A stretch of 64,000 bases of DNA, from positions 98,404 through 162,403 of the forward strand of contig CALVWJ010000001.1 of NCBI GenBank assembly GCA_944366945.1, given 5' to 3'. The notes beneath the pieces were generated by a model. It was given only the letters and a program-made list of their open reading frames with translations, did not search any database and was not told the origin of the DNA. This DNA is from an uncultured Clostridia bacterium. Lineage in GTDB: Bacteria; Bacillota; Clostridia; Christensenellales; CAG-138. Position numbers and translations under genes: made by a program. Shown here piece by piece: positions 1 to 64,000 of the stretch. The first letter of the stretch is position 1. Each line of letters opens with the position of its first letter.

Positions 1-807
1 ATGGCGAAGGCGCTTTCCACCTATACGGGGCACACCGTGTTTGGGTATGATACGGACGCTACCGTGCTGGGAAAAGCGCTTGCGGATGGAGCGATTTCCA
101 GCACGCTGGATGAAGCGCAATGCACTTTGTGCGACGTGATCTTGATTGCCCTCTATCCGGGCGCCGCAATCCGCGCGGCACAGGCCTGGGCAGATGCGAT
201 CCGAAAAGGCGCGCTTGTTGTGGATTGCTGCGGCACCAAAAGCGGCGTATGCGCGGCACTGGAACCGCTCGCGCTGGAAAAAGGGTTCTGCTTTATTGGC
301 GGGCACCCCATGGCTGGACGGGAAAAATTCGGATATGATGCTTCCAATGCGGGCCTGTTCCGCGGCGCCTCCATGATTTTGACCCCTTCCAAGGCTGTGC
401 CGGCTGCGGAACTTGAGCGCGCGGAAGCCCTGTTTTACGAGCTGGGGTTCGGGCGGATGTGCATCTGCACCCCTGCGGAGCACGACAGGATGATTGCCTA
501 TACATCGCAGCTTGCGCATGTGGTTTCAAGCGCGTATGTGCAAAGCCCAGCATCGCTTTCGCATGTGGGTTTCTCTGCCGGGAGCTTCCAGGATATGACG
601 CGTGTGGCACGGTTGTACGAACCCATGTGGACGGAGCTGTTCCTCAACAACGCGGAGCCGCTTGTGGCGGAGATTGACGGCCTTGTGGAGCGCTTGCAAG
701 CGTTTTCAAGCGCGATCCGCAACGGGGAACGGGAAAAGCTCTTTGAGATGCTGCGCAAGGGGCGTGAACGAAAAGAACTTTTGAATGAAAGGGAAAAGCA
801 GGCATGA
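1..807 (+). CDS. tyrA: prephenate dehydrogenase, 5' end cut by window edge
   Basis: The ORF is open from base 1. It carries the TyrA-like core (GGHPMAGRE motif and C-terminal helical domain) but lacks the N-terminal GxGxxG Rossmann start. Its stop overlaps the aroB start (ATGA at 804-807). Confidence 0.85.
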   Translation: MAKALSTYTGHTVFGYDTDATVLGKALADGAISSTLDEAQCTLCDVILIALYPGAAIRAAQAWADAIRKGALVVDCCGTKSGVCAALEPLALEKGFCFIGGHPMAGREKFGYDASNAGLFRGASMILTPSKAVPAAELERAEALFYELGFGRMCICTPAEHDRMIAYTSQLAHVVSSAYVQSPASLSHVGFSAGSFQDMTRVARLYEPMWTELFLNNAEPLVAEIDGLVERLQAFSSAIRNGEREKLFEMLRKGRERKELLNEREKQA

Positions 808-1856
808 AGGAAGTGCGGATCGAAACCGGCCAGCCCTATGTGGTCACGGTAGGAGAGCAGCTCAGCGCCATCGGAACGGGGCTGCGGGAGCGCCATGCGC
901 CATGCGCTGCCATGCTCGTTGCGGATGATACGGTGAACGCGCTTTACGGGGATGCAGCGGCGGCATCGCTTACAGAAGCGGGCTTTTCGGTTTCCCGTTT
1001 TGCTTTCCCTCACGGCGAAGGAAGCAAAAATCTGAGCACGCTTGCGGCGCTGCTTGATGCGCTTGCCGCAGCGCGGCTTACGCGCACGGATGTGATCGTT
1101 GCATTGGGCGGCGGCGTAACGGGCGATTTGGCCGGGTTTGCCGCAGCGGTCTACCTACGCGGTATCCCCTATGTGCAGGTGCCGACCACGCTGCTTGCCG
1201 CAGTGGATTCCTCCGTGGGCGGGAAGACAGGGGTGGATCTGCCTGCAGGGAAGAATCTCGTGGGCGCGTTTCATCAGCCCCTGTGGGTGCTTTGCGACCT
1301 CAGCCTTTTGCATACCCTTTCGGATGAAGCTTTTGCCGGCGGGCTTGCGGAGATGATCAAATATGGTGTCATTGCGGATGAAGCGCTCTTTGAAACGCTC
1401 GCAAGCGGCGAGCGTACGGCGCTGGAGAAATCAATTGCTCGCTGCGTGGAACTTAAGGGCGCTTTAGTTGCGCAGGATGAGCGGGATACTGGATGCCGGC
1501 AGCTTTTGAACCTTGGCCATACGCTGGGCCACGCGGTAGAACAGCGAAGCGGCTACAGCATTGCACATGGCCAGGCTGTGGCGATCGGGATGGCATACAT
1601 CGCACGCGCAGGCGAGCGGGCTGGGCTCTGTGCGCCGCGTACTGCGGAGCGCATAGGGCGGGCGCTCACCGCCAACGGCCTGCCTGTGGAATGCCCTTAC
1701 CCTGTTGCCGAGCTCGTCCCTTACCTGCTTGCGGATAAGAAGCGCAAAGGGGATGCGATTACGCTCGTGCTGCCGGAGCGCATCGGCGCATGCGTGCTGC
1801 ATGCTATGCCGGTCGATGCCTTGCCAGCCTTCTTGGCACAGGGGGAAGGACGATGA
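804..1856 (+). CDS. aroB: 3-dehydroquinate synthase
   Basis: 350 aa with GGGVTGDLAGFAAA and AVDSSVGGKTGV motifs typical of DHQ synthase. ATGA overlaps with both neighbouring genes. Confidence 0.92.
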   Translation: MKEVRIETGQPYVVTVGEQLSAIGTGLRERHAPCAAMLVADDTVNALYGDAAAASLTEAGFSVSRFAFPHGEGSKNLSTLAALLDALAAARLTRTDVIVALGGGVTGDLAGFAAAVYLRGIPYVQVPTTLLAAVDSSVGGKTGVDLPAGKNLVGAFHQPLWVLCDLSLLHTLSDEAFAGGLAEMIKYGVIADEALFETLASGERTALEKSIARCVELKGALVAQDERDTGCRQLLNLGHTLGHAVEQRSGYSIAHGQAVAIGMAYIARAGERAGLCAPRTAERIGRALTANGLPVECPYPVAELVPYLLADKKRKGDAITLVLPERIGACVLHAMPVDALPAFLAQGEGR

Positions 1857-3061
1857 ACGTACAGCTTTTCCCTGCACGGCTCGCAGGAACCGTTGCTGCC
1901 ATCCCATCCAAATCGGATGCGCATCGCGCATTGATCTGCGCTGCGCTTGCCGATCGGCCTACGCGGCTCATCCTGGACGGTGAGCTTTCGGAGGATATGT
2001 ACGCCACCGGGCGCTGCCTTGCTGCGCTTGGCGGAACCATTCGCACCGCATCTGGCGGTGTAGAGGTTTCCCCGATCCGGGAAGTGCCGAAAGCTCCGCT
2101 GCTCGACTGCGGCGAAAGCGGTTCAACGCTGCGTTTCATCCTGCCCGTTGCAGCATCCCTTTGCGATGGCTTTTCCATGATTGGCCGGGGACGTCTTCCG
2201 GAGCGCCCGCTTGGTGCGCTCTGCGCGGCAATGGAGGCGGGCGGCTGCACTTTTTCAGCACATGCGCTGCCGTTGTCGGTATCCGGGCGGCTTACTTCCG
2301 GGGAATACGCCCTGCCGGGCAACATCAGCTCCCAGTATATTTCCGGGTTTTTGCTGGCGTTCCCGATGCTGCCTCAAGAAAGCAGAATCCGCCTAACGGC
2401 CCCGCTTGAATCGAGCGGTTATGTTGCAATGACCCTAAGCGTTATGCGCCGCTTTGGCGCAGATGCCCAATGGTGCGCGGATGGGTTCCGCTGCTCCGGC
2501 GGAGGCTATGTTTCCCCGGGCGCGTTGGAGATCGAGGGAGATTGGTCCAATGCTGCGTTCTGGCTTGCAGCGCGTTCGTTGGGGCATGCGCTTACCGTAA
2601 CGGGCCTTTGCAATACTTCCTCCCAGCCGGACCGGCAGGTGGGTGCACTCGTTGACGCGCTGGGCGACGGTGCTGAGGTGGATGTTTCGGAATGCCCGGA
2701 TCTTTTGCCCATCTTGGCTGTGCGCGCGGCATATGCCGGCGGGGAAACGCATTTCCTGCATGCGGCGCGGCTGCGCTTGAAGGAGAGCGACCGGCTGCAT
2801 GCAGCGGCAGAGGGCCTTGCCCTCCTTGGCGCGGGCGTTTCGGAAATGCCGGATGCGCTTGTTGTGCGCGGCCACGGAGGCCTTCGCGGCGGATGCACGG
2901 TGTCAAGCTATGGGGATCACCGTATGGCAATGGCCTGGGCCATTGCCGCACTCGATGCGGATGAGCCGGTAACCATACTGGGAGCAGAAGCGGTGAACAA
3001 ATCCTATCCTGCATTTTGGCGGGAATATCAAAGGTTGGGAGGAAAGTGCAATGTCCTCTGA
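1853..3061 (+). CDS. aroA: 3-phosphoshikimate 1-carboxyvinyltransferase (EPSP synthase)
   Basis: I moved the start from the ORF-track 1790 to ATG 1853 (MNVQLFP...), which overlaps the aroB stop. Motifs: KSDAHRALI, LDCGESGSTLRF, LKESDRL. Confidence 0.9.
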   Translation: MNVQLFPARLAGTVAAIPSKSDAHRALICAALADRPTRLILDGELSEDMYATGRCLAALGGTIRTASGGVEVSPIREVPKAPLLDCGESGSTLRFILPVAASLCDGFSMIGRGRLPERPLGALCAAMEAGGCTFSAHALPLSVSGRLTSGEYALPGNISSQYISGFLLAFPMLPQESRIRLTAPLESSGYVAMTLSVMRRFGADAQWCADGFRCSGGGYVSPGALEIEGDWSNAAFWLAARSLGHALTVTGLCNTSSQPDRQVGALVDALGDGAEVDVSECPDLLPILAVRAAYAGGETHFLHAARLRLKESDRLHAAAEGLALLGAGVSEMPDALVVRGHGGLRGGCTVSSYGDHRMAMAWAIAALDADEPVTILGAEAVNKSYPAFWREYQRLGGKCNVL

Positions 3062-4145
3062 ATTCGGAAAGAATCTTCGCATTTCAATCTTCGGCGAATC
3101 CCATGGCGCTGCCATTGGCGTGGTGGTGGATGGGCTTCCCGTTGGGGAAACGGTAGACCTCGATGCGCTTGCGGCATTCCTTGCGCGGCGCGCGCCGGGC
3201 AGGAATGCCATGAGCACAGCACGGAAGGAAACGGATGCCGTGCGGGTGCTCTCCGGCTTGTATCAAGGCAAAACTTCAGGCGCACCGCTGTGCATGGTAA
3301 TAGAAAACAGAAACGCACATTCAAACGATTATGAAAGGCTTAGGCATATCCCGCGCCCTGCACATGCGGATTATTCGGCCTCCGTGCGGTATCACGGGTT
3401 TTCAGACCCCAACGGCGGCGGGCACTTTTCCGGGCGGCTTACTGCCCCTTTGTGCGCGGCCGGCGGCGTTTGCCTGCAGATTTTAAACAGGAAGGGAATT
3501 GCCATTGGCGGGCATCTTTCCCGCTGCGCCGGGGTGGATGATGCGCCCATAGATAGCCTGCGGCTCACAGCAGAGGAGCTTGCGGCCGTAGCACAACGGC
3601 CGATCCCGGTTTTGGATGAGAACGCAGGGATGCGGATGCAGGCGGCGGTGCAAGCAGCAAAAGAGCAAGGGGATTCCGTGGGCGGCGTGATTGAAGTTTT
3701 TGGCCTGGGGATTCCTGCAGGGCTTGGGAGCCCGATGTTTGGCGGCGTGGAAAACCGGCTTGCACAGGCTGTTTTTGGCATCCCGGCGATCCGCGGCGTG
3801 GAATTTGGCGCAGGTTTTGGCGCTGCGGATCTGCGTGGAAGCCAGAACAACGATGCATTTGTGCTGCAAGAAGGCATAGTGCGGACGAAGACCAACCGCC
3901 ATGGGGGCGTGCTTGGCGGCATCACGACGGGCATGCCGCTCGTGATGCGCGCAGCGGTCAAACCCACGCCATCCATTGCGCAGGAACAAAAAACGCTGGA
4001 TCGCCAAACCGGCGAGCAGACCGCACTTTGCATCGCAGGGCGGCACGATCCTTGTATTGCGCAGCGGGCAGTGCCCTGCGTGGAAGCTGCTGTTGCAGCG
4101 GTATTGCTGGATTTAATGCTTGATGGCGAATACGCCCGGCTTTGA
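3051..4145 (+). CDS. aroC: chorismate synthase
   Basis: 364 aa with the N-terminal FGESHG signature. Overlaps the aroA 3' end by 11 nt. Confidence 0.92.
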   Translation: MSSEFGKNLRISIFGESHGAAIGVVVDGLPVGETVDLDALAAFLARRAPGRNAMSTARKETDAVRVLSGLYQGKTSGAPLCMVIENRNAHSNDYERLRHIPRPAHADYSASVRYHGFSDPNGGGHFSGRLTAPLCAAGGVCLQILNRKGIAIGGHLSRCAGVDDAPIDSLRLTAEELAAVAQRPIPVLDENAGMRMQAAVQAAKEQGDSVGGVIEVFGLGIPAGLGSPMFGGVENRLAQAVFGIPAIRGVEFGAGFGAADLRGSQNNDAFVLQEGIVRTKTNRHGGVLGGITTGMPLVMRAAVKPTPSIAQEQKTLDRQTGEQTALCIAGRHDPCIAQRAVPCVEAAVAAVLLDLMLDGEYARL

Positions 4146-4182
4146 AATATGGAGTTTTTAGGATAGAAGGGAGAAGATACCA

Positions 4183-5325
4183 ATGGAATTGAAAGAACTG
4201 CGTGAAAAGTTTGATACGATTGACGACCAGATCGTCGATTTATTCGTGGAACGCATGAAAACCTCGGCGCAGATTGCAAAGCTCAAGCGTGAAAACGGCC
4301 TTGCAGTACGCAACACAAGCCGGGAGCGGGAGGTTCTCGAGCATGTGATGGAACGCGCCGGGGATGGGCTTGAAACATATGCGAAGTTCCTTTATCAAAC
4401 GATGTTTGAAGTGAGCCGCTCCTATCAGCACCGCCTTTTAGACGATACCGGCGAATTTGCGCGGCAGATCCGCGCGGCGGCAGAACGGACCCCTGCACTG
4501 TTCCCGCAGAAGGGCACCGTTGCCTGCCAGGGTGTGGAAGGCGCTTACTCCCAGCAGGCGTGTGACAGGCTGTTCGCCATGCCGCGTATCCTGTATTTTA
4601 GGCATTTTGACGGCGTGTTCCAGGCGGTGCAAAGCGGCATGTGCCAATATGGCGTGCTGCCCATTGAAAACAGTTCATATGGCTCTGTGGCGCAGGTGTA
4701 TGATTTGATGCGCAACCATAAATTCCACATTGTGCGTAGCATCAAGCTTTGCGTACGCCATGCGCTGCTTGCAAAGCATGGCGTAGCACTCGAGGATGTC
4801 AAGGAAATTTTCTCCCACGAGCAGGCGCTCGGCCAGTGCAGCGCATATTTGAAGGCGCACCCGGAAATCAAGGTCACCGTTTGCGAGAACACCGCGGCGG
4901 CAGCGCGCATGGTTGCAGAAAGCGGGCGCAGGGATATTGCCGCGATTTCTTCGGTACACTGCGCGGAGCTTTATGGCCTGCATGTATTGGAAAGCAAGGT
5001 GCAGAACAACGACAACAACTACACGCGTTTCATCTGCATCAGCAAGGATCTTGAAATTTATCCCGGCGCCAACAAGATCAGCCTCATGCTATCCACGCAG
5101 CACAGGCCAGGCGCGCTGTATTCCCTGCTTGCGAAGTTTGCAGCACTTGGAATCAATTTAACCAAACTTGAAAGCCGCCCCAGCCCTGGGAGTGATTTTG
5201 AGTTCATCTTCTATTTCGATATGGAAGCTTCCGTGATGTCGGACACGGTGCTGAGCATGCTCTCCGAACTGATGGTGGAGCCGGATGTTTTCGTGTTCCT
5301 CGGCAATTATTCGGAGGTCGTTTAA
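4183..5325 (+). CDS. pheA: bifunctional chorismate mutase / prephenate dehydratase with C-terminal ACT domain
   Basis: 380 aa. N-terminal AroQ-type helices (ELRExFDxIDxQIVDL), a PDT core, and an ACT region containing NLTKLESRPS. Confidence 0.9.
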   Translation: MELKELREKFDTIDDQIVDLFVERMKTSAQIAKLKRENGLAVRNTSREREVLEHVMERAGDGLETYAKFLYQTMFEVSRSYQHRLLDDTGEFARQIRAAAERTPALFPQKGTVACQGVEGAYSQQACDRLFAMPRILYFRHFDGVFQAVQSGMCQYGVLPIENSSYGSVAQVYDLMRNHKFHIVRSIKLCVRHALLAKHGVALEDVKEIFSHEQALGQCSAYLKAHPEIKVTVCENTAAAARMVAESGRRDIAAISSVHCAELYGLHVLESKVQNNDNNYTRFICISKDLEIYPGANKISLMLSTQHRPGALYSLLAKFAALGINLTKLESRPSPGSDFEFIFYFDMEASVMSDTVLSMLSELMVEPDVFVFLGNYSEVV

Positions 5326-5326
5326 A

Positions 5327-6613
5327 ATGGAAGCATATGGGTTGCTCGGCGAGCATCTGGGGCACACGCTCTCGCCGCTTGTGCATAAGCTCCTTTGGAA
5401 TTGCCCTTTTGGAGTGTTTGAAGTTCCGCCGCAGGAATTGGGCGACTTTCTTGCGCGGCGGGAATTCCGCGGGTTGATGGTAACCATCCCCTATAAAAAA
5501 GCGGTGATCCCATTTTGTGATTCGCTGGATCCTATTGCAGAGCGCCTTGGAAGCGTAAACATGATCCAGGTAGAACCGGATGGAACGCTCAAAGGATATA
5601 ACACGGATTATTATGGCTTCTCGTATATGGTCAAGCGCGCGGGCATCAACTTGCAGGGCGCAAAGGTGCTTATCCTTGGAACGGGCGGCGCTGCGGCTGC
5701 GGTAACGGCCGTTGCGGAGGATATGAACGCGCGGGAAATCGTACATGTTTCGCGCCGCGGGCCCGTGGATTATACGAGTGTATCCGCACTGCATAGCGAT
5801 GCGGAGGTTATCATCAATGCAACGCCGGTGGGAATGTATCCCAACAACGATGCATGCCCAATTCGCCTCACGGGGTTTCGCCGGTGCCGGGGCGTGCTTG
5901 ATGTGATTTATAACCCGCTGCGCACGATGCTCCTGCTGGAAGCGGAACACCGCGGCATTCCCTGCGAGGGTGGCCTTACGATGCTGGTGGCGCAGGCAAA
6001 ACGCGCTGCGGAGCTGTTTACGGGAAAGGAACTCCCGGATGCGCGCATTGGGGAAGTATGCTCGAACATCATGGAGGCCGTCTGCAACATCGTGCTTATC
6101 GGCATGCCGGGCAGCGGGAAGAGCTACCTGGGAGGGTTAATTGCAAAGGCGTTTGGTCGGGAACTCATCAATATGGATACCTATATTGAAGACGTGCAGG
6201 GCAAAAGCATTCCGGATATTTTCGCACAGCAGGGGGAAGCGGCCTTCCGAGATATGGAAGTGGAGGCTTCACGCGTGCTTGGCCGGAAAAACGGGCTCGT
6301 GATCTCTGCCGGTGGGGGCACAGTGGTGCGCAAGGAAAGTATGGATGCACTGCGGCAGAACGGCTGCGTGTTTTTTGTAGACCGTCCGCTCAGCGAGCTT
6401 GCAACCGAAGGCCGCCCGCTTTCCCAGGGTGGGATGAGTGCCCTACAAAAGCTGTATGATGCGCGTATCGGCCTTTACACTGGCTATGCGGACGTGAGCA
6501 TCCTCAATACTACAGGCATGAGCGTGGAGCACATCGCAGAAACGGTGCTGCGGGAATACGAAAAAGTTTGCAGGCTCGCATCGCTGCCGCTATGGGAACA
6601 GAAACAGATTTGA
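5327..6613 (+). CDS. aroE/aroK: fused shikimate dehydrogenase (N-terminal) / shikimate kinase (C-terminal)
   Basis: Start set at ATG 5327 (MEAYGLLG...), 2 nt after the pheA stop. The N-terminal half has NTDYYGF and GTGGAA (AroE). The C-terminal ~165 aa has the P-loop GMPGSGKS and AGGGTV (AroK). Confidence 0.85.
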   Translation: MEAYGLLGEHLGHTLSPLVHKLLWNCPFGVFEVPPQELGDFLARREFRGLMVTIPYKKAVIPFCDSLDPIAERLGSVNMIQVEPDGTLKGYNTDYYGFSYMVKRAGINLQGAKVLILGTGGAAAAVTAVAEDMNAREIVHVSRRGPVDYTSVSALHSDAEVIINATPVGMYPNNDACPIRLTGFRRCRGVLDVIYNPLRTMLLLEAEHRGIPCEGGLTMLVAQAKRAAELFTGKELPDARIGEVCSNIMEAVCNIVLIGMPGSGKSYLGGLIAKAFGRELINMDTYIEDVQGKSIPDIFAQQGEAAFRDMEVEASRVLGRKNGLVISAGGGTVVRKESMDALRQNGCVFFVDRPLSELATEGRPLSQGGMSALQKLYDARIGLYTGYADVSILNTTGMSVEHIAETVLREYEKVCRLASLPLWEQKQI

Positions 6614-6629
6614 CAGAGCCGTGCGTTCC

Positions 6630-6659
6630 TTGACAGCAAAAAACGGCGCATGGTACAAT
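6630..6659 (+). promoter_or_regulatory. sigma-A type promoter
   Basis: TTGACA (6630-6635), an 18-nt spacer, then TACAAT (6654-6659) preceded by TGg (extended -10). Confidence 0.5.
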
Positions 6660-6866
6660 GCAGGCGTGCAAACTCCCGCTTCAGAGTGCTGAAACAGCGA
6701 TATGCCGTTCTGCATGGCCCCCCTGTGCTTTTAACGTAGTTTGGGGCTATACAGGAAGCCCTTGCAGCGCAAAGCTTTTCGGATTGGCCGTGCATACCGC
6801 CAAATCCATTGCAAGTCTTCGAAACCTGCATTCCTTGAATGCTCCTAAGGGCCTTTCAATGCGCTG
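6660..6866 (+). promoter_or_regulatory. structured 5' leader upstream of punA (candidate riboswitch or attenuator, class unassigned)
   Basis: About 200 nt with no credible ORF. Nested helices: 6714-6721 with 6743-6750; 6754-6763 with 6847-6857, enclosing hairpins at 6781-6807 and 6828-6842. A terminator follows directly. Confidence 0.4.
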
Positions 6867-6897
6867 AGGCGGGCAAGTGCCCGCCTTTTCCTTTTTA
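6867..6897 (+). terminator. intrinsic terminator inside the punA leader
   Basis: AGGCGGGC-aagt-GCCCGCCT followed by TTTCCTTTTTAT. Ends 33 nt before the punA ATG. Confidence 0.6.
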
Positions 6898-6930
6898 TCG
6901 AAATAAGCTTAGAAGAAAAAGAAGGATAGT

Positions 6931-7764
6931 ATGCAATACGATTTTTCCCATTATCAAGCTGCAGCGGAATACATCCGCGCCCATGCGCCGTTTGTGCCGG
7001 ACCTCGCCATTGTGCTGGGTTCCTGCCTCGGCCCGTTTGCGGAGACGCTGGAAAACCCAGTCGCGATCGACTATGCGGATATCCCCAATTTCCTTTTGAC
7101 TACAGTGGAATCCCACGCGGGGAAGCTCGTGTTTGGCACGGTGCAGGGGAAACGGGTGGTCTGCATGTCCGGCCGGTTCCATTTTTATGAAGGGTATGCA
7201 TATGAGCAGCTTGTTCTGCCGGTGCGCGTGCTCAAACTCCTTGGCGTGCGCGCGCTCATCCTCACCAATGCGGCGGGCGCTGTAAACGAGCAGTACCGCC
7301 CTGGCGACGTGATGATCCTCTCCGATCATATCAAGCTCACGGGCGCAAGCCCGCTGCGCGGGCCAAACCTGGATGCATTTGGGCCGCGCTTTTTCGATAT
7401 GACCCAGGCTTATACGCCGGCGCTGCGCGCGGTTGCAAGGGAATGCGCAAAGCGCAGTAGCCTTACCGTGCACGAGGGTGTATACATGTTCTTTACCGGC
7501 CCGCAGTTTGAAACCCCGGCCGAGATCCGGGCTGCGCGCGTACTTGGCGCGGATGCGGTGGGCATGTCCACCGTAACCGAAACGCTCACGGCGGCGCATT
7601 GCGGGCTGCCGGTGCTGGCCCTTTCCGTGATGACCAACATGGCGGCGGGCGTGTTGGAACAGCCGCTTTCAGAGCAGGAAGTGGAGGAGACGGCGACGCG
7701 CATTGCCGCACCGTTTTCTGCCTATGTGAAGGACATTATCGCGCATATCTCCCTTGGCAAATAA
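6931..7764 (+). CDS. punA: purine nucleoside phosphorylase (trimeric PNP-I / PunA type)
   Basis: 277 aa with GRFHFYEGY, LTNAAGA and GMSTVTE motifs. Confidence 0.85.
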   Translation: MQYDFSHYQAAAEYIRAHAPFVPDLAIVLGSCLGPFAETLENPVAIDYADIPNFLLTTVESHAGKLVFGTVQGKRVVCMSGRFHFYEGYAYEQLVLPVRVLKLLGVRALILTNAAGAVNEQYRPGDVMILSDHIKLTGASPLRGPNLDAFGPRFFDMTQAYTPALRAVARECAKRSSLTVHEGVYMFFTGPQFETPAEIRAARVLGADAVGMSTVTETLTAAHCGLPVLALSVMTNMAAGVLEQPLSEQEVEETATRIAAPFSAYVKDIIAHISLGK

Positions 7765-7824
7765 AAACGCCACGCAAAAGGCGTGATGGGGCATTTTGTA
7801 GAAACGGAATTCGAGGAGGAAGCC

Positions 7825-8889
7825 ATGGAACGACAGGATCGCGGCCTTGCGTTTATGCTGCAATATGAGAACATCGCCTGGTATGAAAACGGGGCGGTGC
7901 GCATTTTAGACCGGCGCGTTTATCCGGGCCGGGTGGAATTTGTAACATGCCGCCGCCATGAGGAAGTCGCGCAGGCGATCACGGACATGGTGACCCAAAG
8001 CGCAGGCCCTTATACGGCAGCAGCCATGGGGATGGCTCTTGCGGCGCATGAATGCCGTGCAATGCGGGCGGAAGAACAGCTTGCGTATCTGGCACAGGCG
8101 GCGGAAACCATCTCCAACGCGCGGCCTACGACCGCTGCGCGCATGCGCCTTGTAACGGGGAGCTCCCTTGCCGCTGCAAAGGAGGCGCTTGCAGCTGGAC
8201 GGGATGCAAGCGCTGCCGTGGTGGAAGCTGCCGTTGCCGCCAACGATGTGCGCTATGCCAAGGTGGGCCGCATGGCGGAATACCTTGTGGATATGATTCC
8301 CTCAAACGGTACAGTCATGACGCAGTGCTTTGGGGAAACCATTGTAGGGAAAATGCTTGCCGCCGCAACGGCGCGCGGGAAGTCCTTCCGGCTGTTTTGC
8401 CCGGAAACGCGGCCGTATTTCCAGGGCGCACGGCTCACGGCGACCGTTGCGCATGAAATGGGGTTTGATGTAACGGTAATTACGGATAATATGCCGGCCT
8501 ATGTGATGCAGCAGGAGCATGTGGATGTGTTTACAAGCGCGGCGGATGCAATCTGCGTGGATGGGCATGTTGTGAACAAGGTGGGCACCTTTCAGATCGC
8601 AATCGCGGCAAAATATATGGGGATCCCATATTTTGTTACGGGCGCACCGGATTATGGCCATCCCACTGTGGACACCGTGCGCATCGAGCTGCGCGATCCG
8701 GAATTCGTGCTGCAGGCCATGGGCGTAAGAACAGCCTGCGCGGGGGTGAAGGGATACTATCCAGCCTTTGATATTACGCCGCCTGCGCTGGTAAGCGGTG
8801 TTGTAACCGATACGGGGATCTATGCTCCCTACGACCTCGCCCGCTACTTCGCCGGCGGAAACCCGGGGGAATACGGCATGGTGGTTTAA
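7825..8889 (+). CDS. MtnA / eIF-2B-related sugar-phosphate isomerase family protein (divergent)
   Basis: Start set at ATG 7825, behind GAGGAGG. Family fold is recognisable (PETRPYFQGARLTA, NKVGT, PAFDITP). Canonical MtnA motifs are altered: TQCFGE in place of THCNAG, and SAADAI in place of GADRIA. Confidence 0.7.
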   Translation: MERQDRGLAFMLQYENIAWYENGAVRILDRRVYPGRVEFVTCRRHEEVAQAITDMVTQSAGPYTAAAMGMALAAHECRAMRAEEQLAYLAQAAETISNARPTTAARMRLVTGSSLAAAKEALAAGRDASAAVVEAAVAANDVRYAKVGRMAEYLVDMIPSNGTVMTQCFGETIVGKMLAAATARGKSFRLFCPETRPYFQGARLTATVAHEMGFDVTVITDNMPAYVMQQEHVDVFTSAADAICVDGHVVNKVGTFQIAIAAKYMGIPYFVTGAPDYGHPTVDTVRIELRDPEFVLQAMGVRTACAGVKGYYPAFDITPPALVSGVVTDTGIYAPYDLARYFAGGNPGEYGMVV

Positions 8890-8944
8890 TGCGGGCGCAA
8901 ACCCTGCAAATATGAGGAAAACGCGCATAGCAAGGAGGAGAAGC

Positions 8945-9967
8945 ATGCAGTACATCATCGATCAATTCAAAGCGCTTACAGCCATTCCAAGCCCGAGCGG
9001 TTTCACGCGCGCGGCAACGGAATATACCGCATCCGAATTTCGAAAACTGGGGTTCAATCCAGAAGTTACCAACAAGGGTTGCATCCTGGTTGACCTAGGA
9101 GGGGACGGGGATCCACTCGTGCTTTCTGCGCATATTGATACCCTGGGCGCAATGGTTGCGGAGGTGAAGGCCAATGGCCGGCTGCGTGTGGCGCGCATTG
9201 GCGGGCTTATAGCGGGTAGCGTTGAAGCGGAAAACTGCATCGTGATCCCGCGCTTTTCGGAAAAACGCTTTGTGGGCACCTGCCAGGTGGTGAATGCTTC
9301 CGGCCATGTGAACACCAAGCTCGCGGATGTCAAACGCGATTTTGATACGCTCGAAATCGTGCTGGACGAAGCGGTGCGCAGCCGCGAGGACGTCCTTGCG
9401 CTGGGCATTGGGGTGGGCGATTATGTCTGCTTTGATCCACGCACCACCGTGACGGAAAGCGGCTACATTAAGAGCCGCTTTATCGACGATAAACTCTCCG
9501 TTGCGCTCTTGCTCGGCTTTGCCAAACGCCTCCGGGAGAGCGGCGCAGCGCTTGCGCGCAAGGTGTTTGCGTTTATTACGACCAATGAAGAGATCGGCCA
9601 TGGAGCAAGCGCAGGCATTCCACGCGAGGCCCAGGAGATCATCGCGGTCGATATGGGCTGCATTGGAGAAGGGCTAAGCTGCAGCGAAACCCAGGTGAGC
9701 ATTTGTGCGAAAGATTCGTCCGGCCCGTCTGACTATGCGGTAACCAGCGCGCTTATCCGCTGCGCAAGGGAAAACGGCATTGACTATGCCGTGGATGTTT
9801 ACCCCAGCTATGGCTCCGATGCTGACGCTGCCTTGCGCGCAGGCTATGATGTGCGGCATTGCGTGGTAGGGCAGGGGGTTTATGCTTCCCATGGCTATGA
9901 GCGCACGCATGTGGAAGGCGTGAAAAATACGTTGGCCCTGCTGGAAGCGTATACTTACAAAAAATGA
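8945..9967 (+). CDS. M42 family metallopeptidase (glutamyl aminopeptidase / FrvX-like)
   Basis: Start at ATG 8945, behind AAGGAGGAG. N-terminal IPSPSGF, AHIDTLG, and an EEIGHGAS-type metal-ligand region. Confidence 0.8.
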   Translation: MQYIIDQFKALTAIPSPSGFTRAATEYTASEFRKLGFNPEVTNKGCILVDLGGDGDPLVLSAHIDTLGAMVAEVKANGRLRVARIGGLIAGSVEAENCIVIPRFSEKRFVGTCQVVNASGHVNTKLADVKRDFDTLEIVLDEAVRSREDVLALGIGVGDYVCFDPRTTVTESGYIKSRFIDDKLSVALLLGFAKRLRESGAALARKVFAFITTNEEIGHGASAGIPREAQEIIAVDMGCIGEGLSCSETQVSICAKDSSGPSDYAVTSALIRCARENGIDYAVDVYPSYGSDADAALRAGYDVRHCVVGQGVYASHGYERTHVEGVKNTLALLEAYTYKK

Positions 9968-10387
9968 GGCGAAGGCAGCTTTCCTTGAGGATTCCAAGTC
10001 CGTTTTCAAAGGCTTAAAAGCAGTATTTCTGAGAAGACAACGCAAAAAAACGTGGCTGTGTTCGCCCCGACGCTGTACAGTAGGCGTCGGGGCGAATCCA
10101 GATAAGGGCTGCACCTTGGGGCAGCTTCGTGGCGAGCGCATGAAAAAGGAAAAGATGGAGCCCGCGGCATGCTGCAACGAGGACAATGCGCGGATGCCCG
10201 CATGCGTTCCCCTTTTTCGGCGTGCGTTTCGCTTGAATGGGCGCGGAAGGCTTTGATCGCGAGAGAAAGCAAGCGCTGCTTCGGCGACATGCCCCTTTGG
10301 AACGCGCAAGGGGAAAGAGCTTTTTTATATTTAGAGATAGAGAAGCGGATTTTGTATTTTGCGTTTATGCACCCAAACGGAATTTGT

Positions 10388-11032
10388 TTATCCAAAATGA
10401 AATGGAATCAACAGGTCAAGAAAGACTGCAAGGACGATAGCGCTTGCCACCATCATCATTGTAGCCTTTATTGTATCGCGCTTTAAAACGATCAATCCCA
10501 CAATAAAAACCAGCAGTTCTAAAATGGAACGCATTGCAAAATAGAACCAGCCATAAACAAACGTCATGTTAAACAGAACGGCGATTATAATGGCGGAGAG
10601 CACATTGGATACTCTGCTTTTTCCTTTGGCGTACCAGCAGAGAAACGCCAACAAGGGGGAGATCGCGGTAAATGCAAACCATATCATCGCATAGCTTTTG
10701 GGAAAAAAGCCGGCTACCAGTTTTGAATACAGGTAGTAGCTTCCAACCATCGCGAGAAAAAATACAAATGCGTTAACGGATGCCCGCATGGCGGAATTGC
10801 TGTAAATGGAGATGCATATTCCGAGCAGAGCCCAAATCGCAAAGCGGCCAAGGAAATTGGTAAGATCCAAATACTGAAACAAAAAAGGCAGCGCATTTGC
10901 GGGTGTGGTATCCAGGAATTTTGAAAAAGTCCCAAGCGCAATTCCGAAAAACGCTATGGCAACGGTGTGAAGCACCTGCTTACGTGTAGATATTGGCTTT
11001 TCCTTACAGCGCACGCTGCTTAAAAACGACAT
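10388..11032 (-). CDS. polytopic membrane protein, function unknown
   Basis: About 214 aa from ATG 11032 with about 6 hydrophobic segments. Noticeably lower GC than the flanks. No family recognised. Confidence 0.6.
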   Translation of the reverse strand: MSFLSSVRCKEKPISTRKQVLHTVAIAFFGIALGTFSKFLDTTPANALPFLFQYLDLTNFLGRFAIWALLGICISIYSNSAMRASVNAFVFFLAMVGSYYLYSKLVAGFFPKSYAMIWFAFTAISPLLAFLCWYAKGKSRVSNVLSAIIIAVLFNMTFVYGWFYFAMRSILELLVFIVGLIVLKRDTIKATMMMVASAIVLAVFLDLLIPFHFG

Positions 11033-11458
11033 GGGCGCACCCTTTCCAAATCCAGTTTTATTGCATTTCTGCGGTGAAAAAATAAACGCAGTAAAATGGG
11101 AACTCCGATGCGGAAAACGCTCCATGCTACTGCCTAGGTGGTTTTTCTGCGAAATATCCCGCTTTTTCTCTGGTTTGCGGCAACCTGGGCTTTTCTAAAC
11201 CGTGGTTTCGCCAGCCTACAAACGATGGACTTTGCATTGTAGCTTACTGGGCATCTTCCTAAAAAAGGATGGCCTGGAGCCAAACCTCACAACCACTCCC
11301 ATTGCAGGATGATGCCTTCTTTCGAAATGCGGAAACAGCATGCGAGGGAAAACCCAACAAGCTGCCGTGCGGATGCGTTGAAGCCTGCACCACTTCTGGA
11401 TTCCAAACAAAAGCTGCATCCTATCTGCACGCAGCGCCGAACAGAGGCGGATCAGAAC

Positions 11459-11653
11459 TTACTTCTTTTCGATTTTTGCAACGATAATCCCGCAACATAC
11501 CACCACAACAATGCAAAGGAAAGCCAGCATGCCGGTGATTGTAGCAGCTTCAAGAGAAAAGCCGTTGAAAAAGCCTGCAAAAAGCCCTCCGAAAACGATG
11601 CAGGCAATTGCCGTACCGATGCCGATTAGGATGGACTTGAGAATGGTATTCAT
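11459..11653 (-). CDS. small two-TM membrane protein
   Basis: 64 aa. GGAGG lies 7 nt upstream of the ATG and a TATAAT lies just upstream of that. Two hydrophobic helices and a C-terminal KIEKK. Confidence 0.6.
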   Translation of the reverse strand: MNTILKSILIGIGTAIACIVFGGLFAGFFNGFSLEAATITGMLAFLCIVVVVCCGIIVAKIEKK

Positions 11654-11840
11654 GCAAAAACCTCCAATTATAAGGTGCGCTAAAGTGAATTATAGCATAG
11701 CGGCATTGGTCGCAGCAAGGCGCGGAAAAGGCAGGCGCGAATGTGCATTTTGCATATAGCCTCAGCTTTCATGCCTGTATTGAACAGGTGAAAGCTTATC
11801 CTTTCATTCAGCCCATGGAAGCTTTCTGCCATTTTGGGGC

Positions 11841-11869
11841 TTGCATTCCAATTGCCGGCATGCTACAAT
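11841..11869 (+). promoter_or_regulatory. sigma-A type promoter of the ABC exporter leader
   Basis: TTGCAT (11841-11846), a 17-nt spacer, then TACAAT (11864-11869). Confidence 0.55.
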
Positions 11870-11914
11870 ACATCTCGGCGCATTGCCAATTTTCGCAGAA
11901 AGGAGCCGTGCAGC

Positions 11915-11995
11915 ATGGCAACGATTCGTTTCATTTCGCTCAGTGCAGTATTTGGCGGGATTATTATGTCCGCACGGCTTGTTGACGTGGCATAG
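11915..11995 (+). CDS. candidate leader peptide (26 aa, MATIRFISLSAVFGGIIMSARLVDVA)
   Basis: AAAGGAG lies 9 nt upstream of ATG 11915. The ORF ends 29 nt before a terminator. It is absent from the ORF track because it is shorter than 60 aa. Confidence 0.4.
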   Translation: MATIRFISLSAVFGGIIMSARLVDVA

Positions 11996-12024
11996 GCGAT
12001 CGCCTGCATTCACGCACCATCCGG

Positions 12025-12052
12025 CCGCGGACGCTCTGTCCGCGGTTTTTTC
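12025..12052 (+). terminator. intrinsic terminator between mini-ORF and ABC exporter
   Basis: CCGCGGAC-gctct-GTCCGCGG followed by TTTTTTCTT. Lies 82 nt upstream of the exporter start. Confidence 0.65.
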
Positions 12053-12133
12053 TTCCTGCATGGAAAGGACTTTTAGGAAGGCATATCCCAGCGGGCGGGC
12101 TTTTCGAACGGACTGAACAAGGGAGGGAGATTC

Positions 12134-13972
12134 TTGGAAACAGGGAAAAAGCACACCAAAACAAAAATGAATTGGAAGCTGGTTGCGCGCGCTCTCAAGG
12201 GCAGCACAAGATACCTTGTGCTTGGCGCGGTGTTTCTGCTTGTTGCCGTTGTGGCGGCATATTGTGGGCCGCTGGTAACAAGCTTCACCGTGGACTATGT
12301 GCTCGGCGAAGAAGCGAGCAGCCTGCCTGCGGCGGTCATGCGCTGGATTGATTCCTGGGGCGGCCGGGATTTCCTGCGCGGGAACATCTGGATTTGCGCG
12401 CTTGCGCTCATCGGCTGCACAGCGGTAAACGGCTTTGCAACGTATTTGCGGCGCCGCTATGTTGCGCTTGCCTCTGAAGGCGTGGCCATGACGTTGCGCA
12501 ACACGCTCTATTCCCACCTGGAAAACGTGCCCTACGATTACCACAAGCATGTTTCTACGGGCGATCTCGTGCAGCGCTGTACGTCCGATGTGGAAACCGT
12601 GCGCCGCTTTATTTCCGTGCAGCTGCTTGAAATCGTTCGCACGGTCGCCATGGTTGCGGTCGCCTGCTACATTATGTTTTCAATTGAAGTACGCATGGCG
12701 CTCGTTTCCATGGTGCTACTGCCCATCCTTTGCGTTTCATCCTTCGTGTATTTTAGACGGGTGCGCCGCCAGTTTACCCTTTCGGATGAAGCGGAAGGCA
12801 AGCTTTCCGCAACGCTACAGGAAAACCTTGCGGGTGTGCGCGTGGTGCGCGCGTTTGGCCAGCAGCGGGACGAAGTGGATAAATTTACCGTCTGCAACGC
12901 GGATTTTCGGGATAAAACATTCAAGCTTACGCAAATGATGGGCATCTACTGGGGGGCGTCGGATGCGGTGGGCTATACGCAGATCGCGCTCACGCTGTTT
13001 GTGGGCATCGCGTTTGTGGTGCGGGGCGAACTCACGCTTGGCAATTTGATGATGTTCACTTCCTATGTAGGCATGCTCACCTGGCCGGTGCGCCAGCTGG
13101 GCCGCGTGCTTGCGGACCTCGGCAAGGCGACGGTCTCTTTAGGGCGTTTGGATGAGATCCTATCCGTCCCGGAGGAAGAGGAACCAGGCCGGGCGGAAAA
13201 ACCGGAGATCCGCGGGCGCGTGCAATTTAAGGATGTCTGCTTTGGCTATGATACCTACGATGACGTGTTGCATGAGATCAGCTTCACCGCAGAGCCGGGG
13301 CAGACCATCGCGATCCTGGGTTCCACGGGTTCGGGCAAAACGAGCCTTGTGCAGCTCTTGCAGCGGCTTTATCTTTGCACGGCCGGCGCGATTTATATTG
13401 ATGGCACAAACATCAACGATATCGAACATGGGCATTTGCGCCGGAATATCGGCATCGTTTTGCAGGAACCATTCCTGTATTCGCGCACAATCATGGATAA
13501 CATCCGCCTTGTGCGCCCAGAAGCGGCGGAAGAAGAGGTGCATGCCGCAGCGCGTGTGGCCGCTGTGCACGATGTGATTGAAAGCTTCGAACAAGGATAC
13601 GATACCGTTGTGGGCGAGCGCGGCGTAACGCTCTCCGGCGGGCAGAAGCAGCGGGTGGCCATCGCCCGGATGCTGATGCAAAACGCCCCTATTCTAATCT
13701 TTGATGATTCCATGAGTGCAGTGGATACCGAAACGGATGCTGCAATCCGCGCAGCGCTCAAAAAACGGCGGGAGCACACCACAACGTTTATCATTTCCCA
13801 CCGCATTACAACGCTGTGCGAGGCGGACAACATCCTTGTGCTTGAGCATGGCCGGCTCGTGCAGCAGGGCACGCATGCCGAACTGCTTGCGCAGGATGGC
13901 CTGTACCGCCGCATTGCAGAAATCCAGAACGCGCTGGAGGATGAACTTCGCACGGAAGGAGGGGAAGCATAA
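12134..13972 (+). CDS. ABC exporter, fused permease/ATPase subunit 1 (type I exporter half-transporter)
   Basis: 612 aa. TTG start behind AGGGAGGGAG. Six-TM N-terminal domain, Walker A GSTGSGKTS, signature LSGGQKQR, Walker B ILIFDD. Confidence 0.9.
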   Translation: METGKKHTKTKMNWKLVARALKGSTRYLVLGAVFLLVAVVAAYCGPLVTSFTVDYVLGEEASSLPAAVMRWIDSWGGRDFLRGNIWICALALIGCTAVNGFATYLRRRYVALASEGVAMTLRNTLYSHLENVPYDYHKHVSTGDLVQRCTSDVETVRRFISVQLLEIVRTVAMVAVACYIMFSIEVRMALVSMVLLPILCVSSFVYFRRVRRQFTLSDEAEGKLSATLQENLAGVRVVRAFGQQRDEVDKFTVCNADFRDKTFKLTQMMGIYWGASDAVGYTQIALTLFVGIAFVVRGELTLGNLMMFTSYVGMLTWPVRQLGRVLADLGKATVSLGRLDEILSVPEEEEPGRAEKPEIRGRVQFKDVCFGYDTYDDVLHEISFTAEPGQTIAILGSTGSGKTSLVQLLQRLYLCTAGAIYIDGTNINDIEHGHLRRNIGIVLQEPFLYSRTIMDNIRLVRPEAAEEEVHAAARVAAVHDVIESFEQGYDTVVGERGVTLSGGQKQRVAIARMLMQNAPILIFDDSMSAVDTETDAAIRAALKKRREHTTTFIISHRITTLCEADNILVLEHGRLVQQGTHAELLAQDGLYRRIAEIQNALEDELRTEGGEA

Positions 13973-15804
13973 TGGCAAGCGCTCTTTTGGAACAGGATTA
14001 TGATAAGGATGTAAAAGTGGATCTCTCCATCTGGAAACGCCTTTTCCAGTATGCATTCCGGTATAAGAAAAACACGACGATTCTAATCGTGATCAACATT
14101 TTAATCGCCATTGTGGATATTATTTATCCGCTCATGAGCAGGTATGCCATTGATACGTTCATCGAGGGGGAGACGACCAAGGGACTACCGTTTTTCGTTG
14201 TGCTGTATCTCTGCTTGATCGCATTCCAGGCTTTTGGGGTTTACCTGTTCGTTGCGCGCGCCGGGCGCATCGAGATGGATGTTTCCTATGATATCCGGCA
14301 GGAAGGTTTCCGCAAGCTGCAAGAGCTGTCCTTTTCCTTCTATGATAAAACGGCCGTGGGCTATTTGATGGCCCGCATGGTCAGCGACGTGGGAAGGCTT
14401 TCTGAGATGATCGCCTGGAGCATTGTAGACCTCCTTTGGGCGCTTACTTATGTAATCGGCGTTACGGCAGCGATGCTCGTGCTCAATTGGAAACTGGCGT
14501 TGCTTGTGCTTACCGTGATCCCGCCGCTCGCGGTGATCTCCATGTATTTTCGGAAGAAGATTCTTAAGTATCAGCGCCGCGTGCGAAAAACGAATTCGCG
14601 TATCACTGGTGCGTTCAACGAGGGCATCATGGGCGCGATGACCACGAAGACCCTCGTGCGTGAAGAGGCAAATTACAGCGAATTCCGCGAATTGACCGGA
14701 GAAATGCGCAAAACCTCCATCCGCGCGGCTGTGCTTTCCGCCATGTTTATGCCCATCGTTATGTTCCTGGGTTCCATCGGAACAGGACTTGCGCTTTACC
14801 GGGGCGGTCATGCTGTGCTGATCGGCACGCTCACTTGGGGTACCCTCAGCGCCTTTATCTCCTACACGATGAATTTCTTTGAGCCTGTGCAGCAGATTGC
14901 TGGCATCCTTGCAGAACTTCAGAGCGCGCAGGCAAGCGCTGAGCGCGTGATTTCACTCATCGATACGCCCTGCGAGATCGTGGATACGCCGGAGGTCATT
15001 GCAAAATACGGTGACAGCTTTAACCCCAAACGCGAGAATTGGGAAAGGATCCGAGGCGAGGTGGAATTCAAGCATGTTTCTTTTGCTTATAAGGGCGGGG
15101 AAAAAGTCCTTACCGATTTCAACCTGCATGTGGAAGCCGGAGAGACGATTGCCCTTGTGGGTGAGACGGGCGCTGGCAAGAGCACGATTGTAAACCTCGT
15201 GTGCCGTTTCTATGAGCCAACGGAAGGGCAGGTGCTCATCGACGGTAAGGATTACCGCGAACGCAGCCAGCTCTGGCTGCAGGATAGCCTTGGATACGTC
15301 CTGCAGACCCCGCACCTGTTTTCCGGAACCATAGCCGATAACATCCGTTATGGCCGCAAGGATGCTTCCGATGAAGAAGTACGTGCCGCAGCGCGCATGG
15401 TGCATGCGGAGGACTTCATCCTCAAGCAGGAGCATGGCTATGATACTGAGGTGGGAGAAGGCGGCGTGCGCCTTTCCACGGGCGAAAAGCAATTGATCTC
15501 CTTTGCACGCGTGATCCTAGCAGATCCGCGCATCTTCGTGCTGGATGAAGCCACAAGCTCCATCGATACGGAAACCGAGCAGCTCATCCAGGATGCAATT
15601 ACCAAGGTGCTGCAAAACCGCACAAGCTTTATCGTGGCGCATCGGCTTTCCACCATCCGCAATGCGGACCGCATCCTGGTGATCCGCGGCGGTAAAATTA
15701 CCGAAAGTGGAACGCACCGGGAACTGCTCAATCTGCATGGGTACTATTACGACCTTTACACCACGCAGTTCCGAGAGGAAGCAGCAAACGAGATTCTGAG
15801 TTAA
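13972..15804 (+). CDS. ABC exporter, fused permease/ATPase subunit 2
   Basis: 610 aa. TAATG overlap with subunit 1. Walker A GETGAGKST, degenerate signature LSTGEKQL, Walker B IFVLDE. This is the pattern of a heterodimeric exporter. Confidence 0.9.
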   Translation: MASALLEQDYDKDVKVDLSIWKRLFQYAFRYKKNTTILIVINILIAIVDIIYPLMSRYAIDTFIEGETTKGLPFFVVLYLCLIAFQAFGVYLFVARAGRIEMDVSYDIRQEGFRKLQELSFSFYDKTAVGYLMARMVSDVGRLSEMIAWSIVDLLWALTYVIGVTAAMLVLNWKLALLVLTVIPPLAVISMYFRKKILKYQRRVRKTNSRITGAFNEGIMGAMTTKTLVREEANYSEFRELTGEMRKTSIRAAVLSAMFMPIVMFLGSIGTGLALYRGGHAVLIGTLTWGTLSAFISYTMNFFEPVQQIAGILAELQSAQASAERVISLIDTPCEIVDTPEVIAKYGDSFNPKRENWERIRGEVEFKHVSFAYKGGEKVLTDFNLHVEAGETIALVGETGAGKSTIVNLVCRFYEPTEGQVLIDGKDYRERSQLWLQDSLGYVLQTPHLFSGTIADNIRYGRKDASDEEVRAAARMVHAEDFILKQEHGYDTEVGEGGVRLSTGEKQLISFARVILADPRIFVLDEATSSIDTETEQLIQDAITKVLQNRTSFIVAHRLSTIRNADRILVIRGGKITESGTHRELLNLHGYYYDLYTTQFREEAANEILS

Positions 15805-15817
15805 AATGGATGGGACA

Positions 15818-15851
15818 ATGGAGAGGGGCACACGCCCCTCTCCATTTTTTG
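15818..15851 (+). terminator. intrinsic terminator of ABC operon
   Basis: ATGGAGAGGGGC-acac-GCCCCTCTCCAT followed by TTTTTT. Confidence 0.8.
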
Positions 15852-16416
15852 TAAACGGACCCGCACCAGAAAAGGGATGCAAAACATGTGGGAAGCCCCA
15901 ACAACATGCGGCTTGCATTGCGCCGCAAGAGCATGGCGCGCGAAAAGCCGGCCGAGTGAAATGCATTTTTATGCTTAATAAGGTAACCATTCGCGTGCGG
16001 TTTAGAAGAGCAAAACAGAACCTTAGGGAAGCCACTTCTTGGATGACAACTACCGGGGTTCATGCTATGATAACGGTAGTGCCGGTAACCTGCAATAAGG
16101 ATTACGATTCGGCGCAAACTGAGCTCTTTGAGACGAAAAAACGTTTTTGCATCCCCCGTTGACGCGCAGACACAGAAACGCGGATGCTTTCGGCCATGGC
16201 GCAGGACTTTCCCGAAACAACGGCACGAAAAGGCCCGCATGAACCAGCATGGAAAACAAGGATTGCAGCGCCGCAATGATGAAAAGCGAAATCAGCACCT
16301 TTACGATGGATAAGCTCGAATCCATGCGTGTCGGGAAGCTGGCGGCAAAGCTGAATGTAAGCGCTGCTGCCGCCACGGGATAAAAGAGCGTTTGCCGGGG
16401 AAAACACTTGAGGATT

Positions 16417-17733
16417 ATGGAACAAATACACTTGCCGGATGAATTTTTGAAACGTATGCAGGCGCAGCTTGGCCCGCAATACCCTGCGTTTCTTGCAACG
16501 TATGCGCTTGCCCCCAAACGGGGTATGCGTGTGAATCTTTTGAAGTGCAGCGTGGCGGAATTTCGCGCGCTTAGCCCTGCACCAATTGCGGAAAGCGGAA
16601 TTCTGGAAGAAGGCTTTGTGCTTTCGGAAAACGGTTTGGGGGACGAGAAGGGGCTTGGGAACCATTCCTATCATCTGGCGGGCCTTTTCTATTTGCAGGA
16701 ACCTTCCGCCATGGCCGCCATTGCGCAAGCCCAAGTACATCCCGGCATGCGCGTGCTGGATCTTTGCGCTGCACCCGGCGGGAAAAGCGGAGGTATGGCG
16801 GCGCGCCTTGCAGGTGAAGGATTTCTGCTCGCCAATGAGATTGTGCCAAACCGCGCAAAAACGCTTGCCGCTACGCTGGAGCGACTTGGCGTCCCCAATG
16901 CCGCTGTAAGCTGTGCAAAACCGGAGGCTGTTGCGGAGGCACTCCCTTCTTATTTTGACGTAACGCTTGTGGATGCGCCCTGCTCAGGCGAAGGCATGTT
17001 CCGCAAGGATGCCCGCGCTGTGCTCGAATGGTCCCCTGCGCATGTTACCGCCTGCGCCGCGCGGCAGAGCGCCATCCTGGAGTGCGCTGCGAAGACGGTG
17101 CGCGGTGGCGGTGCGCTGGTTTATTCCACCTGCACCTTTTCAACGGAAGAAAACGAAGGCGTAGTGGAACGCTTCCTTGCAGGGCATCCGGAATTCGCAT
17201 TGGAACAGATGGAGCGCCTTTACCCGCATACCTCCCCGGGAGAAGGGCATTTTGTGGCGCGGCTGCGCCGGCAGGACGAAACCTTTCGGCCGCAGGAGGC
17301 TCTTCCGCTCAAACCCTGCGCGGAAACCGCGTATTACGACGGCATCGCGGAGCTTTTTTTGCAGCCGCCGCAAGGCTGTGCATATAGCCTGCCGGATGGC
17401 CGCATCATGATCGTGCGCGGCTCTCTGCCGCGAGGGTTGGGCAAGCTCTGGGTGCTGCATGTGGGCACTTTTGCTGGGGAGGTCAAAAAGGGGCGCTTTC
17501 TGCCGGCACATAGCTTGTTTCTTGCCGCCCACGGCGGCGCATATCGGAAAAAGCTGGAGCTTCCACTCGAAGATGCGCGCCTTTCTCGCTTCCTTGCGGG
17601 CGAGGCCGTTGCATGCCCGGAAGATTGGAGCGGCTTTGTGCCGGTCTGTGCGGAACGATTCCCCATCGGGTTTGGAAAAGCTGTGGACGGAATGCTGAAA
17701 AACCACTTGCCAAAGGGTCTGCGCGTCGTTTGA
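16417..17733 (+). CDS. rsmF: RsmB/RsmF-family 16S rRNA m5C methyltransferase
   Basis: Start taken at ATG 16417 (MEQIHLPDEF). SAM-binding motif DLCAAPGGKS and catalytic motif PCSGEGMFRKD, followed by a long C-terminal extension. Confidence 0.8.
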   Translation: MEQIHLPDEFLKRMQAQLGPQYPAFLATYALAPKRGMRVNLLKCSVAEFRALSPAPIAESGILEEGFVLSENGLGDEKGLGNHSYHLAGLFYLQEPSAMAAIAQAQVHPGMRVLDLCAAPGGKSGGMAARLAGEGFLLANEIVPNRAKTLAATLERLGVPNAAVSCAKPEAVAEALPSYFDVTLVDAPCSGEGMFRKDARAVLEWSPAHVTACAARQSAILECAAKTVRGGGALVYSTCTFSTEENEGVVERFLAGHPEFALEQMERLYPHTSPGEGHFVARLRRQDETFRPQEALPLKPCAETAYYDGIAELFLQPPQGCAYSLPDGRIMIVRGSLPRGLGKLWVLHVGTFAGEVKKGRFLPAHSLFLAAHGGAYRKKLELPLEDARLSRFLAGEAVACPEDWSGFVPVCAERFPIGFGKAVDGMLKNHLPKGLRVV

Positions 17734-17761
17734 AACGGGGATTGCAAAGAGGAGGAAGGGA

Positions 17762-18199
17762 ATGGAACTGTTCCAGGCCGGAAAAAAGGACCTCGAGGAT
17801 ATCGTAGCGCTTGCGCACGCGCTGTTTGAAGGGAATGAGATGGAGGCGCTCAGAGCAGAGACGGAGGCGCTGTTGCACGACGCGGATGCAGCCATTTTCT
17901 TGTGCCGCTTGGAAGGAATGGCTGTGGGCTTTGCGCAATGCCAGCTGCGGCGGGATTATGTGGAAGGAGCAAAAAGCAGTCCTGTAGGGTATCTTGAAGG
18001 CATTTATGTAAAAAAGACATGCCGCAGGCAGGGGATCGCGCGGGCCTTGCTCCAATGCGCAGAAGCATGGGCGAAGGAAAAGGGATGCCGGGAATTTGCG
18101 AGCGATTGCACGCTGGAAAACCAGGAAAGCCTCCGCTTTCACCAAAACGTTGGTTTTGCGGAGGCCAATCGGATTATTTGCTTTATCAAAAGGCTATGA
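17762..18199 (+). CDS. GNAT acetyltransferase closely resembling AAC(6')-I aminoglycoside 6'-N-acetyltransferases
   Basis: 145 aa. The stretch VGFAQCQLRRDYVEGAKSSPVGYLEGIYV...KGCREFASDCTLENQESLRFHQNVGFAE lines up almost residue for residue with the AAC(6')-Iy-type sequence as I recall it. Confidence 0.75.
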   Translation: MELFQAGKKDLEDIVALAHALFEGNEMEALRAETEALLHDADAAIFLCRLEGMAVGFAQCQLRRDYVEGAKSSPVGYLEGIYVKKTCRRQGIARALLQCAEAWAKEKGCREFASDCTLENQESLRFHQNVGFAEANRIICFIKRL

Positions 18200-18220
18200 T
18201 TTTGGTGAAACTGGGGCAGC

Positions 18221-18700
18221 TTAGCGGCTTACGATCAAGTCCCCAAGCGTAAGGGGAATCACCATTTGCAGCGATGCGAGCGGGAGCTCGACTTGATGCC
18301 CGATCTTCCCCGCGCTGAAGGTGATGGTGGGGTATGCAGCGGCGCTTTCCTGCACAAAGGTGGGAAATTGCTTCTTCATACCAATGGGGGAGCATCCGCC
18401 ATGCACATAGCCGGTAAGGGGAAGAAGCTCCTTGGACTTTATCATTTCGATGGATTTTTCCCCCGCGCAACGCGCCGCCTTTTTCAAATCCAGTTCTTCC
18501 GCTACCGGGATCATGAACACATAGTATTTTCCGCTTTTTCCGACAGTCACAAGCGTTTTAAACACCTGTGCGGGGTCTTTTCCAAGCAGCGCAGCTGCTT
18601 CCGTGCCGCTCACTGGCGTGTCGCCAGTTGCAAGGGCATAATGCTGGTATGCGAGCTTATGCCGATCCAGCGTGCGCATAGCGTTTGTTTTTTCTTCCAT
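18221..18700 (-). CDS. ybaK: Cys-tRNA(Pro)/Cys-tRNA(Cys) deacylase
   Basis: Start set at ATG 18700 (MEEKTNAMRTLD..., the typical YbaK N-terminus). About 159 aa. The longer ORF-track N-terminus has no support. Confidence 0.8.
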   Translation of the reverse strand: MEEKTNAMRTLDRHKLAYQHYALATGDTPVSGTEAAALLGKDPAQVFKTLVTVGKSGKYYVFMIPVAEELDLKKAARCAGEKSIEMIKSKELLPLTGYVHGGCSPIGMKKQFPTFVQESAAAYPTITFSAGKIGHQVELPLASLQMVIPLTLGDLIVSR

Positions 18701-18813
18701 AAGATCACCAATTGTTTTTATATCCCATATCTGCAAGGATAGAATCATGAAAAACTTGGCCATTGAGCTTATAGAGGTGGCTTGGTGGCTGTTTCCCATC
18801 TCAATGGCACAGG

Positions 18814-18846
18814 GAAAAAACATCAAAAGTGGCAAAAGCCACTTTT
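18814..18846 (-). terminator. intrinsic terminator after uraA
   Basis: On the minus strand: AAAAGTGGC-tttt-GCCACTTTT followed by GATGTTTTTT. Confidence 0.7.
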
Positions 18847-18906
18847 TGTGATGCATCGGCTTCCACGCCCTTGAATTGGGCATAGAAGCCGAAATTATCG
18901 TTTTAT

Positions 18907-20253
18907 TTAGGCCTTTTTGTCGCTGCGCTTTTCGCCGATGGAAAGGACGGTATTCACAAGAATGCCGAGGATGAGCGCGGTAGCGATGTTGGTAATGGTA
19001 ATCTGGCCGAACTTCAAGGTCAAACCGCCGATACCGGTGATGAGAATCGTTGCAACCACAAACAGGTTGCGGTTCTTATCAAGGTCGATATGCTTGAACA
19101 TCCGCAAGCCGGAAACCGCAATGAAGCCATAGAGCGTGATGCACACGCCACCCATTACGCAACCCGGGATGGAGTTCACGAACGCCACAAATGGAGCAAA
19201 GAAGCTCAAGACAACACAGCCCAGGGCGGCGGTCGCAATTGTGATAACAGAAGCGTTACGGGTGATTGCTACGCAGCCGATGCTTTCACCGTAGGTCGTG
19301 TTCGGGCAGCTACCGAAGAATGCGCCGACCATGGAACCCACACCATCGCCGAGCAGCGTACGGGCAAGGCCGGGTTCGCCGCTTACCAGATCCTGGCCAA
19401 TGATGCTCGAAAGGTTTTTGTGGTCTGCGATGTGCTCAGCAAACACCACGAACGCTACCGGCATGTACAGCACCGCGATGGCGCCGAGATTTGCCCAGTC
19501 AAAGGTTTCCTGTGCAGCCTTTAAGAAGGCAAACTGCGGGACGTGAATCCAGCCGTCGATGCTGCTGAAGTCCAGCGCTGTAAGCGCGCTTACGTCAAGC
19601 ACCTTGAGCGCATCGCAGTTGGTGGCATTGCCGATGATCGTGAGGATGCCGGCGAACACGTAGCCGGAAAGAATGCCGATGATGAAGGGGATAAGCTTTG
19701 CCATCTTCTTGCCGAAGGTGGAGCATACAACAACCACAAGAAGGGTTACGAGTCCGCAGAGGATATGGATGAGGCTATAGGAGCCGGAAGTGACGTTGGT
19801 AAGATCGCTGATGGCGCTTCCTGCAAGGGAGAGGCCGATGATGGCAACCGTTGGCCCAATGATGATCGGTGGCATGAGCTTATCGATCCAGCGGGTACCG
19901 AACGCTTTGATCGCGATGGCGATCACAACATAAACCAGGCCCGCGAGGATTGCGCCCACGATGATTCCGAAATAACCAAAGGCGGTTGCGGAATACATTG
20001 CGGAGAGGAATGCGAAGGAACTTCCAAGGAAGACAGGGCTCTTTGCTTTGGTGAAAGCGATGTAAACGCCAGTTCCCATGCCTGCGCCAAGCAGCGCGGC
20101 GGCAATGTCCATTTCAAGGTTCTGAACGCCGTTTGCATTCACCAGCACAGGCACAACCAGCGTAGCCGCCATGATGGCGAGCATCTGCTGCAACGCAAAT
20201 ACGATGAGCTGGACGAATTTGGGTTTGTCTTTGATCCCATAGATGAGGTTCAT
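18907..20253 (-). CDS. uraA: uracil/xanthine permease (NCS2 family)
   Basis: 448 aa polytopic protein of NCS2 type, lying 39 nt downstream of pyrR in the same orientation. Confidence 0.85.
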   Translation of the reverse strand: MNLIYGIKDKPKFVQLIVFALQQMLAIMAATLVVPVLVNANGVQNLEMDIAAALLGAGMGTGVYIAFTKAKSPVFLGSSFAFLSAMYSATAFGYFGIIVGAILAGLVYVVIAIAIKAFGTRWIDKLMPPIIIGPTVAIIGLSLAGSAISDLTNVTSGSYSLIHILCGLVTLLVVVVCSTFGKKMAKLIPFIIGILSGYVFAGILTIIGNATNCDALKVLDVSALTALDFSSIDGWIHVPQFAFLKAAQETFDWANLGAIAVLYMPVAFVVFAEHIADHKNLSSIIGQDLVSGEPGLARTLLGDGVGSMVGAFFGSCPNTTYGESIGCVAITRNASVITIATAALGCVVLSFFAPFVAFVNSIPGCVMGGVCITLYGFIAVSGLRMFKHIDLDKNRNLFVVATILITGIGGLTLKFGQITITNIATALILGILVNTVLSIGEKRSDKKA

Positions 20254-20292
20254 GTGACGATCTCCTTCTTTCCTGCGTAGTTTATATAAGTT

Positions 20293-20859
20293 TTATTCCT
20301 TATCCTGTTCTTGCGTGTGGCCGCTCACCTTGAGAATTCGCACCCCGGTTTGGCCATCCGTTTCGGTTAAACGCACGGAGACAATTTCACTCTTTGCTGT
20401 GGGGATGTTCTTGCCCACGTAGGTCGCTTTGATGGGGAGTTCCGCATGCCCACGGTCGATTAGCACACAAAGCTGGATGCGCGCTGCGCGGCCAAGGCGC
20501 GTGACTGCGTCAAGCGCTGCGCGCGCTGTACGCCCCGTATAGATCACATCGTCCACCAGCACGACGTTCCAATCCTCTATGGGGAATGGGACGTTTGTGG
20601 CGTTAAGGCGGGGTTCGGGATGGATGCGGGCTAAATCATCCCGGTAAAGCGTGATGTCCAGTTCGCCCACGGGTATGGATGTGCCATCGATTTTTTTGAT
20701 GTTTTCGGCGATGCGCCGTGCCAGCGGAACGCCGCGCGTGCGGATGCCAATGAGGCAAAGGCGCGCGACGCCGTGGTTCTTTTCAATGATTTGATGGGAA
20801 ATCCGCATGAGCGCGCGTTCAACTGCCGCTTCATCCATGATTTCCGTTTGATGCAGCAT
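20293..20859 (-). CDS. pyrR: bifunctional pyrimidine operon regulator / uracil phosphoribosyltransferase
   Basis: Start set at ATG 20859 (MLHQTEIMDEAAV...). PRPP-binding motif VVLVDDVIYTGRT. Confidence 0.9.
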   Translation of the reverse strand: MLHQTEIMDEAAVERALMRISHQIIEKNHGVARLCLIGIRTRGVPLARRIAENIKKIDGTSIPVGELDITLYRDDLARIHPEPRLNATNVPFPIEDWNVVLVDDVIYTGRTARAALDAVTRLGRAARIQLCVLIDRGHAELPIKATYVGKNIPTAKSEIVSVRLTETDGQTGVRILKVSGHTQEQDKE

Positions 20860-20880
20860 GCTACACCCTCCATTCAAACA

Positions 20881-20911
20881 CAAAAAAACCTGCCCCGGAA
20901 GAGCGGGCAGG
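20881..20911 (-). terminator. attenuator terminator in pyrR leader
   Basis: On the minus strand: CCTGCCC-gctcttccg-GGGCAGG followed by TTTTTTTG. Ends 22 nt before the pyrR ATG. Confidence 0.7.
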
Positions 20912-20954
20912 CGAAAAAGCACAAACGGCCAATTTCAATATCAGCTTGTTTCAA

Positions 20955-20989
20955 CGCCTTGCCGGAAGCTCTGTTCCGAACTTAAAAGC
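20955..20989 (-). promoter_or_regulatory. PyrR-binding stem-loop (anti-antiterminator)
   Basis: The minus strand reads GCUUUUAAGUUCGGAACAGAGCUUCCGGCAAGGCG. This matches the architecture of PyrR binding loops: UUUAA, a stem, an AGAG-containing loop, then GCAAGG. Confidence 0.6.
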
Positions 20990-21001
20990 ATCACCTTGCG
21001 C

Positions 21002-21030
21002 ATTATGCCACGTTTCGACATGCTTGTCAA
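21002..21030 (-). promoter_or_regulatory. sigma-A type promoter of pyrR-uraA
   Basis: On the minus strand: TTGACA (21025-21030), a 17-nt spacer, then CATAAT (21002-21007) preceded by TGG. Confidence 0.55.
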
Positions 21031-21075
21031 CATTTTTATTGGCTTTTGGAAGAGATCGTAAAGCGCGCCTTGCTG

Positions 21076-21103
21076 TTGACGCTAAGCAGGAAAATGGTAT
21101 ATC
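21076..21103 (+). promoter_or_regulatory. candidate promoter of the M20 leader
   Basis: TTGACG (21076-21081), a 16-nt spacer, then TATATC (21098-21103) preceded by TGg. Confidence 0.35.
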
Positions 21104-21712
21104 ATAATCCCAAAAGAAACCGTTTAGAATTTCAGAAATAAAGGGATAAGCGCATTACGAAAGATAAAAAGAGGAGCTGGAAAATGAGAAGGGCATGAAC
21201 CGTGCTGCTCGCAATGCTTATTTGCTTTTGCAGGAGGGATGGCAAGAGCGCAGCGGAACTCAATTGCTATGCCTATAGTATGGAAAAGCCTTTTCAATGT
21301 GTGCGCTCACGGCTCCTTATCCCAATGGCGCAACCTATTCCCGGGCAACCAGCGGGGACGGCATGCCCCAAAGTTGGAGCAATGCGTATAGCTTCAAGCC
21401 GATCACCTAAGAGATGCTCCCATCGATGCCCTTTTCCGGAAATGCTGCTGGGAGAAAGCAGCTTCCGGCCGAAACGGCTCCTTGCAGCCCTTGAACTTTT
21501 CCCTGCCTTTTTGATTAAGCCATGGGAGCGCTTTTAAGGGTGCCGGCTTAAAAATGCAGAGCCATGTGAGATCGGATTTGGCGCGCTCCCAGCGTTGGCA
21601 TTATGGCGCATTATGGGCGCTATTGTGATGAATGCATTTCGGAGGGTGCTGGATGCGGCCCCCTCGAAATACAGAATACAACTCAAATAAATTAAATAGG
21701 AGGGATAACGGG

Positions 21713-22834
21713 ATGGATCGTAAGCATTTGGAACTGGCCGTGGAGCTACGCCATGCACTGCATGCGCATCCGGAACTTTCCAACCATGAGGAATGGACGC
21801 GCGCGGAACTCATGCGCTTTTTGCGCGCGCATACGGATCTTGCGGTAATCGACCGGGGAAGTTGGTTTTATGCAGTGTACCGTGCACCGCAGGCAAAGCG
21901 GCGCATCGCGTTCCGTGCGGATCATGATGCGCTTCCCATCGAGGATGCATGCGATGTGCCATATGCTTCCCAAATACCGGGCGTGGGCCATAAATGTGGC
22001 CATGATGGCCATAGCGCTGCCCTTGCAGCGTTTGCGATGGAAGTCGATAAAAACGGCTGCCCGAACGATGTATATTTTATCTTTCAGCCTGCGGAGGAAA
22101 CGGGCGATGGCGCCATCCAGTGCGCGCCGCTCATCACGGAAGAAAAGATCGATGAGGTATTTGCGTTCCATAATTGGCCGGGCTATCCACTCGGCACGGT
22201 ATGCATCCGAAATGGGGCAATCAACTGCGCTTCTCGGGGCATGACCATCCGCATGGTGGGCACACCTTCCCATGCAAGCATGCCAGAGTGCGGGAAAAAT
22301 CCTGCCTTTGCGCTTGCGGAGCTTGTTCATGGCGCGCCAGCGTTGCTGGATCTACCTTGGAAAGCCCTCGTGCTTGTAACGGTAATCGGCTTAAGGGTAG
22401 GTGAAAAGGCCTTTGGCACGCAGGCAAGTGAAGGCGAGCTTTATTTGACCATCCGCGCTGAGCAGGAAGCGGAGCTCGATGCGCTCGCCGAAAAGATCGA
22501 GGCAATGGCAGCGAGCGAAGCGGCGCGCTATGGGTTGACCTGGAGCGTGGAATACTGCGATTGCTTCCCTGAAACGGCAAACGACCCTGTGAGCGCGGAT
22601 AAGGTGCGTGCGGCGGCGCGGTCGCTGGGCTATCCAGTTCAAGAGATAGAGCATCCCAAGCGCGGTTCTGAGGATTTTGGGCATTTTCTCAAGCGTGCGC
22701 CCGGGGCGATCTTCGAGATTGGTGCAGGCGTAGACTATCCCCAGCTGCATACCGCGCAGTTTGATTTTCCGGATGCTTTGATTGAGCCCGCAGTTGAAAT
22801 GTTTAAGCAGCTTGCGGCCGAATCGTTGGAGTAG
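21713..22834 (+). CDS. M20D family amidohydrolase (N-acyl-amino acid amidohydrolase / hippuricase-like)
   Basis: Start at ATG 21713, behind AGGAGGG. Motifs HxxPELSNHE and GHKCGHDGH. Confidence 0.85.
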   Translation: MDRKHLELAVELRHALHAHPELSNHEEWTRAELMRFLRAHTDLAVIDRGSWFYAVYRAPQAKRRIAFRADHDALPIEDACDVPYASQIPGVGHKCGHDGHSAALAAFAMEVDKNGCPNDVYFIFQPAEETGDGAIQCAPLITEEKIDEVFAFHNWPGYPLGTVCIRNGAINCASRGMTIRMVGTPSHASMPECGKNPAFALAELVHGAPALLDLPWKALVLVTVIGLRVGEKAFGTQASEGELYLTIRAEQEAELDALAEKIEAMAASEAARYGLTWSVEYCDCFPETANDPVSADKVRAAARSLGYPVQEIEHPKRGSEDFGHFLKRAPGAIFEIGAGVDYPQLHTAQFDFPDALIEPAVEMFKQLAAESLE

Positions 22835-22913
22835 CATTGCACAGAAATGCGCGGCGGCAAAACGATGAACCTGCAAAAGCTCTAGGCCGCCTTGGCTGAA
22901 ATATGTAAACAAT

Positions 22914-22940
22914 GAAAAAGTGGCGCAAGCCACTTTTTCA
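22914..22940. terminator. bidirectional-looking hairpin after the M20 gene
   Basis: AAAAAGTGGC-gcaa-GCCACTTTTTC. Confidence 0.7.
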
Positions 22941-23569
22941 TTATGCAGGCAACTTGTTGTAACAAGGTGCTTTGGGAAAAACCGGTCAAGTTCGGCCTAT
23001 TCGCTCCGGCGCTGTGCGCGGATGGATCCGGAAGAGGGCCACACTGCCTGTGGCGATCCGCCTTGCGCCAGAACAAATACGGCCGAACTTGACGCTGCGC
23101 CCTTGAAACGGGCAGACTATCGGAAGACGGGCGTGGAAGGAGGGCGGCCAGTCCTCTTGTGGTATGCCTCCCGACGATGACAACGCAGCTACCCAAATAT
23201 GCTTCCTTCAAGACGATATTTCCATAAGCAACAACCCTTAAATGGAGCGGAACCAAAAGAAACCATAGTTCTGAAGGCGATATATTGGGGTGACGATTTG
23301 ACTTTGCCGGGGAGCTTTCCGCAGAGGATATGGCTTTCCCTTTTTATACGGTTACTGCGATTCCATCCCATTGGAAGATGGAGTTTACCTTCCATTTATT
23401 CGGGCATAAGGTAGTCTGCCGGGGGATGGGGCAGTTCCATTTCCAAAGCCGGACAACACAACGCCGGAGCAAATGATCGACAATCCCTGCCCCGCATGCT
23501 CAGCTTCCTTTGCGCGGGAGGTGGCTGCTCTGTGCACCCGCCTCCCTTGCGCATTGTTTCATGTTCCCA
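22941..23569. ncRNA. gene-free interval with long-range helices; candidate stand-alone structured RNA (unassigned)
   Basis: No credible ORF in about 630 bp between convergent genes. A 13-nt perfect inverted repeat (22985-22997 with 23081-23093) encloses the hairpin GCCACA-ctgcc-TGTGGC (23038-23054). A GC-rich hairpin lies at 23512-23552. Confidence 0.25.
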
Positions 23570-25066
23570 TTAGGAAAGTAGCGCGTCCATCCCAGTAGTG
23601 AGGATGCCGATATTGTCGCGATAGATCGTGTTAAATTGCGAGATCGGCAGAGGGTTCGTGCCAAGCCCGGCTTCAATGGTATAACCCGGCTTGTTATAGG
23701 TCTGGATAAACCAATCGCGATACCCCGCATAGGAATTGGCAGGTCCGGTCTCCAAGGAGTAGCCACTTGTAGTCGCCATTTTCTGTGCGATTGCGTAGGA
23801 GTTTTCCGGCTCATATTCCTGGTACTTCCAATAGATTACGCGCCCTTGGGTATGGTAGGAAAGGGTAAGCGCGAAATCATGCGCACGGGTGTAATCGTAG
23901 AGCGCGCGTGTTTCGGGTTCGGAAAGGGCTGCCGTTCCAACATAATTCTGCGGGCCAGGCTTGGTATAGCCTTGCGCAAATTTTATTTCGCGTTCCTTTT
24001 CCCAATCTGCAGGGTAATTGCAGTTTAGGTCTACACCTCTGATGTTTGCTTTCCATCCGCTCGGGAACGGGATGGCGGGATATGCTGCAGCAAGCGTGCG
24101 CGCGCTTTGATAGTAGCTGCCGGAATCGATCGCGCCCGTTACAAGGTCCACGCCATCCGGATTCACAAGGGGGACGATATGGAGCGTGGTTCCGCTGTAA
24201 AGCCGTGAGGCAGCTACACCGCCAATGCGCCCGCCCGTAGCGAATGCATCCGCATAATCTTCAAGATATTTAAGCAGAATCGGCGTGGTAATCCATTCGT
24301 TTGCGTGATGGGAGGCATTGTAAAACACGTGCTTGCTTCCGCTTCCGATCGTGAGCGCAAGAAGCGGAGAACCGGTTATGCTGTTCCCGATCGTGCTGCG
24401 CGTGAGAAAAGGATAGCGCGCAGTGAGTCCTTCGGCGATGAGCTCTGTAAGCTCGGAAGTATAAGCTATGTTGGTTGGCACCACATCGAACGGGAGCGGA
24501 ATAATAAGCGTTTCTCCCGCATAGATGAGGTTCGGGTTTTCGCGCGGGTTGGCGATCAGCAGCGCTTCCACTGTGGTGCCATAGCGCCGCGCAATTGCAG
24601 AAAGGGTATCCCCGCGCTTCACGGTGTACTCAACGTAGCCAGTCAAATACGGCTTAAGTGCGGTAAGCGTGCGCTCGCCCACGATGCCGTCTACCTGCAG
24701 GCCATTGGCTTTTTGAAAAGCGCGCACGGCCGCGTCAGTCCGGGTGCCGAAAATGCCATCCAGAGCGCCCGGCGAAAAGCCTGCGCGCTCCAGCGCGAGC
24801 TGGATCATTTGCACATAGGGGCCACGATCCCCTTTGCGCAGCCAGGATTCTTCCACGGCCATATAGGGAGCAAGGGCGGCCCAGGTTTTGGGACCTACAA
24901 TACCGTCCACCTGCAATCCGTTGGCGCGCTGGAAGGCGCGCACTGCCGCTTCTGTACGGGAACCGAAAATGCCATCGATCGTGCCGGCATCAAAACCGGC
25001 GCGCTTTAAAGCGCGCTGGAGTACCTTAACGTCTTCGCCCCGGTCGCCGCGTCGCAATGTTCTCAT
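23570..25066 (-). CDS. cell-wall peptidase: 2x PG_binding_1 + LysM + M14 carboxypeptidase domain (gamma-D-glutamyl-meso-DAP peptidase I-like)
   Basis: 498 aa. Two tandem GDRGxxVxxxQxAL...DGIFGxRTxAAVRAFQ repeats, a LysM (YTVKRGDTLSAIARRYG), and the zinc motif HHANEWIT. Confidence 0.85.
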   Translation of the reverse strand: MRTLRRGDRGEDVKVLQRALKRAGFDAGTIDGIFGSRTEAAVRAFQRANGLQVDGIVGPKTWAALAPYMAVEESWLRKGDRGPYVQMIQLALERAGFSPGALDGIFGTRTDAAVRAFQKANGLQVDGIVGERTLTALKPYLTGYVEYTVKRGDTLSAIARRYGTTVEALLIANPRENPNLIYAGETLIIPLPFDVVPTNIAYTSELTELIAEGLTARYPFLTRSTIGNSITGSPLLALTIGSGSKHVFYNASHHANEWITTPILLKYLEDYADAFATGGRIGGVAASRLYSGTTLHIVPLVNPDGVDLVTGAIDSGSYYQSARTLAAAYPAIPFPSGWKANIRGVDLNCNYPADWEKEREIKFAQGYTKPGPQNYVGTAALSEPETRALYDYTRAHDFALTLSYHTQGRVIYWKYQEYEPENSYAIAQKMATTSGYSLETGPANSYAGYRDWFIQTYNKPGYTIEAGLGTNPLPISQFNTIYRDNIGILTTGMDALLS

Positions 25067-25274
25067 ATCCGTTCAACCTCGCTTGCTTTTTGCTGCATAC
25101 TATGCTGGGGCGCTGCAGAAGGTGCAGCGTTACAGAAGAGAGAGACGGTAGACAGCGTTTTTTCCCTGCACTTTCGGGCATCCTGTTGTTAAATAAATCT
25201 TAATTGCTTTGGCACTACGCTTTTAATGCCGGCCATGCTACAATGAGCATGTAAATAAGAGGGGGAGAACATGC

Positions 25275-25988
25275 ATGTATAATATCCTCATTTGTGATGA
25301 CGATCGTGATATCGTCGCAGCGCTGAAAATCTATCTCACTGCAGAAGGGTATCACACGTTTGAAGCCTATAACGGGAACGATGCGCTTGGCATCATTGCG
25401 CGCGAAACAATCCATCTTGTGCTGCTGGACGTGATGATGCCCGGGCCGGACGGCCTTGCCACTACGGCGGCGCTGCGAGAAAAAAGCAATATTCCCGTAA
25501 TCCTGCTTACTGCAAAAAGCGAGGACACCGATAAGGTGCTCGGCCTTTCCATCGGCGCGGATGATTATATCACAAAGCCGTTCAATCCCATGGAGGTGCT
25601 CGCCCGCGTCCGCTCTCAGCTGCGCCGCTATACCATGCTGGGCGGCATGCATGGCATGGAAAAAAAGCCTTCCATTATTTCCATCGATGGCGTAGAGATA
25701 GACGATGAGGCGAAAACCGTTACAGTGGATGGCGAGCCGGTAAACCTTACGCCCATTGAATATAGCATTTTGAAACTTTTAATGGAACATGCAGGCAAGG
25801 TGTTTTCCTCTGCGCGCATTTATGAGCTTGTATGGAAGGATCCGGCATGGGGCGCGGAAAACACCGTGGCAGTCCATATCCGGCACATCCGCGAAAAGCT
25901 TGAAATCAACCCGGCTGAGCCGCGCTACTTGAAAGTGGTGTGGGGGCAGGGCTATAAATTTGAGAAAGGATGCAAAGGCAAGCAATGA
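25275..25988 (+). CDS. OmpR-family response regulator
   Basis: 237 aa. Receiver domain (LLDVMMPGPDG) plus a winged-helix C-terminus (VWGQGYKF). Confidence 0.9.
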   Translation: MYNILICDDDRDIVAALKIYLTAEGYHTFEAYNGNDALGIIARETIHLVLLDVMMPGPDGLATTAALREKSNIPVILLTAKSEDTDKVLGLSIGADDYITKPFNPMEVLARVRSQLRRYTMLGGMHGMEKKPSIISIDGVEIDDEAKTVTVDGEPVNLTPIEYSILKLLMEHAGKVFSSARIYELVWKDPAWGAENTVAVHIRHIREKLEINPAEPRYLKVVWGQGYKFEKGCKGKQ

Positions 25989-27619
25989 AACTCACCCATA
26001 GCCTCGCTGCCAAGATTGCGGCGATCTTCCTGTTTATCTTATTGGCCTTTTTTGCGATTTTTTGCATAACCTCCAGCCTCGCCATGATGGATGCAGGATA
26101 CTATTGGTCCGATAGCGTGCAGGATCCAAACCAATCCGATGGATTGGAAATCTCGGGCAGCTTGCCACCGTTTTTCCCATATCGGTATACGCTTCCGGCC
26201 ATTGGGGGCGTCTCGCTCATGGGATGTATCATTCTCTATCTGTTTTTGCTCTGTGCGGCTGGGCACCGAGCCGGGCGGGAAGAAGCGGTATACAATATAC
26301 AAGACCGCATCCCATTTGACCTTTACGTTGTTGCAACTGTGATTGTAATGGCAACGTTGGCCAGCGCGTTTCCGGCTTGGAATATGATGGATGTGCGAGC
26401 AGAAATGTTGGTGCAGGGGCTCAGCAGCCCCGAAGGCGCTGTGATCTTGATTTACTGCTGCTGTATTACCCTTGCGATTGTTGCGTTCCTATCCTTGTCC
26501 ATGACCGCAGCGACGCGCATCAAAACCGGTACGTTCTGGCGCAATACGGTAGTGTATTACGTGCTGCGGCTCTGCTGGCGTGCCCTGTGCTGGATGGGCC
26601 GCGGTGCCCGTACGCTCTTCCGGAATATGGGGCTGATTTGGAAAGCAATCCTAATTTACAGCGCATATGCGCTCATTCTGTTGCTTGTTGGGCGGGAGAC
26701 TTATTTCAGCGCCATGGCAACGCTTTGGTGGATCGGCATAAATATGACTGCGCTTCTTGCACTTTGCTTTTTTATGATTCAGCTATCCCGCTTGCAAGAA
26801 GGCGCAAAACGCCTTGCAGCAGGAGAACTTTCCTACCATGTGCCAACGGAGCATATGTTTTTTGCGCTGAAACAGCATGGGGAAAACCTCAACAGCATCG
26901 GCGCCGGCATGACGCGCGCTGTGGAGGAGCGAATCAAGAGCGAGCGGCTTAAAACCGAACTGATCACCAATGTTTCGCATGATATTAAAACGCCGCTTAC
27001 CTCTATTTTGAATTATGTGGACCTTCTAAAAAAGGAACCGCAGGCAGGGGAAACGGCAAAGGAATACATCGCTGTACTTGATCGACAAGCGCATCGCTTG
27101 AAAAAACTTACTGAAGATGTGCTGGAAGCATCCAAAGCGGCTACAGGGAACATCAAGGTGGAGCTTGCCCCGACTGATGCAGTTGAACTTCTGCGGCAAT
27201 GCGTTGCAGAATATGAAGGACGTTTTCAGCAGGCGGGGCTCGCTACCGTCGTGCAGGCGCCGGAGGGAAAAGCGGCAATTCTTGCGGATGGGCGGCTGCT
27301 CTGGCGCGTGTTCGATAATCTCCTGGGAAATATCGCAAAGTATGCGCAACGGGGTACCCGGGTCTATGCAGCGGTAGCTAAGGATGCATCCGATGTGGTG
27401 GTTACGCTGAAAAACATCTCCCGGGATGCACTCAACATTTCGGAGGAAGAGTTGATGGAGCGTTTTGTACGGGGCGATAGTGCCCGCAGCACAGAGGGCA
27501 GCGGGCTTGGACTCTCAATTGCGCGAAGCCTTGTGGAACTGCAAGGAGGACGCTTTGGAATTGCCATCGACTGCGACTTGTTCAAAGTGGAGCTACGCTT
27601 TTCTGCAATAGAAGAATAA
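25985..27619 (+). CDS. sensor histidine kinase with polytopic N-terminal domain
   Basis: Start at ATG 25985 (ATGA overlap with the RR stop). Multiple TM segments, H-box SHDIKTPLTS, and an ATPase domain with GSGLGLSIA. Confidence 0.88.
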   Translation: MKLTHSLAAKIAAIFLFILLAFFAIFCITSSLAMMDAGYYWSDSVQDPNQSDGLEISGSLPPFFPYRYTLPAIGGVSLMGCIILYLFLLCAAGHRAGREEAVYNIQDRIPFDLYVVATVIVMATLASAFPAWNMMDVRAEMLVQGLSSPEGAVILIYCCCITLAIVAFLSLSMTAATRIKTGTFWRNTVVYYVLRLCWRALCWMGRGARTLFRNMGLIWKAILIYSAYALILLLVGRETYFSAMATLWWIGINMTALLALCFFMIQLSRLQEGAKRLAAGELSYHVPTEHMFFALKQHGENLNSIGAGMTRAVEERIKSERLKTELITNVSHDIKTPLTSILNYVDLLKKEPQAGETAKEYIAVLDRQAHRLKKLTEDVLEASKAATGNIKVELAPTDAVELLRQCVAEYEGRFQQAGLATVVQAPEGKAAILADGRLLWRVFDNLLGNIAKYAQRGTRVYAAVAKDASDVVVTLKNISRDALNISEEELMERFVRGDSARSTEGSGLGLSIARSLVELQGGRFGIAIDCDLFKVELRFSAIEE

Positions 27620-27628
27620 AGCATTTAG

Positions 27629-27675
27629 GGATGCAGTGCACCGGAAAGCGGTTTGCTGCATCCTTCGTTTAATTT
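27629..27675 (+). terminator. probable terminator after the kinase gene
   Basis: GGATGCAG...CTGCATCC with inner CCG/CGG pairs, followed by TTCGTTTAATTT. Confidence 0.5.
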
Positions 27676-28154
27676 GCCGAGTTACATCCGCGTAAAGATG
27701 TTTTGGCTGAGATGTATTTGCGGTTTAAGGCAATTCAAAATGGATTCTTCTGTGATTTTATGAGCACACCTTGCTTCTTAAACTGAGTGCTACTAGCCTT
27801 TTCGATAAACTTTGCGAGGACGCGAATTCCATAAACACATCAAAATACGCTTACGGTAGAAGAAAAGCAAAAGGGAATGTTTGGGCGGTTTGGGGCATGT
27901 GCAGGCGGCCTAAGCGCGATGTGGGCCAGTACCTTCATAAGAAAATGCTTTAAAAGCAGAGAGTGAGACGTAGAATCGGATATTGTGTACCACTTTATTT
28001 TTATAAGCATAACATGCACTGCATTTTACCGGAATAGAAACGAATAAAAATACAAAATAAGAATAAAAATTAATCTATGGAAAGCGTAAAATACCGGAAA
28101 AATGGCTTGAAACGAATACATATCCAAAATTCCGCATAAAAAATGTGGAATTAC

Positions 28155-28183
28155 TTGCAATTTAAACGATGAAAGAGTATAAT
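28155..28183 (+). promoter_or_regulatory. sigma-A type promoter of amino-acid ABC operon
   Basis: TTGCAA (28155-28160), a 17-nt spacer, then TATAAT (28178-28183). Confidence 0.6.
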
Positions 28184-28226
28184 TCGCTGTACAAGAGGAA
28201 CCAATTTGGAAGGGGGATTATAGATA

Positions 28227-29051
28227 ATGAAGATTATGAAACCAATTCTAGCTGTTTTTTGTGCAGCGGCAATGCTGTTGCTGGCTACAGGGTGCGCGGG
28301 CGTCCCGACAAATACTGTATTTAGCCTGGAAGACCTGCCTGGAAAGAAAATTGGCGTGCAGCTTGGCACGACAGGCGATATTGTGTATGCTTCCGAATAT
28401 GAAGATGCGGAAACCTACGGCGAAAACGTTGCAACGGTAGAGCGCTATACAAAGACCAACGACGCGGTGCAGGCGCTCAAACAGGGTAAGCTGGATTGCA
28501 TCATTCTGGATGAACAGCCCGCCAAATACTATGTGGAAGCCAACGATGACCTCATGATTCTCGAAGAGGCGTTTGAGCCGGAGGACTATGCCATCTGCGT
28601 TGCCAAGGAGAATACCGACCTTAAGGATCAGATCAATGCTGCGCTTGCGACCCTAAAGGAAAACGGGACGCTTGATAACATCATTGCCAACTATATCGGC
28701 GAAGATGACGTTCAAGGCACAATGCCTTATGTTTCGAGCAATACGGATTATTCCAATGGCAAGCTCGTGATGGTTACGGAAGCGACCTTCCCGCCCTATG
28801 AGTATTACGAAGGCGGCGATGGCAAGATTGTTGGCATCGACGTAGATCTTGCGCAGGCGATTGCCGACATCCTCAAGATGGAGCTTGAGGTGCAGGACAT
28901 CGCGTTTGATTCCATCGTGACTTCCGTGCAAACGGGCAAGGCGGACATCGGCGTTGCGGGCCTTACGATTACGGAAGACCGCCTCGTGAACGTTGATTTC
29001 ACCGAACCTTACACCACCTCCACGCAGGTTATTATCGTTCGCGCAAAATAA
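28227..29051 (+). CDS. amino-acid ABC transporter substrate-binding lipoprotein
   Basis: 274 aa. Signal peptide with lipobox LLATGC. Family-3 SBP features. Confidence 0.88.
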   Translation: MKIMKPILAVFCAAAMLLLATGCAGVPTNTVFSLEDLPGKKIGVQLGTTGDIVYASEYEDAETYGENVATVERYTKTNDAVQALKQGKLDCIILDEQPAKYYVEANDDLMILEEAFEPEDYAICVAKENTDLKDQINAALATLKENGTLDNIIANYIGEDDVQGTMPYVSSNTDYSNGKLVMVTEATFPPYEYYEGGDGKIVGIDVDLAQAIADILKMELEVQDIAFDSIVTSVQTGKADIGVAGLTITEDRLVNVDFTEPYTTSTQVIIVRAK

Positions 29052-29115
29052 ATTGCGCGCACTTGCAAGGGGTGCGCAAAGTCCTTTATAATTAAAACAA
29101 CGGGGAAACCAAAAT

Positions 29116-29140
29116 GCCGCGGGCAGTTTCTGCCTGCGGC
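29116..29140 (+). other. intercistronic stem-loop between SBP and permease genes
   Basis: GCCGCGGGCAG-ttt-CTGCCTGCGGC (11 bp, one G-U pair) with no U-tract. A second hairpin lies at 29052-29078. Confidence 0.4.
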
Positions 29141-29207
29141 ATGGTTGCCTCATTGCACATCCATTTTGCAGCATTGGGAACACAATTTTAGAAATGAGGG
29201 GGGAACT

Positions 29208-29960
29208 ATGATAGCAGCAATCGATATTGGCGCATGGTTTGAAACCATTTATGCATGGCTGCAAAACGCATGGGCGAATCTAAGCTCCGATTTTTACCTC
29301 AACTTTATCAAGGAAGACCGCTGGAAGTTCCTGGTGCGCGGCTTGGGCGTTACACTTGAGGTGGCGTTTTTTGCCGCCATTGCAGGCATTGTTTTGGGCG
29401 CCTTGCTGGCGATTATTAGAACTACGGCCGACAAAGCCGGCAGGCTTCGGTTTTTGAATTGGCTTGCGAAGCTCTATATTACCGTTGTGCGTGGTACGCC
29501 GGTTGTTGTGCAGCTTTTGATTATTAATTTTGTTATTTTTTCTTCCGCTTTCATCGATGCAGTCATCGTAGCGATCATTGCTTTCGGCTTGAATTCTGCA
29601 GCCTATGTTGCAGAGGTATTCCGCTCAGGCATCATGAGCATAGATGAAGGGCAGTTTGAAGCGGGGCGCAGCCTGGGCTTCAGCTACGGGCAGACGATGC
29701 TGTATATTGTGATGCCGCAGGCATTCAAAAACGTGTTGCCTGCGCTCGCCAACGAATTTATTACACTTTTGAAGGAAACCTCTGTTTCCGGCTATATCGG
29801 GCTGATTGATCTTACAAAGGCGGGCGACATTATCCGCAGCCGCACATTTTCTGCATTTTTCCCGCTGATCGCCGTGGCGCTGGTGTATCTTATCATGGTC
29901 GTGGTACTCTCTGCGGGTGTAACCAGGTTGGAAAGGAGGCTTCGCAATGGCGCAAGGTAA
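29208..29960 (+). CDS. amino-acid ABC transporter permease
   Basis: Start at ATG 29208 (MIAAIDIG...). Polar amino acid permease family with an EAA-like loop ([11 protein letters not shown]). Confidence 0.88.
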
Positions 29961-30687
29961 TCCTCTGATTGAGGTAGTAGGGCTAAAAAAATACTTCGGT
30001 GAAGTGCATGCGCTGGACGACATCACGGAAACCATCTATGAAGGTGAAGTGGTGGCAGTGATAGGGCCATCGGGCTCGGGAAAATCTACGTTTTTGCGTT
30101 CGCTCAACCTCCTTGAAACGCCAACGGCTGGGCATGTGCGAATGGAAGGCGTGGATATTACGGATCCCAAAACGGATATTGACATGCTGCGGCAGAAAAT
30201 GGGCATGGTATTCCAGCAGTTTAATCTTTTCCCGCATATGACGATCCTAAAAAACCTAACGCTTGCACCCATGAAGCTGCAAAAGCTCAGCGAGGCGGAT
30301 GCAAATGCGCGCGCCATGGCGCTGCTTACGCGGGTAGGCCTTGCAGATCGCGCGGGGGCATACCCGGCGCAGCTTTCCGGCGGGCAGAAGCAGCGCATTG
30401 CCATCGTGCGCGCCCTTGCAATGCAGCCGGATGTGATGCTGTTCGATGAGCCAACCAGCGCGCTTGACCCGGAGATGGTGGGTGAAGTACTGGAAGTTAT
30501 GCGCAACTTGGCCTGCGATGGAATGACCATGGTTGTTGTGACCCATGAAATGGGGTTTGCGCGCGAGGTTGCCTCCCGCGTACTGTTTATGGACGGTGGG
30601 CGCATCGTGGAGCAAAACACGCCGCAAGAACTGTTTGAACATCCAAAAAGCGAACGCCTTAAGAGCTTCCTCGCAAAGGTGCTGTAG
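29947..30687 (+). CDS. amino-acid ABC transporter ATP-binding protein
   Basis: 246 aa. Motifs [17 protein letters not shown] and [11 protein letters not shown]. Overlaps the permease 3' end. Confidence 0.92.
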
Positions 30688-30689
30688 CG

Positions 30690-31085
30690 ATGGGCAATAA
30701 ATATGCATGGTTGGATGCCTACCTTTTAAGCAAACCGGGTGCAATGCGAGACTATAAGCTCGAATGGGACTGGCTGCGCTATCTGGTTGCAGGGAAGCAG
30801 TTCGCCGCCATCTGCACGCCGGATGAAAAATATAAACCGCATGGAGGACGCACAATGGTATTGCTCAAGTGCGACCCCATGCTTGCGGAGCTTTACCGGC
30901 AGCAATATGCGGATGTTGTGCCGGGGTTTTATTCGGACAAACGCACTTGGAACAGCGTGTACCTGGATGGCGCTGTGCCGGAAGAAACCTTGCGCGCAAT
31001 GTGCGACATGTCCTATGCATTGGTGTTTGCCAAGCTGACGAAAAAAGTGCAGCAAGAGATAAAGCTGGGAAGAAATCCGCTATAG
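30690..31085 (+). CDS. MmcQ/YjbR family protein
   Basis: 131 aa with the typical YjbR-like sequence (KxFAxI...VxLKCDP...YxxKxxWNSV). Confidence 0.75.
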   Translation: MGNKYAWLDAYLLSKPGAMRDYKLEWDWLRYLVAGKQFAAICTPDEKYKPHGGRTMVLLKCDPMLAELYRQQYADVVPGFYSDKRTWNSVYLDGAVPEETLRAMCDMSYALVFAKLTKKVQQEIKLGRNPL

Positions 31086-31424
31086 CGGACGGCGCATTGG
31101 AACATTCGATGTTTAAGCAGGTTGGGAGAACGAGAAAGGTCCCCCTGCTTTTTGGTATTTAGAACAATTTCGAAAGATACAACCCACGATTTTATGCGAT
31201 TTGCAAAAAACAGCAAGTGTATCTCGCCCTAATCATGAAGCAATATGCTATATAGCTTCAACTTGCAACCGCGCTTTGTTGGAGTATGAATCCTCTGGTA
31301 ACTTCCTTTGCTAAGCAAAATCTTTGCCTTAAGGATAATGATGCGCTGTGTGCCTTTTCCCTATTCCTCAAATGTGTGGGAGTATTCCTATTTGCTGGTG
31401 GAAACAGAATCCATCCCATTCGCA

Positions 31425-31458
31425 TGCAAAAAGAGCCTTGCGGTTCGCAAGACTCTTT
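31425..31458 (-). terminator. intrinsic terminator after vanW-family gene
   Basis: On the minus strand: AGAGTCTTGCG-aac-CGCAAGGCTCT followed by TTTTGC. Confidence 0.6.
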
Positions 31459-31502
31459 GAATAATTATGCGCCATAAGAACGCTTTCCCATGTAGGGCAA
31501 TA

Positions 31503-33077
31503 TTATTCTTCTGCCGGCGTCAACTTATATTCTGGAAGCAGCGGCGTACCGGCAACGTAGCCCGGCCAGACATAATATCGGTTAGGATGCATCCTATAGG
31601 TTGTGGTGGTGATCTTCTCGCGGCGCACCTCTACGCCAGCAAGCTTGTAGATCTTAAACGTATCATAAACATAGCCCTTTTTCGCCTCGTTTTTCACCAT
31701 CCAGTAGGGATATGTGAGCGAAGCGTTTGGAATAAACTCATCCGCTGTGGGCTGAATGGGGTCTTTTTCGACGGAATAAAGCTCGATCTCATCGAAATCG
31801 CCGGAAAAAGGTAGCCCATAGATTTCACACCAGATTTTCTTTTCATTTGTATCGATCCAGGCAAACACATAGATAGGAGCCTCCGTATTATTGCTCCATT
31901 TAAAATCGATGGTGCCTGTATTGATCGTAGCATCCAAGCCGCCGTCCACATAGCTCAACCGGCTTGAATGCGCCTGCCGGTAAACGATCTCGTAGTCGCC
32001 CATCAACACTGCGTTGTACATGGTGGTCGAGACCTGGCATACGCCGCCGCCCGGCTGATCTTCCGTGTCCGCGCCACCTTCGATTACGGCGGGTGCAGGC
32101 TGCCAGCCATACTTTTCATAACGGGGGCCCAGCGTATCGTTGCACGAAAAAACATCGCCGGGCTGGAGCACGGTGCCATAAATGAGCCCGCAGGCCTTAG
32201 TCATATTGTGTACGCGCGTGGCGCGGCCATAATTGCCCCGCGAATAGCTAGTCCAAGCGCTGGAACGAAGCACCAAAGACTGCTTAATCGTAGCGATGGT
32301 AACGGAAGGATAGAGCACGGAAAGCTCAAAATTGATCTCTCCATATTCTCCGGCTTCGGCGCGCTCACGGATAAGCGCAGCGAGGGCATCTTGATCAAGC
32401 GAATAGCCTTGCGTGCCTTCCACAAAGTCAAAACGCTTATCCCGCAGATCTGCGCCAGCGGCGATCTCTTCTTCTGTAAGGCCAATGTTGACGGCGTTGG
32501 AGGCTTCTGTTTCTTCATTGAGCTCCAGCTGCTTTACAGAGAACGTTGCGTCCACCGCAGGGGTATCAAGCTCAGAAGCCATTTTTGCAACAAAGCCTTC
32601 TACATCATTCGGCACAGCAGTATAAGAAATGGTAAAGGTGCGTCCGTTTTCCGCAATATCTGCAAGCTCTTCCTGCAGAGAGTGCAGATCGCCTTCACGT
32701 CCGAGCGCCATAGCTTCCGCCAAAACGGCATCGGTATCAAATACGATGTCAAAATGAGACTGATCATAGATGTAGGTGTGTTCTCCATCCGTAATGCGGA
32801 AAGAAACATCGCTTACAAGCGCTTGTTCCGCATCCTTGAGAGCCTCTGTCGCCTCGGCAATCGTCATGCCGGAAACATCTACACCCTGCACGGTAATGCC
32901 CGGATGGAACGTGCCGGAGGTGATGATGCTTTGCCGTAACTCCTCGCGATCCGAACGGATTTTAAGGAACAATAATGTGCCGGCCACCACCAATACTGCG
33001 GCAACCGCAACGAGTGTAACCGTCAGCCGCTTTTTGCTGCCGGAAGGCGTTTTGCTTTCGGTTCCAAGTTCTGCCAT
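31503..33077 (-). CDS. VanW family protein (N-terminal TM, PG-binding-like region, VanW domain, C-terminal G5-like domain)
   Basis: 524 aa. VanW core containing GGGVCQVSTTMYNA. Confidence 0.8.
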   Translation of the reverse strand: MAELGTESKTPSGSKKRLTVTLVAVAAVLVVAGTLLFLKIRSDREELRQSIITSGTFHPGITVQGVDVSGMTIAEATEALKDAEQALVSDVSFRITDGEHTYIYDQSHFDIVFDTDAVLAEAMALGREGDLHSLQEELADIAENGRTFTISYTAVPNDVEGFVAKMASELDTPAVDATFSVKQLELNEETEASNAVNIGLTEEEIAAGADLRDKRFDFVEGTQGYSLDQDALAALIRERAEAGEYGEINFELSVLYPSVTIATIKQSLVLRSSAWTSYSRGNYGRATRVHNMTKACGLIYGTVLQPGDVFSCNDTLGPRYEKYGWQPAPAVIEGGADTEDQPGGGVCQVSTTMYNAVLMGDYEIVYRQAHSSRLSYVDGGLDATINTGTIDFKWSNNTEAPIYVFAWIDTNEKKIWCEIYGLPFSGDFDEIELYSVEKDPIQPTADEFIPNASLTYPYWMVKNEAKKGYVYDTFKIYKLAGVEVRREKITTTTYRMHPNRYYVWPGYVAGTPLLPEYKLTPAEE

Positions 33078-33149
33078 GGGCTATTACCTCATGTTTGTCT
33101 GATAATTTGGCGCGATTTCTACGCAAAAAACGCAGCGTACCACTCTGCT

Positions 33150-33179
33150 ATTATAATCGCGTGGCAATGAAGATGTAAA
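33150..33179 (-). promoter_or_regulatory. candidate promoter of vanW-family gene
   Basis: On the minus strand: TTTACA (33174-33179), an 18-nt spacer, then TATAAT (33150-33155). Confidence 0.4.
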
Positions 33180-33258
33180 GGGCATTATGGCAGGATAGGG
33201 CGGAAAAAACAGAAAGTTTACACTTTGGCCGCAACTGATTCGTGCAGAGCGCGCAGGG

Positions 33259-33287
33259 TTGCGTTTCCAAAAAATTAACGGTATAAT
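33259..33287 (+). promoter_or_regulatory. candidate promoter of ECF-S/coaX
   Basis: TTGCGT (33259-33264), a 17-nt spacer, then TATAAT (33282-33287). Confidence 0.5.
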
Positions 33288-33335
33288 ATGCAATTGATAG
33301 GTAAGCTGAGTAACGGTTTACGGGAGGAAATAAAT

Positions 33336-33935
33336 ATGGAACGGAACAAGGTTCGCAAGTTGGTGCTTTATGCATTATTCGTGGCGTTAATCTTTGTGCT
33401 GGGGCTCACGCCGGTTGGCTTGATCCCACTTGGCTTTATTAATGTAACGCTCCTTTGCATCCCAACGATTGTGGGAACCGTGATTTTAGGCCTAAAGGCA
33501 GGGCTTGTGCTGGGCTTCTTTTTCGGCACGGCAAGCCTGCTCTCGGCATTGGGGATTTCCCTTGTGCCGCAAAGCGGCCTTGCGGCAATGCTTTTGGCTG
33601 AGAACCCGTTCTTTGTGGTACTGATGTGCTACATTCCGCGGCTGCTTGTGCCTGTTGTTACCTATTTTGTCCATTTCGCTTGCACACGTAGACGGAAGAG
33701 CAGCCTTGCCGTGATTCCCGCAGCAATTTGCGGCTCTCTTACCAATACGGTATTTTACCTTGGGTTAATGCTGCTGTTCTTCGTGATCTGCGGGCTGGAT
33801 TCGGCGCCCGTTCTGGCCGTAATTGGCGGCACCGGTTTGATCGCAGGGTCCCTTGAAGCGGCGGCGGCTGCGCTTATTGCAACGCCCGTGGTAGCGGCGC
33901 TCTCCCGGATGGGCATCACTGGCAACAAAGATTGA
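33336..33935 (+). CDS. ECF transporter S component (substrate possibly pantothenate, by adjacency to coaX)
   Basis: Start at ATG 33336. About 199 aa with 6 TM segments, resembling an ECF S-unit. The substrate assignment is inference only. Confidence 0.65.
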   Translation: MERNKVRKLVLYALFVALIFVLGLTPVGLIPLGFINVTLLCIPTIVGTVILGLKAGLVLGFFFGTASLLSALGISLVPQSGLAAMLLAENPFFVVLMCYIPRLLVPVVTYFVHFACTRRRKSSLAVIPAAICGSLTNTVFYLGLMLLFFVICGLDSAPVLAVIGGTGLIAGSLEAAAAALIATPVVAALSRMGITGNKD

Positions 33936-33948
33936 AAGGGAATCGTTT

Positions 33949-34716
33949 ATGCTCCTTGCGATGGACATCGGAAACACCAACATCAAAACGGGTATTTATA
34001 AGGATGGGAAGCTGCTCAACTCCTGGCGCATGACGACGGATCTGCATCGCACTTCCGATGAATATGGCGTGCAAATGGAATCGTTTTTCGGCCATCTTGG
34101 GCTTTCCACGCGGGATGTGCGCGGCATCATTATTTCTTCCGTTGTGCCATCGATCAATTATACCATCGAGCACATGTGCCAGCTTTATTTCTTCGGGCAG
34201 CAGCCCATGATGGTAAGCTCAGCTTTGGAGCTTGGGCTGGATGTGTGGTATGATTATCCGGAGCTTTTGGGTGCAGACCGCATCTGCAATGCCGTTGCTG
34301 CCTATCGCAGCTATGGCGGCCCTGTCATCATCATTGACTTTGGAACGGCAACCACGTTTTCTGTTGTTTCTGAAGAAGGGGCGTTTATCGGCGGCGCAAT
34401 CGGCCCAGGCATCATCGTCTCCACGGATGCGCTTGTGGAGAAGGCGGCGCTGCTTCATAAGGTTGAGTATATCAAGCCGGAACATGCCATCTGCACAAAC
34501 ACAAAGGACAGCATTCAATCCGGCATTATTAATGGGTATGTGGGGTTTGTGGAGAACATTGTGCGGCAGATGGAAAAGGAGCTTTCCGCCCCGCCTACGG
34601 TTGTTGCAACGGGGGGCATGTCCTCCATGATCGCTGCAGAAACCGATAGTATCGATGTGCTGCACCCAACGCTTACGCTGGAAGGCCTCAATTATATTTA
34701 CCTTATGAACCAGTAA
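33949..34716 (+). CDS. coaX: type III pantothenate kinase
   Basis: 255 aa. N-terminal MLLAMDIGNTNIK and the GTATT motif region. Confidence 0.9.
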   Translation: MLLAMDIGNTNIKTGIYKDGKLLNSWRMTTDLHRTSDEYGVQMESFFGHLGLSTRDVRGIIISSVVPSINYTIEHMCQLYFFGQQPMMVSSALELGLDVWYDYPELLGADRICNAVAAYRSYGGPVIIIDFGTATTFSVVSEEGAFIGGAIGPGIIVSTDALVEKAALLHKVEYIKPEHAICTNTKDSIQSGIINGYVGFVENIVRQMEKELSAPPTVVATGGMSSMIAAETDSIDVLHPTLTLEGLNYIYLMNQ

Positions 34717-34725
34717 AAACGCAGC

Positions 34726-34908
34726 TTAGTATTGCTTGAGATAGACGATTGCACAGCCGATGCTCAGCAGAAGCTGCAGCGCGAACAGCCCGTAACACAC
34801 ATTGCGCCGCCGGGTATCCTTGCGGCGCTTAAATATTTCTGCGCCAATCAACGGCACTACGGGAATAGAGCCTACATAAAGGAGAAAAAGAGCATCCAAT
34901 TGTTTCAC
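34726..34908 (-). CDS. possible small membrane protein
   Basis: 60 aa with two hydrophobic stretches. GTG start with poorly spaced AGGA. Weak call. Confidence 0.3.
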   Translation of the reverse strand: MKQLDALFLLYVGSIPVVPLIGAEIFKRRKDTRRRNVCYGLFALQLLLSIGCAIVYLKQY

Positions 34909-35124
34909 ATCCTAAAATGGTCTATTTGCTGGTATATATGCTATCATTGTTAAGCTGCCAAACACAATATGGGATGTTTGGAAGCGCGGCCAATTGCTTC
35001 CGCAATGTTGCTTTAACTGGCTTTATGTTTAATCTGGGAAAATGCATGCGCGGAGTTTTCATTCCGCGCTTTATTTGGTAAAATAGAATAGGTGCGTATA
35101 GAGGAAAGATGGAACGGGATCCAT

Positions 35125-37158
35125 ATGAACGTATTTAAAGTGGAATCGCCATTTGAACCGCAGGGCGATCAGCCGCAGGCGATTGAAAAGCTCGCGGAGG
35201 GCGTTTTGCGGGGCGACAAAACGCAGGTGCTGCTGGGCGTAACCGGCAGCGGCAAAACTTTTACCATGGCCAAAGTGATCGAGCGCGTGCAGAAGCCCAC
35301 GCTCGTCATTGCGCACAACAAAACGCTTGCCGCGCAGCTTTGCTCCGAGCTTCGGGAGTTTTTCCCGGGCAGTGCGGTAGAGTATTTTGTCTCCTATTAT
35401 GATTATTATCAACCGGAGGCTTATATCGCTGCTTCCGATACCTATATTGAAAAAGTTTCAACCGTGAATGATGAGATCGATAAGCTGCGCCACAGCGCAA
35501 CTTGCGCTTTAAATGAACGCAAGGATGTGATCATTGTGGCGTCTGTTTCGTGCATCTATGCTTTAGGCGATCCGGCGGAATACTTGAAGCTTTCCGTTTC
35601 GCTAAGGGAAGGCATGCAGATCGAGCGGGATGCGGTAATCCGGCGGCTTGTCGATATTCAGTACCAACGCAATGAAATCGACTTTTCGCGCGGCACATTT
35701 CGCGCGAAGGGGGATGTGTTGGACATTTTTCCCGTAAACTGGTCGGACAAGGCGCTGCGTATCGAATTTTTCGGCGATGAAATCGAACGCATCAGCGAGG
35801 TAAATCCGCTCACGGGCGAGATCTTGCTCCAGCGGGCGCATGTTGCGGTTTTTCCAGCCTCCCATTATGCAACGGGGCGGGAAAAGCTGGAAAAGGCCAT
35901 CGAGCAGATCGAAACGGATCTTTGGAAGCGCGTTGAGGAGTTTAAGGCGCAGGACAAGCTCTTGGAAGCGCAGCGCATTGAACAGCGCACGCTTTATGAT
36001 ATTGAAATGATGCGCGAGATCGGATATTGCCAGGGAATTGAGAATTATTCGCGCTATTTTGACGGCCGAGCCCCCGGGCAGCCTCCGTTTACGCTGCTCG
36101 ATTATTTCCCGGATGACTTCCTTATGATTGTGGATGAATCCCACGTTACGTTGCCGCAGGTGCGCGGCATGTACAGCGGAGATCGTTCGCGCAAGGAAAA
36201 TCTCGTGGAATATGGCTTCCGTTTGCCCTCTGCATTCGATAACCGCCCGCTGCGCTTTGAGGAATTCAGTGCGCGGATCCACCAGCTTATCTGCGTTTCC
36301 GCAACCCCCGGAGACTATGAGCTGGGCCTTTCGGATCAGACGGTTGAACAGATTATCCGGCCAACGGGCCTGGTGGATCCGGAAATCTGCGTGCGCCCCG
36401 TGAAAGGGCAGATCGACGATCTTTTGAGCGAAGTAAAGCAGATGGCGGCGCGCGGCTACCGCACGCTTGCCACCACGCTGACCAAGCGCATGGCTGAAAC
36501 GCTCACGGAATACCTGGATTCCATGGGCGTGCGCGTGCGCTATATGCATTCCGACATTGAAACCATTGAGCGCATGGAGATCATCCGGGATCTACGCCTC
36601 GGGGAGTTCGATGTGCTTGTGGGCATCAATCTGTTGCGCGAAGGGCTGGACCTGCCTGAAGTTGGACTTGTAGCGATACTGGATGCAGATAAAGAGGGCT
36701 TCCTGCGCTCTACAACTTCGCTGATTCAGACGATAGGGCGTGCTGCGCGCAATGTGGATGGGCGGGTTATTATGTATGCGGATACCGTTACCGACTCCAT
36801 GCGCAGTGCCATCGATGAAACAAACCGCCGCCGCGAAAAGCAGCAAGCGTATAACCGGGAGCACGGCATCACGCCGCGGAGCGTGCACAAAGCCGTGCAT
36901 AATGTGCTGGAAATCTCGCGCAAGGCCACTAAGGAAGAGGGCAGCATGACCGAGGCTGAGCGCAGGGAACGCATAGAAATCCTGCGCACGCAAATGCGCC
37001 AGGCTGCGGCAGAGCTTGATTTTGAAACGGCAGCCAAGCTGCGCGATGCGCTGTTCCAACTCACGGGAGAGGAATCCATGACCAGGAAGCCAGCCCCCGG
37101 CACGCCGGGCAGCGCCAAGAAGGCGCGCGGCAGGACGCGCAAATCGCCGAAAAGATAA
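35125..37158 (+). CDS. uvrB: excinuclease ABC subunit B
   Basis: Start at ATG 35125 ([20 protein letters not shown]). P-loop [10 protein letters not shown] and a C-terminal UVR motif. Confidence 0.95.
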
Positions 37159-37198
37159 AGCGGTTGCGGAACTTACAAGATAGAAGGAAATTATTAAT

Positions 37199-40048
37199 AT
37201 GAAAGATGCGCTTATTATCAAAGGCGCGCGGGAGCATAACCTAAAGAATGTGGACCTCACTCTGCCGCGCGATCAGTTTATTGTGTTTACGGGGCTTTCC
37301 GGGTCTGGAAAATCGTCCCTTGCTTTCGATACCATTTATGCGGAAGGACAGCGGCGCTATGTGGAATCGCTGTCTTCCTATGCGAGGCAGTTCTTGGGGC
37401 AGATGGAAAAGCCGGATGTGGATACCATCGAAGGCCTGTCCCCGGCCATTTCCATCGACCAGAAAAGCACTTCCAACAATCCGCGCTCCACGGTAGGGAC
37501 GGTTACGGAAATCCATGATTATCTGCGCCTGCTGTATGCGCGTATCGGCATCCCGCATTGCCCCAAATGCGGCAGGCCCATTGAACGCCAAAGCATTGAT
37601 CAAGTGGTAGACCAAGTGATGGCACTTGGCGAAGGCACGCGCGTGCAGGTTATTGCCCCGGCTGTGCGCGGGCGTAAAGGCGAACATGCGAAACTGCTTG
37701 AGAACATCCGCAAGGAAGGCTATGTGCGCGTGCGGGTGGACGGAACGGTATACGATATTGGCGAAGTGCCGCCGCTTGACAAGAAGTTCAAGCATACGAT
37801 CGATGTTGTGGTGGACCGCCTTGTGATTCGCCCGGGCGTGGAAGGACGCCTCAACGATTCGCTTGAAACGGCTTTTGCTTTTGGCGGCGGCCTTGCAAAG
37901 GTTGATGTGATTGGCAAGGAGGAACTGCTGTTTTCGCAGAATTATGCCTGCCCGGATTGCGGCGTAAGCCTGGAAGAGCTGACGCCGCGCATGTTTTCCT
38001 TCAACAACCCATTTGGGGCATGCCCAACCTGTTCGGGCCTTGGCACGCTCATGAAGATCGATCCGGCGCTGGTTGTGCCCAACGAGAGCCTTTCCCTTGC
38101 CCAAGGGGCTATTTCGGTTTCCGGCTGGCAAAGCGCAAACCGCGAATCCATTGCAGGAATGTATTTTTCAGCACTGGCGGAAAAATACGGCTTTTCCATG
38201 GATACACCGTTTTCCGAGCTGAGAGAACCGGCGCGGCAGGCGATCCTGTATGGTACGGGCAAGGAAAAGCTGCATATCGAATACAAAAAGGAATTTGGAA
38301 GCGGCACGTTTGATTCCCCATTTGAGGGCATTTGCAATAACTTGGAGCGCCGCTATCGGGAAACGCAATCCGATGGCATGAAGCAGGAATACGAAGCGTA
38401 TATGTCCAATACGCCATGCCCGGATTGCAAGGGAAAACGCTTAAAACCCGAGAGCCTTGCCGTAACGGTTGGGGGAAAATCCATTGCGCAGGTGAGCGAC
38501 ATGACCGTGCTGGAAGCGCGGGAATTCTTGAATTCGCTTGTGTTAACGGAGCAGCAGCGCCACATTGGGAGCCAGATTTTTAGGGAACTCAATGCGCGCC
38601 TCGGGTTCCTTGTGGATGTGGGACTCGATTATTTAACGCTTTCCCGTTCAGCCGCAACGCTTTCCGGCGGCGAAGCGCAGCGTATCCGCCTTGCAACTCA
38701 GATCGGTTCCGGCCTCGTGGGGGTGCTCTATATCCTCGATGAACCCAGCATTGGGCTGCATCAGCGGGATAACGCGCGGCTGCTAGCGACGCTGCAGGGC
38801 ATGCGCGATCTTGGAAATACACTCATCGTTGTGGAACATGATGAAGATACCATCCGTGCCGCAGATTATATTGTGGATGTTGGCCCTGGTGCAGGCGAAC
38901 ATGGAGGCCGCATCGTGGCAGAAGGCACATTGGAGGACATCATGCGTGCGCCGGAATCCATCACAGGGCAATTCCTTACAGGCGTGCAGCGCATCGAAGT
39001 GCCACAAACGCGGCGCGATTGCGGCGGGAAATACCTCCGCGTGCGAGGCGCACGGGCCAACAATTTGAAAAACATCGATGTGGATATCCCGCTTGGCGGC
39101 GTGTTTACCTGCGTGACTGGCGTATCAGGCAGCGGGAAATCGAGTTTGGTCAATGAGATTGTAAAGAAGGCCCTTTTGCGCGAGCTCAATGGCGCGCGTA
39201 CGCGACCAGGAGATCACGACGCGATCCTGGGGGTAGAGCAGCTCGATAAGATCATCGACATCGATCAATCGCCCATTGGGCGCACGCCGCGCAGTAATCC
39301 CGCTACCTATACGGGGCTGTTTGATCTCATCCGCGACGTCTATGCGCAAACGCCGGATGCGCGCATGCGGGGCTATAGCAACAGCCGCTTCAGCTTCAAT
39401 GTGAAGGGGGGACGCTGCGAGGCCTGCCGGGGGGATGGCATTATCAAAATTGAGATGCATTTTTTGCCGGACATTTATGTGCCTTGCGAAGTATGCCATG
39501 GAAAGCGCTACAACCGTGAAACGCTCGAGGTGCGCTATAAAGGGAAATCCATTGCGGATGTGCTGGATATGACTGTGGAGGAGGCGCTTGCATTCTTCTC
39601 GCCCTTGCCGCGCCTTGCGAAGAAACTCCAGACGCTCTATGATGTGGGGCTTGGGTATGTACGACTGGGGCAGCCATCCACGACGCTTTCCGGCGGCGAA
39701 GCGCAGCGGGTCAAACTTGCGACCGAGCTTTCCCGTAAGGATACGGGGCGCACATTGTATGTGCTGGATGAACCTACCACAGGACTGCATGTGGCGGATG
39801 TGAAACGGCTGCTTGAGATCTTAAAGCGCCTTTGCGAAAGCGGAAGCAGCGTAGTTGTGATCGAACACAACCTTGATGTGATCAAAACTGCGGATTACAT
39901 CATCGACCTGGGGCCGGAAGGTGGAAACCGTGGCGGAACGGTCGTTGCAACGGGCACTCCCGAGGAGGTTGCAGCGGTTGCAGAAAGCTATACAGGGCAG
40001 TATTTGAAGCCGATTTTGGAGCGCGCACGCGCAGAACGCGGGCAATAA
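37199..40048 (+). CDS. uvrA: excinuclease ABC subunit A
   Basis: 949 aa. Motifs [14 protein letters not shown] and [10 protein letters not shown], zinc-finger Cys pairs, and two LSGGE signatures. Confidence 0.95.
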
Positions 40049-40073
40049 TAAAATGTAGAAAGGAAGAAACAGG

Positions 40074-40802
40074 ATGGACAGCATGCGGCGATGGTATGAA
40101 GCTTCGCAGCGTCGGTTTTCCGTGCGCAAATATAAAGCCGCACCGGAAGAAACGCAGCTGCAGACGCTTGCGGGGATGGCGGATCTTTTATGCGCCCACG
40201 GTGTGCGGATTGCCATTGGAAGGGCGGAACAGGTGTTTAAACCGATTTTCCTTTGGTATGGCAAGATACGCGGCACGGATGCATTTGCTGCAGTTGTCTT
40301 GGATGCGGCCGCAGAACCGGAAATGGCAGGCTACGTTGGCGAAGCATTCGTTTTGGAATGCGCGGCAATGGGCCTGGGAACATGCTGGCTTGGCGCTTCC
40401 TATAATAAGAATAACGCTTTTAGCGCAATCAAGCTTGCAGAAGGAGAACGGGTTGCATGCATTATCGCCATCGGCGTGCCGGATGAAGCATATGTCGCCC
40501 GCCCGCGCCGTTCTTTTGAGAAGCTGACAGGGCTTACGGCGGATGCGTTTGGGGCGTTGCCAACCTGGCAAAAGCGCGCCATTGAATGCGCCCGGCGCGC
40601 ACCCTCAGCCCTCAATGCACAGCCCTGGCGGTTTCGTGCCCAGGAAGATGGTATCGCTGTGGAAAACACATCCGCCAACTTCGGCTACGGGAAACTGGAT
40701 TGCGGGATCGCAATGCTTCATATCGAACTTGGCGCGGCATACTGCGGTGTTTCTGGCGAGTGGAGAAAAAGGGATGGAGCAGCATTTTTTATGGAATGCT
40801 AG
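40074..40802 (+). CDS. nitroreductase family protein
   Basis: 242 aa. RRFSVRKY near the N-terminus, RAPSALNAQPWRF, and a GLGTCWLG-type motif. Confidence 0.75.
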   Translation: MDSMRRWYEASQRRFSVRKYKAAPEETQLQTLAGMADLLCAHGVRIAIGRAEQVFKPIFLWYGKIRGTDAFAAVVLDAAAEPEMAGYVGEAFVLECAAMGLGTCWLGASYNKNNAFSAIKLAEGERVACIIAIGVPDEAYVARPRRSFEKLTGLTADAFGALPTWQKRAIECARRAPSALNAQPWRFRAQEDGIAVENTSANFGYGKLDCGIAMLHIELGAAYCGVSGEWRKRDGAAFFMEC

Positions 40803-40967
40803 TGGCAAGCATTCCTATGAGCATAAAATATAATATGATTATAAAATTGTATATAAAATTATAAAATAAAAGCAATCGGCTTTTTCGGCTAGCTGCTTGC
40901 AGATTTCGCGAAAAGTGGATAAAATAGAAATGGAAGAGTCCGCACAGCAGGATATCGGAGGAAGTAT

Positions 40968-41600
40968 ATGGCATTCAAAAGAGTTTCGGAAGCTGTGATC
41001 AAGCGCTTGCCACGGTATTACCGGCATTTGGTGATGCTGGAGAGCCAGGGGGTAGAGCGCATTTCGTCGGAAAAGCTCGCGCAGCAGATGCGCTTGAACG
41101 CATCGCAGGTGCGGCAGGATTTCAACTGCTTTGGCGGGTTTGGCCAGCAGGGGTATGGCTATAATGTGCGTACGTTGCTTTCAGAAATTAAGTCTATCCT
41201 GGCGCTTGACCGGGAGCATTCCGTTGTAATTGTTGGCGCAGGAAATATCGGCCATGCGTTGACCAATTTTGAAGGATTTGCTTCAGCTGGATTTAAGGTG
41301 CTTGCGCTATTTGATGTAAACCCAGAGCTGGTTGGGAAAGAAATCAAGGGCCGGCCTGTTTATGATTCCAGCGAACTGGAGGATTTCATCCGTACCCATG
41401 ATGTTGATATCGGGGTTATCGCTGCCCGCAGAAGTGCGGCACAGGGGATCGCAGATCGGATGGTGCAGGCGGGCATCAAAGGCATTTGGAATTTTGTCCC
41501 AATTGATCTCGTGGCAGCTGTGCCAATTGAGAATGTCCATTTAAACGATAGCTTGAGCGAACTAAGCTATAAGATCGAGCATGGTGTGTTAAACGATTGA
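40968..41600 (+). CDS. rex: redox-sensing transcriptional repressor Rex
   Basis: 210 aa. RLPRYYR winged-helix motif plus the Rossmann motif VVIVGAGNIG. Confidence 0.9.
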   Translation: MAFKRVSEAVIKRLPRYYRHLVMLESQGVERISSEKLAQQMRLNASQVRQDFNCFGGFGQQGYGYNVRTLLSEIKSILALDREHSVVIVGAGNIGHALTNFEGFASAGFKVLALFDVNPELVGKEIKGRPVYDSSELEDFIRTHDVDIGVIAARRSAAQGIADRMVQAGIKGIWNFVPIDLVAAVPIENVHLNDSLSELSYKIEHGVLND

Positions 41601-41633
41601 AGTGGCAGAAAAAGCAACATGATTTGAATATGC

Positions 41634-41665
41634 GAAACGCCGCGGCTTTGCCGCGGCGTTTCTTC
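41634..41665 (+). terminator. intrinsic terminator after rex
   Basis: GAAACGCCGCGGC-ttt-GCCGCGGCGTTTC followed by TTC. Confidence 0.7.
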
Positions 41666-41838
41666 ACCCTATCGACTGATTGGACCCGCTCCCATCTGCG
41701 AGGTTCCATGCTTCCATGATAAAACCAGGAAATCACTGCGTCAAGCGCTTCGACAAAAGCCGTCACGTCCTTCAAGGAAAAGTGTGATTTCGCGTTTTAC
41801 GCAGCGCACCAAAACACCAAATTCCCTTCAAATCAAGG

Positions 41839-42522
41839 TTAGCGCACTTCACAGCCGCCCCACTCAACCACCGTAAAACCGGTGCGTTCAAATTGCGGCA
41901 AAACGGGTGCTTCCACATCCATCCAGGCATCCAATGCGCGGAAAGCCATAAACACCCGCAGCACGCTATCCGGCTTCGGAACAATGGTGAGTTGTGCGTT
42001 TTCCGTATATGCTTCCGTTTGGAAGGTGATGAGGTTAAAAGGGTTTTGCTCCATATATGGCAGCCAATAGACAATAAACTCGTTGTATTCGCGGGGCAAA
42101 AGACCCATGCGGCTAAGCGTGGATTGCAGAAACGCAGCGGTATCTGCTCCTTTTACAACATAGCCATGCGTTAAATCATAATCGATGTTCGAGGTGCCTT
42201 CCCAGAATAAATAAGAATATTCCTTGCCATCCGCAGCGTTGATCAGCGTGCCATCCGGCATTGCAGTTACGCGCCAGCCGGTGGTTTCATCGTATTTAGG
42301 ATAGGTGGTGGTCAAAGTTCCACCATAGGAAAGCGAAACGCAAACATCCATCGTTTCTTCGGGGTAAAGATAAATCACGGGCTTTGCATCGAGATTCGAA
42401 TCCGCTGCGTTGGTGGGCGCTTCACAGGACGCTTTTTCCTTAGATACGAGCAGTACAAACACAAGTGCAGCAACAACAATGCAGGTTGCCAGGCCGGTGA
42501 ATATCCATTTCTTCTGTTTCAT
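41839..42522 (-). CDS. membrane-anchored secreted protein, function unknown
   Basis: Start at ATG 42522 (MKQKKWIFTGLATCIVVAALVF...), with AAGGA 7 nt upstream. No family recognised. Confidence 0.6.
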   Translation of the reverse strand: MKQKKWIFTGLATCIVVAALVFVLLVSKEKASCEAPTNAADSNLDAKPVIYLYPEETMDVCVSLSYGGTLTTTYPKYDETTGWRVTAMPDGTLINAADGKEYSYLFWEGTSNIDYDLTHGYVVKGADTAAFLQSTLSRMGLLPREYNEFIVYWLPYMEQNPFNLITFQTEAYTENAQLTIVPKPDSVLRVFMAFRALDAWMDVEAPVLPQFERTGFTVVEWGGCEVR

Positions 42523-42774
42523 GCCAGATCCTTTCAAAATTAGGTAGGATTGCCTTTTCATTTTAACCCACAGGGAACTTGATTGCAAATGAACGGATTT
42601 TGAACGTTTGTGCTTTTGCTGCAGCGTTGGCAGTGGGCGTTTACATATGGATATGCTATAATGTTTTATCAGCGGTTATGCATTCTACCAGCCCTAGTCC
42701 CTAACGCTGTCCATGAGGCCGCTGTATGCTGCGCAAACGCACGGTTAAAATTTGGAAGGAGAGAAGCCCTAAAT

Positions 42775-43854
42775 ATGGAAGCACTGTTTCAAACAAAACG
42801 CATGATAGCACTGCCAGCGGAAGCAAAGGATATTCCTTTTATTATCTACATGGAAAATGACCCGGCAAACAGGAATTTTATCTGGCAGGGTACTGAGGAG
42901 CAGCACCGCGCAGAGATTGCGGATCCGGCTCATATCCTTGCGGTATTCCGCGGGGAGGATGGGCGGAACATCGGCTACATGCTCTGCCATTTGGATAGAA
43001 AGTCCGAGGTGTTCGAGCTGCGCCGCATCGCGATCGACGCAAAAGGACAGGGGTATGGCCGTGAGGCAATGGAAGGAACGATGCGCTTTGCGTTTGAAAC
43101 ACTCCGCATGAATCGCTTTTGGTTGGATGTTTATCCGGACAATGCGGTGGGTATCCGCCTTTATAAATCGCTCGGCATGCACCGGGATGGCATGCTCCGC
43201 CAAAGCTATAAGAGCGAGCGGGGGTATCTGGATCAAATCATCTATTCTATGCTCAAGGGGGAATATTTTGCGCGCAGCAGCGCCGTGCCGGAAGCGGATT
43301 GGCTACTTTGGAAGCAGAAAGCCCCTCAGTCGCTTGAAACCGAGCGCCTTTTGCTCCGCCGGGTCACAGAAGCGGACTTTGAAAAGGTGCATTCGGTGCT
43401 TGGCGATCCGGAGGTTATGTATGCCTGGGAGCACGGCTTTTCAGAGGAAGAGACGCGTGCTTGGATCGCCCAAACGCTTGCGCGCTATGAGGAAGACGGG
43501 TTTGGCCATTATGCCGTAGAAGTGCGCGAGACGGGCGAGTTTGTGGGTGTGATCGGTTTGATACGGGAGAAGCTCTGCGGATACCCGCTGCTGGGGATCG
43601 GCTGGATGCTGTGCAAAGCCTGCTGGGGCAACGGCTATGCCACGGAGGCGGCTGGGGCTGTGATCCGCGATGCGTTCGATCACCTTCATGTGAAGGAAAT
43701 CCTCGCGGACATCCGCCCGGAAAATACCGCGTCCCGGCGGCTGGCGGAGCGCCTGGGGATGAAGGCGAAATATGAGATCGTCAAGCGCTACCGCGGCAAG
43801 GATATGGTGCATATTGTATATGTAATAAAGGCGGATTTATCGGATAAAAAGTAA
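42775..43854 (+). CDS. tandem GNAT (two acetyltransferase domains fused, RimJ/RimL-like)
   Basis: Start at ATG 42775, behind GGAAGGAGAG. Two successive GNAT cores (QGYGREAMEG... and NGYATEAAGA...). Confidence 0.75.
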   Translation: MEALFQTKRMIALPAEAKDIPFIIYMENDPANRNFIWQGTEEQHRAEIADPAHILAVFRGEDGRNIGYMLCHLDRKSEVFELRRIAIDAKGQGYGREAMEGTMRFAFETLRMNRFWLDVYPDNAVGIRLYKSLGMHRDGMLRQSYKSERGYLDQIIYSMLKGEYFARSSAVPEADWLLWKQKAPQSLETERLLLRRVTEADFEKVHSVLGDPEVMYAWEHGFSEEETRAWIAQTLARYEEDGFGHYAVEVRETGEFVGVIGLIREKLCGYPLLGIGWMLCKACWGNGYATEAAGAVIRDAFDHLHVKEILADIRPENTASRRLAERLGMKAKYEIVKRYRGKDMVHIVYVIKADLSDKK

Positions 43855-43921
43855 TGTATAATTGACAATATAAAAAATATATAGTACAATTCCCTTATTC
43901 TTTTGAGGGGGTTCTATTGGG

Positions 43922-44371
43922 ATGGCAAAACGGAGCGGTTTGGAAGCAGGGTATGATGAACGCCAGGTTTCTGTGCTTGGGCGAGCATATCGCTATGCTT
44001 ATTTAACGTTGCTTTTCAGCCTTTTCTTTTACATTGGTTCGGAAGCCATTTTCGGCAGATGGTGTGATGCGGGCGCAGGGGTTGGAATCTGTATTTGTAT
44101 CTCAGTGGCCGTTTTGGTGGTGACTTGCATCTGGAACGATGCTTATAATCGGTTAAATGAGCGCCCATGGCGCATCATTCTGCAAAACATCATCCTGGGT
44201 ATTCTGAATTTGGTGCTTGCAATACTGGCCATGCGGAATGGGGAAATGGTAGAGCATGGAATTTTAACGTTCCGGGTATGCTGCCTTGCCCTTAGTGTGA
44301 TAAGCGGCGTGATCCCCGCAACGTATCTGCTTCGCTGGATCATGCAACGGAAGGAGCAGAAAGAGGAATGA
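43922..44371 (+). CDS. four-TM membrane protein, function unknown
   Basis: 149 aa. ATGA overlap with the downstream HTH gene. Confidence 0.6.
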   Translation: MAKRSGLEAGYDERQVSVLGRAYRYAYLTLLFSLFFYIGSEAIFGRWCDAGAGVGICICISVAVLVVTCIWNDAYNRLNERPWRIILQNIILGILNLVLAILAMRNGEMVEHGILTFRVCCLALSVISGVIPATYLLRWIMQRKEQKEE

Positions 44372-44583
44372 AGAACCTGCGCTTAAAAGCGGCGCGCGCG
44401 GCAAAGGACCTTTCCCAGCAGCAGCTTGCGGAGCGGGTCGGCGTATCGCGGCAAACCATCAATGCCATCGAAAAGGGCGACTATAATCCCACCATCCGCC
44501 TGTGTATTGCGATCTGCCGGGCGTTGGGAAAAACGCTGGACGCGCTGTTCTGGGAAGAATCCGAGCAGGATCCTATGGAATGA
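44368..44583 (+). CDS. XRE-family helix-turn-helix transcriptional regulator
   Basis: 71 aa with LSQQQLAERVGVSRQTINAIEKGDYNPT, the classic Cro/C1 HTH. Confidence 0.88.
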   Translation: MKNLRLKAARAAKDLSQQQLAERVGVSRQTINAIEKGDYNPTIRLCIAICRALGKTLDALFWEESEQDPME

Positions 44584-44845
44584 GATAACGCAGGATGAGG
44601 TAGGCTATGCCAATGTTTAGCAGTGCAAAAAATGGCATGCCGAAACGGAAGGATCTATGCTTTGTTTTGTGGTGGAACGCGAGCATGCCAAGCACGCCGC
44701 CCAAACCGCCGCCGAATGCGGCGAAGATGAACAACGTTCGTTCCGGCACGCGGTAAGCATGCTGCTTTGCGCGGCGCTTATCCGCACCCATGAGGGAAAA
44801 GAGCACAAGGCTCATGAAAAACAAATAGAAAAAAAGGATGCTCAT
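44573..44845 (-). CDS. DUF1294 family membrane protein
   Basis: Start at ATG 44845. DKRRAKxxxxRVPERTL and FHHKTKH motifs. Confidence 0.75.
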   Translation of the reverse strand: MSILFFYLFFMSLVLFSLMGADKRRAKQHAYRVPERTLFIFAAFGGGLGGVLGMLAFHHKTKHRSFRFGMPFFALLNIGIAYLILRYLIP

Positions 44846-44964
44846 TTTCTTAAAATACCATAGAGATCCATAAAAAGCAAATCCCCCTGCTTCGTTCAGA
44901 AAAAACAAAACGAAGCAGGCACCGCTTGGCTTTGGGGACAGCATAAAATCTTGGAGGTGATCCT

Positions 44965-45303
44965 TTGAACCCCGCCATATATATGATACTCGTGGTTCTT
45001 TTTGTCATAGCAATAACAAAAGAGAAAAACGAAGCGTATCTTGCTGCAAAAATACGAAGGAAAAAAGGAGATAAAAACGAAATGTTGGAACTTGCAAAGC
45101 AGTTTATCGGCAAGGAATGCATGATCTATATGTTTAGCGGCACCCAGATTTGGGGCCTGCTGGAAGCGGTTTCCGGCAACGCGCTTATGATACGGACCGA
45201 TAAGGCCGCAGAAGTCATAAATCTTGATTTTGTTGTAAGGATTCGCGAAGAACCGCGCGGCAAAAAAGGCAAGAAAAATCGTTGCAATAGATCACAGGAA
45301 TAA
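44965..45303 (+). CDS. hypothetical protein with N-terminal TM helix
   Basis: 112 aa. TTG start 7 nt after GGAGG. No family recognised. Confidence 0.5.
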   Translation: MNPAIYMILVVLFVIAITKEKNEAYLAAKIRRKKGDKNEMLELAKQFIGKECMIYMFSGTQIWGLLEAVSGNALMIRTDKAAEVINLDFVVRIREEPRGKKGKKNRCNRSQE

Positions 45304-45752
45304 GAGTACAGCACCCGCTTTGCGTAGTTCTGCGCTTTTGACGCGGGCAAGGATTGTGCGAAGGCTTTATGCTGCGGCAATTTCGCTGGTTTATGGCGTG
45401 CCCGCCCGGTGTAACCCAAACGGTGCCGCTTGATTCAGCGGCATTATAGTTTGCGGAAAAGGATTCTGGAGATCCAGCGGCCACAATCCATCATAAGGTT
45501 GAACTGCTTTGCGGAAAAATAGATGCACCCAATACGCAAGTGCAGGCTCGCTGGGAAAATGCAGCAATGCGGGAAAGGCTTGCGTAGCAGGGAATCATTG
45601 CAGAGCCTCTTAATCCCACCGAAGGTATAGGCAGACGAAAGACGCAAAAAAGCATGTGATCCGTTTTCCAGCAGCCAAAAGCGCTGCTATTATATGGCTG
45701 CGCCGCGCCGTTTCCATGGAGCGGGTAAGCATGATGTTCGCTGCACCTGGGT

Positions 45753-46529
45753 TCAGACATCATCTGGATTCGCCGAATCGGGTGCTGGTGCTTCAAGGTC
45801 GCGCGGCGGAAGGCGCAGGCGATCCCACATGCCGTATTTATGCGTATCCGCAATGGCGTTCATGATGCGCTCTTCCGGATTGGGCACGATCGTTGTAAAA
45901 TACTGAATTAGGCGCTTCATCTCCTCGCGCTTCGTGTTTCCGGCAACGGTGCAGTTGGGCTTGCGGATGGGGAGCTCAAGGCGTTTTGCAATGGAAAGCG
46001 CCTGCTTTTCGGGCAGGAAGATCATCGGCCGGATTACGGTTACATCCTTGCGCCCAAGGTAGGTGACGGGGCCGAACGTATTAAGGCGGCTTTCATAAAA
46101 GAGGCTCAAAAAAAACGTTTCGATCACATCGTCGCGGTTATGCCCAAGTGCCACCAGGTTACAGCCCCGTGCCCGCGCAGCGTCGTTGAGTGCACCACGC
46201 CGCAGCTTGGAGCAGAGTGCGCAGGGGTGCGATTCTTTGCGCACGTTGAATACAACCTCTCCAATATCGGTTTTGATCAAATCGAAGGGCACCCCAATTG
46301 CCGCTGCAAATTCAGAAACGGGGGTAAAATCATCCCCGCTGATGCCGAGGTCTAGCATTACGCCGCAAAGCTCGAATGGCGTGCGGCAAAACTTTTGATA
46401 CAGCTTAAGACCATAGAGCAAAAGAAGGCTGTCCTTTCCGCCGGATACGCCCACGCAGATCTTATCGCCCGGGCGGATCATATGGTAGCGCTCATCCGCG
46501 CGGCGGATGCAGCCCAAAACGCGTTTCAT
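45753..46529 (-). CDS. ttcA: PP-loop ATPase, TtcA-family tRNA thiolase
   Basis: Start at ATG 46529 (AAGGAA 9 nt upstream, TATAAT further up). SGGKDS PP-loop and a CALCSKLRRG Cys motif. Confidence 0.75.
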   Translation of the reverse strand: MKRVLGCIRRADERYHMIRPGDKICVGVSGGKDSLLLLYGLKLYQKFCRTPFELCGVMLDLGISGDDFTPVSEFAAAIGVPFDLIKTDIGEVVFNVRKESHPCALCSKLRRGALNDAARARGCNLVALGHNRDDVIETFFLSLFYESRLNTFGPVTYLGRKDVTVIRPMIFLPEKQALSIAKRLELPIRKPNCTVAGNTKREEMKRLIQYFTTIVPNPEERIMNAIADTHKYGMWDRLRLPPRDLEAPAPDSANPDDV

Positions 46530-46704
46530 GTCAGTTGTTCCTTTAGGCAAAATCATTTCCCTATTATACGCGATGAAAACTTTCTGCGCAACGCTTTCAC
46601 AGATTTGCCACGAAATAAGGGTTGCCCACGGCAATGTAAAAAGGTTATAATAAACACATCAAGATTTATGGGGAGCGCTTTAGCGCGGAAGGAGGGCTTT
46701 TACC

Positions 46705-47115
46705 TTGATACGTGTGATTTTCGGCGAAAAGGGTGCGGGCAAGACGAAGCAGATCATCGACATGGCGAACGAATCGATCAAGACCGCAAAAGGAAGCATC
46801 GTTTTTATCGACAATGACAGCCAGTATATGTTTGAACTCAAGCACAGCATTCGCTTTATTGATGCATCTGAGTTCCATATCGATGGCCCCAAAATGTTTT
46901 ATGGGTTCCTTTCCGGCATAGCAGCGCAGGATTTTGATCTTGAATACCTGTTCATTGATGGCTTCTTAAAGATCGTACATCATTCCCTCGAAACGCTTGA
47001 AGGGCTTTTCACCGAATTAAAGAATTTCTCCGACCGCACGGATGTGAAACTGGTCATCAGCATCAGCGGAAACGCAGCGGATGCGCCGGAGTTTATTAAA
47101 CCCTATCTGCTCTAA
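46705..47115 (+). CDS. small P-loop-containing protein, function unknown
   Basis: 136 aa. TTG start 8 nt after GGAAGGAGGG. Walker-A-like GEKGAGKT at residues 7-14 and a hydrophobic-D stretch YLFIDGF. Confidence 0.6.
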   Translation: MIRVIFGEKGAGKTKQIIDMANESIKTAKGSIVFIDNDSQYMFELKHSIRFIDASEFHIDGPKMFYGFLSGIAAQDFDLEYLFIDGFLKIVHHSLETLEGLFTELKNFSDRTDVKLVISISGNAADAPEFIKPYLL

Positions 47116-47141
47116 TCCGGCTGAAATCGGATGGCGATTTT

Positions 47142-47170
47142 GCGGGTGCAACGCACCCGCTTATTTTTTT
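47142..47170 (+). terminator. intrinsic terminator
   Basis: GCGGGTGC-aac-GCACCCGC followed by TTATTTTTTT. Confidence 0.8.
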
Positions 47171-47360
47171 GCGCAGCTGTAGAAACATGTGCGTACGTGG
47201 CGAATTATGGCGTGTTTTTCTGAAACATTTAGCAAAAAGTGGTGGGAATCATACAATTATTTGACGCATAGCCTTTCATTTGGTAGAATATACCTTGTTT
47301 ATCCCCTGCAGAGGGATGAAAATTAGCCGCCCTTTCGGGTTGGCATGGAGGTATAACAAT

Positions 47361-48590
47361 ATGAAGTCCTGGGTAAGGACAATCCTATATTTTCTTGCCG
47401 TGATCCTCATCACAGCAAGCGTGACTGCCGGGATTACGGTGTCGATTCTCAACCAGCAGCGGGAGGATGTGGTCGTGCTTTCTGCTGAGGAGTATGCAGA
47501 GATCAGCCAGCTGTTGTTCCTGGATGAGATTATAGAGCGCGTGCAGAGCGAATCGCTCAACGATCCCCCTTCGCGCGAAGAACTGCTCAATGCGGCAGCA
47601 GAAGGCATTGTAGCAGCGTTGGATGACCCTTATGCAGCATATTATACGGCGGAGGAATATGAAGCGTATCTTTCCAACATTAATGGGCAGTATAACGGCA
47701 TCGGAATTCTTGTGGGTCAACCGGATGCGCAGGGCGCGCCAGTGCTGGATGTATATGATGAAACACCAGCAGCAGAGGCAGGAATTCTACCCGGTGACAT
47801 TATCACAGCGGTAGATGGGGCCAGCACAAGCAACCTCTTGCTGGATGAGGTCGCTGCCGCCATCAACAAGGAAGTAGATGAACGCATTGTACTTACGCTC
47901 AAACGCGATACGGAAACGCTCGAAGTTGAAGTAACCTGCGCGGCATTGAATTTAAAGCGTGTAACCAGCGCGCTGTTCAACCAGCGCACGGGCTATATTC
48001 GCATCAGTATGTTCAGCGGGAATTGCGCTACAGAGTTTAGCGATGCGATTAAGGACTTAACGGACCGCGGAATGCGTTCACTTGTGATTGATCTCAGAAA
48101 TAACCCAGGTGGTTCGCTCACGGATGTTGTAAGCATTGCGGATACGCTGCTTGGCAAAGGCACGATTGTGAGTGTACGTGGGCGCTTGGAGGCAGAAGGG
48201 AAAGAATACAGTTCAAACGCTAAGGGTGTAGAGGTGCCGATGGCGGTCCTTGTAAACGAAAACTCGGCTTCCGCAAGTGAAATCCTTGCGGCTGCCGTGC
48301 AGGATTTTGAAGCGGGCATCGTTGTGGGCATGACTACTTATGGCAAGGGGGTCGTGCAGACCACCATGCAGATTGAAGGCAACCGTGCGTGGCTCAAATT
48401 AACTACGGACGCATATTATACGCCAAAGGGTGCAAACATTGATGGAACAGGCGTAACGCCGGATATTGAGATTGACCTGCCGGAAGAGCTCAAGGGCCTT
48501 GCGATAGATGAGATTGAACAGGATGATGACGCGCAGCTCTGGGCAGCGCTGGATTATGTGCGTGCGCTGGCAAATGAAACGGAGGAATAA
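47361..48590 (+). CDS. S41 family C-terminal processing peptidase
   Basis: Start at ATG 47361, behind GGAGGT. N-terminal TM segment, PDZ domain, and a catalytic region containing SASASE and GKG. Confidence 0.88.
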   Translation: MKSWVRTILYFLAVILITASVTAGITVSILNQQREDVVVLSAEEYAEISQLLFLDEIIERVQSESLNDPPSREELLNAAAEGIVAALDDPYAAYYTAEEYEAYLSNINGQYNGIGILVGQPDAQGAPVLDVYDETPAAEAGILPGDIITAVDGASTSNLLLDEVAAAINKEVDERIVLTLKRDTETLEVEVTCAALNLKRVTSALFNQRTGYIRISMFSGNCATEFSDAIKDLTDRGMRSLVIDLRNNPGGSLTDVVSIADTLLGKGTIVSVRGRLEAEGKEYSSNAKGVEVPMAVLVNENSASASEILAAAVQDFEAGIVVGMTTYGKGVVQTTMQIEGNRAWLKLTTDAYYTPKGANIDGTGVTPDIEIDLPEELKGLAIDEIEQDDDAQLWAALDYVRALANETEE

Positions 48591-48594
48591 AACC

Positions 48595-48645
48595 GCTAAA
48601 AAACAGGCCTTCCAGCATGGTGCTGGAAGGCCTGTTCTGTTTTAG
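48595..48645. terminator. bidirectional terminator between convergent genes
   Basis: AAAAAACAGGCCTTCCAGCA-tg-GTGCTGGAAGGCCTGTTCTGTTTT. Confidence 0.8.
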
Positions 48646-48649
48646 CCCG

Positions 48650-48862
48650 TTATTCGTTTTCGTCGGAATGCCGGACGCCGTCCCTGCGGAACAGGATTGA
48701 AATACCCCAGATGCCCGCAAGGCCAACGATCGTATAGATGATGCGCGATACGATGGTGCTCATGCCGCCGAATATGCTGGCAATGAGGTCGAACTGAAAC
48801 AGGCCGATCATACCCCAGTTCAGCGCACCAATGATGACGAGAATTAGCGCAAGTGTATCCAT
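48650..48862 (-). CDS. DUF378 family membrane protein
   Basis: Start at ATG 48862, behind AAAGGAGAAAGG. The sequence LILVIIGALNWGMIGLFQFDLIA is the typical DUF378 signature. Confidence 0.8.
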   Translation of the reverse strand: MDTLALILVIIGALNWGMIGLFQFDLIASIFGGMSTIVSRIIYTIVGLAGIWGISILFRRDGVRHSDENE

Positions 48863-48994
48863 GTGTTTCCTTTCTCCTTTGTCGTGATGCCAATATCTTG
48901 CGCAAGGATGCGCCGGGTTATGCAGGAAATCGCATGAAATGCACAGGCAATGATTCAAACAATTGAATGGAACATAGTTGCAAGCGCGCAAAAC

Positions 48995-49294
48995 TTAGCG
49001 CCCGCGCTGTACCTGGGATGATTGATCTCCTTTTTCTGGAAAAATTTCGATGGTGAGCTTATCGAATGCGATCGGCTCCATAAAATCCGCCTCTGTAAAC
49101 GCTGTATGCGAAAAATGCGCCAGATCATTTCGGTGCTTTTTTAAAAGTACAGGTCGCCCAAGGTCCAGCGCATGGCAGAGCGCGCCGAGAATGGGGTTCC
49201 AATCTTCCACAGACGCCTTGGAGATATCTGGAAAATCCATCACAATATCCTGCTGGATTTTTCCATCCGTGCGAATAGCAGCCCAGAGTTTCAA
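48995..49294 (-). CDS. hypothetical protein
   Basis: 99 aa with a TTG start. No family recognised. Confidence 0.45.
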   Translation of the reverse strand: MKLWAAIRTDGKIQQDIVMDFPDISKASVEDWNPILGALCHALDLGRPVLLKKHRNDLAHFSHTAFTEADFMEPIAFDKLTIEIFPEKGDQSSQVQRGR

Positions 49295-49413
49295 AGTTAT
49301 ATCCTGCGTACTGCGCCGCTAGCCCAGCGTCGCAGTACTTCCTTTCTTTATGCTGTTTTGCAAAACAGGGCGGATTGCATGCCATCCGCCCTGTTGCGTA
49401 CTATGTTTGGAGT

Positions 49414-51324
49414 TTAACCGTCCTTTAAGATAAACCAGGCATGCATGAGCGGCAGCGTAGAGCCGTCGGAAAGCGTGTAGGTACCGGCCGGGTCTGCATA
49501 GAGATTGTAGGTTTTGCCATCATCTGCAGCCACTTCGGATACGCCGCTGTAATAGGCAAACACAATGTCTCCCTGTGAAGTCTCAATCCGCGCAAGCACA
49601 TAGGGGGATGATTGGTAAACCTCTGTCACCTTTCCGGTAACCTTATAGCCCTGCTCATGTTCTGGATACTGTGAAATACGATCATAGTCCAAGACATGCA
49701 CGCTGCTCATGTAGCTGTCCTTATCCGGGCGATGCTCCAGGTAAAGCGTGCTGGATTTTGCCGCATTATCCTTTGTGGCCGTAATAACGGCAGCATAAAG
49801 GCCAACATCTTCCGTTTTTACCGTGAAGCTGAACGTCCCGGCAGTAGCATCCTGTGTAATGTCACCGTTGAGCTCAACGCCGGAAACGGTGATCACTGCG
49901 CCGGCTTCCATGGTGCCAGTCACGGTCATGGTAGAGCTTGTGCCATAACGCGCAACGGAATCATCCACAGCAAACGTTACATTCCCTTCCACAATGCCGG
50001 GCGTTGTGGAGGCGTTGTTCGGGTCCTCCGTGCCATAGGTAACATGGAAGGTTTGGGAAGCAGTCTGGTAACCGTTTTTGCGCGCTTCAACGGTAATGGT
50101 GTAAGCGCCGCTTTCGGGCAGCGTATAAGTTGTGGAGAAGTTGCCCGCTTCGTCGATGGGTACCTGCGTTTCGTTTACGTATACAGCCGCAGTGTTATCA
50201 CTGATTGTGCCTGTAATGGGGATCACAGCAGCATCCGTTGTGAAATCGCTTACGGTTGGTGCAGTGATGTTCATTTCAATTGCGGGGATGGAGATGACGA
50301 TCTCATCTTCAAATTCCACAGGCGTTTCTTCGCCATTGGGGCTAATCACGACCACGTTGGGCTTCACGTGCAGTTCGCTTTCCGTAAGCGGTTCATCGGG
50401 GATAAAGAGCTCTTCAGGAATACGCCATGCAACGCAGTTTTTCGTCTGCGCGCCAACGACATCTTCGCGCACGGTTTCACCCGAAGTGAAGCGCGCTGTA
50501 TAGTTGTTCTTGCAATAAATTGTAACGATATAGGCAGGATCGCCGGAATCGGTCTGTGATGCCTCAATCGTCGCAGCTTTGGGGAACGGCGTGCCACCAA
50601 ACGTATAGTCGAAGAATACGCCTACGTTACCATCAAAGTTGCGGTTCAAATAAATGACAGCAAAAACTGCAATCAGCACAACGAGCACTGCAACAGCTCC
50701 AATAAACAGCAGGTTGCGGTTGCCCGCTTTTAGGCCGCTATGCTTTTTACTGCGGATGGGCTTTGGATCATACTCAAGATCATCGTAATCATTATAGCCG
50801 CCGGTTGCCGGCTCTTCCGGAGCATGCCGCGGTGCTGTTGACTTTGCAGAAGGCATGGGCTTTGCAGAACGCGTAGCGCCTGCGGATGCGCTGCGCGCAG
50901 GCGTATAGGGGCGCACAGGCGCTTCTTCTGCTGTATGTACCCTGGCGCGCGGCGGCTCAGCCGCAGGCGCTACAGGCTCCTGTGCGGGCATATGCACGCG
51001 CACATTGCTACGATACCCGGCGTCGGTGGGCGCGGGCGCAGAAGGTTGCTGCGCCTGGGCTTGCTGTTGCGCCGGACGCGGATTGAAGCGCGAAGAATAG
51101 TTTGCGGGGATGTCTTCCTCGCTTACAGTATTTGCATCAAATTCAGGCTTGGGCCATTGCGGCGCGCGAACAAACCCCCAGGCCGGCGGAGTTTCACCCG
51201 TGGAGGCAACATAAGAATCCTCGGCGGGTATAGGCTCCGGCTCATCGGGTGTAAGCGGAGCGGCGCAATTTTCGCAATACTCGAGATAATCCTCGTTGTA
51301 TGCGCCGCAGACCTTACATTTCAT
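49414..51324 (-). CDS. zinc-ribbon / Pro-Ala-Gln-rich linker / single TM / extracellular Ig-like repeat protein
   Basis: Start at ATG 51324, behind AGGAGG (MKCKVCGAYNEDYLEYCENCAAPL). TM segment LLFIGAVAVLVVLIAVFAVIYL. Beta-rich C-terminal 400 aa. Confidence 0.75.
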   Translation of the reverse strand: MKCKVCGAYNEDYLEYCENCAAPLTPDEPEPIPAEDSYVASTGETPPAWGFVRAPQWPKPEFDANTVSEEDIPANYSSRFNPRPAQQQAQAQQPSAPAPTDAGYRSNVRVHMPAQEPVAPAAEPPRARVHTAEEAPVRPYTPARSASAGATRSAKPMPSAKSTAPRHAPEEPATGGYNDYDDLEYDPKPIRSKKHSGLKAGNRNLLFIGAVAVLVVLIAVFAVIYLNRNFDGNVGVFFDYTFGGTPFPKAATIEASQTDSGDPAYIVTIYCKNNYTARFTSGETVREDVVGAQTKNCVAWRIPEELFIPDEPLTESELHVKPNVVVISPNGEETPVEFEDEIVISIPAIEMNITAPTVSDFTTDAAVIPITGTISDNTAAVYVNETQVPIDEAGNFSTTYTLPESGAYTITVEARKNGYQTASQTFHVTYGTEDPNNASTTPGIVEGNVTFAVDDSVARYGTSSTMTVTGTMEAGAVITVSGVELNGDITQDATAGTFSFTVKTEDVGLYAAVITATKDNAAKSSTLYLEHRPDKDSYMSSVHVLDYDRISQYPEHEQGYKVTGKVTEVYQSSPYVLARIETSQGDIVFAYYSGVSEVAADDGKTYNLYADPAGTYTLSDGSTLPLMHAWFILKDG

Positions 51325-51553
51325 AATCAGAAAACCTCCTATACCAGGAATAATCAATTCATTATAGCAAATAAGCCCCATCATGAAAACACTTTTACGC
51401 TTTTATTTTGCAAACAAACTATGAAATTGGCTGTAAATGGGCTCCCACATTTTCATACAAACACTTTTATGATATAATCAAAAAAATAAAATGCAACAGT
51501 TGGAAAGACAATTATGCTGCATAGAAGCAGATATGCTTAACAGGAGTGACGCA

Positions 51554-53485
51554 ATGCGCCATTTTATCAAAAGAGGATGCTCAATCTTTATAAGCCTGTG
51601 CTTTATAGCGGTGGCATTTGCCGGCTGCGCGCACAAAAACGCTGAAGCGGGTCCAACGCCACAGCTTTTGGATGGCTATGAAACTACGGGAGAAATTGCT
51701 GGTGGTGGCACGCTGCTCAATGCAAACATCAGTGATGTAACGGCAGAAAAGGCAGATGGGGATACACGCCTTACGCTTTCCTTTATCGGCGGGAGCCGGA
51801 TATCCGGCGGCACGGATGAGCGCGAGGTTGCCAATGTGCCGCACTACACTGTGCGCATGCTTCCAGAGCCTACGCGGCTTGCGATCGCATTTGATTCCAT
51901 CACCTATTGGGATTATCTGCGCGAGCTGGATTTGCGTGCAAGCGATTTTGTGCTTGGCAGCTTTGGCGTCACGTTTGATGGAAGTGAAGCATTTACCTTG
52001 TATTTTCAGCTGGCAGGAGAGGCCGCCTTCCAGGTCGTGGAAAACAGGACCAGCATTGAGATTCTGCTTAGGCCAATCTCTGAACCGGAAACTGTAGAGG
52101 AACCCGTGCAAACGCCCGATGCAGATGCCGTGATCGACGTTATGGAAGAGGAATATGCCCAGGCAGGTGAAGCGTATTACGTTGTGGCAAATGCATTTGC
52201 TGCCTATTGCGCTGGCACGCTTTCGGATGCCTGGGGAATGACGCCTGTTCTTGCTGCGGATCAAAGCACGGTTTTGCTTATCTCAGAAGGATTTTCAGCA
52301 AAATCGGAGGCAGAGGATCTGCGCGCCCGCGTTCTTGCGCAGGAGGCAAGTGCTGTGCCTGCGGATTGGAGCGTGGTGAAACTCAAGAATGGCGCCCTCC
52401 CCGCATATGATGAAACTATGGAATACCTGGCTGCCTACGACCAGTTTCCAGCGCGCATTGATGGGGAGAAAGTGGAACTCACACCGATGATCCCGGATGG
52501 CCTTTTCCTTGCCACCACCCCGGAGCGGGATGGGTTTCTTTACAGCCGGCGGGTAACGCGCGGCGGGCTGGGAGAGACATACGAATGCGAGCTCCTTTGC
52601 GTGCAGGATGCGGATGGAACCTCCAAACCGCTGCTTTCCTACGAATTCCAGACCATTGAATCCGTGAAGTATTCTCCGGATGGGCGCAAGCTCGCCGTGC
52701 TGGAGCGGGCGGCGGAGAGCGCACACCTTTATGTGTTTGACGTGGACACAAAAGAGCTGCTGACCGACCTCACCGATATGGGGTTTGGCGACACCGTAAG
52801 CGCTTATGTGTGGGATAGCATGGGAGGCCGCGTATTTTCCATTGGCGGATCCGGCGAAATTGCAATCCATCAGTACGATTTCAACGTCCCTGCAGAAAAC
52901 AAGCGGCATACGGTTGTGGATCGTAAAGGCGTGGATGAAGGCAGCCTTGCGTTTTATGACGGCGAGCTATATTTTTGCGAAACTACGCTCGAAGAAGGCG
53001 GCATGATTTATCGTATTAAACCGGAAGGCGGCACGCGGCGCAGCTTTATGGCAGGCAATGCGTTTGCGCTTTCGAACGATGGACGCTATATGGCGTTCAG
53101 CGATTCTGGCGGGGATTCTGCAAGCGGCGTGGATGCGCATTTTAGCATCCGCGATATGCAAAGCGGGGCCTGCACCACGGTCACGGATGGATTTTCCGTG
53201 CATACGTTCCTTTGGTCGTACGATGCAACAACGCTTTATTATATTGAAAACAGGCTTTCCGGCAGTGCGGGGGAAGAAACGGAGAGCACTGGCAACGCGA
53301 ACGATGCATATCCTTACCGGCTCTGGGCATATGACGTGGCTTCCGGGGAAAACCGCGTGATTGCGGACCTTCCTTATGCATCCATCGCGGTTTCTCACCG
53401 TGCGGGCGAGGTATACCTTTGCTACATGGATGCCGCTACCCTGGGGGATGTGGTGCGCGCAACCTATGTGATAGCAACCGATTAG
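51554..53485 (+). CDS. lipoprotein with C-terminal TolB/PD40-like beta-propeller repeats
   Basis: Start at ATG 51554, behind AGGAG. Lipobox AFAGC. Repeats of SPDGRKLAV / SNDGRYMAF type. Confidence 0.7.
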   Translation: MRHFIKRGCSIFISLCFIAVAFAGCAHKNAEAGPTPQLLDGYETTGEIAGGGTLLNANISDVTAEKADGDTRLTLSFIGGSRISGGTDEREVANVPHYTVRMLPEPTRLAIAFDSITYWDYLRELDLRASDFVLGSFGVTFDGSEAFTLYFQLAGEAAFQVVENRTSIEILLRPISEPETVEEPVQTPDADAVIDVMEEEYAQAGEAYYVVANAFAAYCAGTLSDAWGMTPVLAADQSTVLLISEGFSAKSEAEDLRARVLAQEASAVPADWSVVKLKNGALPAYDETMEYLAAYDQFPARIDGEKVELTPMIPDGLFLATTPERDGFLYSRRVTRGGLGETYECELLCVQDADGTSKPLLSYEFQTIESVKYSPDGRKLAVLERAAESAHLYVFDVDTKELLTDLTDMGFGDTVSAYVWDSMGGRVFSIGGSGEIAIHQYDFNVPAENKRHTVVDRKGVDEGSLAFYDGELYFCETTLEEGGMIYRIKPEGGTRRSFMAGNAFALSNDGRYMAFSDSGGDSASGVDAHFSIRDMQSGACTTVTDGFSVHTFLWSYDATTLYYIENRLSGSAGEETESTGNANDAYPYRLWAYDVASGENRVIADLPYASIAVSHRAGEVYLCYMDAATLGDVVRATYVIATD

Positions 53486-53567
53486 CGTGCTTTTGTGTAG
53501 ATGAAAGGTATAAACTTCCGAAATTGGAGCATACTTCCTTTAAAAGTACTCCTTCGGAGGTGAAACA

Positions 53568-53801
53568 ATGGAAATTACTAGCCTGCTTCCGCGCCTTGCG
53601 GGCAAAGAGCGCGCTGCACGCGCAGAAGATCTTGAAATCCAGGAGGCGCTGAAAAAATGGAAGGATGCAACGCGCTTTTTTGAAAGCGTGAGCGATCCCG
53701 AACTGATGGATTATGCCATCTATGATATGGAGGCTGCGCGCCGCAAGTATATGTTCCTGCTCCACAGAAAAGCGCAGGGCAAACAAATCGGGCGCGCATG
53801 A
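53568..53801 (+). CDS. yaaL: YaaL family protein (DUF2508)
   Basis: 77 aa containing WKDATRFFESVSDPELMDYAIYDMEAARRKYMFLL. Confidence 0.8.
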   Translation: MEITSLLPRLAGKERAARAEDLEIQEALKKWKDATRFFESVSDPELMDYAIYDMEAARRKYMFLLHRKAQGKQIGRA

Positions 53802-53854
53802 GATTGGATGGGTAGAGCCTCCACCCATCCGCAACGATTTCGGAGGTGGAGGAT

Positions 53855-54118
53855 ATGACCCCTGTGAGCTCTATTATAGCATTTGCCGCCGGCTTGCTGA
53901 TTCTCTGGCTGATCTGCAAGCTGCTTTCCTTTCCACTTAAGGTGCTTTGGAAGCTTATAATAAACGCGATCCTGGGCGCAGTGATTCTGTTCCTGTTCAA
54001 CCTGGTTGGTGGATTCCTAAATCTTTCCATCCCGATTAATGCGCTAAATGCACTGATTACGGGCGTGTTGGGAATCCCGGGCGTCATTCTTCTTCTGATA
54101 TTGCAGTGGATTCTATAG
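53855..54118 (+). CDS. bofA: pro-sigma-K processing inhibitor BofA
   Basis: ATG 53855 lies 8 nt after GGAGG (the track start GTG 53846 is also possible). Two-TM protein with a C-terminal ITGVLGIPGVILLL, typical of BofA. Confidence 0.8.
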   Translation: MTPVSSIIAFAAGLLILWLICKLLSFPLKVLWKLIINAILGAVILFLFNLVGGFLNLSIPINALNALITGVLGIPGVILLLILQWIL

Positions 54119-54827
54119 TTGGCAGGTGGTTCCCGGTAAGCAGGCCAAAACGGACGGGCTGCATGCCTTCATCCGGCGCAAGATAGACCGTTAACTCGCT
54201 TTGATAAGCGGTGCAGCAGGCTGTAGACAACCACATGTCCTCAGCCTTTTGTATGCTGCAAAACAGCTCGGGCTGCCCGGCAGAAGCAATGGTAAACGTA
54301 AGCGTATCGCCCGAAAAACTGCCGGAGAGCGTTCTGCCATCTTGATAGGAAAAAGTAAAGGTATAGCCAGCAGCTGCGCTGCCCCACATGCTGCCAGTAC
54401 CTTCTGCTGCAGCTTCCAGGGTGCCGCTGTAGCCTTCTGCATCGCTCCCATAGAGCCTGCCGATGGTGATGCGCCCTTCGGAGAGTGACACGCGGTGCTC
54501 GGTAAGCAGCAGGGAATAAGAAAGGCCATCTATCGTTTGCATACCCGAAAGCCCCGCAGCATATTCATCCAAAATAGCGCTGCAATCCGCTTTAAATTCC
54601 GCATAAAATGCATACACCGGATTTACTGCAAAAGGTGTTGCGCTAACAGCAGGCGATGCTTCTGGTGTGGGTGTTGCCTCTGGGGAAAGAGAGGGCGCTA
54701 TGCTGGCAGCAGGCGATAGGGGTGAAGGGGAAAGCCCTGCTTCACCGGCATTACAGCCGAAAAAAAGCATGGCCGAAAGGCATGCTGAAAAAAACGCGAT
54801 CCATTTAAAATACAAACGCTTTTTCAT
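54084..54827 (-). CDS. lipoprotein, function unknown
   Basis: 247 aa. Signal peptide with lipobox LFFGC and a Ser/Pro/Ala-rich linker. Its 3' end overlaps the bofA 3' end by 35 bp. Confidence 0.65.
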   Translation of the reverse strand: MKKRLYFKWIAFFSACLSAMLFFGCNAGEAGLSPSPLSPAASIAPSLSPEATPTPEASPAVSATPFAVNPVYAFYAEFKADCSAILDEYAAGLSGMQTIDGLSYSLLLTEHRVSLSEGRITIGRLYGSDAEGYSGTLEAAAEGTGSMWGSAAAGYTFTFSYQDGRTLSGSFSGDTLTFTIASAGQPELFCSIQKAEDMWLSTACCTAYQSELTVYLAPDEGMQPVRFGLLTGNHLPTIESTAISEEE

Positions 54828-54845
54828 TTGAAAGGTTGCTTCGGG

Positions 54846-55868
54846 CTATTCTTCAGCCGAGTTTGCCTCCATTTGATCAAAATAAGTGAGAATTCCATTG
54901 AATAAGCCAATCGCGCAGCTTGTCTGATAGGAATCGCGGTTAAGGCGAATATCCTCCTGCGGATTGGAGAGCATGCCCATTTCGACTGCGACAACAGGCC
55001 GCTCAGACCAATTAAACCCGGTTTGATCCATTAAAGCCTTTAAATCAAGCATCGTCGCCCCGGTTGCAGCAGCAAAACTGTCATAAATGCATTGCCCGAG
55101 CCTAAGGCTTTCCTGGTAGATCGCAGCGCCATAGGCGCGCGAAGGAATAAGGATGCTCGCGCCGCTCTGCTTGGCAGAAGATGTACTGTCGCAATGCAGG
55201 CGCAGCCAGATATCCACGCCGGCATCATTCATCATCTGCGCGCGCTCCTTATTTGAAATCGAAACATCGGAAGTCTCACGCGTAAGCACAACCGTCGCCC
55301 CTTCGGCTTCAAGAAGATTTCGCAGCTTAAAGGCAACGAGCAGGTTGATCTTGCATTCTGGAACGCCCGTTTTTACGCCTGTGCTTCCAGCGCTCTGGCG
55401 TTCCTTTGTGCGTTCTACGCCGGGGGCAATCTGTTCAAGCCCCGCGTCTGCCGTTTCCTGCTGGCCGGGATCAATGCCGATTGTGCGCCCTGCGAGCCGC
55501 CCTTCCTTGTTTTGCTGTTCCGTTTCGGATTGCGGGAAAGATAGCAGCCCCACTTCAAAAGCATTCCAATATGCGGCAAAGGTGATGGGGCCAAACGAAC
55601 CATCTGCATCTACCCCCAACATCTTCTGCAATTCCATGACCGCTTCACGCGTCGCACCATCAAACAGGCCGGTGATTTCGCCATCATAAAAGCCAAGGGC
55701 GCGCAATTCCGATTGTAACACCATTACGTCATCCCCAAAATCACCCGCAGAAAGGATCTCCTGGGAAGGCGTTTGCGGCATGCTCGGCGCAGCAAAGGCA
55801 GCGTTGCACGAAGCAAACGCTGCAAAAACGCAGAAGAGCGCGGCAAGCCGCTTTAACAGAAGACGCAT
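54846..55868 (-). CDS. N-acetylmuramoyl-L-alanine amidase (Amidase_3) with PG_binding_1 domain
   Basis: 340 aa. Signal peptide, a GDFGDDVMVLQSELRALGF repeat, and a C-terminal amidase_3 core (IWLRLHCDS...VAVEMG). Confidence 0.85.
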   Translation of the reverse strand: MRLLLKRLAALFCVFAAFASCNAAFAAPSMPQTPSQEILSAGDFGDDVMVLQSELRALGFYDGEITGLFDGATREAVMELQKMLGVDADGSFGPITFAAYWNAFEVGLLSFPQSETEQQNKEGRLAGRTIGIDPGQQETADAGLEQIAPGVERTKERQSAGSTGVKTGVPECKINLLVAFKLRNLLEAEGATVVLTRETSDVSISNKERAQMMNDAGVDIWLRLHCDSTSSAKQSGASILIPSRAYGAAIYQESLRLGQCIYDSFAAATGATMLDLKALMDQTGFNWSERPVVAVEMGMLSNPQEDIRLNRDSYQTSCAIGLFNGILTYFDQMEANSAEE

Positions 55869-55970
55869 TACAAACGAAAACTCCCGAAATTTGATACCTT
55901 TATTCTAACATCCTCTTCGAATTTTGCAATCGCCCAACGATAAATAAACTGTGAATTTAACCTGTGCTGC

Positions 55971-58391
55971 TCAAGCTTTGCGGAACACAAGCTTTCCATC
56001 CTCCGCAAAAGCAGTCACGGAATCACCCAGTTTGATGCGGCCTGCTAGCACTTCTTCACTCAAACTGTCTTCTACTTGATGCTGAATGGCACGGCGCAGC
56101 GGCCGCGCGCCATAAAGCGGGTCGAACCCGGAACTGGAGAGCAGCGCTTCCGCTTCGGGCGTCACGGTGAGCGAGATGCCGCGCGCCTTGAGACGATCGG
56201 TGATGCGCGCAAGCATCAGCCGGGCAATGGCACGCATTTCGGTTTCCTCCAGCGGGTTGAACATGATGATCTCGTCTACGCGGTTTAAGAATTCGGGGCG
56301 AAACGTTTTTTTCAGTTCGGCCATCATGGTTTCACGCAGGCGTTCCCGCGTGAGCGCATCCGAAGCTGCGCCGAACCCTACTGTGTGCGCCTGCTGTGCA
56401 TGCGAAAGCCCGGCATTGGTGGTCATGATGATCACCGTGTTGCGGAAATCCACAGTGTGCCCTTGCGCATCCGTGAGCCGCCCATCTTCGAGCACCTGCA
56501 ACAAAAGGTTGAACACATCCGGGTGCGCTTTCTCGAGCTCATCAAGCAAAATTACGCTATAAGGTCTGCGGCGCACGCGTTCGGTAAGCTGGCCGCCATC
56601 GCCATATCCCACATAGCCCGGTGGGGAACCAATAAGCTTGCTCACACTGTGCATTTCCATATATTCGCTCATGTCTAGGCGCACCATTGCATTTTCATCG
56701 CCGAAGAGGGCCTCTGCAAGCGCGCGGGAAAGCTCTGTTTTCCCCACGCCCGTGGGGCCGATGAAAAGATAGGAACCAATGGGGCGCGCAGGATCCTTGA
56801 GCCCGGCGCGCGCGCGGCGGATCGCCCGCGAAACGGCAGAAACAGCTTCCTCCTGTCCTATAACGCGCCGGTGCAGCGTCTCTTCCAGGTGCAGCAGCTT
56901 CTCGCTCTCATCTTCCGTAAGCTGGCGCACGGGGATCCCTGTCCACGCATGCACGACATCTGCAATATCCTCTTCCGTGACAGTGGACTCCCGGTTATCC
57001 CGTTCGCGTTCCCAATCGGCCTCTGTCGCGGAAATCTGCGCGCTGAGGTGCTGCTCCTCATCGCGCAGCGCAGCAGCACGTTCATAGTTCTGGTTGTTGA
57101 CGGCCTCTTCCTTTTCTTTGCGCAGCCCTTCGATGCGTTCGCGCAATGCCTTTACGTCCGGCGGGGTGTTATAAGCGCGCAGGCGAACGCGGCTTGCAGC
57201 TTCATCCATAAGGTCAATCGCTTTATCCGGCAGGAACCGGTCCGGAATATAGCGGCCGGAAAGCTCCACCGCCGCGCGGATGGCTTCATCCGTAATGCGC
57301 GCTTTATGGTGCGCTTCATAGCGGTCACGCAGGCCGAAGAGGATGGCAACGGCCTCCTCTCGCGTTGGCTCGCCGACGGTTACAGGCTGGAAACGCCGCT
57401 CAAGCGCAGCATCCTTTTCGATGTGCTTGCGGTATTCATCAAGCGTTGTTGCGCCAATCACTTGGATTTCCCCGCGGGCGAGCGCCGGCTTTAAAATGTT
57501 GGAAGCGTCGATACTGCCCTCCGTTGCGCCAGCGCCAACGATGGTGTGCAGTTCATCGATAAATAAAATTGTGCTGCCATCCGCGCGCAACTCATCGATC
57601 GCGTTCGTAATGCGCTCCTCAAATTCGCCGCGGTATTTCGTGCCGGCAAGCATGGAACCAAGATCCAGCGTAACAATTCGCTTATCCTTCAACAATTCCG
57701 GGATTTTACCAGCAGCAATACGCTGCGCAAGGCCTTCGATCACGGTGCTTTTTCCAACGCCAGGATCGCCGATGAGCGCCGGGTTGTTCTTTGTGCGGCG
57801 GCAGAGAATCTGAATCACACGCTGGATTTCCGTTTCGCGGCCGATCACAGGGTCAAGTTCACCATCTCGCGCAGCGCGCGTGAGATCTCGCCCATATTGA
57901 TCGAGAATAGGGGTGCCTTGCCCCTTCTGTGCAGGCTTTTGCGCAGCTTCAGCAGTCGGGCGACCGCCTGCAAGCACGGATTGCAGGCCGGGAATGTCCG
58001 CGCCAAGATCCTGCAGAATGCGCACGGCCACGCTATCCCGCTCCCGCAGGATTGCAAGGAGGATGTGCTCTGTGCCAATATAGCCCATTTTGAGGGATTT
58101 TGCTTCGTAAAGGCTTAATTCAAGAATCTTTTTTGTGCGGGGCGTATAGCCAAAGCTGTCGGTAAAGTGGTAGTCCCCGCGCCCTACAAGCGCATCCGCG
58201 CGCTCTGCAACAGCATCTGCAGTTACGCCGAAAGCGGAAAGCGCCTTGTAAGCCGCGCCTTCCTCTTCCCGAATAAGGCCCAGCAAAAGATGCTCACTCC
58301 CAACATAGTTGTGGCCCATTGCCCGCGCGGCTTCCTGCGCGAGGGCAAGGGCACGCTTTGCGCCTTCCGTGCAGCGTTCTAAAAAGCTCAT
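55971..58391 (-). CDS. clpC: ATP-dependent Clp protease ATP-binding subunit ClpC
   Basis: 806 aa. Double Clp_N repeat, GDPGVGKS and GPTGVGKTE P-loops, and a UVR motif between the AAA modules. Confidence 0.93.
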   Translation of the reverse strand: MSFLERCTEGAKRALALAQEAARAMGHNYVGSEHLLLGLIREEEGAAYKALSAFGVTADAVAERADALVGRGDYHFTDSFGYTPRTKKILELSLYEAKSLKMGYIGTEHILLAILRERDSVAVRILQDLGADIPGLQSVLAGGRPTAEAAQKPAQKGQGTPILDQYGRDLTRAARDGELDPVIGRETEIQRVIQILCRRTKNNPALIGDPGVGKSTVIEGLAQRIAAGKIPELLKDKRIVTLDLGSMLAGTKYRGEFEERITNAIDELRADGSTILFIDELHTIVGAGATEGSIDASNILKPALARGEIQVIGATTLDEYRKHIEKDAALERRFQPVTVGEPTREEAVAILFGLRDRYEAHHKARITDEAIRAAVELSGRYIPDRFLPDKAIDLMDEAASRVRLRAYNTPPDVKALRERIEGLRKEKEEAVNNQNYERAAALRDEEQHLSAQISATEADWERERDNRESTVTEEDIADVVHAWTGIPVRQLTEDESEKLLHLEETLHRRVIGQEEAVSAVSRAIRRARAGLKDPARPIGSYLFIGPTGVGKTELSRALAEALFGDENAMVRLDMSEYMEMHSVSKLIGSPPGYVGYGDGGQLTERVRRRPYSVILLDELEKAHPDVFNLLLQVLEDGRLTDAQGHTVDFRNTVIIMTTNAGLSHAQQAHTVGFGAASDALTRERLRETMMAELKKTFRPEFLNRVDEIIMFNPLEETEMRAIARLMLARITDRLKARGISLTVTPEAEALLSSSGFDPLYGARPLRRAIQHQVEDSLSEEVLAGRIKLGDSVTAFAEDGKLVFRKA

Positions 58392-58430
58392 TTGCGCTCC
58401 CCCTTACGTGGTCGCTTATTTTTCAGTTCC

Positions 58431-58459
58431 ATTTTAAAGCAAAACCGGCTTGCTCGCAA
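58431..58459 (-). promoter_or_regulatory. candidate sigma-A promoter of clpC
   Basis: On the minus strand: TTGCGA (58454-58459), a 17-nt spacer, then TAAAAT (58431-58436). Confidence 0.45.
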
Positions 58460-58632
58460 CCGCCTACCCAGCATAGATGGGCATAAGCCTTGCGATCATG
58501 AGTTCGAGGGGGATTGATATAAAAGCTTTTATTGAAAGAAAGAAAAAGCTGCGTTTACACGGAATGGTGCTATAGAGAGGCGCGCTTAAAAAACGGAAGC
58601 TGGATGCTCGCTGCCCGGAACATGAGAATGCG

Positions 58633-59244
58633 CTATCCCATGCGGTAGGACAAGTCGCTCATCTTCTTGATTATCCGTTTCCCGGATTCCTCCGCATACA
58701 TCTTGCTTACACCGCCGGAAACGCCATAGAGCTCAAAATGGTTGAGCGAGGTAACGCCTGCCCCCAGGAACATGGCGTTGAAAACGCTTAGAAGATCTCC
58801 ATGGGATACGATGATTACGGTCTCCGCCTCGCTTGCCATCATTTTTTCAAAGAAGGGAGATAGGCGGTTCCATACGTCTCTGCGGCTCTCTGCATCGGAA
58901 AACATCCTGTCGTCGATTGTTTTTTCTTGGCATTCGATGTGTTCTTTAAGCCATTGAATGGATTTACCAACGCATTTTCCCAAATTGCGCTCCCGCAGCG
59001 CTGTTTCCAGGATGGGCTGCAGGCCAAGATGCTTGCCGACGATTTCGGCGGTTTGCTTTGCCCTTGCAAGATCGGAAGCATACATCACGACCGGCTTCCC
59101 CGCAAGTTCTGCGGAAAGCTTTTTGCCGATGTTTTCCGCCTGCTGCTTTCCAAGCTCGGAAAGATCCCAATCCGTCCATGAACCCACCATGCCATTGGTG
59201 TGATGGATCGATTCGGTGTGCTGGATCGTAAAGATGGTTTTCAT
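58633..59244 (-). CDS. histidine phosphatase family protein (phosphoglycerate mutase-like)
   Basis: Start at ATG 59244, behind AAAGGAGG. The N-terminus has IQHTES in place of the usual RHGE-type phosphohistidine motif, and there is an internal VSHGD. Confidence 0.75.
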   Translation of the reverse strand: MKTIFTIQHTESIHHTNGMVGSWTDWDLSELGKQQAENIGKKLSAELAGKPVVMYASDLARAKQTAEIVGKHLGLQPILETALRERNLGKCVGKSIQWLKEHIECQEKTIDDRMFSDAESRRDVWNRLSPFFEKMMASEAETVIIVSHGDLLSVFNAMFLGAGVTSLNHFELYGVSGGVSKMYAEESGKRIIKKMSDLSYRMG

Positions 59245-59678
59245 GAATAACCTCCTTTTCAAAAATGCGTCATACGAGAGATGTGTTAAATTACATTTTA
59301 ACATATATAAAATGATATGGTCAAGCAACGGGATTTCCAACCGTGCATGATCTGTAAGGCGCGTTTATGCAAAGCTGCAATATCCCTGCAAAATGGCTGC
59401 CAGCTTTCGGCGAAACGGTTGCTGTGCGGTGCTTTTGCGTATGAAAACGAATGAAGGGCTTAACGCTTTTTTCAACTTTGTGGAAGAAAGCACAACGAAA
59501 TATCTCGCTTATGCTGCGCTTAATAAAGAAGCTCTAAAAAAGGATGTAATCGGACAAAAAAGCATCAACAAATGCTTTTAAATATGGTATGATAAAACGA
59601 TATGAACTGTCGCACTTAGGACGTGCAGCATATATATGGACAAAAAGGAGTTTGTCTCCGATTTGAAGGAGTGAGGAT

Positions 59679-60818
59679 ATGATTTATCTCGACAATAGCG
59701 CCACAACCCGCACGCTCACAGCAGCGGCGGAAGCGGCGCGTCAATATATGGACGAAAACTTTTTCAACCCTGCGGCAGCATATGCGCCTGCAGTGGAAAG
59801 TGAGCGCGCGGTAAACGGAGCGCGGGCGCGGCTTGCCGACGCCATGCACGCCGGAGCCGATGAAATCATTTTTACCTCCGGCGGCACGGAGAGCAACAAT
59901 ATGGCCATCCGCGGCTCCCTTGGCGCAATGCGGGGGCGCGGCAGGATTATCATGAGCGCTGTGGAACATCCGTCGGTTTTTGAGGTGATGCGCAACCTTT
60001 CTGCCGAATATAACGTCGTGGAAGCCGGGGTGGACAAGGAGGGACGCGTGGACCTTGGCGGACTCTCCCAACTGATTACGCCGAACACGCGCCTTGTTTC
60101 CATCATGCAGGTAAACAACGAAACGGGTGCCGTCAACGACATTCCGGCCATCTATAAGCTTGTGAAGCGAATGGCGCCGGGCGCCCTTTTGCATGTAGAT
60201 GGCGTGCAGGGCTTTTTAAAAGTGCCCTTTGATGCGCGCAACTGCGATTTTTATACCATCAGCGGCCATAAATTTCATGGCCCCAAAGGCGTAGGGGCGC
60301 TGTTTGTGCGCAAAGGCACGCGCTTCCTTGGCGGGCAGATCGGCGGTGGACAGGAGCACAACCTGCGTTCCGGCACAACGAATACGCCGGGCATCATGGG
60401 CATGGATGCTGCGCTGCAATACTATCTTGCAAATCAGCAGGCGATCTGGCAGAACATGCGGGCTTGCAAGGTACGCCTTGCTGGAAACCTGCTCTCGCTC
60501 CCGGATGTGTTTTTAAACGGCCCTGCGCCGGAAAGTGGGGCGCCGCATATTTTGAACCTTTCTTTTTTGGGGGTACGCGGCGAAGTGTTGCTGCATGCGC
60601 TTGAGGAAAAGCGGATCTATGTTTCTACGGGTTCGGCCTGCTCTGCACACAAGAAGGGCAAAAACCGCATCCTAAACGCTATGGGCGTGACGGGGGAGCG
60701 GCAGGAAGGCGCAATCCGTTTTAGCTTTTCGGCGTTCAATACGCCTGCGGAAATGGATGAGGCTGCTTCGGCTATCGCAGAACTTCTGGGAATGCTGCGG
60801 CGGTTTAAAAGAAGATAA
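59679..60818 (+). CDS. cysteine desulfurase (NifS/IscS class)
   Basis: 379 aa. PLP-lysine motif SGHKFHGPKG and active-site GSACS. Confidence 0.9.
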   Translation: MIYLDNSATTRTLTAAAEAARQYMDENFFNPAAAYAPAVESERAVNGARARLADAMHAGADEIIFTSGGTESNNMAIRGSLGAMRGRGRIIMSAVEHPSVFEVMRNLSAEYNVVEAGVDKEGRVDLGGLSQLITPNTRLVSIMQVNNETGAVNDIPAIYKLVKRMAPGALLHVDGVQGFLKVPFDARNCDFYTISGHKFHGPKGVGALFVRKGTRFLGGQIGGGQEHNLRSGTTNTPGIMGMDAALQYYLANQQAIWQNMRACKVRLAGNLLSLPDVFLNGPAPESGAPHILNLSFLGVRGEVLLHALEEKRIYVSTGSACSAHKKGKNRILNAMGVTGERQEGAIRFSFSAFNTPAEMDEAASAIAELLGMLRRFKRR

Positions 60819-60863
60819 ACGGCAGGAGCCAAATTACATCAGAAAAAGCTTTGGAGGTTTACA

Positions 60864-62033
60864 GTGGAACAGATTCTGCTCGTCCGCTATGGCGAGATTC
60901 ATCTCAAGGGGCTTAACCGCCCCTTCTTTGAGCGCAAACTGATCGAAGGCATCAACAACGCGCTGCGTGGTTTTGGCGCTACGGTGCGCCGCGAACAGGG
61001 GCGCATCTACGTGCATGGCGTGTCGGAAGACCGGATTGAGGATGCCTGCGATGCGCTTACCCGCGTGTTTGGCGTGCATTCCATCAGCCCGGCGGTAGCG
61101 GTGGAGAAGGACTGGGATGCCATCGTGGATGCAGCAGCACGCCTTACAGAGCAGGCAGCGGGCGGGCAGGCGAAAACATTTAAAGTGTATGCCCGCCGCT
61201 CGGATAAACGCTTCCCCATGAACTCCGAAGCCATCAGCCGCGAGCTTGGCCATGCGCTCCTGCAGCGCTTTGCAAATTTGAAGGTGGATGTGCATGCACC
61301 CGAGATCAAGGTGTGCGTGGAGATTCGTGAGCAGGCATTTATCTATGCGGACGAGATCATGGGGGCTGGCGGGATGCCGACCGGGACGGCAGGCCGGGCT
61401 GCGCTGCTCATTTCCGGTGGGATCGATAGCCCTGTTGCAGGATATCTGATGGCAAAGCGCGGGCTTGTGCTTTCCGCCGTGCATTTTTACAGTTACCCTT
61501 ATACCAGCGCGCGGGCGCGGGACAAGGTCGTGACGCTTACGCGCCTTGTTTCCCGCTATGCCGGGCCGATCCGCCTGCATCTGGTACCGTTTACGGAAAT
61601 TCAGCTCGCAATTTATGAAAAATGCCCGCCCAAGGAAACGACTGTGCTCATGCGGCGGCTCATGATGCGCATTGCAGAGCAAATCGCTCAAAAAGACGGC
61701 GCACTTGCGCTCATTACAGGGGAGGCGCTGGGGCAGGTCGCAAGCCAAACCCTCGAAAGCCTGTGCGTGACGGATGACGCGGTAAACATGCCGGTATTCC
61801 GTCCGCTGATTGGATTTGACAAGGAGGAGATCGTTTCGATTGCAAAGCGCATCGGTACGTTTGAAACTTCCATCCTGCCTTACGAGGATTGCTGCACTGT
61901 GTTCGTGCCGCAGCACCCGGTTACAAAGCCGGAGGTAGAGAAACTGCGGGAAAGCGAAGCCATGGTAGACTTTACCCCCATGGTGGAGGCTGCGCTTGTG
62001 CGCACAGAATTGCTTTTAGTCGACGGAGTGTGA
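60864..62033 (+). CDS. thiI: tRNA 4-thiouridine synthase
   Basis: 389 aa. GTG start 6 nt after GGAGG. THUMP N-terminus and PP-loop SGGIDSPVA. Confidence 0.9.
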   Translation: MEQILLVRYGEIHLKGLNRPFFERKLIEGINNALRGFGATVRREQGRIYVHGVSEDRIEDACDALTRVFGVHSISPAVAVEKDWDAIVDAAARLTEQAAGGQAKTFKVYARRSDKRFPMNSEAISRELGHALLQRFANLKVDVHAPEIKVCVEIREQAFIYADEIMGAGGMPTGTAGRAALLISGGIDSPVAGYLMAKRGLVLSAVHFYSYPYTSARARDKVVTLTRLVSRYAGPIRLHLVPFTEIQLAIYEKCPPKETTVLMRRLMMRIAEQIAQKDGALALITGEALGQVASQTLESLCVTDDAVNMPVFRPLIGFDKEEIVSIAKRIGTFETSILPYEDCCTVFVPQHPVTKPEVEKLRESEAMVDFTPMVEAALVRTELLLVDGV

Positions 62034-62115
62034 CGGTTTACCCTTTATTCACACTTCGGGCATGCAGAAAGTGCTATAATTTAAAACAACAAAGGCTTGA
62101 AAGGAGGCACGCTGC

Positions 62116-62937
62116 GTGAAACGCGTTTCCCTGTGGATGATGGGTTTGCTCTTTGCATGCTTTTGCGCTTGCAGCGCACCTTCTGAGCCGGTTGGGACAA
62201 CGGTGGATGGAATGGAGGACGGCGCTGCAACGCCTGTCATGGAACCTAATGCAATGCTTGCCACAGAAGAAAACATGGAACCGCTTTCTTATATGCGCGC
62301 AGAGCAGGAATATGGAGATAGCAGCTTTATCAGCTACCCATATTTGATGGATCCAGAATACGATGCGATTAACCTTGCAATTCAGAGTGCCATCCGCACA
62401 GCACTCGATGCACTTGATAGGGCTACTTATACACATTGTGAGATCATGTGCAACCTCTACGGCCTTTTTTCCGTGCGCATCGAGGTATATGACCTTGGAA
62501 GCAACGAGCTGCTCGCGGTTGTTCCGCTGACGTTCCGTGCAGCAGACTGCGCGCAGCTTACGCTGGGAGATTTGTTTGATCCGGAAAATGAACGTTGGCG
62601 CGGGCTTATCCCGGATATTGTGATGCTCCAGGCTGAAAAGGATGGGCTTACGCTGCTGTGCGATGTAATGCCTGCGGCAGATGATCAGGGGTATTATTTG
62701 ACGGCAGATGCGTTGGTGCTGGTTTACCGCCCTTATGAAATCACAACATACTCCGCAGGATGGCCGGAGTTTTCCATTCCGCTCAATCAGCTAACGGAGT
62801 TTTTCTTGCCGGATAGCGCGCCCATGCGCCTAATTTCCGATGGAACGCGTGGAATGTTGGAAGAGCAAAGCAGAAGGGCGGATGGAGGGCTTGAATCCGT
62901 CATTGAAGAAAAAGAAACGGAGGTAGTACTGCCATGA
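62116..62937 (+). CDS. lipoprotein, DUF3298/RsiV-like fold suspected
   Basis: 273 aa. GTG start behind AGGAGG. Lipobox FCAC. The family call is tentative. Confidence 0.6.
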   Translation: MKRVSLWMMGLLFACFCACSAPSEPVGTTVDGMEDGAATPVMEPNAMLATEENMEPLSYMRAEQEYGDSSFISYPYLMDPEYDAINLAIQSAIRTALDALDRATYTHCEIMCNLYGLFSVRIEVYDLGSNELLAVVPLTFRAADCAQLTLGDLFDPENERWRGLIPDIVMLQAEKDGLTLLCDVMPAADDQGYYLTADALVLVYRPYEITTYSAGWPEFSIPLNQLTEFFLPDSAPMRLISDGTRGMLEEQSRRADGGLESVIEEKETEVVLP

Positions 62938-63182
62938 GATGCAGCTGCCGCGTTTGCGGAACGTATATGGTGCAGGTTGAACATGGTTTGAACAGCGGGT
63001 GCAAATGCCCGGATTGCGGCGCGATGTGCCATGACTGCATGGGCAGCAGCCAGCCCCCGATGTCCGTAAGCGAGCTGCGCGCGCAGATGGCAATGCGGAT
63101 ACGCGCGGACGCGGAAGAGGGGACCGATGACGTTGACCTTGATCCGTTGGCGTCCATGCGGCCGGACCCGGATACAGATTAG
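62934..63182 (+). CDS. small Cys-rich zinc-ribbon protein with acidic tail
   Basis: 82 aa. ATGA overlap with the upstream gene. Cys motifs CxCxxC...CxCxxC...CxxC. The C-terminus is rich in D/E. Confidence 0.55.
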   Translation: MRCSCRVCGTYMVQVEHGLNSGCKCPDCGAMCHDCMGSSQPPMSVSELRAQMAMRIRADAEEGTDDVDLDPLASMRPDPDTD

Positions 63183-63679
63183 GCTGAAAAACAGATGGCA
63201 TTTTGGAAAAAATGCAAGGGCCGTGAAGCTTCGCTGCGCCGGCAACTTGTGTGGGTTTTTAAAAAAGAATATGCCTTTATACGGGGAGGAAGCTTTGCTG
63301 TGCAGGCTTCCTTTTGGCATGCCGAAAAACGACTTGTGTCAGAACTCCAAGCTTTCCTATAGTTTCAAGCCTTTATCCTGCGGGCCTATGCAAAGAATTG
63401 CTCTATATGTGCTGTAAAGCCAATGTATCCTTGGAACAGCGGCCGCCAGAGATTCGCTCATTTTGCGATGTAAAGCGCTTTTCACGCGCATGCGCTCACA
63501 AATGGAAAGGAATGCTTTTAAAAGCGGGAAACGATTTGGAGAAATTCCAGTTTCTTATTCCACCTTAATCGGGAGTTGCGCAAATTTGCCCAAAGGGAAA
63601 TACAAAAGCGGTGTTCTTTCGAAAAAAGAAGCCGCCTATTGTAAAACAATGGAAGATGTATGCATGCGGTTCCAGTCCT

Positions 63680-63829
63680 TTATGCTTCTTTTGAAAAAAC
63701 AATCATCAAACAGACTTTCCAATAATTCCAATAGGTCATACTCACAACTTCCCAGCCCTGTGCCGCCATAGCGTTCATCGTTTTTTCCGCATCTCGTTTT
63801 TTTACTTCAACGATTTTATATTCTTTCAT
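63680..63829 (-). CDS. DUF4177 family small protein (49 aa)
   Basis: Not in the ORF track because it is shorter than 60 aa. The minus strand reads GGAGGcacaccttATG, encoding MKEYKIVEVKKRDAEKTMNAMAAQGWEVVSMTYWNYWKVCLMIVFSKEA. The pattern is typical of DUF4177. Confidence 0.7.
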   Translation of the reverse strand: MKEYKIVEVKKRDAEKTMNAMAAQGWEVVSMTYWNYWKVCLMIVFSKEA

Positions 63830-63870
63830 AAGGTGTGCCTCCGTTAGCACTTGATGCAAAAGCTGATTGG

Positions 63871-63899
63871 ATTATACAGTATGCTTTAGGGCATGGCAA
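63871..63899 (-). promoter_or_regulatory. sigma-A type promoter of the DUF4177 gene
   Basis: On the minus strand: TTGCCA (63894-63899), a 17-nt spacer, then TATAAT (63871-63876). Confidence 0.55.
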
Positions 63900-64000
63900 T
63901 AGGGGAGCGGGCTCACCTGCGCCTATGTTCTTCTTAAGAACCTCGCCGGCAGCTCGCATTTGGTGCCCAGCTAATGCCTAACCTTATTTAACTAACGCCT

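Follow-up and report, generated by a model that had tools for sequence, protein, structure and literature searches.

The question raised by this locus is what controls the two-gene ABC exporter operon that starts at position 12134 of the window (the whole stretch of 64,000 nucleotides from an uncultured Clostridia bacterium that was analysed). The original prediction had placed a promoter, a 26-codon mini-ORF and a GC-rich terminator in front of the exporter and had proposed leader-peptide attenuation with BmrB/BmrCD-like logic. We consider it probable that a ribosome-mediated (leader-ORF) transcription attenuator controls the heterodimeric ABC exporter operon. Every test that was run supports leader-ORF-dependent transcription attenuation: the ORF, the terminator and the antiterminator pairing are conserved, and the open frame is kept without conservation of the peptide.

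The exporter operon and its leader

The operon consists of two genes and a terminator:

12134 to 13972, plus strand: ABC exporter subunit 1, 612 aa, TMD and NBD, with an intact LSGGQ and the Walker B motif IFDDS
13972 to 15804, plus strand: ABC exporter subunit 2, 610 aa, with the degenerate signature LSTGEKQL and the canonical Walker B motif LDEA
15818 to 15851, plus strand: operon-end terminator ATGGAGAGGGGC-acac-GCCCCTCTCCAT followed by T6, read from the sequence

In the Walker B motif of subunit 1 an Asp replaces the catalytic Glu, and the stop of this gene and the start of subunit 2 have 1 nt in common. Pfam finds PF00664 and PF00005 in both proteins, which are assigned, from their motifs, to the heterodimeric type IV ABC exporters with one degenerate ATP site (TM287/288, TmrAB, BmrCD, EfrCD class); the degenerate signature that had been noticed in the second subunit is confirmed. 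The exporter begins with a TTG at 12134, after its ribosome-binding site (RBS) AGGGAGGGAG (12120-29). This start, which had also been predicted, is backed by an identical TTGGAAAC exporter start in L001, L002 and L021 and by tblastn, where the alignments of most orthologues extend to query residue 1-5. The two proteins score 303 and 326 bits to BmrC (YheI)/BmrD (YheH), 322 and 374 bits to TmrB and TmrA, and 301 and 367 bits to TM288. Orthology to BmrC/BmrD is not supported, the scores to YheI/YheH being no better than those to TmrAB or TM288. Moreover none of the NCBIfam resistance models reaches its cut-off (Tet(46) A/B 244-266 bits vs a cut-off of 1250). Conserved upstream genes or a nearby regulator gene were also considered and rejected; relatives of the two minus-strand ORFs that lie upstream are absent from the other loci.

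The region in front of the operon contains four segments, which are conserved and covary among orthologous loci, and an open frame that is conserved too:

11841 to 11869, plus strand: sigma-A type promoter, read from the sequence and conserved in orthologous loci
11877 to 11887, plus strand: small 5'-terminal hairpin GGCgcattGCC at the transcript start
11898 to 11905, plus strand: Shine-Dalgarno (SD) sequence GAAAGGAG of the leader ORF, 9 nt before the ATG
11900 to 11918, plus strand: segment 1, the anti-antiterminator 5' strand (leader RBS, from the SD through the start codon)
11915 to 11995, plus strand: leader ORF, 26 codons and TAG (ATG at 11915, TAG at 11993-11995)
11968 to 11983, plus strand: segment 2, the 3' end of the ORF, partner of segment 1 and of the terminator 5' arm
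11984 to 12016, plus strand: middle hairpin, which spans the stop codon and is the apex of the antiterminator (-11.2 kcal/mol)
12023 to 12032, plus strand: segment 3, the terminator 5' arm GGCCGCGGAC, from the terminator scan
12038 to 12051, plus strand: segment 4, the terminator 3' arm GTCCGCGGTT and then the U-tract, from the terminator scan
12052 to 12133, plus strand: terminator-to-exporter spacer, holding CTTCCT, an anti-SD-like block and the exporter RBS

The promoter was found as predicted, with the -35 TTGCAT at 11841-11846, a spacer of 17 nt and the -10 TACAAT at 11864-11869; a TGC precedes the -10 and makes it an extended one (TGcTACAAT, 11861-69). A generic promoter scan of the window did not call it, because the -35 matches at only 3/6 positions. 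The pattern TTGC[AC]A-17-TAnAAT is kept at the equivalent position in orthologous loci. Transcription would start at about 11876. The 5'-terminal hairpin is weak in the window (-4.0 kcal/mol), and other lineages have GGCAACATGCC, GGCTGTAAGCC, GGCCCTGTTGGGC, GCGCGCGAGCGCGC or GGTATTTAAATTACC at this position; it is possibly an mRNA stabiliser.

A covariance model built from 16 leaders has a single match in the window (11897-12054, 124.5 bits, E ~4e-30) and, at 26 further loci (11 of them outside the seed), places a leader immediately in front of the exporter. The layout of SD, ATG, ORF and terminator is found in nearly all of these 26 leaders, which come from ~13 lineages with exporters 42-100% identical. 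The mini-ORF and the alternative pairings are conserved in this comparison of upstream regions, which had been suggested as a check. The arrangement is more than chance. Two loci whose exporters are 55-58% identical (L087 and L089) have no leader; a rubredoxin gene and a plain terminator lie upstream there. No Rfam family matches the leader, those for Listeria sRNAs included, and nothing relevant appears at E<10; the best overlapping match is a lncRNA model with 18 bits vs a gathering score of 50. The leader is a conserved, unannotated and so far undescribed cis-regulatory RNA form of a known switch.

The leader ORF and its peptide

The SD sequence (G)AAAGGAG of the leader ORF lies at 11898-11905, and it and the 26-codon frame behind it agree with the original prediction. 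The sequence GAAAGGAG is present in 23/25 orthologous leaders, with the single-base variants GAAAGGCG and GAAAGGGG in L015 and L025, and the distance from SD to ATG is 8-13 nt. A second GAAAGGAG site in the window, at 62099, serves a 273-aa gene as its ordinary ribosome-binding site. All 26 leaders carry an ORF of 21-34 codons that extends across segment 2 and stops short of the terminator, while the two remaining frames over the same span contain 31 and 17 stops.

The peptide encoded in the window is MATIRFISLSAVFGGIIMSARLVDVA. Frame and length of the leader ORF are fixed within clades and the amino-acid sequence drifts: the N-terminal two thirds change without an excess at the third codon position, the codon differences in the ORF are 25/38, 8/71 and 1/17 (synonymous/non-synonymous), and the last ~30 nt are invariant. 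Among themselves the leader peptides are not conserved and vary from hydrophobic to highly polar (e.g. MAMKDKNDANNNGTRASSRPAA). The open frame is thus always kept through segment 2 and the peptide drifts freely, and therefore translation is selected and not the peptide; the leader ORF is probably translated. No already known arrest motif is common to the leader peptides. Moreover the leader ORFs contain neither a rare-codon cluster nor a run of a single amino acid, and sensing of amino-acid supply through such features was rejected for this reason.

A different reading of the mini-ORF is that its product is a small peptide with a function of its own, which the transporter might, for example, export or work with, and with a leaky terminator setting the peptide:exporter ratio as in bacteriocin operons. 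The layout of the leader does resemble that of many peptide-export loci, in which a small gene is followed by a terminator and then by an ABC exporter, and the peptide transporter TmrAB is among the closest bacterial heterodimers with solved structures. This reading is nevertheless highly improbable. The peptides diverge without third-codon-position bias even between exporters that are ~90% identical, their character shifts across the polarity range described above, and the part that is conserved is invariant at the nucleotide level, which is explained by RNA pairing. In addition, the double-glycine leader is absent, Pfam finds no peptidase domain on the exporter, and the covarying pairing of the RBS with the end of the ORF suits a switch and not a structural gene.

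Alternative pairings in the leader RNA

The terminator GGCCGCGGAC-gctct-GTCCGCGGTT occupies 12023-12047 and is followed by a T-run to 12051 (in the scan, 11 pairs and then T6), with a hairpin energy of -18.3 kcal/mol in the window. An intrinsic terminator lies between leader ORF and exporter in 26/26 leaders, so the terminator that had been predicted ahead of the exporter is both real in the window and conserved upstream of orthologous exporters. Both-sided changes are found in 7/10 pairs of its helix in the MAFFT alignment and in 9/10 in the model-fitted one. It starts 28 nt beyond the leader stop in the window and 15-34 nt past it in nearly all the 26; L013, where the distance was called as 2 nt, and L033, with 81 nt, are the exceptions.

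Covariation is strongest in the anti-antiterminator, in which the leader RBS pairs with the 3' end of the ORF. In the window the core of segment 1 (AA.GAGCCGTGC, 11900-11911) pairs with GCACGGCTT.TT (11972-11983) of segment 2, formed by the final ~25 nt of the leader ORF; the duplex has an energy of -19.0 kcal/mol and the whole anti-antiterminator one of -28.1 kcal/mol. In 26/26 leaders segment 1 is the SD-to-ATG region, about -16 to +3 relative to the ATG, and the stop codon follows segment 2 at a distance of 2-22 nt in 25/26, overlapping the 3' end of segment 2 in L025. Taking anti-antiterminator and terminator together, 84.0% of the cells are paired in the unfitted MAFFT alignment vs 34-43% in slid controls, and 15/23 pairs change on both sides vs 1-9 in controls, a number that 0/500 shuffles reach. 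The model-fitted alignment (24 sequences) gives 84.9% of cells paired vs 34-41%, and 18/23 pairs changing on both sides vs 3-8, again with 0/500 shuffles reaching it. The energy of the 1:2 duplex also depends on the proper partner (self pairing -21.3 vs cross-lineage -15.0 kcal/mol). This pairing of the RBS with the ORF 3' end would make the RBS itself the sensing segment.

It is worth mentioning that the anti-antiterminator was absent from the scheme of the original prediction, although it is the best-supported element.

The antiterminator is formed by GTCCGC (11968-73) and GGCT (11976-79) of segment 2 with the terminator 5' arm. As had been pointed out before, GTCCGCACGG at 11968-11977 is a copy of the terminator 3' arm GTCCGCGG with a 2-nt insertion. 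The pairing potential that was proposed on this ground is conserved in ~13 lineages and its covariation is weak: 82.5% of the cells are paired vs 34-45% in slid controls, and in 22/26 leaders (chance ~0.26) the upstream stretch that pairs best with the terminator 5' arm overlaps with segment 2, while 4 pairs are changed on both sides vs 2-5 in slid controls. The duplex energies do not discriminate (self -17.8 vs cross-lineage -16.5 kcal/mol), in part because the search windows are GC-rich and the GGCCGCGGAC arms are common to most lineages. In the window the antiterminator has an energy of -29.5 kcal/mol, of which the apical hairpin contributes -11.2. An equivalent middle hairpin exists in the L006 clade with compensatory changes, CCGGC/GCCGG becoming CCGGT/ATCGG in L010.

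Three alternative helices would also fit a switch controlled by a ligand or by a protein, that is, an attenuator made of RNA only, be it a riboswitch or an antiterminator bound by a protein, with the ORF present by accident, and the leader is indeed well folded (z = -2.4). This is very doubtful, given that no Rfam family scores even at E<10 and that neither the sequence nor the length of the loop that separates segments 1 and 2 (~55 nt) is conserved across lineages. What the loop always has is an open frame, with a consensus SD 8-13 nt ahead of its start and with its end a little beyond segment 2.

Two further elements were considered in the spacer region and beyond. CTTCCT (12052-57) is the predicted partner of the exporter SD once the terminator hairpin forms, an anti-SD-like block at ~12090-12106 is kept within the clade of the window, and the predicted unpaired probability of the exporter SD in the window is 0.01 in the OFF and 0.75 in the ON state. 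A second, translational layer, with the exporter SD sequestered in leaky read-through RNA, is not claimed, because elsewhere the predicted effect does not hold consistently or has the opposite direction. The L005-L014 clade and L029 do possess a fifth segment, able to pair with the terminator 3' arm, which the clade of the window lacks.

Proposed operation of the switch and its probable signal

With ribosome-mediated attenuation, the four segments would form mutually exclusive hairpins, 1:2 being the anti-antiterminator, 2:3 the antiterminator and 3:4 the terminator. In a leader without a ribosome, 1:2 and 3:4 would form and transcription would end at ~12051. Under normal translation the ribosome would melt 1:2, cover segment 2 and halt at the UAG just past it; 2:3 would be blocked by this ribosome and therefore the terminator would form again. 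In the third state, a ribosome held at the start or at early codons, or a queue reaching back to the RBS, would mask segment 1 and leave segment 2 free, so that 2:3 could form before segment 4 is made and RNA polymerase could enter the exporter genes. With these three states the element would therefore measure the clearance of the leader by the ribosome relative to transcription.

Ribosome positions were scanned by folding the transcript after cutting it at the end of the terminator 5' arm. When the RBS is masked (P-site codons 1-3), the minimum-free-energy fold of the window turns into the antiterminator; the scan is clean in the window and noisy in many orthologues. With the complete terminator the latter wins at equilibrium at every ribosome position, and equilibrium base-pair probabilities were for that reason discarded as a test of the states, which they cannot discriminate. 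As a consequence the model depends on co-transcriptional kinetics, and the decision between the states would be kinetic. In the thermodynamic model 1:2 can also re-form around a ribosome stalled mid-ORF, and the predicted energies of the alternative structures in the window are balanced.

The natural inducers are likely to be ribosome-targeting antibiotics. The same RNA switch could instead respond to any slowdown of translation relative to transcription, such as a nutrient downshift, ribosome assembly defects or stress, the exporter then doing housekeeping during translation stress. To our knowledge all the experimentally studied attenuators with a leader-ORF design respond to ribosome-targeting drugs, and this broader signal seems to us unlikely, albeit worth weighing. 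In its favour, the RBS is the sensing segment and a conserved drug-specific arrest motif is absent, and the exporter stays under the cut-off of every NCBIfam resistance model. Moreover VmlR is induced by ribosome assembly defects too (PMC9226507), and BmrCD (PMC4191407) and lmo1652 (PMC8079631) answer several unrelated inhibitors, the physiological role of lmo1652 being unknown according to the summary in the latter paper.

Relation to known attenuators and significance

The four-segment, three-state logic is shared with the trp attenuator of E. coli, where segment 1 lies inside the ORF at the regulatory Trp codons and senses charged tRNA, whereas here segment 1 is the RBS and there are no runs of regulatory codons.

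The bmrB leader of bmrBCD in Bacillus subtilis has 53 codons, with all three structures inside the coding region (nt 60-162; PMC4191407), and read-through is induced under ribosome inhibition (Reilman et al. 2014, PMC4191407). The leader described here resembles it in having a short leader ORF, presumably translated, upstream of a heterodimeric ABC exporter with one degenerate ATP site, in the gene order, with the degenerate-Walker-B subunit first, and in the use of terminator, antiterminator and anti-antiterminator as alternative structures. It differs in its 26 codons, in the terminator, which lies outside the ORF, 28 nt past the stop, and in the leader's own RBS being the 5' strand of the anti-antiterminator; also, no AbrB-type control is evident here. 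Of the BmrB/BmrCD likeness originally proposed, the logic thus stands, and the leader layout and a specific kinship of the exporters do not.

In the vmlR uORF(MIN) of B. subtilis the start lies within the anti-antiterminator hairpin and a ribosome arrested at initiation lets the antiterminator form (PMC9226507), and Rli53/lmo0919 of Listeria has the same attenuator design (PMC8079631). The position of the leader-ORF start within that hairpin is common to these systems and to ours; vmlR has a further layer that sequesters the SD of the main gene, which is weakly suggested here. However, their uORFs have 3 codons and sit in a hairpin bulge with the SD outside, whereas here the entire loop is taken up by an ORF of 21-34 codons, with the SD and the ORF 3' end as the two strands. 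Their genes encode soluble ABC-F ribosome-protection factors and not a membrane exporter with transmembrane domains. The three-codon uORF and the ARE ABC-F gene that define this type are not found at the present locus.

As far as summarised in PMC8079631, Rli59 upstream of lmo1652 in Listeria monocytogenes is a leader with a small ORF and a premature terminator, followed by an ABC transporter of unknown function (Dar et al. 2016), and its read-through is raised by lincomycin, erythromycin and chloramphenicol. To that extent the arrangement is the same as here, in a host that belongs to another order of bacteria. The TrexAB paper gives no regulatory detail. The leader would work like BmrB/BmrCD, Rli59 and the vmlR uORF and is outside those families.

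A more speculative suggestion, which we think has a small chance of being right, is that at least three separate Firmicutes lineages (bmrB in Bacillus, Rli59 in Listeria, and the present leader in Christensenellales and related Clostridia) have linked heterodimeric exporters that contain a degenerate ATP site to sensors of translation speed, through leaders of different architecture. An independent origin of these links, if there was one, would point to a conserved job in coping with stalled translation and not to unrelated drug pumps. TmrAB and TAP are peptide-transporting relatives of this exporter class. If the suggestion is true, the class might remove peptides or other products of arrested ribosomes. 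An RBS-as-sensor switch, if that is what the leader is, would answer whenever departure from the start codon is delayed.

The mechanism is a textbook one, and the finding should be useful rather than surprising to the specialist. It extends the link between heterodimeric ABC exporters and ribosome-sensing leaders beyond the Bacilli, and with the RBS as segment 1 and the ORF end as segment 2 it offers a clean layout that is easy to test with reporters. The leader is carried by uncultured Christensenellales and further Clostridia, many of which come from the guts of humans and animals. These commensals are predicted to carry an efflux pump that stays silent until translation is disturbed, which would bear on the response of gut communities to macrolides, lincosamides, phenicols and pleuromutilins and on the finding of cryptic inducible resistance genes.

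Layout of the leader and the exporter operon

Reading of the sequence between 11500 and 12400 confirmed the promoter, mini-ORF, terminator and exporter start that the original prediction had placed in this order.

Features of the leader and operon in the window
11841-46: promoter -35 element, TTGCAT (read from the sequence)
11864-69: promoter -10 element, TACAAT, after a 17-nt spacer, with TGC directly before it (extended -10)
11898-11905: leader Shine-Dalgarno sequence (SD), GAAAGGAG (read from the sequence)
11915 (ATG) to 11993-95 (TAG): leader ORF, 26 codons, MATIRFISLSAVFGGIIMSARLVDVA
12023-12051: terminator, GGCCGCGGAC-gctct-GTCCGCGGTT then a T-run (sequence reading and terminator scan)
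12134: exporter start, TTG, preceded by AGGGAGGGAG
12134-13972: exporter subunit 1 gene, ABC_membrane and ABC_tran domains
13972-15804: exporter subunit 2 gene, ABC_membrane and ABC_tran domains
15818-15851: strong terminator ending the operon

The exporter genes overlap by one base (13972). Subunit 1 has the signature LSGGQ but IFDDS after Walker B, and the second subunit carries the predicted degenerate signature LSTGEKQL together with LDEA. The exporter therefore has one degenerate and one consensus ATP site, as do TM287/288, TmrAB and BmrCD.

A 118-aa ORF (15806-16162) runs across the operon terminator, has neither a Pfam match nor relatives in the other loci, and is probably not a gene. 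An RsmF-like 16S rRNA cytosine-C5 methyltransferase gene (16408-17733) lies downstream, with the terminator and some 550 nt between it and the exporter; the gene also follows the exporter in loci L001, L003, L015 and L020 and is thus a conserved neighbour. Two divergent minus-strand ORFs (10388-11125 and 11459-11653) encode hydrophobic proteins, one of 245 aa that matches DUF6518 below threshold, the other small, membrane-like and of 64 aa; neither adjoins the exporter in other loci. At the extreme 5' end of the predicted transcript there is a small hairpin, GGCgcattGCC (11877-11887), which at equivalent positions of orthologous loci varies in stem sequence among lineages with pairing retained, and which may be a stabiliser against exonuclease.

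Conservation of the leader and pairing of its ribosome-binding site

Scanning one genome per species gave 54 loci with relatives of subunit 1, mostly in uncultured Clostridia and Christensenellales. A metagenome scan gave 70 further loci, among them an 80-kb contig of 100% identity and numerous contigs from the human gut, and added just one further lineage. When the regions upstream of the orthologous exporters were compared, the same layout was found in 25 genome loci and in L086 and L092, covering nearly all exporters at least 62% identical and two lineages at 42-46%. These loci share the promoter TTGC[AC]A-17-TAnAAT, the SD GAAAGGAG (with one base changed in L015 and in L025), an ATG 8-13 nt downstream of it, an ORF of 21-34 codons and a GC-rich intrinsic terminator 15-34 nt past the ORF stop, the exceptions to this distance being L033 (81 nt) and L013 (called at 2 nt, its hairpin being long and atypical). 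The leader is absent from L016 and L036, where a gene lies directly upstream of the exporter, and from L087 and L089, where a rubredoxin gene is present. A AATATATT-type AT-rich block, which could be an UP element or operator, precedes the -35 element by about 14 nt in most orthologous loci (L001-L021, L092), sometimes as two copies about 20 nt apart (L018 and L019 are examples), and is absent from the window.

All leaders show complementarity between a region reaching from the SD to the start codon (segment 1, averaging -16 to +3 from the ATG) and the final ~20 nt of the ORF (segment 2, averaging -26 to -8 from the stop). This anti-antiterminator helix (1:2) is the element that the original prediction overlooked. 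Across lineages the variable spacer covaries with its partner.

Pairing of segment 1 with segment 2 in five leaders
Window: GGAG-CCGTGC with GCACGG-CTT
L006: GGAG-CCGCGAGGA with TCCTCACGG-CC
L033: GGAG-GCAGGCAAAATG with CATTTTGCCTGC-CTTT
L025: GGGG-GCATACAGGA with TCCTGTATGC-CTTT
L029: GGAG-GTCGC with GCGAC-CT

The 1:2 and terminator helices were scored together, with slid partners and 500 shuffles as controls. In a first MAFFT alignment, fitted to no structure, 84.0% of cells were paired (34-43% with partners slid) and 15 of the 23 pairs showed changes on both sides (1-9 in controls), none of the 500 shuffles matching this. A covariance model made from this alignment had a single match in the 64-kb window (11897-12054, 124.5 bits) and found leaders in 26 other loci, 11 of them outside the seed. 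The resulting 24-sequence alignment, which is biased toward the model's own structure, gave 84.9% paired cells (34-41% slid) and both-side changes in 18/23 pairs (3-8 in controls), with 0/500 shuffles matching. Moreover the 1:2 duplex reached -21.3 kcal/mol in self pairing versus -15.0 across lineages. A search of the leader against Rfam gave zero family matches, even at E<10.

The length and frame of the ORF are retained within clades, and the difference between L007 and L009 is exactly 3 nt. The initial two thirds of the ORF vary freely, third codon positions showing no excess of changes (codon differences within clades, synonymous versus non-synonymous, of 25/38, 8/71 and 1/17), and its last ~30 nt are invariant within clades at the nucleotide level. 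The two alternative frames of the same span contain 31 and 17 stop codons. For each leader the chance of the SD-proximal ATG frame remaining open as far as segment 2 is 0.05-0.54, and the product of these values overstates the significance, since some leaders are not independent of others and ORF length played a part in their selection. Neither amino-acid runs nor a rare-codon cluster were found in the leader ORFs, and the R-P, L-P and Q-P that recur close to the peptide C-terminus are the CCU that pairs with GGAG, read in frame. At the sequence level this appears to be the signature of an ORF selected for being translated and not for a particular peptide. With the conserved layout and the 1:2 covariation, this pattern supports and extends the proposed leader-ORF transcription attenuation.

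In most lineages the anti-SD CCU/CCC forms an in-frame proline codon, most often preceded by Arg, Leu or Gln (in-frame anti-SD examples are CGG CTT at 11975-11980 in the window, CGG CCC in L006 and CGG CCT in L018). This codon is probably a by-product of the pairing with GGAG; its frame is kept oftener than expected.

Antiterminator and proposed three-state attenuation

The antiterminator (2:3) had been proposed as GTCCGC (11968-73) pairing with GCGGAC (12027-32), and while this pairing potential is conserved its covariation is weak. The pairing is lengthened by GGCT (11976-79) with GGCC (12023-26) and, with the middle hairpin (11984-12016) as apex, gives a 65-nt irregular hairpin. Its ten base pairs were 82.5% paired in the unfitted alignment versus 34-45% in slid controls, and both-side changes were seen in four pairs only, not above slid controls; one reason is that the main clade retains the same GGCCGCGGAC arm. 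In 22 of 26 leaders (chance ~0.26), or ~8/12 independent arm sequences by our own grouping on common terminator arms, segment 2 overlaps the best 16-nt upstream partner of the terminator 5' arm (segment 3). This position is kept despite unrelated arms in L034 (GTTCGCA with TGCGAAC) and L019 (GCCCGT...CATG with CATGCCGCGGGC), and provides support for the antiterminator that is independent of covariation.

Folding energies in the window are balanced, at -28.1 for the anti-antiterminator hairpin, -29.5 for the antiterminator (apex -11.2) and -18.3 kcal/mol for the terminator, the means across leaders being -21.1, -19.8 and -19.4. Once complete, the terminator is thermodynamically favoured at every ribosome position, and therefore the choice must be co-transcriptional. 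When the window RNA was truncated just after the 5' arm, segment 1 was masked by a ribosome footprint with P-site codons 1-3 at its centre and the MFE fold was the antiterminator; later ribosome positions allowed 1:2 to re-form.

The best-supported reading is a three-state attenuator of the trp type in which the ribosome-binding site serves as segment 1; the structural parts of this scheme are demonstrated here. Untranslated RNA would terminate, as 1:2 and the terminator (3:4) form, and normal translation would also give termination since the ribosome covers segment 2 up to the stop codon just past it. A ribosome held at or near the start would permit 2:3 and hence read-through, and ribosomes queued back to the ribosome-binding site would do likewise. 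Within this scheme we infer leader translation, the kinetic decision and the identity of the inducer.

Between 12052 and 12133 of the window, the exporter SD is predicted to be paired with CUUCCU, which follows the U-tract, when the terminator hairpin is formed (SD unpaired 0.01), and to be free (0.75) when the 5' arm is sequestered in the antiterminator. This predicted sequestration, inconsistent in other loci, would add a further check at the level of translation, as in vmlR. The window clade shares an anti-SD-like block, GC[AT]G[CT]GG[GA]CGG[GT]C[CT]TTTC, at ~12090-12106. In L005-L014, L027 and L029 a fifth segment, absent from the window, lies directly past the terminator U-tract (e.g. ~2939-2960 in L006). 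It duplicates the 5' arm of the terminator and forms pairs with its 3' arm (z -2.6 to -4.6), with a compensatory change in L014 (GTCTGCGGC with GCCGCAGAT) and the same pairing from unrelated sequence in L029. The U-tract would occupy the loop of this pairing, and the segment may act on read-through mRNA.

Relation to known attenuators

Induction of B. subtilis bmrCD by chloramphenicol, erythromycin and lincomycin proceeds via translation of bmrB, a 53-codon ORF whose own coding sequence holds the terminator, antiterminator and anti-antiterminator (PMC4191407). The vmlR leader has a 3-codon uORF within an anti-antiterminator hairpin that an initiation-arrested ribosome opens (PMC9226507). Listeria Rli53/lmo0919 operates in a vmlR-like way, and lincomycin, erythromycin and chloramphenicol elicit a response from Rli59, a leader with a small ORF that precedes the ABC transporter lmo1652 (PMC8079631). 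For patAB a terminator-based attenuator is described, with no leader ORF mentioned in the part of the source consulted (PMC4319486).

The likeness to BmrB/BmrCD that had been proposed holds for the leader-ORF attenuation logic and not for membership of the BmrB system, because the subunits score no better against YheI / YheH (303 and 326 bits) than against TmrB / TmrA (322 and 374) or TM288 (301 and 367), and because the bmrB terminator is inside the coding sequence whereas here its position relative to the ORF differs. The leader works like those of bmrB, vmlR, Listeria and patAB and unites their features. It is a real, conserved and previously uncatalogued leader-ORF transcription attenuator of a known kind, in a neat variant layout.
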